A DNA stretch of 24,862 nt from Candidatus Thorarchaeota archaeon (GTDB lineage: Archaea; Asgardarchaeota; Thorarchaeia; Thorarchaeales; Thorarchaeaceae): the NCBI GenBank assembly GCA_048884785.1, contig JBHLQM010000041.1:5779-30640 (forward strand). Direction: 5' to 3'. The notes beneath the pieces are model-generated. The model saw only the letters and a list, made by a program, of their open reading frames with translations, was not told where the DNA came from and ran no database searches. Position numbers and translations under genes: made by a program. Each line of letters begins with the position of its first letter. Positions within the stretch are counted from its first letter, which is position 1. Shown piece after piece: positions 1 to 24,862 of this stretch.

Positions 1-2
1 GT

Positions 3-149
3 GCTGACACAACCACTCCGACAGACACAACCACTTCGACAGACACAACAACACCAGGCATCCCGGGAATTATGACGCTTCTAGTTACTGTGGGTGTAAT
101 CGTGGTGATTGTGGTATTAGTGGCCGTTTTGATAATCAAGCGCAGATAG
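3..149 (+). CDS. 3' end of a surface/membrane-anchored protein (partial): Thr-rich linker, TM helix, basic tail
   Basis: The frame from nt 3 reads ADTTTPTDTTTSTDTTTPGIPGIMTLLVTVGVIVVIVVLVAVLIIKRR, with stop TAG at 147-149. It runs off the left edge of the window. Confidence 0.85.
   Translation, partial: ADTTTPTDTTTSTDTTTPGIPGIMTLLVTVGVIVVIVVLVAVLIIKRR
6..56 (+). repeat. 18-bp coding tandem repeat (DTTT[P/S]T x ~2.8)
   Basis: gacacaaccactccgaca / gacacaaccacttcgaca / gacacaacaacacca. Confidence 0.75.
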
Positions 150-155
150 AAGATT

Positions 156-187
156 TGGGGCGTAAATCGCCCCAGCTTTCTTTCTTA
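156..187 (+). terminator. Hairpin plus T-rich tract after the membrane-protein gene
   Basis: TGGGGCG-taaat-CGCCCCA (156-174), followed by gctttctttctt, starting 6 nt after the stop. Confidence 0.65.
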
Positions 188-284
188 GTATGAAACTCTT
201 TGACGAAATATCTCAATAATTCACTATTTTTCGTTTTTATTCCGTTCTGTCAATGTTCATATAGAGATTATGCCAATAATATCT

Positions 285-298
285 GACGTTATAACGTC
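285..298. promoter_or_regulatory. Perfect 14-bp palindrome, candidate operator
   Basis: GACGTTATAACGTC lies between a TATA-like TTCATATA (256-263) and the GTG start at 310. Confidence 0.45.
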
Positions 299-309
299 GG
301 GGTGCAGAC

Positions 310-936
310 GTGTCCAGGGTGAATTTGCCTGAAGATAGTGAGAGGACTATAGAAATAGATATCATTCGATCATTTGGTTCTGCCATAATTGAGTTTGAGG
401 CAGTTCTTCTTCAAAAATTCATGATGCTTTCAATAGCTCATTCGCTCATTACTGAGAAGATGTTTCGAAAATATCTCAACCAGTTGCATTCCAAGGGCTA
501 TGTGACCCCACTTGAGTTCCAAGGAAAACGATGCTGGAAACGCCTAGTTGTTGAGGAAGATCTGGAGATAGTCGCTGAACTTCCTCCAGATGAGGTAAGA
601 CGACTCCTGCAGAAAAGTCATGAAGCAATTGTTTCGCGTGCCGCCAGACCAATACCTAAAGATGGTCTGGTAAGTGACTCAAATATTGTCGCGACCAGGA
701 TTAGGCAAACAATGCTGGAAAAGCTCTATGCAGGAAAAACCTCAGACCCAGAAACTGCAGCTGACATACAAAGGCATGCAAGATTTATGAGACGAGCACT
801 CTCTGAATCAAAGATTGACTTCCTCAACTATGTCAGGCGTAATATTCCAAGTATTCTGGAACCAATGGAGCAGATGCTTAATACAAAAGGCGAAGACATT
901 CTACTCTTGAGCCTACGTATTGTTGGTGCAAGCTGA
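310..936 (+). CDS. Hypothetical protein; N-terminal region resembles a winged helix-turn-helix
   Basis: 208-aa ORF with SD-like GGGGTG before the GTG. ITEKMFRKYLNQLHSKGYVTPLEFQGKRCWKR looks like a recognition helix plus wing (judged by pattern only). Confidence 0.7.
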   Translation: MSRVNLPEDSERTIEIDIIRSFGSAIIEFEAVLLQKFMMLSIAHSLITEKMFRKYLNQLHSKGYVTPLEFQGKRCWKRLVVEEDLEIVAELPPDEVRRLLQKSHEAIVSRAARPIPKDGLVSDSNIVATRIRQTMLEKLYAGKTSDPETAADIQRHARFMRRALSESKIDFLNYVRRNIPSILEPMEQMLNTKGEDILLLSLRIVGAS

Positions 937-949
937 GAGATTCAGGATA

Positions 950-2029
950 TCAAAAATCTCTCTTAGTTAAGAATTCTGAGAGCTCTAGTAGAAATTCCTT
1001 GTATTTGGAGTTCAGAGCGGGTTTTGCCCGTTCCAAAGCAGTTTGACCTTCTTCCAAAAGCTGATTCATCAAATTCCTAGTGCTATCAAGTGCACCACTT
1101 TCTACGAATATGCTTCTGACTTTTTCCACCTCTTCATTTGACATGTGTGTTTTCCCGAGCAGTGTGTCAAGGGCCGCCTTTTGCTCCTTGTTCGCAGTCC
1201 GGTATGCATTAATCACTAGCATGGTCTTCTTTCCTTCTCGTATATCGCCATCAGTCGGTTTCCCAGTTTTTGACTCATCTCCGAATGAACCCAATATATC
1301 ATCTTGAATTTGAAAAGCCTGCCCTACTTTAACTCCGAATTCACTGAGTGCGGATATTTGAGACTCATTTGCGCCGGCCATTGTGGCACCAATAAGAAGT
1401 GATTTGTCAAATAGTACTGCGGTCTTCAACGCCACCATTTCTAAGTACACTTCAGGAGTAATATCAGGTTGGTTGACCATAGTCATCTCCAGCATGACTC
1501 CGTCAGCAAGATTCTGGAATGAGGTCTGGTAGTATTCAAGACATTTTACAGCGACCTCAGGGTCTAAATGAGAGTCGCTTATTATTTTGGCACCCATGTT
1601 GAGTAGTGAATCGCCACCCAGTATAGCCATTGTCATCCCGAAATCCTTGGCCTTTTCATTATCCTGCGATTTCTGCTTGTACATGTCTCGATATGTGGCA
1701 TGGAATGTCTTCCCACCTCTCCTTGTTTCATCATGATCAATCAAGTCATCATGAAGAAGTGACCCATTGTGAAGAATCTCAACTGAACAAGCTGCTCGAT
1801 ACAGGTGGTCAATTTCAATCTGGTCCCTTATTGCCTTGTAGCCAATTGCAACCAATACAGGACGAAGCCTTTTTCCCCCTCGCATGAGATACTCCTTGAT
1901 ATTTTCATAGAATTGAACATGCCATGGACCCAATCTACCGATTGTCTTAATCTTCATGTCAAAATAGCTTTCAAGAGCTTCATTGACTCGAATTAATTCT
2001 TCATTCCAGATCTTGTCAAATTGAGACAT
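950..2029 (-). CDS. trans-Polyprenyl diphosphate synthase (IdsA/GGPPS family)
   Basis: GGKRLRP, FARM LHDDLID..RRG, KT motif, SARM FQIQDDILG, GKPTDGDIREGKKT. Confidence 0.95.
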   Translation of the reverse strand: MSQFDKIWNEELIRVNEALESYFDMKIKTIGRLGPWHVQFYENIKEYLMRGGKRLRPVLVAIGYKAIRDQIEIDHLYRAACSVEILHNGSLLHDDLIDHDETRRGGKTFHATYRDMYKQKSQDNEKAKDFGMTMAILGGDSLLNMGAKIISDSHLDPEVAVKCLEYYQTSFQNLADGVMLEMTMVNQPDITPEVYLEMVALKTAVLFDKSLLIGATMAGANESQISALSEFGVKVGQAFQIQDDILGSFGDESKTGKPTDGDIREGKKTMLVINAYRTANKEQKAALDTLLGKTHMSNEEVEKVRSIFVESGALDSTRNLMNQLLEEGQTALERAKPALNSKYKEFLLELSEFLTKRDF

Positions 2030-2113
2030 GCTTCTCCACTCCTGTTTGGAACGATTGAAATCTCCTATTTAGGGTTTCTAAATCTGTCGACAATGGGATA
2101 ATGGATTGACGAA

Positions 2114-3025
2114 TTAAATGTAGATACGACCTTTAATCACGGATACTGCAGTGCCGCTGACTTTAACCTGACGAATCTCACCCTGGATTTTATGCACTTC
2201 AACAATGACCTTGCCAGGCCTTCCCATGAAATGTCCCTGTTCAATAACAATGCTAGAAACCGGGTTTACCGATGAGAACATCCCATGATGAACCATGTAG
2301 GAACCCAACCCTCCGGCTGCAGAACCAGTAACCGGATCTTCTTCTACTCCTATTGCAGGGGCGAAATGTCTTGCATGGGCGTCAGAGGTTACCTCATGAG
2401 CCTCGCGAGTGAAAACCTCAATTCCAAGATAATCGGCCTTTAGGGACAACTCATGAAGCTTGTTCCAGTTTGGTTTCACTCTATTTAGGGCATCAAGACT
2501 GATGACAGGGACCATAAGGTTCGGTATACCGGTGCTAACAGTCTGAATCGGATATAACGACATAATGTCGACAAGGTTAAGGCCAAGTGCCTCAGCGTAC
2601 TCTTTTGAGTCATATGTAGACAAGAATTGAGGGCGCTCATGGGTTATTTGGTATTCATGGATGCCAGTTGTGTCGTTTTTCACAACTTCAACCTGTAGTA
2701 TACCAGTACGGATTTCCAGAGTGAACATTGTGACATCATGCATGATTTCGGCCAGACCTTCCTCTACAAGAGCATGAAAGGCAGCAATGGTTGCATGACC
2801 CGAGAAATCTATCTCGCCTTTTGGAGTCATATAACGGAATTTGTAGTCGGCCTTATTGCTGCTTGATACAAAGACTGATTCACGAACACTCAGCTCTCTG
2901 GCGATTTTCTTAATCTGCTCTTCATTGAGATTGCCGGTTCCAAGAACAACTCCAGCTGGATTTCCGCCATATGGTACTTCAGTGAATGCATCAACATGTA
3001 TAAATTTCAGCTCTTGTGTTCGCAT
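2114..3025 (-). CDS. PhzF-family isomerase/epimerase
   Basis: VDAFT..GGNPAGVV, EIDFSGHAT, EDPVTGSAAG, EQGHFMGRPG. Confidence 0.93.
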   Translation of the reverse strand: MRTQELKFIHVDAFTEVPYGGNPAGVVLGTGNLNEEQIKKIARELSVRESVFVSSSNKADYKFRYMTPKGEIDFSGHATIAAFHALVEEGLAEIMHDVTMFTLEIRTGILQVEVVKNDTTGIHEYQITHERPQFLSTYDSKEYAEALGLNLVDIMSLYPIQTVSTGIPNLMVPVISLDALNRVKPNWNKLHELSLKADYLGIEVFTREAHEVTSDAHARHFAPAIGVEEDPVTGSAAGGLGSYMVHHGMFSSVNPVSSIVIEQGHFMGRPGKVIVEVHKIQGEIRQVKVSGTAVSVIKGRIYI

Positions 3026-3103
3026 AATTCTGCACCATTCGGTTGTGCATTGAACCCCACGGCTAATTAATCATTGTCTAAGAGCTATAATATCAAAGAC
3101 ACA

Positions 3104-4474
3104 CTATTGACCAACTACCTCCACACCCTGAAATCCCATGGTTGGCATAAACCGAGATCCGTGTACTTCGGGGTCAGACGCGATGAAGACTTCTTCCTTT
3201 AGCGAGTCATAAAGATTGCCAACTAGGAGTGCATACTTGATTTGACCTTTCAGTTCTCCGTTCTTTATTAGTCTTGCATTTCTGATTTCATTTGAAAATG
3301 CGCCCGAAAGGGAATCAACAATAGGATACGCAAAGTGTTCAATATATACGCCCTTGGAAATTTCTGCTATGATTTCCTCAACGGATTTTGACCCTGCTGG
3401 GACTTCAAGAGTAGAATTCCTGCATGACACCATTCCTGTGAATGATCCATGAACATCTCTTACACCTCTACGAAAACCATTGCCTGTTGATTTCAGATTC
3501 ACCTGAGCAGCATTATAACTGTCGAAGAGATATGACTTCAAGACTCCATTCTCCAGCACCTTTGTCTTGGATGTTGGCACACCTTCATCATCCACAAGCG
3601 CACTCATCAATCCCAGCTTTGATTTTCCATTATCGGTTACTGATAGGCTCTCATGCACAACATTTGCCCCTACCTTGTCGGTCCATGGACTTGAGCGATT
3701 GTTAATGTTCTCTGCAGAAGCAGCATCGCCAACTACATCTCCAACCAAAGCACTCGCTTCACTTGATGCAATAACAGCGACTGCATCCTTCATCCCCGAT
3801 TTCAGCGGCTTTGCCGCTATCACATCTAGTGCTTGCTGTCGAAGTTTCTCACCCTTTGCCGCGAAATCAATGTCGCTCAGTCTGCGCGACCAAACTCTCT
3901 GTACTCCTTCTCCTACCTGACTTCCATCATCAGCTTTTGCAGTGAAATAGCCAAATACAGCCGTAGATTTGGAGCCTGCATCAATTCCAAGATTGTTGGC
4001 AACTCGAAATTCAATGGAACTCGCTCTTAGAACGCCATTTGGCACTGTGACTATCTCTGCATTCGCGTTTTGGACTAGCTCCATACATTTGTCAGATAGG
4101 ATGGCACCATCGGCATTTGCGGTATCTTTGTCGAAGAACCTGCTTGCATTGCCAGATGCCTTCTTTGGAGTTGGCAATGAAACGAATTTAGAATCTTCAT
4201 TACTGATTGTTGCCACCGACATCGCACGTCTGACAATATCAAGAGGTTTCTCAGACAAAAGAGTTGAGCTTGTGAATCCAATCTTCTTGCCTAGAATGAA
4301 TTTTAGACCTACACCAAACTCGACTTTCGAGTCACTTATCTTGGGAATATTGTCATCAATGTAGATACTCGATGTTTCGGCTTTGGCCGCAAATACTTCA
4401 ACCTGAGATGCTCCATGCGCTTCAGACTGATTTACCAAAAGGTGGGTGATATCATAAAGATTCACATTACCCAC
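3104..4474 (-). CDS. pmbA: PmbA/TldE-family protein (non-catalytic partner of TldD)
   Basis: DDEGVP..LENGVLKSYLFD..STGNG; lacks HExxxH; overlaps the tldD stop by 8 nt. Confidence 0.9.
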   Translation of the reverse strand: MGNVNLYDITHLLVNQSEAHGASQVEVFAAKAETSSIYIDDNIPKISDSKVEFGVGLKFILGKKIGFTSSTLLSEKPLDIVRRAMSVATISNEDSKFVSLPTPKKASGNASRFFDKDTANADGAILSDKCMELVQNANAEIVTVPNGVLRASSIEFRVANNLGIDAGSKSTAVFGYFTAKADDGSQVGEGVQRVWSRRLSDIDFAAKGEKLRQQALDVIAAKPLKSGMKDAVAVIASSEASALVGDVVGDAASAENINNRSSPWTDKVGANVVHESLSVTDNGKSKLGLMSALVDDEGVPTSKTKVLENGVLKSYLFDSYNAAQVNLKSTGNGFRRGVRDVHGSFTGMVSCRNSTLEVPAGSKSVEEIIAEISKGVYIEHFAYPIVDSLSGAFSNEIRNARLIKNGELKGQIKYALLVGNLYDSLKEEVFIASDPEVHGSRFMPTMGFQGVEVVGQ

Positions 4475-5855
4475 CCCCTACAACAAGCTGCATTCTCATG
4501 TGAGGCCCTCCTGATGTTATCGGGATGTAGTCTTCTTCGCCCTTCCCACATGTTCCGCCTGAAAAATCAAGCTTGTCACCAACTGCATCAACCGTCTTGA
4601 GAATGTCCAAGACTCTGCCAGTTATAGAAAGGCTCCTCACCAGTTGTGATAGTTCACCATTCTTGATTATATAGCCTTTCAAGCTAGTACATTGAACCCC
4701 GCCACCAACAACATCTTCCATGCCTGAGTGAGTCTTTAAAATATAGATGCCATCCCTTGTGTCCTCTATGATTTCTTCGTTTCTCCAATCGCCGGTGTCG
4801 AAGAAAGTATTTGTCATTCGAGCGAATATGCGCCTGTTGTAGTCCTGAGATCTTCCATTTCCAGTTGGTTTTACACCCATAATAGCTGCAGTTTCTAGAG
4901 TCTGCATGTAGCCGCTGAATACACCCCTATCGATAATGGTCGTCCGGGAGGAGGGAGTTCCCTCAGAATCAAAAGGCATACTTCCTCTAAGGCCTGGAAT
5001 GGTTCCATCATCTATCATACTAACGCTCTCGGTTCCAACCTTCACACCAACCATATTTGACAAGAATGAACGGTTTTTGACAACCTCATCAGCCTCGCTG
5101 GCGTGACCACACACCTCATGAGCTATTGTACCTGCGATATTACCATCTACAACTGCTGTTATTTCTCCTGACGGTGGCTTTGCAGCCTTAAGCAAATCAA
5201 GAGCATTCTGCGCACATTCTGAAGCATATTCGTTGGGATTCATTCCTCTAACAAACTCGTATCCAGCAAGAGCATCCTTAACACTGTAGTCATATTGAAT
5301 CTTGAATTCATCTTTGGCAACAGGATTAACAAAAGTGCGTATCCGAATTTCATCCCATTCCAACCTTGTGCCTTCCGAGTTGGCAAGGCGATAGATATCT
5401 TTTCTATCACCATACATTGAATTCCGATTGACAATCTTCTCATCAATAGACTGGGCCTTGTCAAGCTCCAACACAAATTCAAGCTTCTCCTCTTCGGTGA
5501 CTTGCATTGGATCTTCCTTTGTCTTCTGCCATTTGCTTTCTTTGTGAATGGGAAGATCAGAGAGGCTGATTCTTTTTCTGGAATGCTTGGCATTGTACTT
5601 GGCCATCCTTGTTGCTTTTAAAAGAAGATTCTCAAGCGCTCCAAGAGACATAGGCTCGGTAGTCGAGCTTTGTCCCCAGCATTCTCCAACGAGAACACGC
5701 GCCACGGTTCCAGCTTTTGTGGAACGGCTCAATTGTCGAAGGCCGCCATTGACTACAACAATTGATGTTGTTGCTGAGCCTTGATGCCGAATATCCGCGA
5801 ACGATACATCGGGATCACCGATGTTTTCAACCGCCTTACCTATTGTGTCAAGCAT
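4467..5855 (-). CDS. tldD: TldD-family metalloprotease
   Basis: HEVCGHASEAD (HExxxH), FDSEG, TGNGR, RMTNT, C-terminal CGK..GGPH. Confidence 0.93.
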   Translation of the reverse strand: MLDTIGKAVENIGDPDVSFADIRHQGSATTSIVVVNGGLRQLSRSTKAGTVARVLVGECWGQSSTTEPMSLGALENLLLKATRMAKYNAKHSRKRISLSDLPIHKESKWQKTKEDPMQVTEEEKLEFVLELDKAQSIDEKIVNRNSMYGDRKDIYRLANSEGTRLEWDEIRIRTFVNPVAKDEFKIQYDYSVKDALAGYEFVRGMNPNEYASECAQNALDLLKAAKPPSGEITAVVDGNIAGTIAHEVCGHASEADEVVKNRSFLSNMVGVKVGTESVSMIDDGTIPGLRGSMPFDSEGTPSSRTTIIDRGVFSGYMQTLETAAIMGVKPTGNGRSQDYNRRIFARMTNTFFDTGDWRNEEIIEDTRDGIYILKTHSGMEDVVGGGVQCTSLKGYIIKNGELSQLVRSLSITGRVLDILKTVDAVGDKLDFSGGTCGKGEEDYIPITSGGPHMRMQLVVGGG

Positions 5856-5949
5856 ATGTTGTCCCTCTGCTGGGACATGAAACTATACATAAGGGTTTGC
5901 AGCGTCGCAATATGGAAAAGATGAATTGAATACTCTATTTCTCCCTCAA

Positions 5950-6096
5950 AGAGGTGGCGGGTTCGTGGGAAATCGTGGTAGGAGGGGGGAGTTTCGTAAT
6001 TGAGGGCATGTAACGAAAAACTAGCCCACGTACCCGCCTTGAATTATTCCCATGCATCAAGGTAAGTATGTTCCCACACACCTACCTGTTCCTATC
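5950..6096 (-). ncRNA. Candidate structured RNA, element A (unknown family; apparent homolog of 17529-17628)
   Basis: A 12-bp stem with GGGA (GNRA) tetraloop at 6060-6087 pairs fully only on the minus strand (two G-U pairs). A 13/14-bp stem, 5956-5969 with 6025-6038, encloses an inner hairpin and UCCCCCCUCC. TATA-like TTAATAA at 6118-6124. No credible ORF. Confidence 0.6.
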
Positions 6097-6352
6097 ATAG
6101 GTGAAACATTTCCTCTCTTATTAACCTTTACTTTATGGACTGAAGGCAAGATTTAGTTTAATCAAACTTTAATGAAACTTACAATATGTAAAATGTATTC
6201 AATTTGGAATGTTCGAAATGGAATGATATAGTTTTGTGATTATCGAATGTGACGTTTTTTCCTAAATTCTATTAAACTGCTATCATTGCATGTTTTAGAG
6301 AAAATGAAGGATGCAGATGGCCCATTTCTGGACCACCTCATCCGATAGTTCT

Positions 6353-7999
6353 TTACTCACCAACAAATGGCTTAGAGAGACTATCCTCTTCAACCTGATT
6401 TGGCTTGTGCTTACCTCGCCATTGATCAATAGGGACAGCAAACTTGTCTTCCATTCGGGATCGATGAATCGTGTTCATTGTGCAGAATGGAATGATTCGA
6501 CCATCTGGAACAGAGTAATTCACATCGCAATGCTGAATTCTCTCAAGGTCGAAGTTATAGGGATCTTGAAAGTGCATCATCCCGAGCATGATGATTCGTC
6601 GCATGAACTTAGCGAGTGAATCGTAGTCACCTCGGTCAAGGAATGCGCTTAGCAGGTCCTTTAGGATACCTTTCTTCTTGATATGTCGTGCGCCTGCAGC
6701 AAGCTTTGCCTTTGCGCGGGTGCTTGCGGCACGAGCCTCATCTGCATAGAGATTTGCAATTTCCTCTAGAAGTTCCAGAAATGCATCAACATTCAGAATC
6801 TCAGTTATTGGCTTGTAAGAACCATCCTCCTCAATATACAGGAACGTAGACATTCCGCAGGCGAAGTGTGAGCTGAGCTCTAGCTGTGGTCCACCTTTAA
6901 TAAGACCTAATGCACGACCAACAGGCATCATTGAGGGGACAGGATACCAAGCATCAGCAGGGATTATTCCACCAGTCTGTTCCTCAATCATTTTGATTGC
7001 ATCAGGAATTGTGATTCTCATCTGATGCCGGGATTCATGATCAATACGTCCTGTGATGCTAACTGGCTGGAAATTCACACATCGAACAACGTCATGATTC
7101 TTGACGGCAAACTCTACAATCTTGCCAAGCTGGTCACTATTGACCCCTCGAACAACGGTTGGAACTAGAACGATTGATTCCATACCAACCTCTCGAGCGT
7201 TCTGAAGAGCCTGGAGCTTGATTGGCAGAAGATTGGAACCACGGGCTGCGATATATGGCTCTGGAGTCACACCATCAAATTGCATATAGATGGTAGAGAG
7301 ACCTGCATCACGCAGTTCCTGGAGGTACTCTTTGCTCTTGCCAACTCTGATTGCATTGCTCGCTATCTGTACATGTCGGAAACCGAGTTGTTTCGCCCAT
7401 TTTATGTATTGAGGTAAATGCTTACTAACGGTGGGTTCTCCTCCAGCGAATTGGAGTGCCGGAGCCGGAACAGGTCTATTGCTCCTGAGATTCCTCATCA
7501 TCTCAAGTACTTCCTCAGGGGTGGGTTCGTACACTGAACCGCCCTCAGCTGCGACAGCAAAGCAGATTGGACATCGCAGATTGCATCGGTTGGTTACATC
7601 AAGGAGAGCAAGTGCAGTGTGTGACTTGTGTTCAGTGCATGGACCGCAGTCCTCAGGACAGCCCTTCACTCTCTCAGTGCGGGGATTATCGAGTCCAACA
7701 GACTTGTACCACCAAGTCTGGGCTTTCTTGAACATCTCTGCGTCGCCCCAGTAAACATCAACAAATTCACCATGCTTATCGCATGATTTTCTGTACATTA
7801 TCTTCCCGTTGTCTTCATAGACTTCCGCATCAATAACTACAACCTTATCATCTGTCAATAAACATTCAGGGCATATAGATTGGGTTGTATAAGGAAGTGC
7901 CTTTACGGGATACTTTTCAACATGGTACCTTGATAATGGGCCACTGTCTTCGTGAGTTAGTGGAACCTCTGGCACCGGCTTAACTTCATCAGCTGTCAT
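6353..7999 (-). CDS. tes: Tetraether lipid synthase Tes / GDGT-MAS (MJ0619-family radical SAM)
   Basis: N-terminal CPEC..CDKH; CPEDCGPCTEH; radical SAM motif DVTNRCNLRCPICFA; QFAGGEPT; NFQPVS; SHFACG; MHFQDPYNFD..HCDVNY; IIPFCTMN. Collinear with MJ0619 as I recall its sequence. Confidence 0.9.
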   Translation of the reverse strand: MTADEVKPVPEVPLTHEDSGPLSRYHVEKYPVKALPYTTQSICPECLLTDDKVVVIDAEVYEDNGKIMYRKSCDKHGEFVDVYWGDAEMFKKAQTWWYKSVGLDNPRTERVKGCPEDCGPCTEHKSHTALALLDVTNRCNLRCPICFAVAAEGGSVYEPTPEEVLEMMRNLRSNRPVPAPALQFAGGEPTVSKHLPQYIKWAKQLGFRHVQIASNAIRVGKSKEYLQELRDAGLSTIYMQFDGVTPEPYIAARGSNLLPIKLQALQNAREVGMESIVLVPTVVRGVNSDQLGKIVEFAVKNHDVVRCVNFQPVSITGRIDHESRHQMRITIPDAIKMIEEQTGGIIPADAWYPVPSMMPVGRALGLIKGGPQLELSSHFACGMSTFLYIEEDGSYKPITEILNVDAFLELLEEIANLYADEARAASTRAKAKLAAGARHIKKKGILKDLLSAFLDRGDYDSLAKFMRRIIMLGMMHFQDPYNFDLERIQHCDVNYSVPDGRIIPFCTMNTIHRSRMEDKFAVPIDQWRGKHKPNQVEEDSLSKPFVGE

Positions 8000-8008
8000 T
8001 ATCGTTCA

Positions 8009-8046
8009 CTCCATGACCACATGGAACCACCACTGAACAGGGTGGT
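8009..8046 (-). promoter_or_regulatory. tes 5' leader with two hairpins, the second covering the SD
   Basis: ACCACC/GGUGGU (8026-8046) and UUCCAUG-uggu-CAUGGAG (8009-8026). TATA-like TTATATT at ~8074-8080 with an A-rich BRE. Confidence 0.45.
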
Positions 8047-8123
8047 ATATCAGACGTTTGGGAGTTTTCTTTGAATATAACTTTTGTCCGATGTTTCAGA
8101 GTATGAAAAGGGTGTCAAATTGC

Positions 8124-8438
8124 TCATTCACTAGATTGCAGGATATAGCCCTTATCAAAACCCCCACGCGCAAGTTTCTTTGCGTGCCTCTGCATCTCAA
8201 CTAAGCCGTCATCCGCTTTTCGAAATTTCATAAACGCTTCTAGCGTTTCAATGAGGTCTACTACTTCATCCATACTGCCTGTTTCAAGGAGCTCATTTGC
8301 TTCTTCAACAATCTTCGCTCTGAAGAATCTATCAAGTTCCTCCCCTTTTGCAATTCTAACATTTGGTTCCTCACCAGAGGAACGAATAAGGTCTGGAATA
8401 CCATCCCGAACTAGTTTTTCTCGAACCAATGGTATCAC
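8124..8438 (-). CDS. MazG-like / PRA-PH-like nucleoside triphosphate pyrophosphohydrolase
   Basis: KLVRDGIP, KIVEEANE..DEVVDLIE (ExxE..ExxD), KKLARGGFDKG. Confidence 0.85.
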   Translation of the reverse strand: MIPLVREKLVRDGIPDLIRSSGEEPNVRIAKGEELDRFFRAKIVEEANELLETGSMDEVVDLIETLEAFMKFRKADDGLVEMQRHAKKLARGGFDKGYILQSSE

Positions 8439-9110
8439 TCACTCAATGATAAGAGCCACTTCGATTTGGTCTCTTGCGGTTTCAATGAATTGTTGAACGC
8501 CAACTACAAGATCATCAGGAATATTAGTTGTCCATGGCTCTTCGGCATCACGGCTTACAGTTGCGGTCATTTCATTGAATGGAAGGAATTTCGCATCAAA
8601 ATTCACATCAAATGAAACAGTTCCGATCCATTGCCCATCCTTAATCACTTCATACATGGGTTGAAAGCGTTTCATCGTATTTGATGGAATCGCAACCCAG
8701 TAGAAGGACATCCCGTTGAATTGACCAGGTTGTCCTAAGCCAATGACATAACTGTCCATTGTAGCGTTGGCGGTGACAAGGTTATAGAGAATCCCAATAC
8801 GACAATTCAGACACTGATTGAACTCGAGACCGTCTCCACTCTGCTGCACGTATGCTATCCCATTCTTCTCGATGTTATCATCATTACAAAGAAGGCATAG
8901 GTTCATCCCCCATCTCACTTCAATATGGTCTGCAAAGGGACCAGTGAGGAAACGCTCTCTGGCTGCATCAAAGGCGTTCTTAATTGCAGCTGTCCCCTCA
9001 GAAGCCATCCTATCTCGAACACCCCTGAACACAGTAAGGAGGTCCTGTGCCATCACGTTATAAATTATATCAGCGAGATTGTCGAGTGATCGTTCATCCA
9101 GTGTACTCAT
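8439..9110 (-). CDS. Hypothetical protein with two CxxC motifs (putative Zn-binding)
   Basis: 223-aa ORF with SD GGTGA; CLLC and CLNC. Confidence 0.8.
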   Translation of the reverse strand: MSTLDERSLDNLADIIYNVMAQDLLTVFRGVRDRMASEGTAAIKNAFDAARERFLTGPFADHIEVRWGMNLCLLCNDDNIEKNGIAYVQQSGDGLEFNQCLNCRIGILYNLVTANATMDSYVIGLGQPGQFNGMSFYWVAIPSNTMKRFQPMYEVIKDGQWIGTVSFDVNFDAKFLPFNEMTATVSRDAEEPWTTNIPDDLVVGVQQFIETARDQIEVALIIE

Positions 9111-9456
9111 ATTATCACCATCAACAAATCATTTGCCTAGTTCTCTGATTTCAATAGGGAGCAATTAAGTGTTGGTTGGATTTCCTCTCTAATTCAGGTG
9201 GTTAATTTCATTTAGCCCAAGGTTTTTAACCGAGCTATCTCCGAGGTAAAAAGAATTCAATAGGTGAGAAAAGGATGGATTGCCAAATTCACTAACACTC
9301 ATAGTTTGTATTGTAGTCCATTCTCTAGTAGCACACCAGGCAGATTTCTTGAACCACAATCAGAACAATATAAGAGGAAACCATCATGACCTCACCATCT
9401 GATAGTTACGGCTCCTATGCGTCTGAAAACGATATGTATTCTCCAAAGCAAGGTTA

Positions 9457-12400
9457 GTGATTACAATGTTCAAACCGGTATCAAACAAAGTTGACTTCGT
9501 TGCCCAAGAAGAGGAAATCCTCAAGTTCTGGGAAGAAACACAGGCCTTTGAGAAACTTAAGAAGCTTAGAGCCAATGCTCCCAAGTGGTCTTTTCTAGAT
9601 GGCCCCATCACAGCCAACAATCCAATGGGTGTGCACCATGGATGGGGAAGAACATACAAAGATCTTTTCCAGCGTTTCAAAGCTATGCAAGGGTATCGGA
9701 CCCGATATCAAAACGGATATGATTGCCAGGGCCTCTGGGTAGAAGTCAATGTTGAACGAGATATGGGATTCAAGACCAAACGCGATATTGAAGAATATGG
9801 ATTGGAGAAATTCATCATATTATGCAAACAGCGAGTTTTGAAATATGCAGGCGTACAGACAGAACAAAGCATTCGCCTAGGCTATTGGATGAACTGGGAT
9901 GATTTGGACACTCTTTCGTTACTTCATGACGAACTTGGAAGTGATCCTCAAAAGGTCTTAACAATAGACGGAGTGAAAGGCCCAGTGACCGGGACTGTTG
10001 AACAGCTGGTTGGGCGATTGGGAATGCCTGAGCTAGGAGGTTCGTACTATACATTCTCGGAGGAAAACAACTACACCATCTGGTCGGTCTTAAAATCCTG
10101 TCATGATAGAGGTTGGATATACAAAGGAAGAGATGTCATACCGTGGTGTGCAAGATGTGGAACTGGTATCAGTCAACATGAAATAGTGACGGAAGGCTAT
10201 CGTGAGCTAACCCATCCAAGTATCACATTGAGATTCCCCCTGGTAGATCGTCCGGGTGAGAGTATCCTAGTTTGGACGACCACTCCGTGGACTCTCAGCA
10301 GCAATGTTGCAGCCGCTGTAGGTCCAAATCTTGCATATGTCAAGGTTCGTCAAAAAGAGGAAGTATTCTATCTCAGTCGTGGAACGCTGCATATGTTAAA
10401 GGGCGATTACGAAGTCCTAGAAGAGCTGTTAGGCACGGACATGGAGGGATGGATATATCATGGCCCATTTGATGAACTGCCTGCACAGAATGAGGCGGGC
10501 ATTGTTGGAAAGCATAGAGTCATCACTTGGGATGAAGTCGGAGAAGAAGAGGGAACAGGAATAGTTCATGTCGCACCTGGATGCGGTGCGGAAGACTTCC
10601 AACTCTCCAAAGAACACAACCTTGCTGTCATTGCACCTTTAACAGAAGATGGCGTCTTTCTTGAAGGCTTTGATTGGCTATCAGGCATGAATGTGAATGA
10701 TGTAGCTAAACCGATATTTGACAATCTGAAAAAGAAAGGACTGCTATATGCTATAACGAATTATACACACAGGTATCCTGTTTGTTGGCGATGTCAGGAG
10801 GAATTGGTATTCCGGCTTGTGGATGAGTGGTTCATATCAATGGGAGAAAAACTCGACATCCCATATGAAGAGGTGACAGAGGAACAGAAAGAGAGCAACT
10901 TGAGATATCAGATCATGGAAGTTGTCAATAACGAAACAACTTGGTATCCTTCGTTTGGAAAAGAGAGGGAAATGGATTGGCTAAGAAATATGGACGATTG
11001 GATGATCTCCAAGAAACGATATTGGGGTCTAGCATTACCCATCTGGGAATGTGCCGGCTGCAGTCACTTTGAAGTAATTGGAGATAAAGAAGAGCTTAGA
11101 AAACGTGCAGTTGCAGGATGGGATGTATTTGAAGGTCATTCCCCTCATCGACCCTTCATAGATGAAGTCGAAATCAAATGTAGTAATTGCGGTCAACAAA
11201 TGAAACGAATTCCAGATGTAGGGAATCCTTGGCTGGATGCAGGCATAGTAGCAATGAGCACAATGAGCTATAAATCGAACAAAGCGTATTGGAATGAGTG
11301 GTTCCCAGCAGACTTAATCAGCGAAAGCTTTCCTGGTCAATTCAGGAACTGGTTCTATAGTCTCTTGGCAATGAGTACTATTCTCGAGCGAAAGGCACCG
11401 TTCAAAGATGTCTTTACATATGCTACTCTAGTTGCGGAAGATGGAAGACCCATGCACAAATCTTGGGGAAATCTGATAGAGTTTGATGACGCAGCCAAAG
11501 ACGTGGGTGTAGATGTTATGCGGTGGCTTTACTGTGATCACAAACCTGAGAAAGATCTTGCATTTGGATACCACATTGCTGATGATGTGAGAAGACAGTT
11601 TCTGATACCGCTTTGGAATGTGTACTCGTTCTTTGTTACATATGCCAATATGGATGGCTGGAAACCGAAGAAAAACGAAAGAATGTCTCTAAGCCTTTTG
11701 GACAAATGGATTCTTTCCAGACTGAATGAGGTGATCCGAGAGGTCACCAAATATCTGGAAACATATGAACCAAATATGGCAACGGCTACAGTTGATCGCT
11801 TTATAGATCACCTAAGTAACTGGTATCTCAGAAGAAGTCGTCGGCGTTTCTGGGCAGAAGCAGGAGCCAGTGATGAGGTTGATTTAGATAAGAATGCGGC
11901 CTATTATACGCTCTACACTGTCCTAATGAAACTCTCGCAATTGCTTGCACCGTTTGTACCTTTTGTATCTGAGGTAATGCATCAGAATCTCGCCCGCAGT
12001 GTTGATTCCAAGGCCCCGGAGAGTGTCCATCATTGTCCGTGGCCTGAGAGCGATCCAGAATACGTTGATGAAACACTCAATAACGAGATGGATCTGGTTC
12101 TTCGATTGGTTTCCCTAGGCCACGCCGCAAGAAACAACGCAAACATGAAACTTCGTCAGCCATTATCAGATATTGCGTTTGCAGTTGGATTGGATAAAGA
12201 AAAAGATGTAGTCATACGTTATGCGGATATATTGGGCAATGAGCTGAATGTCAAAAATGTACGATTGTTGGATGTCGTTTCTGAAGTGGTCAACTACGAG
12301 CTCAAACCATTACCAAGGCAACTTGGTCAGAAATATGGGTCTCGATTCCCTGCCATTAGAGATGCTATTTTGGGTCTCGACCCACGTGAAGCGTCGAGCC

Positions 12401-12828
12401 GACTACAGGGAGGAGAACCTCTAGAAATAACTGTTAATAGCGAAGCAATCCAAATCCTACCCGATGAAGTTGAGGTGAAAGTCGAGGCACGGAAAGGGTT
12501 TTCGACTGCATCTGAAGGATCATACCTTGCATCATTAACAACTGAGTTGACATCAGACCTTGAATTCGAGGGATTGGCAAGAGATTTCATACGCCGAGTT
12601 CAAGACCTGCGTAAGTCATCTGAACTAAGTGTTAATGATAGAATCCAAGTTCAGTATTCATCCAGCCAGCGTGTTTCTGATGCAGTGGAGTCTCATGAAG
12701 CGTACATTATGGATGAAACCCTTTCAGATATCCTGAAGAAAGCCAAAAAGCCATCAGGAAAATTCAAAGCTGAATATACATTCGGTGATGAAAAACTTGA
12801 GTTGGCAATAACTCCCAGTGAGGTTTAG
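9457..12828 (+). CDS. ileS: Isoleucyl-tRNA synthetase, type 2-like (start GTG 9457 or ATG 9466)
   Basis: DGPITAN, GYDCQGL, WTTTPWTL, GTGIVHVAPG, DWMISKKRYWG, WLDAG, SNWYLRRSRRRFW, C-terminal EGLARDFIRRVQDLRK. Confidence 0.95.
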   Translation: MITMFKPVSNKVDFVAQEEEILKFWEETQAFEKLKKLRANAPKWSFLDGPITANNPMGVHHGWGRTYKDLFQRFKAMQGYRTRYQNGYDCQGLWVEVNVERDMGFKTKRDIEEYGLEKFIILCKQRVLKYAGVQTEQSIRLGYWMNWDDLDTLSLLHDELGSDPQKVLTIDGVKGPVTGTVEQLVGRLGMPELGGSYYTFSEENNYTIWSVLKSCHDRGWIYKGRDVIPWCARCGTGISQHEIVTEGYRELTHPSITLRFPLVDRPGESILVWTTTPWTLSSNVAAAVGPNLAYVKVRQKEEVFYLSRGTLHMLKGDYEVLEELLGTDMEGWIYHGPFDELPAQNEAGIVGKHRVITWDEVGEEEGTGIVHVAPGCGAEDFQLSKEHNLAVIAPLTEDGVFLEGFDWLSGMNVNDVAKPIFDNLKKKGLLYAITNYTHRYPVCWRCQEELVFRLVDEWFISMGEKLDIPYEEVTEEQKESNLRYQIMEVVNNETTWYPSFGKEREMDWLRNMDDWMISKKRYWGLALPIWECAGCSHFEVIGDKEELRKRAVAGWDVFEGHSPHRPFIDEVEIKCSNCGQQMKRIPDVGNPWLDAGIVAMSTMSYKSNKAYWNEWFPADLISESFPGQFRNWFYSLLAMSTILERKAPFKDVFTYATLVAEDGRPMHKSWGNLIEFDDAAKDVGVDVMRWLYCDHKPEKDLAFGYHIADDVRRQFLIPLWNVYSFFVTYANMDGWKPKKNERMSLSLLDKWILSRLNEVIREVTKYLETYEPNMATATVDRFIDHLSNWYLRRSRRRFWAEAGASDEVDLDKNAAYYTLYTVLMKLSQLLAPFVPFVSEVMHQNLARSVDSKAPESVHHCPWPESDPEYVDETLNNEMDLVLRLVSLGHAARNNANMKLRQPLSDIAFAVGLDKEKDVVIRYADILGNELNVKNVRLLDVVSEVVNYELKPLPRQLGQKYGSRFPAIRDAILGLDPREASSRLQGGEPLEITVNSEAIQILPDEVEVKVEARKGFSTASEGSYLASLTTELTSDLEFEGLARDFIRRVQDLRKSSELSVNDRIQVQYSSSQRVSDAVESHEAYIMDETLSDILKKAKKPSGKFKAEYTFGDEKLELAITPSEV

Positions 12829-12859
12829 CATTCCAGCCAAGTGCAAGGTTCATGAGTAG

Positions 12860-14194
12860 TCAAAGCGAACTGGGTTCACGAACTAGCACCTCTAGCAGGG
12901 TGTAGAAGAATTGAGCGTTCTCCTCAATAGATGAGAGTGACACCCATTCATTTGGTCCATGGAGATTATCACCTCTAGGACCAAAGTCAAAAACCTCTGC
13001 TCCATGGCTGGCAAAGTAACGGGAATCTGATGCGCCATACCCCTCAGTCAGTCTGTATGAGATGCCCTGTTTCTTTAGTGCCCATTCAGCGGCTCGTATC
13101 AGCTTTGAGTTAGGATCAGAATTGACATATCCAATTCCATTAGATACCTTGAGAGAGAATACATCCAACCTATCCCTCAGAACATCCGTGAAAGAGGATT
13201 CTATAGCTTCACCGTTGTTTGTCATGGCACGGATATCAAAGTATAGATTCCAAAGATCAGAATCCAAGGACAGAAGGTTTGGAGAAATTGTCGTCCCAAG
13301 ATCAGAATAGTCAGTTGGAAACGATGCTGCTGAAAGGGGAAGAAGCAAGCGAAGGATGTTGGTGAGGGCTTCATCGTACTCTGTTTCAGCGCCAGTCTTG
13401 TCAGGATGAACAACATCTAGCTCAACCCATGCAGGAATTACATTGCTTTTGACAAACCCTCCGCGAATGTCTTTCACCTGTGTGTATCTGTTTAAATCTA
13501 GGAACTTGGATGCGGTCAATAGTGCATGTCTATCAACTCCAGGCCGCTGATAGGCTGAATGGCGAGACTCACTTCCGAAGATGTCAGTTTTGAAATGAAC
13601 CGTTTCCATGCGGCCCTTCATGGTTCGAATCTTCTGTCTTGCCTTGATGGTTGTTGGGAGAGCATTTCGTCTTCGATGGATGATAACTTGGTTGATTCCA
13701 TCCGCGATCAGAACATAGTTAGGAAACAACCCATTCTTCTGCAAATGTTCACGAAGTGCCAGAGCCCCGTTACCTCCACCTATTTCTTCGTCACCAGAAG
13801 CCGCCAGCATTACCGTGCATGGTAGCTCTCCCTCGTTGAACATCTCAGCAAGTTTCAGTATGGAAACAATGTTTCCCTTATTATCACAGGATCCCCGGCC
13901 GAAAGCCTTGTCACCCTCTACATTTAGTTTGAATGGATCGCTTTTCCAATCTTCTCCGGGAGGGACAACATCATAATGAGCTAGAAAGAGAATCTTGAAT
14001 GAACCATGACCTTTCCTACCAAGGGATGTATAGTATCCATTCGATTCGACCATATCAGTTATGAAACCGAAACTTTCAAGTTTCGAGTTTACGTATTCAG
14101 CACATTTTGAGTCGGGCTGAATATTTTTCTGAGGGTCATTGACGGTATTCATTGACACCAAGATACCGAGCTCTTTGGCGATGTCAATTTTCAT
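12860..14194 (-). CDS. M20/DapE-ArgE family metallopeptidase/deacylase
   Basis: AHYDVVP, GRGSCDNKG, DEEIGG, GASDSRYF, HGPNE. Confidence 0.92.
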   Translation of the reverse strand: MKIDIAKELGILVSMNTVNDPQKNIQPDSKCAEYVNSKLESFGFITDMVESNGYYTSLGRKGHGSFKILFLAHYDVVPPGEDWKSDPFKLNVEGDKAFGRGSCDNKGNIVSILKLAEMFNEGELPCTVMLAASGDEEIGGGNGALALREHLQKNGLFPNYVLIADGINQVIIHRRRNALPTTIKARQKIRTMKGRMETVHFKTDIFGSESRHSAYQRPGVDRHALLTASKFLDLNRYTQVKDIRGGFVKSNVIPAWVELDVVHPDKTGAETEYDEALTNILRLLLPLSAASFPTDYSDLGTTISPNLLSLDSDLWNLYFDIRAMTNNGEAIESSFTDVLRDRLDVFSLKVSNGIGYVNSDPNSKLIRAAEWALKKQGISYRLTEGYGASDSRYFASHGAEVFDFGPRGDNLHGPNEWVSLSSIEENAQFFYTLLEVLVREPSSL

Positions 14195-14243
14195 TTTCAG
14201 TCAATTATAGGGAATAGATTTCACTAGAAATAGGTTGTTACCA

Positions 14244-14280
14244 AGAAAAATAAGGAAAGAGGACGCTGGATGCGTCACTC
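14244..14280 (-). terminator. Hairpin plus U-tract after the EF-2 paralog
   Basis: Minus strand GAG(t)GACGC-atcca-GCGTC-CTC, followed by tttccttattttt. Confidence 0.6.
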
Positions 14281-14294
14281 TATCAGTCTTGAGA

Positions 14295-16508
14295 CTAGGT
14301 ACGTTTGTAAACCCAGCGACTCCATGAACCGGTATTCGGGAGTTCAGCTGGCATTCCCTTTCGCGCACGAATCTCAAGAATTTTCTCTTCTTGCATGTTG
14401 TTTGGCAGCTGTTCAAAGCCTCTAAACTGGTATCCAAAGAAACTTCGACCTGCAGTTGCACTTCGAAACTCATCAGCGATGCCAATTGTTTCAGCTGTTG
14501 GTAGTGTTCCCTTTATGGTTACAGTGTCTTCCTCAGCTTCAATAGTCAGAATCTGACCTCTGTGACCAGTTAGAACTTTGATTACACCACCTTGTGTATC
14601 AGGGGGTGTTTTGATATCAGCATTGAGAATGGGTTCAAAGAGGGCAGGTTCAGCTGTTAGAAAACTCATGTTTAGACCTGAGCTAGTCATTGTTGCAACT
14701 TCATTGAATCCAGTGTGAGCAGGGTCTGTGTGTATTGTTGCATCAGTCAGTGTAATCTTGACACCCATCACAGGTTCATGAGCAATTGGTCCCTCATCTA
14801 TGAATTCTCTCCAAGTCGATTGGACATATGGCCAGATTCTCTCGAATTTCTGAACTCCACTCATACCATCGATTAGCATCGATCCTTCATAGATATCGAG
14901 AATCTTCCTTGCATCTTTTGCATCCCAACCAGCCTCATCACGGAGGATTGCAGCCCTCTCACGGTCGTTTTGATCAGCTGTGACCTTTCTCTTCTTGATG
15001 AGCTCAACAGTCTTATCGTCTAAAGGCTCTATGAACATCCTAATACGGTTGTGGCCATTGGGACTCTTTGTGTGGAACTCCATTCCTCGTCCAGCAATCT
15101 TCTCACGGTAGACAATGATAGGTTCTGATATGTGAATCTTAACTTGCTCATTGATACGCTTTGTGAGAATCTCAATCTGAAGTGGATCGATTCCATTTAA
15201 ACGATACTCACCGGATTCTTTGTCATGGATAAAACTTGCCGTAGGATCAGCCATAATCCACTTGGACACCACATCACCAAGCTTTGCGATATCTTGTGGA
15301 TCAACTGGTCGAATGCTTCTGCTTACTACTGGTTCACTCGCATACTCAATGGGTTCGAAGCCCACCATATCAGAGTTGGCTGCCACAAAGGACTCACCAG
15401 AAGGACAAATGAAACCAAAGACTGAGAAGAGATTGCCAGCGGGAACTTCATCCATTGGGAGAATATCTGTAATCTCCTGAACTCCTAGGCGCTTTATAGG
15501 AACGTTCTGCCTCATGTTAACCAGCCTAATGGTCTGACCAGACTTTACCGTTCCAGAGAATACACGGCCGATTAGTGTGGGCCTCTTGCTCTTCGGATCA
15601 ACAAAGATCTTTGTAATCATGCCAATTAATGGTCCATTTGGATCGCACTCAAGTAGTGCCTTCCCTTCAACGCTGTTTAAATCGCCCTTCCAGATTCTGG
15701 GTATCTTGTATTTTTGCGCCTCCTTTGGATTCGGTAGGTGCTTCACTATCATCTCAAGAAGAGCATCATCTAGAGGGAGATTATCTCGCAGCCATCGCTC
15801 ATCGCCTTTTTCATATTTTTCGAAAACGACAATTGGCTTGATTCCCTTCTTTTCAAGGGTCTTCATAGTGAATGCCCAGCCTGTCTTGGCACTACCAATT
15901 GCGACACTTCCATTCTGGAAGTTGACCAGCCAAGATTTGCCATGCTCTGGGGGAGCTATCTTCCTAATGAGTTCATTCACCTTGGCGATGATAATATCAA
16001 TTCTCTCGTATACTTTTGCCGGAGGCAATTTCAACTCGTTAATGAGCCGGTCTACCTTATTGATGAATAAGACAGGCTTGCATGCCTCTCCACCAACCGC
16101 GAGACGGATATTGGTTTCAGTCTGAGTCATTACGCCCTCAAGGGCATCAACAAGGATGACAGCACCATCACTGGCACGAAGTGCTCGGGAAACCTCACCT
16201 GTGAAGGAAAGGTGTCCAGGTGTATCAGAAAGCTGAACTAGGTACTCTTCGCCTTCAATTTCGAAGTTTAGCAGAACTACTGAAGTGAAGATAGTAATAC
16301 CTCTCTCCTGCTCCTCTTCATCGCTATCAGTCATAAGCGCTTGACCAGCAGCTGCATCACTCATTAGACCTGCACGACGCATCAGGTAGTCTGAAGTCGT
16401 TGTCTTACCATGATCTATGTGAGCGCTGATGCTAATGATTCTTTTATGCTCATAATCATCAGACATAATGAGCCTCTTGATTGCATCGGGGTCTTTGATT
16501 TTGACCAT
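14295..16508 (-). CDS. Translation elongation factor 2 homolog, probably the divergent paralog aEF-2p (ATG 16508; alternative GTG 16517)
   Basis: AHIDHGKTT, ERGITI, DTPGH, NKVD, KSPNGHNR, EPIL..AETIG..FRSATAGR; the diphthamide loop reads IHTDPAHTG. Confidence 0.9.
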   Translation of the reverse strand: MVKIKDPDAIKRLIMSDDYEHKRIISISAHIDHGKTTTSDYLMRRAGLMSDAAAGQALMTDSDEEEQERGITIFTSVVLLNFEIEGEEYLVQLSDTPGHLSFTGEVSRALRASDGAVILVDALEGVMTQTETNIRLAVGGEACKPVLFINKVDRLINELKLPPAKVYERIDIIIAKVNELIRKIAPPEHGKSWLVNFQNGSVAIGSAKTGWAFTMKTLEKKGIKPIVVFEKYEKGDERWLRDNLPLDDALLEMIVKHLPNPKEAQKYKIPRIWKGDLNSVEGKALLECDPNGPLIGMITKIFVDPKSKRPTLIGRVFSGTVKSGQTIRLVNMRQNVPIKRLGVQEITDILPMDEVPAGNLFSVFGFICPSGESFVAANSDMVGFEPIEYASEPVVSRSIRPVDPQDIAKLGDVVSKWIMADPTASFIHDKESGEYRLNGIDPLQIEILTKRINEQVKIHISEPIIVYREKIAGRGMEFHTKSPNGHNRIRMFIEPLDDKTVELIKKRKVTADQNDRERAAILRDEAGWDAKDARKILDIYEGSMLIDGMSGVQKFERIWPYVQSTWREFIDEGPIAHEPVMGVKITLTDATIHTDPAHTGFNEVATMTSSGLNMSFLTAEPALFEPILNADIKTPPDTQGGVIKVLTGHRGQILTIEAEEDTVTIKGTLPTAETIGIADEFRSATAGRSFFGYQFRGFEQLPNNMQEEKILEIRARKGMPAELPNTGSWSRWVYKRT

Positions 16509-16553
16509 TCTTATCACACTCGATTTTGAAATTATTATTACTTATCTATCCCC

Positions 16554-16627
16554 AACTTGTCAAGTTAACACGAGAGAACTCGGTCGGGGTCACCGATAGC
16601 CTCACCGGTGGCTTGGCCGACTGCTCC
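16554..16627 (-). promoter_or_regulatory. GC-rich nested stem-loop and palindrome upstream of the EF-2 paralog
   Basis: Minus strand GGAGC/GUUCU, GUCGG/CCGAC and CACCGGU/AUCGGUG (G-U pairs favour the minus strand); palindrome AACTTG-T-CAAGTT at 16554-16566. Confidence 0.5.
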
Positions 16628-16659
16628 ACTTGAAGTTTAAAAGATTTATGTCATGGGAA

Positions 16660-17454
16660 TTATTTTGTGGCAACCACAACCATTCTCTCAGAGCTCGCCG
16701 CATAGGGTCTTCTGGGGAGCTTATTTTCTCCAAACAAGTCGATTTTGCTAAAGCCTACGGATTCTAGCATGTCTTGAATCTCAAGAGCAGTATACATCCG
16801 AATATCATTGTTCGATAACGCATCTTGATTCATCAAAACAATCCTATTTTTCTCGACATCAATGTAGGTTGCCGGTCGGCCTCGTAGAACTCCCGATGGT
16901 GCATCGAGAAAATGAGGTTCACTTAGGAGATATCCTCCATCAATCTCAGACCAGGTTCGCAAAAACTTTGGAATGTTATATGGATTCATCAGATCAAGAA
17001 GAAGTCGTCCGCGATCGATTAACGCATTATAGGAACCCTCTAACACTCGGGCATTTTCTTCATGGTCGAAGAATCCGAAACTATGACTGAGTAGTACGGC
17101 TCCATTGAATCTTTGGACAAAGTTGATTTCTCTCATATCTCCACGATAGAAATTAACTTCAACTCCAGATTCCCTCGCAAGGTCTTCTGCAGAGCGGATC
17201 ATGGATTTTGAGATGTCAAAACCAGATACTGATAAACCTCGTTTGGCGAACAAAACACTATGGTCACCTGCACCGCAGGCAATGTCAAGGATTTCACCTC
17301 CCTTTTTGAGCCCGAGCACTTCAATACTGAAATCCACTATAGACTTGTCATAGTGTTGAATTCCCGGAATTGAACGCCTGTATTTGACTCGAAACATTTC
17401 TGCCCAGAAATCGTCCCAGCCCAGCTCAACTCTTTCCATAAGACACACTTCCAT
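16660..17454 (-). CDS. Class I SAM-dependent methyltransferase (start ATG 17454 or 17439; ORF-track extension to 17598 unlikely)
   Basis: ILDIACGAG, GFDIS..M, GDMRE, SFGFF, GRLLLD. Confidence 0.9.
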   Translation of the reverse strand: MEVCLMERVELGWDDFWAEMFRVKYRRSIPGIQHYDKSIVDFSIEVLGLKKGGEILDIACGAGDHSVLFAKRGLSVSGFDISKSMIRSAEDLARESGVEVNFYRGDMREINFVQRFNGAVLLSHSFGFFDHEENARVLEGSYNALIDRGRLLLDLMNPYNIPKFLRTWSEIDGGYLLSEPHFLDAPSGVLRGRPATYIDVEKNRIVLMNQDALSNNDIRMYTALEIQDMLESVGFSKIDLFGENKLPRRPYAASSERMVVVATK

Positions 17455-17528
17455 AGATTTCCTTCCTCGGGCGAGATATGAAGGTTGTCCTAGTATAGAA
17501 AAGGCAGTCATAAAACAGATTTGACGGG

Positions 17529-17628
17529 GTGGACAGGACCCGCGTCCTGTTGATCGCCGCCGGGAGGGGGACGCAGACAAAAGCAACAGGAGCTTCATAT
17601 AAGCATCAAGCTACGGGTCACCTGTCAC
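17529..17628 (-). ncRNA. Candidate structured RNA, element B (three-way junction; apparent homolog of 5950-6096)
   Basis: Closing stem GACAGG(ug)ACCCGU / GCGGGU-CCUGUC; hairpin AGCUUGAUG-cuua-UAUGAAGCU; 8-bp stem UCCUGUUG/CAACAGGA enclosing a loop with UCCCCCUCC. TATA TTTATA at 17653-17658, about 25 nt upstream of the first paired base. Confidence 0.65.
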
Positions 17629-17680
17629 ACTCATAATTGAGTAGGGATGGCCTATAAATGTATAGTTAACAGTCAAAATG

Positions 17681-17700
17681 GAAAAGTTTTCGAAATTTCG
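17681..17700. promoter_or_regulatory. Two abutting palindromes upstream of the element B promoter
   Basis: GAAAA-G-TTTTC (17681-17691) and CGAAATTTCG (17691-17700). Confidence 0.3.
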
Positions 17701-17805
17701 TGATGTTTGTCTAATAATGCAAATGCGCAAAAATCGCACCATAAATGACGTAGAAACTGCCCTCTTCTGGTTTTGTGAACCATACCAAGCACTGTTTGGG
17801 ATAAT

Positions 17806-17915
17806 TGGTAGCCCCGCCAGGACTCGAACCTGGGTCCAGCGGGTATTCCGCCACAGAGCTCGCGAAGCTATATGGCTCCAGAACCGCTGATGATGGACCG
17901 CTACACCACGGGGCT
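17806..17915 (-). tRNA. tRNA-Gln(CUG) with a 34-nt intron at 37/38 (intron 17844-17877) and encoded CCA
   Basis: Acceptor AGCCCCG/CGGGGCT with A1-U72; anticodon stem AGCGG/CCGCT; anticodon CTG at 17879-17881; T arm CCAGG-TTCGAGT-CCTGG. Strict bulge-helix-bulge: TTCT/GGAA helix with 3-nt bulges GG|A and TA|C. The spliced length is 76 nt. Confidence 0.97.
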
Positions 17916-18046
17916 GTGAAAAGACTCTTGAGTCCTGTGAAGTCGGGCATAGCCAGACGTTTAATTACCTTTTCGGTGAAACATGTAGTAAATGTTATTT
18001 CGGCTGATTAATTAGACGGATGAGAAGATATTCAGGAGAAACTAAA

Positions 18047-18778
18047 ATGCCCTTCTGGCAAGACCTAACACGAAAAGGCTTCTTGGAAGCAATCGAACAG
18101 ACTGACGTTGCAATCATGGTGACTGGTGCCTTGGAACCTCATGGGGATCATCTTCCATTGGGAACTGATAACCTTCTCCCAGCTTATCTTGCCAAGATTG
18201 CAGCCGAAAAAACCAATGCTCTTGTGCTTCCTCCAATTAACATGGGATCAAGCTGGATTTTCAATAAATTTGCTGGGACGATAACTATTGATCCTGTTGT
18301 ATTAGTTCAGTTCTACAGGAATGTAATGGAAGGTATATTCAAACAGGGTACTAGACATTTGATTGTACTCAATGGTCATGGTGGAAATGTTGGACATCTT
18401 GAGGCAGCAGCCCAATATGCAACTGAACATGGGGAAGGATCAGTGATTATCGTGAATTGGTGGAGAGAGTTAGCCGATAATGCTAGATCAACAGTCCTAG
18501 AGTCTCCTGAAGGACATGCGGCGGAGGATGAAACTTCTGAGGTCATGTATGTGGCACCTCATCTTGTAAAAATGGAGGATGCGACAAAGGCCATGGTGAA
18601 GACTCGATTTCGTGTAGTTTCAGGTAGTCAGCGGAGAGAACTAATACCTGATGCGACCTACGGAGACCCTACTAAGGCATCTATGGAGAAGGGAAAGCTG
18701 ATAATGGAACAAGCGGCGGAGGAGTTCATTGAATTAATCCAGCAGCTAGAGAAAGGCGATCTTCCATTCGTCAAATGA
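18047..18778 (+). CDS. Creatininase/creatinine amidohydrolase family protein
   Basis: GALEPHGDHLPLGTD, NGHGGN, GHAAEDETS, GDPTKAS.EKG. SD AGGAG favours ATG 18047 over 18020. Confidence 0.92.
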   Translation: MPFWQDLTRKGFLEAIEQTDVAIMVTGALEPHGDHLPLGTDNLLPAYLAKIAAEKTNALVLPPINMGSSWIFNKFAGTITIDPVVLVQFYRNVMEGIFKQGTRHLIVLNGHGGNVGHLEAAAQYATEHGEGSVIIVNWWRELADNARSTVLESPEGHAAEDETSEVMYVAPHLVKMEDATKAMVKTRFRVVSGSQRRELIPDATYGDPTKASMEKGKLIMEQAAEEFIELIQQLEKGDLPFVK

Positions 18779-18787
18779 AATGATAGC

Positions 18788-19630
18788 TCAAATCCCAACC
18801 TTAAAGACAAGAGCGTCCCTCAGAACTCGTTGGAACATCCGAAGGAGATTCTGTCCGCTAATTGCTATTGTTTCAAAAACTGGATGTCCCACCAGGCCTA
18901 GCATATCGATCATATAATCGACAGGTAGTGCATTGGGAAGGTCTCGCTTATTTAGCGAAACAATAATTGGCATGGTTGCCAGCCTGTCAGTACCAAGCGC
19001 GATTCTCAGTTCTTCGAGAGACGCAAGATTCTCGTTCATCATTTCAGGTCTCGAGTCCGCCATGAAAATAATGCCATCAGCATCCCGCAATACAGATATC
19101 CGGCTGCGGGCATGACGTCGTTGCCCAGCGACTGTGAAGACATCGAAAACAATTCTTTCACTTGCAGTGACCGGGACGAAATCAAAGAAGGTTGTTCGTC
19201 CCAACTCATCGCCTATTTCAACAAGCCGTCCCTTTGCTAGGGATCTTACATTAGCAAACAGCCATCGAAGGGCAGTTGTTTTTCCAGACAGTGATGGACC
19301 ATAGAATACAATCTTGATATGTACTCTTCCTTGGTCATCTCGCTTCAATAGTTTTCCAGGGACGATTTCTGCGATTGAATGATGTGGGATTTTTGCATCT
19401 CGAGCCAGGTCTAGTGTCTTCTCACGATCAACCCTCAGTTCATCTGTAGATGCCACAATGCTTCCCTCTGGCTTAACTGGACGTGCGTCAACTGAAACAA
19501 CAGGAGTCGTTTCCGGGGCTATTTCAGGTACAGGTGCTTCTATGCTGGAGGGAGGGGAAGATTTCGCTCTTTTGTCTTCTTCCTCTTTTGGAGATTTTCT
19601 CCTTCTCATGAGCCGCCTAAATACTGACAA
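18788..19630 (-). CDS. Ras-superfamily small GTPase, MglA/Arf-like, with N-terminal extension (probable TTG start 19630)
   Basis: G1 KIVFYGPSLSGKTT, G2 RTTFFDF, G3 TVAGQ, G4 NKRD, G5 TIA; SD GAGAGG precedes TTG 19630. The ORF-track start (19840) would overlap the divergent gene. Confidence 0.88.
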   Translation of the reverse strand: MSVFRRLMRRRKSPKEEEDKRAKSSPPSSIEAPVPEIAPETTPVVSVDARPVKPEGSIVASTDELRVDREKTLDLARDAKIPHHSIAEIVPGKLLKRDDQGRVHIKIVFYGPSLSGKTTALRWLFANVRSLAKGRLVEIGDELGRTTFFDFVPVTASERIVFDVFTVAGQRRHARSRISVLRDADGIIFMADSRPEMMNENLASLEELRIALGTDRLATMPIIVSLNKRDLPNALPVDYMIDMLGLVGHPVFETIAISGQNLLRMFQRVLRDALVFKVGI

Positions 19631-19730
19631 AACCTCTCTCCAACGGACAAAAAGAAGCTCTCTAGTCTTAAGGATTATGGGAATGTAATCAGTGACCTTT
19701 ATCTGCACTAAGAGGACCCATTTGAGTATC

Positions 19731-20855
19731 ATGAGGCCGATAATCGATCCTGCAACTATAGATTCCTCTTTTCCAACTCTGAAAGAAATGACATATCTAG
19801 ATAATGCTGCTACTGGGATTCCGCCTATTTCTGCAGTCAATGCAATGAGAAAGTACCTCGAAGATCAGCTTTCTGCAAAAGGGACCATAGAGGATACACT
19901 CAACTGTTTCAAGAGTATCAAAGAAGGCCTTGCCGCTCTTTTAGGAGGAACTGTTGACTCCTACGGTTTTGCGCCAAATACATCTGTTGGACTCAACATT
20001 TTCGCCCACGGAATTAATTATCCAAAAGATTCCAATATCGTTGTATGTGATATTGAGTTTCCAGCGAGCTACGTGCCATGGCAACATGCCGCTCGTTTAT
20101 ACAACGCCGAGCTTCGTGTCGTGAGATCAAGAGAAGGAGGATTTTTACTTGATGATTTTGTTGAAAAGATTGATGAAAATACCAAAGTAGTAGCAATCAG
20201 CTTAGTTCAATTTGGTACAGGCTACAGAGCCGAGGCAGAGAAACTTGCGAGGGCCGCTCATGATAATGGAGCATATTTCGTTCTCGATATTATTCAGGCG
20301 GCAGGATGGCAAGAAATCAATCTACCCAGAATGGGGGTGGATTTTGCGGCGGCTCAAGCAGCCAAATGGCTGATTGGCCCTATTGGGGCGGGATTCTTTT
20401 ACATCAGAAAGGAAATCATGGAAGAAATTCAGCCAAGATACCTCGGTTGGTGGGGAGTGGAAAATATGCAGGATTACACATATTCGGAGAAGAAGCCTAC
20501 ATCTATCGCCACTAAATTCGAGGTCGGCTCTCCATCCATGATTGCCTATATTGGATTCAAAGAATCGTTGGACTTCCTTCTATCAATTCCTGCACGAAAT
20601 AGGGAATTAGCGGCACTTGATAATGCAGACTATTTTAGGAAAAGATTGACGGAGATTGACATTCCCTACTATGATTTTCCCGAGGCAAATAGATCCCCAA
20701 TTGTATCATGTTGGCCTAAAAACCCGGACCAATTGCAGAAGTCCGCACTTAAAGAGAGAATTCATTGCTCTGTACGAAATGGTCGTCTGAGGGTGTCACC
20801 TCACTTCTACAACACTCGAGATGATATGGATCGACTTCTGGAAAAAATGAGGTGA
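19731..20855 (+). CDS. PLP-dependent aminotransferase class V fold enzyme
   Basis: YLDNAATG, PNTSVG, DIIQAAG, AAKWLIGPIGAG (PLP lysine), RVSPHFYN. Confidence 0.92.
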   Translation: MRPIIDPATIDSSFPTLKEMTYLDNAATGIPPISAVNAMRKYLEDQLSAKGTIEDTLNCFKSIKEGLAALLGGTVDSYGFAPNTSVGLNIFAHGINYPKDSNIVVCDIEFPASYVPWQHAARLYNAELRVVRSREGGFLLDDFVEKIDENTKVVAISLVQFGTGYRAEAEKLARAAHDNGAYFVLDIIQAAGWQEINLPRMGVDFAAAQAAKWLIGPIGAGFFYIRKEIMEEIQPRYLGWWGVENMQDYTYSEKKPTSIATKFEVGSPSMIAYIGFKESLDFLLSIPARNRELAALDNADYFRKRLTEIDIPYYDFPEANRSPIVSCWPKNPDQLQKSALKERIHCSVRNGRLRVSPHFYNTRDDMDRLLEKMR

Positions 20856-20859
20856 TATC

Positions 20860-21546
20860 ATGTTTGATCTAATCGCTCCGGGAGTGTACATGTTAGTAAG
20901 TAGAAGCTTTGATTCAAACATTGGATACCTCGACTCAGGAGATAGAAAAGTCCTCATTGATACAGGAACTGGAATGTTTGCCACGCAAGTAGATAGTGCT
21001 TTGCATCAGTTAGGAGCGTCATTGGAATCCATTACGGACGTGCTTCTTACTCATAGTCATATTGATCATATTGGAGGTATTGTGCCAATACTAGAAGTTG
21101 GACAACCGAAAATTCACCTTCATGAAGTGGAAGCGGATTTGATAAACTCAGGAAATATGTCACTGACCCTTGCAGACACATTTGGAGCAGACATCCCCCC
21201 AACCAGAATTGAAGGTGTGCTAAAGGAGGGGGATGTTTTAAGCTTGGGAAACATGAAAATCAAAGTTCTACACACGCCGGGTCATTCAGGTGGCAGTGTT
21301 TGCTTTCACTTGGAGGAAGAAGGCGTGGTGTTCACAGGTGACACGATGTTCTCAGGAGGCAGTTTTGGAAGAGTTGATTTCCCAACAGGGAGCTCCAGAA
21401 AGCTCGTATCATCCTTAAAGCGACTTGCCACTCTTGAGAATTTTGAAATTGCTTTGCCAGGACATATGAATCCAGTTCGGAATAATGCGATAAGAGCAGC
21501 AATGTCTTCGTATCAGATGGCCAGCAACTGGTTTAGCGTTGCGTGA
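20860..21546 (+). CDS. Metallo-beta-lactamase fold hydrolase (glyoxalase II-like)
   Basis: LIDTG, THSHIDHIGG, HTPGHSGG, FTGDT, GRVDFPTG, LPGH; SD GAGGTGA. Confidence 0.93.
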   Translation: MFDLIAPGVYMLVSRSFDSNIGYLDSGDRKVLIDTGTGMFATQVDSALHQLGASLESITDVLLTHSHIDHIGGIVPILEVGQPKIHLHEVEADLINSGNMSLTLADTFGADIPPTRIEGVLKEGDVLSLGNMKIKVLHTPGHSGGSVCFHLEEEGVVFTGDTMFSGGSFGRVDFPTGSSRKLVSSLKRLATLENFEIALPGHMNPVRNNAIRAAMSSYQMASNWFSVA

Positions 21547-22522
21547 CAGATCTAATCAATTCATCAGCTGCCATCTCTACATCTTCTTCAGTAAGCTCTT
21601 CTTGAGCTAAGTATCTCGATTCTATTGCCTTTACAAGTGAATAGATGGCTTCACTGACTGGGGTGTCAATTCCAAGTTCATGTGCAAAACTGATTACCGC
21701 ACCGGTAATTGAGTCAATCTCTGTCTTTTTCCTTGCACGAATATCTTGAAGCATTGAGTTGATATTCTCCGAGGTTGCTTTGGCAGTTCCAAGTGCATAC
21801 CTAACTGGATTGTCTGTTGTAAGCTCTACGCCAAGAGCCTGAGCAACGGCTGCTGTTTCTTCCACAAGTCGAATCACCAATTTGCGTAGTGCCGTATTCT
21901 CGTAGATTTCTCCATTTGTCATGTTAGTTAATGCACCAACAGGATTGATGCCGCAGTTCACGATAGTCTTAGTCCAAATGACGCCTTGGATGTTGTCAGA
22001 AGCTTTTACACTTAATCCCGCATCCTGAAACAAATCAGCAACCTTTCCAACCATGTCTAGATTCTCAGGATAGACCGAACCAATCTCTGTAATTCCTTTT
22101 CCAGTCGCAGTGACTACACCTGGAGCTAGCATCAACGCACCCATACAGGTTGTTGCCCTTAGAACACGGGTAGTATTGAGAGTTTCAGCTACCAGGGATT
22201 CCGTTCCAATCCCATTCTGCAAAGGCATCACATAGGCACCTTTGTCAACAAGATGCTTGATTTCCTTGGATGCGGTAGCAGTGTCATAAGTCTTGGTTGT
22301 GATGAGAACCAAATCAGCAGATTCAATTGTTGAGGCGTCCTCAGTCGCTTCGATTTGAATCTCATGATTGCCCATGGCTCCAAGTATTCTTAATCCATTG
22401 GACTTTACGGACTCGACAACAGGATTTCTGCCAACTAATGTAACAGTACCTGGGTTTGCTAGATTAAGGAGACCACCGTACAAGCAGCCTATAGCTCCTG
22501 AACCCATTACCACAATCTTCAT
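21533..22522 (-). CDS. panE: Ketopantoate (2-dehydropantoate 2-) reductase
   Basis: GSGAIG, TKTYD, LQNGIG, WTKTIVNCGINP, SMLQDI..KTEIDSITG. Confidence 0.95.
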   Translation of the reverse strand: MKIVVMGSGAIGCLYGGLLNLANPGTVTLVGRNPVVESVKSNGLRILGAMGNHEIQIEATEDASTIESADLVLITTKTYDTATASKEIKHLVDKGAYVMPLQNGIGTESLVAETLNTTRVLRATTCMGALMLAPGVVTATGKGITEIGSVYPENLDMVGKVADLFQDAGLSVKASDNIQGVIWTKTIVNCGINPVGALTNMTNGEIYENTALRKLVIRLVEETAAVAQALGVELTTDNPVRYALGTAKATSENINSMLQDIRARKKTEIDSITGAVISFAHELGIDTPVSEAIYSLVKAIESRYLAQEELTEEDVEMAADELIRSVTQR

Positions 22523-23322
22523 TTCATACCCTCCCTTAGTTCGGCAATTGTCATTTTTTTCTTGGACGAAAGATTCTCAATCATAAGCTGGATAGAGTTG
22601 CGAATATTCTTATCATTATCAAATGCTTCAACGATTCGCGATAATTCTTCGTGAGGTAGTTCCCTCAATTCACGAGCGTATTCGACCATAAGCGGCAGAG
22701 CACGAACAATATTGTCAACAATTGTAATGTTTGAGTAAATGGACGTTCGACTCACAGGATTTAAATCAATAGTTATGACGTACTTGCCAATCTTCCTCAA
22801 TGCTTCAGTGCGGTCGCCATCCTCTAAAGGAACCAGTACGACATCTGCTGAACCAATTCCATCAGGGTCGACTTTACGTCTGTTACTGCTAAGTTCAGGA
22901 ATAGTTACTGAAGGACGGTCATGAGTTCCCAACACTCCTTCTGCACCAGCATTGTGTAATGCTTCGAGGATTGCGTACTCTCGCTCTTTCCTATAGTAGA
23001 ACAGATTAATCTCAAGCGGTGCGGATGTTAGTTTCGATAACTCAACAAGCTGTTCAGGAACTAGTGAACATGCGTTGCCATTCACACTAATGACCGGATG
23101 CGTTGCAGTCAACATAGCTGCAACCGCTGCACGAATGGTTTCCCTTGCCTGTTCAGTCGTTTTCTCGCCAATGAAATAATCGAAAGCCTCACCCCTGCCA
23201 TGTGCAAGAAGGCCTGCAGTGGCAACGATATCTAGTTCATGCCCTTCGATGATCTTTTCGCGAACCTCCAATGATTCCCTTCGGGGATGATCAGCAGGAA
23301 TCTCTATCTTTGTCACTAGCAT
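22519..23322 (-). CDS. Archaeal phosphopantothenate synthetase (4-phosphopantoate--beta-alanine ligase)
   Basis: HPRRESL, GLLAHGRGEAFDY, VISVNGN, EINLFY, VPLEDGDRTEAL, IDLNPVSRT. The start may be GTG 23316. Confidence 0.95.
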   Translation of the reverse strand: MLVTKIEIPADHPRRESLEVREKIIEGHELDIVATAGLLAHGRGEAFDYFIGEKTTEQARETIRAAVAAMLTATHPVISVNGNACSLVPEQLVELSKLTSAPLEINLFYYRKEREYAILEALHNAGAEGVLGTHDRPSVTIPELSSNRRKVDPDGIGSADVVLVPLEDGDRTEALRKIGKYVITIDLNPVSRTSIYSNITIVDNIVRALPLMVEYARELRELPHEELSRIVEAFDNDKNIRNSIQLMIENLSSKKKMTIAELREGMK

Positions 23323-24254
23323 AAAACGCCTCCTTGATTCGATATCTTCGTGACAAAGACCTCACTCTCATTCCAATAGGTCCTTAGAATTGAAACAACA
23401 TTTGGTACTTCATTTTCATCGCACAGACAGTATACAGAATCGCCAAGCATCACCATGCTGGACATATTGTATCCTGATGATTTCAAATCTGAGAGTGCAG
23501 ACCTAATTCTTGGTGATTCCAAGCCAATAGCATCAGCAAAATCGATGGAAGAGCTTACAATGCTCTCGAGAGATGGATGTTCCATTATGCTCTTAATGAG
23601 CCTATCGCCGGCTTTATTCACTAGCTCTCGTGCGGCAGGATTTGTAAGAACTGATTTCGTTTCAAGACTAGTTGCACCAGACAATACGACGCTAATATCT
23701 TCAGGGTAAGTGACATTGATGGCTTTACCTATGCCGGGTGCCCCAGGGGCCAGTCTGATCTCAAGGCCCCCAAGAGTCTGAGCAATGACATCACCAAGTC
23801 CGGTATGATTAATCACTTCAGCCTCATGCGCATACTGAGCAGCAGAATTATAGTCCATGTTTTGGTCGATCAAATGCCCCAAAGCCAGTGCTGTGCCAAG
23901 TGCCCCAGCTCCGGAAGCCCCAAAACCAACACCGATGGGCAGGTCTGATTGATGATTGATATTGACATCAAGTGTCAGTCCATAGTCTTCAGTCAGTTTC
24001 TCCACCACCGTTTTCGTTACTTTGGCTTGAAGCTTCCGTCCGTTGTATGCTATTTTGAGTCTTGGTTTTGCTTGTTCGCTAACAGTGATAGTTGTTAGAG
24101 TGCCCATTTCTACTGAGAAACCCGCACCTTGAGACCCTCTGTGCAGGACGTCCGGATGAGAATCATGAATCCGGAAGAGACAGGTGATATGTCCGGGAAC
24201 ATACGCCTGAGCTGTTCGTTTATCTGGATTCAATGCTCTCTTCAAGCTCTTCAA
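23316..24254 (-). CDS. Pantoate kinase (GHMP kinase family); start uncertain (TTG 24254/24245/24233)
   Basis: AYVPGHITCLF, GSQGAG, LPIGVGFGASGAGAL, AHEAEV..TGLGDV, GGLEIR..PGAPG, MVMLGDSV; coupled to the PPS gene. Confidence 0.93.
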   Translation of the reverse strand: MKSLKRALNPDKRTAQAYVPGHITCLFRIHDSHPDVLHRGSQGAGFSVEMGTLTTITVSEQAKPRLKIAYNGRKLQAKVTKTVVEKLTEDYGLTLDVNINHQSDLPIGVGFGASGAGALGTALALGHLIDQNMDYNSAAQYAHEAEVINHTGLGDVIAQTLGGLEIRLAPGAPGIGKAINVTYPEDISVVLSGATSLETKSVLTNPAARELVNKAGDRLIKSIMEHPSLESIVSSSIDFADAIGLESPRIRSALSDLKSSGYNMSSMVMLGDSVYCLCDENEVPNVVSILRTYWNESEVFVTKISNQGGVLC

Positions 24255-24353
24255 CTCTAAAGGTATCTATAAAGATGACCATAGTACCAAACATAACGTA
24301 TATACTCATATATATTCTATATAATTATTATATACTTATGATAGGCGTCTTTA

Positions 24354-24862
24354 TCAACCAATAGGAACTAGACTCGTGTATTGCTTGACCCGTGGATCGT
24401 CCGATGGGGGTGCAGGATATGCCCAGCGAGCGTCGATGTCTCTGCCGCTAAGATCATAGACAGTGAAACTACCCGAAGACCAAGTCAGAGGGCTGAATCC
24501 AAGAAGAAGGGTCTGTGTGCGCCAGCTTGTGACAACAAGGTGACGATTCATTCCAACTGTTGGTACAACAAGAAAGACATTTGACAATTCCATCAGGAGA
24601 GATGTGCTGATTCTATAGAAGAAGCTGTAGGTCTTTCGATGCTCTTCAGAACCCTGAATTCGTAGGTCATTCAGATATCTGTGAATCGTCTCATCGTGAA
24701 CGCTGGGGTCCATCACATCGGAGAGCTCCTCAACATCCACCGTTATTGCGGTCTCGAAATAATAGGCAAGCGGAAACTCCTGCAAATGAAATACAAGCCA
24801 TTTGTCCTTACTAATCACATCATAGAGATGGTGAAAGATGGATTGCTTTGCCGATAGAGCCG
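24354..24862 (-). CDS. Hypothetical protein, 5' end outside the window
   Basis: The frame stays open upstream of the ORF-track start 24818 to the window edge (..ALSAKQSIFHHLYDVISKDKW..). Confidence 0.65.
   Translation of the reverse strand, partial: ALSAKQSIFHHLYDVISKDKWLVFHLQEFPLAYYFETAITVDVEELSDVMDPSVHDETIHRYLNDLRIQGSEEHRKTYSFFYRISTSLLMELSNVFLVVPTVGMNRHLVVTSWRTQTLLLGFSPLTWSSGSFTVYDLSGRDIDARWAYPAPPSDDPRVKQYTSLVPIG

Follow-up and report, generated by a model that had tools for sequence, protein, structure and literature searches.

The stretch of DNA analysed here (the window, 24,862 nt) carries two RNA elements on its minus strand, denoted A and B. Element A is placed as a small RNA gene at about 6094–5948, downstream of the gene for tetraether lipid synthase (Tes), a radical SAM protein encoded at 6353..7999 on the minus strand (NCBIfam NF045702, scoring 629 bits where the cut-off is 450). 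Element B, placed as a small RNA gene of ≈115 nt at about 17630–17512, also on the minus strand, lies upstream of a gene for a class I SAM-dependent methyltransferase (16660..17439, minus strand; Pfam Methyltransf_25/11), for which no specific NCBIfam family was found. The true start of this gene is at 17439 (or 17454) rather than at the ORF start at 17598, since tblastn alignments begin at residue 1 in 30/30 loci. A position check located all motifs that an earlier note had listed for A and B, and in both elements a TATA-like box stands ≈25–30 nt ahead of the first structured bases (6124–6117 and 17658–17653), as had been proposed there.

Reading along the minus strand, the TATA-like box of the A gene (TTAATAAG, 6117..6124), with the block AAAGGTTAATAAG kept in syntenic orthologues, is followed by a variable 5' leader (6041..6094), the start of which was derived from the TATA spacing. 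From its fold, the leader contains a CAGGUAGGUGUG/CAUACUUACCUG-like hairpin and a G-rich box, GGUAGGUGUGUGGG; ACAGGU (6089–6084) and CUUGAUGC (6061–6054) also fall here, and the leader sequence differs among orthologues. The A-family conserved core (5949..6040) consists of a long closing stem, P1 + P2 (6038–6025/5969–5956), inside which sit P3, an inner hairpin, and a large loop that is conserved. U5 lies at 6020–6016, and P3 (UUUCGU/ACGAAA, 5992..6018) carries AUGCCCUCA, the first CCCUC motif, in its loop. The bases of this loop show little or no variation among 38 copies; the P3 stem is paired in 92% of cells and scarcely varies. The second CCCUC motif lies in the C-rich tract CUCCCCCCUCCUACCAC (5975..5991), which includes CCUCCU and overlaps UCCCCCCUCC (5990–5981); CGAU lies at 5975–5972. 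This tract is at least 90% conserved in the 38 copies and is unpaired in both the minimum free energy and consensus folds. CCACC lies at 5957–5953, and the 3' tail ACCUCUUU (5948..5955), made up of ACCY and then a U or pyrimidine run, probably forms the 3' end of the element: ACCY follows P1 in 34/37 A copies, and 24/37 have a T or pyrimidine run in the tail. By eye, a TATA-like box could be read 24–95 nt ahead of the closing stem in ≈32/37 copies, while a narrower scripted window flagged one in 25/37.

Element A matched the A-family covariance model (R1) at 118.5 bits (E = 8e-36), and all of the A-type features (closing stem, P3 hairpin, AUGCCCUCA loop and CUCCCCCCUCCUACCA tract) were found in it. 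The minus-strand call of the earlier note is borne out by the G-U pairs and by the R1 scores of 118 bits on the minus strand and 15 on the plus strand. The family is present in 86 of 87 Thorarchaeia genomes, at 1–13 copies per genome; it was found in 33/33 genomes of the families f1 and f2, and the 117 other Asgard genomes gave four marginal matches. This genome has four copies, the three paralogues (contigs C20, C117 and C55) scoring 72, 57 and 39 bits, respectively. Compensatory changes were observed in 12 of 13 pairs of the 14-bp closing stem, and none of 500 shuffles matched the observed score. Together with the homologues across the class, this covariation shows that element A is a conserved RNA element and not a product of chance. 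Nucleotide identity within the family is 88–98%, with a near-invariant core of ≈55 nt inside the closing stem. The main A copy is syntenic across the class, with Tes upstream in 18/20 loci (the window's own included). TldD is found downstream in just 8 of 20 syntenic loci and the paralogues stand before unrelated genes, so that the alternative raised earlier, of A as a leader of tldD-pmbA, fails.

In element B (structured RNA at 17522..17633, minus strand), an outer stem, GUGACAGG..GACCCG/CGGGUC..CCUGUC, encloses a variable hairpin (17612–17591) and a second stem (17591–17584/17552–17545). CUUGAUGC is found at 17610–17603. The C-rich segment (17571–17563) occupies the apical loop (17561..17570, CCCCCUCCCG; CCCUCCCG in other genera), in which CCCUCCC sits on a short stem with a conserved purine–purine mismatch; CCCUCCCGGCGG in this loop is invariant in an alignment of 17 sequences. 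The TATA box (TTTATA, 17653..17658, minus strand) lies within ACATTTATAGG, and 39 of 40 B loci have a ATTTATAGG-like box, which in 35 of these precedes the C-rich loop by 85–95 nt. CCACC (17532–17528) and the T-run downstream of it (together 17512..17532) form a probable, possibly leaky, terminator. CCAC(C)UUUUU recurs in many orthologues, and a run of at least four T within 50 nt was seen in 24/40 loci, being weak or absent in the other 16. A tRNA neighbouring B was the only Rfam match there at E ≤ 10.

B matched its own covariance model (R2) at 102 bits (E = 9e-31). The family is found in 77/87 Thorarchaeia genomes, nearly always as a single copy (two genomes gave two matches); the description of both elements as multi-copy thus stands for A and falls for B. 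The B helices flank a highly conserved core of 31 nt; they are paired in 92.9% of cells, with double changes in 10 pairs, a modest level of covariation, obtained from a model-fitted alignment that favours structure. With B aligned by MAFFT alone, no covariation was seen; the signal appeared only after model-guided realignment. The 77 genomes, with this modest covariation on the model-fitted alignment, nevertheless support the earlier view of B as a real RNA element on the minus strand.

A and B are two separate, distinct RNA families conserved across Thorarchaeia. The earlier note had taken them for homologues, and there is indeed a common layout, comprising a promoter, a 5' hairpin, a stem around a U-rich and then a C-rich segment, CCACC and a U-run, as well as a common 6-mer, CCCUCC. 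However, with filters off and E ≤ 10, R1 gave no match at B (17522–17633) and R2 gave none at A (5949–6040). The Smith–Waterman score between A and B was 17, a value reached by 198 of 1000 dinucleotide shuffles (15.0 ± 2.2). The shared motifs ACAGGU and CUUGAUGC vary within genus and family and are not conserved in the orthologues of either element, leaving only CCCUCC and CCAC(C) conserved in both. The C-rich motif is also set differently, in the 3' strand of an internal loop in A and in an apical loop within a three-way arrangement in B, and A is multi-copy where B is single-copy. Membership of a single dispersed family is therefore very improbable. Nor did A and B appear to pair with each other, as the intermolecular duplex energy was matched by shuffled B in 90/200 cases.

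The claim that neither element belongs to a known RNA family held up in a covariance-model search: at gathering thresholds, Rfam 15 gave no match in the window, and at E ≤ 10 the matches on A were at chance level, the best at 17 bits against thresholds of 50–92. Several specific candidates were also rejected. A has a 7-bp stem followed by ACC, the feature that prompted a tRNA-like reading; a tRNA-like, split or intron-containing tRNA was discarded because T- and D-arms are absent and neither ARAGORN nor Rfam gave a tRNA match. A SECIS or Tes 3'-UTR element is inconsistent with the conserved TATA box of A itself and with paralogues that follow unrelated genes; an omega-RNA, bridge RNA or other mobile-element RNA would lack its transposase-like neighbours; and a small ORF in the A core is broken in every frame by indels in orthologues. 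Box C/D sRNAs are marked by a C box (RUGAUGA) and a D box (CUGA). UGAUGC occurs in both elements, but is unconserved in orthologues, and no snoRNA match was found on A or B. H/ACA sRNAs have an ACA box 3' of the lower stem and a K-turn or K-loop in the upper stem. In most A copies the stem is followed by ACC, P3 has no GA/AG K-turn signature, and the 3' side of the A “pocket” is 22 nt.

Our main reading, to which we assign a probability of about 45%, is that A and B are separate, independently transcribed C-rich small RNA genes, specific to Thorarchaeia, that pair with Shine–Dalgarno (SD)-like sequences. Such pairing with purine-rich sequences is predicted from the C-rich motif by itself. A would consist of a leader, variable and at most ≈65 nt long, and a constant domain of ≈92 nt, in which the covarying 14-bp stem would present a near-invariant loop carrying CCCUC twice, once within a hairpin loop and once in single-stranded CUCCCCCCUCCUACCAC, ahead of a CACCUC-type 3' tail. 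B would be a single-copy RNA of ≈115 nt presenting CCCUCCC in an apical hairpin loop. These motifs may act as seeds for purine-rich, SD-like GAGGG/GGAGG stretches in mRNAs, and pairing would block or modulate translation initiation, in the manner of C-rich bacterial sRNAs and of the anti-RBS loops in Methanosarcina sRNAs. In the A copies linked to Tes, the G-rich leader box may mask the C-rich tract or mimic its target.

As the earlier note had claimed, a C-rich motif containing CCUCC is conserved in each element; the CCUCC/CCCUC motifs are unpaired and complementary to the SD consensus GGAGGUGAU. The genome uses GGAGGUGAU-type SD sites, enriched at −10 to −13, with GGAGG ≈20-fold and GAGGG ≈10-fold enriched near −12; the anti-SD sequence was assumed from this consensus because the 16S gene, truncated where its contig stops, lacks its 3' end in the assembly. 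The G-rich box is complementary to the C-tract in 14 of 19 Tes-linked copies (−13 to −20 kcal/mol, z from −1.0 to −2.8), and the pairing is weak in the other five. On average, the leader pairs with the C-tract at −10.8 kcal/mol, compared to −5.9 kcal/mol for a control region (Wilcoxon p = 0.001), a difference driven by the syntenic copies. The leader can occupy the C-tract, which may therefore not be free. In target prediction over 2640 putative start regions, the duplexes of the real seeds were no more stable than duplexes of shuffled seeds or duplexes with windows inside genes. A search of the genome for the complement of the 17-nt C-tract, allowing up to three mismatches, yielded no extended site; the matches were three of the four A-family genes and one site with three mismatches. 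The invariable tie of B to one gene also counts against a trans mechanism, and the invariance of ≈55 nt across the class exceeds what a short seed needs, suggesting a protein or ribosome partner.

These last two points lead to the main alternatives. A cis-regulatory role is possible for B only: B would be a 5' leader (riboswitch or attenuator) of the methyltransferase gene, in which a ligand or factor decides whether transcription stops at the weak T-run or continues into the gene. We consider this doubtful, even with the same co-oriented gene directly downstream in 30/30 loci while the other flank varies, weak or absent T-runs in 16/40 loci, and a 31-nt core between helices. Because synteny across the class covers all 11.5 kb of the region, linkage to the gene is weak evidence by itself. 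Furthermore, the distance from B to the gene ranges between 29 and 139 nt. A separate conserved motif, GACAAGCTTCWTATC, is fixed 67–70 nt upstream of the coding motif GGCTGGGA (about −48 relative to the ATG) and resembles a control region belonging to the methyltransferase gene itself. Rfam gave no riboswitch match for B, and inspection of the alignment revealed no obvious pairing of the C-rich loop with the GGUGAG-type SD of the gene.

It is unlikely, though supported by the near-invariance of ≈55 nt in A beside a Tes protein only 76–88% identical, that the RNAs, and A especially, bind a protein or the ribosome as a scaffold, sponge or 16S 3'-end mimic, the invariant loop being a binding surface and not an antisense seed. 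The target scans without signal fit this explanation, as does the closing stem around a large pyrimidine-rich loop, which recalls Y RNAs. Assignment of A as a Y RNA was rejected, however, as PF05731 (TROVE/Ro) is absent from this 91%-complete genome and Rfam gave no Y_RNA match; no candidate partner protein was found, and pairing of the A loop with the 16S sequence, which lacks the 3' end, was no better than that of shuffled loops (63/200). We give still less credence to a joint scheme in which A is a class-wide, multi-copy 16S 3'-end mimic and B a new riboswitch-like leader of the SAM-methyltransferase. There, CCUCCU in the loop and CACCUC at the 3' end would provide the mimic, to be masked by the built-in SD-like leader, and A would be a global, switchable translation regulator or a ribosome-directed RNA unique to Thorarchaeia. 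Finally, the copy number of A (1–13 per genome, among them several pairs in tandem and many copies at the ends of contigs), and a related genome in which one A copy replaces the 3' part of B, could point to repeats, mobile-element RNA or a self-cleaving ribozyme spread through genomes. This is hardly credible, given that ordinary genes surround the A paralogues, with no transposase, integrase, reverse transcriptase or other mobile-element genes beside them, that most A copies have their own TATA-like box, that synteny of the main copy extends across the class, and that no ribozyme family matched.

Asgard archaea are the closest prokaryotic relatives of eukaryotes, and a literature search found no description of the A and B RNAs, or of small regulatory RNAs in this group. 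A and B represent two RNA gene families new to Rfam and conserved across an entire class, A with sibling copies and an unusually invariant 55-nt core. If they act on SD sites, the C-rich anti-SD riboregulation of Firmicutes and Methanosarcina would extend to Asgard archaea; if the invariant core instead serves as a binding site for a protein or the ribosome, it would mark a ribonucleoprotein not yet known. With the R1 and R2 models, both families can be annotated in metagenomic and metatranscriptomic data.

Among archaea, sRNA154 (with an anti-RBS loop 2) and sRNA41 of Methanosarcina mazei are intergenic sRNAs proposed to mask the RBS of their targets (PMC5867862). They belong to another phylum and their targets are experimental, whereas those of A and B are putative. 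Like riboswitches and leader attenuators, B is a conserved, structured element that is preceded by a promoter and followed first by a U-run and then by an unchanging gene; it differs in matching no known aptamer class, in its variable spacer and in the separate conserved motif near the gene. In Y RNAs and bacterial YrlA, the strands of a closing stem surround a large pyrimidine-rich loop and lead into a U-rich 3' end. A shares this architecture only; it carries an extra 5' leader outside the stem, in a genome without a Ro/TROVE gene. RsaE/RoxS of Firmicutes and the LhrC siblings are stand-alone sRNAs with several C-rich, UCCC/CCCC-type motifs complementary to SD sequences, and LhrC occurs as sibling copies. 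While A and B differ from these in their archaeal host, in the lack of an Rfam match and in the longer and more invariant core of A, they likewise carry C-rich motifs in loops or single strands, and A, like LhrC, is found as sibling copies.

All motif coordinates listed for the two elements in the earlier note were in place when the sequence was read on the minus strand, and both elements fold more stably than shuffled sequence (z = −2.6 for A and −3.0 for B). The genome is a Thorarchaeota MAG, as indicated by its EF-2 neighbors. Element A (minus strand, about 6094–5948) is flanked by the radical-SAM gene of the tetraether lipid synthase Tes (6353–7999; 629 bits) on one side and by the TldD/PmbA pair (3104–5855) on the other. 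The best A match per genome was syntenic, being located 3' of Tes in 18 of 20 loci, the window's own included; TldD lay 3' of it in only 8 of the 20. Alignment of the syntenic loci resolved three blocks, a conserved promoter-like AAAGGTTAATAAG, a variable leader, and a conserved block of ≈92 nt that was 88–98% identical, compared to 76–88% for the adjoining Tes protein.

The fold of A was assessed in an alignment of 38 diverse copies. The closing stem (P1 and P2) had compensatory double changes in 12 of 13 counted pairs, with 91.6% of cells paired, a level of covariation approached by none of 500 shuffles and by no slid register. The inner hairpin P3 (UUUCGU/ACGAAA) is paired almost without variation. 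In the loop, AUGCCCUCA and AAACUCCCCCCUCCUACCA either do not vary or show at least 90% conservation across these copies. The many G-U pairs, together with the score of the A covariance model R1 (118 bits on the minus strand vs. 15 on the plus strand), place the RNA on the minus strand. A TATA-like box was found 24–95 nt 5' of P1 in about 32 of 37 copies by eye and in 25 by a script that used a narrower window, and ACCY follows P1 in 34/37.

Element A belongs to a real, multi-copy RNA family. BLAST identified three paralogues in its own genome, and R1 recovered four copies there, at 118, 72, 57 and 39 bits. Among 40 relatives searched by BLAST, all 24 same-family genomes had 1–17 matches. R1 matched 86 of the 87 class genomes, with about 1–11 copies per genome; the sole exception is 52% complete. 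All 33 genomes of families f1 and f2 were matched, vs. four marginal matches (24–26 bits) in 117 other Asgard genomes. The paralogues adjoin genes for a methyltransferase, a BNR-repeat protein, OsmC and an amino-acid kinase; no mobile-element genes were found next to them.

Several further observations were made on the A copies. The window's own genome (G000) has a marginal fifth match (G000:C24:7726-7806, minus strand, 18 bits, E = 0.36). Copies at contig ends are numerous (e.g., G085:C6:5-96, G006:C395:1-86, G066:C224:1-90 and G068:C13:1-68), the assemblies probably having been broken by the near-identical core. Close pairs occur in places (G017:C26 at 68230 and 68558; G008:C73 at 9600 and 11624). 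Some copies extend ≈30–55 nt beyond the model: L119 (G013:C1:130628-130749), in which the extra 30 nt fall within the C-rich tract, between CUCCC and CCCUCC, G096:C166:1392-1536 and G050:C5:4250-4370. In two orthologous paralogues, L113 and L126, the P3-loop core GCCCUCA recurs in reverse-complement form (UGAGGGC) just 5' of the TATA-like box.

Element B (minus strand, about 17630–17512) is a separate, single-copy RNA family, separated by ≈11.5 kb from the syntenic copy of A. For the class I methyltransferase that follows B, the longest ORF (16660–17598, minus strand, 312 aa) is 53 codons too long and crosses B, and homologues favor 17439, or an in-frame ATG at 17454, as the start. In 30/30 loci, alignment of the orthologous methyltransferases begins at the 17439 ATG, so the 5' end of the ORF is spurious and B is intergenic. 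BLAST found B as one copy in 17 of 24 same-family genomes. The B covariance model R2 matched 77/87 class genomes, nearly always once (two genomes had two matches). The multi-copy nature inferred in the earlier note thus holds for A, with its four copies here, and B is single-copy. A ATTTATAGG box is common to 39 of 40 B loci, and in 35 it is located 85–95 nt 5' of the C-rich loop. The outer stem is GUGACAGG/CCUGUC in the window's genus and GGAGA/UCUCC elsewhere, with GACCCGY/RCGGGUC added in both forms. It encloses a hairpin of variable sequence and a stem, CCUGUUG/CAACAGG, inside which a short stem that includes a conserved purine-purine mismatch carries CCCUCCCG as its loop. Covariation was not significant on the raw B alignment. 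Model-guided realignment gave double changes in 10 pairs and 92.9% of cells paired, but leans towards structure, so that the B fold is less firmly supported than that of A. In the same-genus locus L105 (G006:C106:8275-8521), B ends after GGCGGCG, scoring only 35 bits, and an A-family copy convergent to B takes the place of its 3' part.

An intron-containing tRNA gene is also present at 17809–17915 on the minus strand (Rfam tRNA, 41 bits, E = 3e-7), with an insert of ≈37 nt after the anticodon loop. It was missed by ARAGORN and by the gathering-threshold Rfam scan. The anticodon is tentatively CUG (Gln), and the CCA appears to be encoded.

The homology of A and B proposed in the earlier note is not supported. 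Their local alignment score of 17 compares with 15.0 ± 2.2 for dinucleotide shuffles, 198/1000 of which reach 17, and random genomic pieces score the same. With filters off and E ≤ 10, R1 did not detect B, nor did R2 detect A. The best local match, the CUUGAUGC region, is unconserved in the orthologues of A, most of which have AAACAUGGG, and in those of B; the shared ACAGGU is genus-specific. The C-rich motif of A occupies the 3' strand of an internal loop, beside a hairpin, and that of B in the apical loop of a stem under an outer helix shared with a second hairpin. The true likeness is in function-like features: an unpaired conserved CCCUC(C), and a terminal CCAC(C) with a U-run after it.

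The earlier note could match the elements to no known RNA family, and the Rfam search likewise gave no matching family; we found no paper describing these RNAs. The defining features of box C/D, H/ACA, tRNA-like, SECIS and mobile-element RNAs were absent, as were those of Y RNA, and the genome has no TROVE gene.

Shine-Dalgarno sites are in use in this genome: near position −12, GGAGG is enriched ≈20-fold and GAGGG ≈10-fold, and the most enriched hexamers spell GGAGGUGAU. The CCCUC/CCUCC motifs and the CACCUC tail of A are thus complementary to typical ribosome-binding sites. The 16S gene (G000:C29:35826-37319) reaches a contig end and lacks the last ≈15 nt, including the anti-Shine-Dalgarno tail. 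A and B may act as small RNAs whose C-rich motifs would pair with Shine-Dalgarno-type sites. In 14 of 19 Tes-linked A copies, a G-rich leader box (here GGUAGGUGUGUGGG) can form a duplex with the C-tract, with energies of −13 to −20 kcal/mol and z from −1.0 to −2.8 (because the copies are related, these statistics overstate independence), which suggests self-masking or target mimicry. The other five and most paralogues lack this pairing, and several of the copies without it have a leader segment complementary to the P3 loop instead. Target scans with the C-rich seeds yielded no specific mRNA and the invariant 55-nt core of A is larger than a seed needs; for these reasons we put the anti-Shine-Dalgarno mechanism at about 0.45. 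The same two results would fit a protein or ribosome partner of the RNAs, which we consider quite unlikely.

For B only, a role as a cis-acting leader or riboswitch is kept alive by the same methyltransferase following it in 30/30 loci. However, the spacer 3' of B ranges between 29 and 139 nt, whether taken to the gene or to a separate conserved 15-nt motif, GACAAGCTTCWTATC (window ≈17473–17487, minus strand; loci L144–L173). This motif, which may be a promoter or operator of the methyltransferase gene, keeps a fixed distance of 67–70 nt to the coding motif GGCTGGGA on its 3' side and is located ≈48 nt 5' of the ATG. We consider a cis role for B unlikely.

We conclude that A and B each represent a new RNA family, both of a functional kind already known, with a mechanism that we infer. 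The bacterial RNAs RsaE and RoxS use C-rich loops and offer a likeness to the C-rich motifs of A and B. An archaeal likeness for the mode of action proposed here is provided by sRNA154 and sRNA41, for which anti-RBS loops have been documented (PMC5867862).
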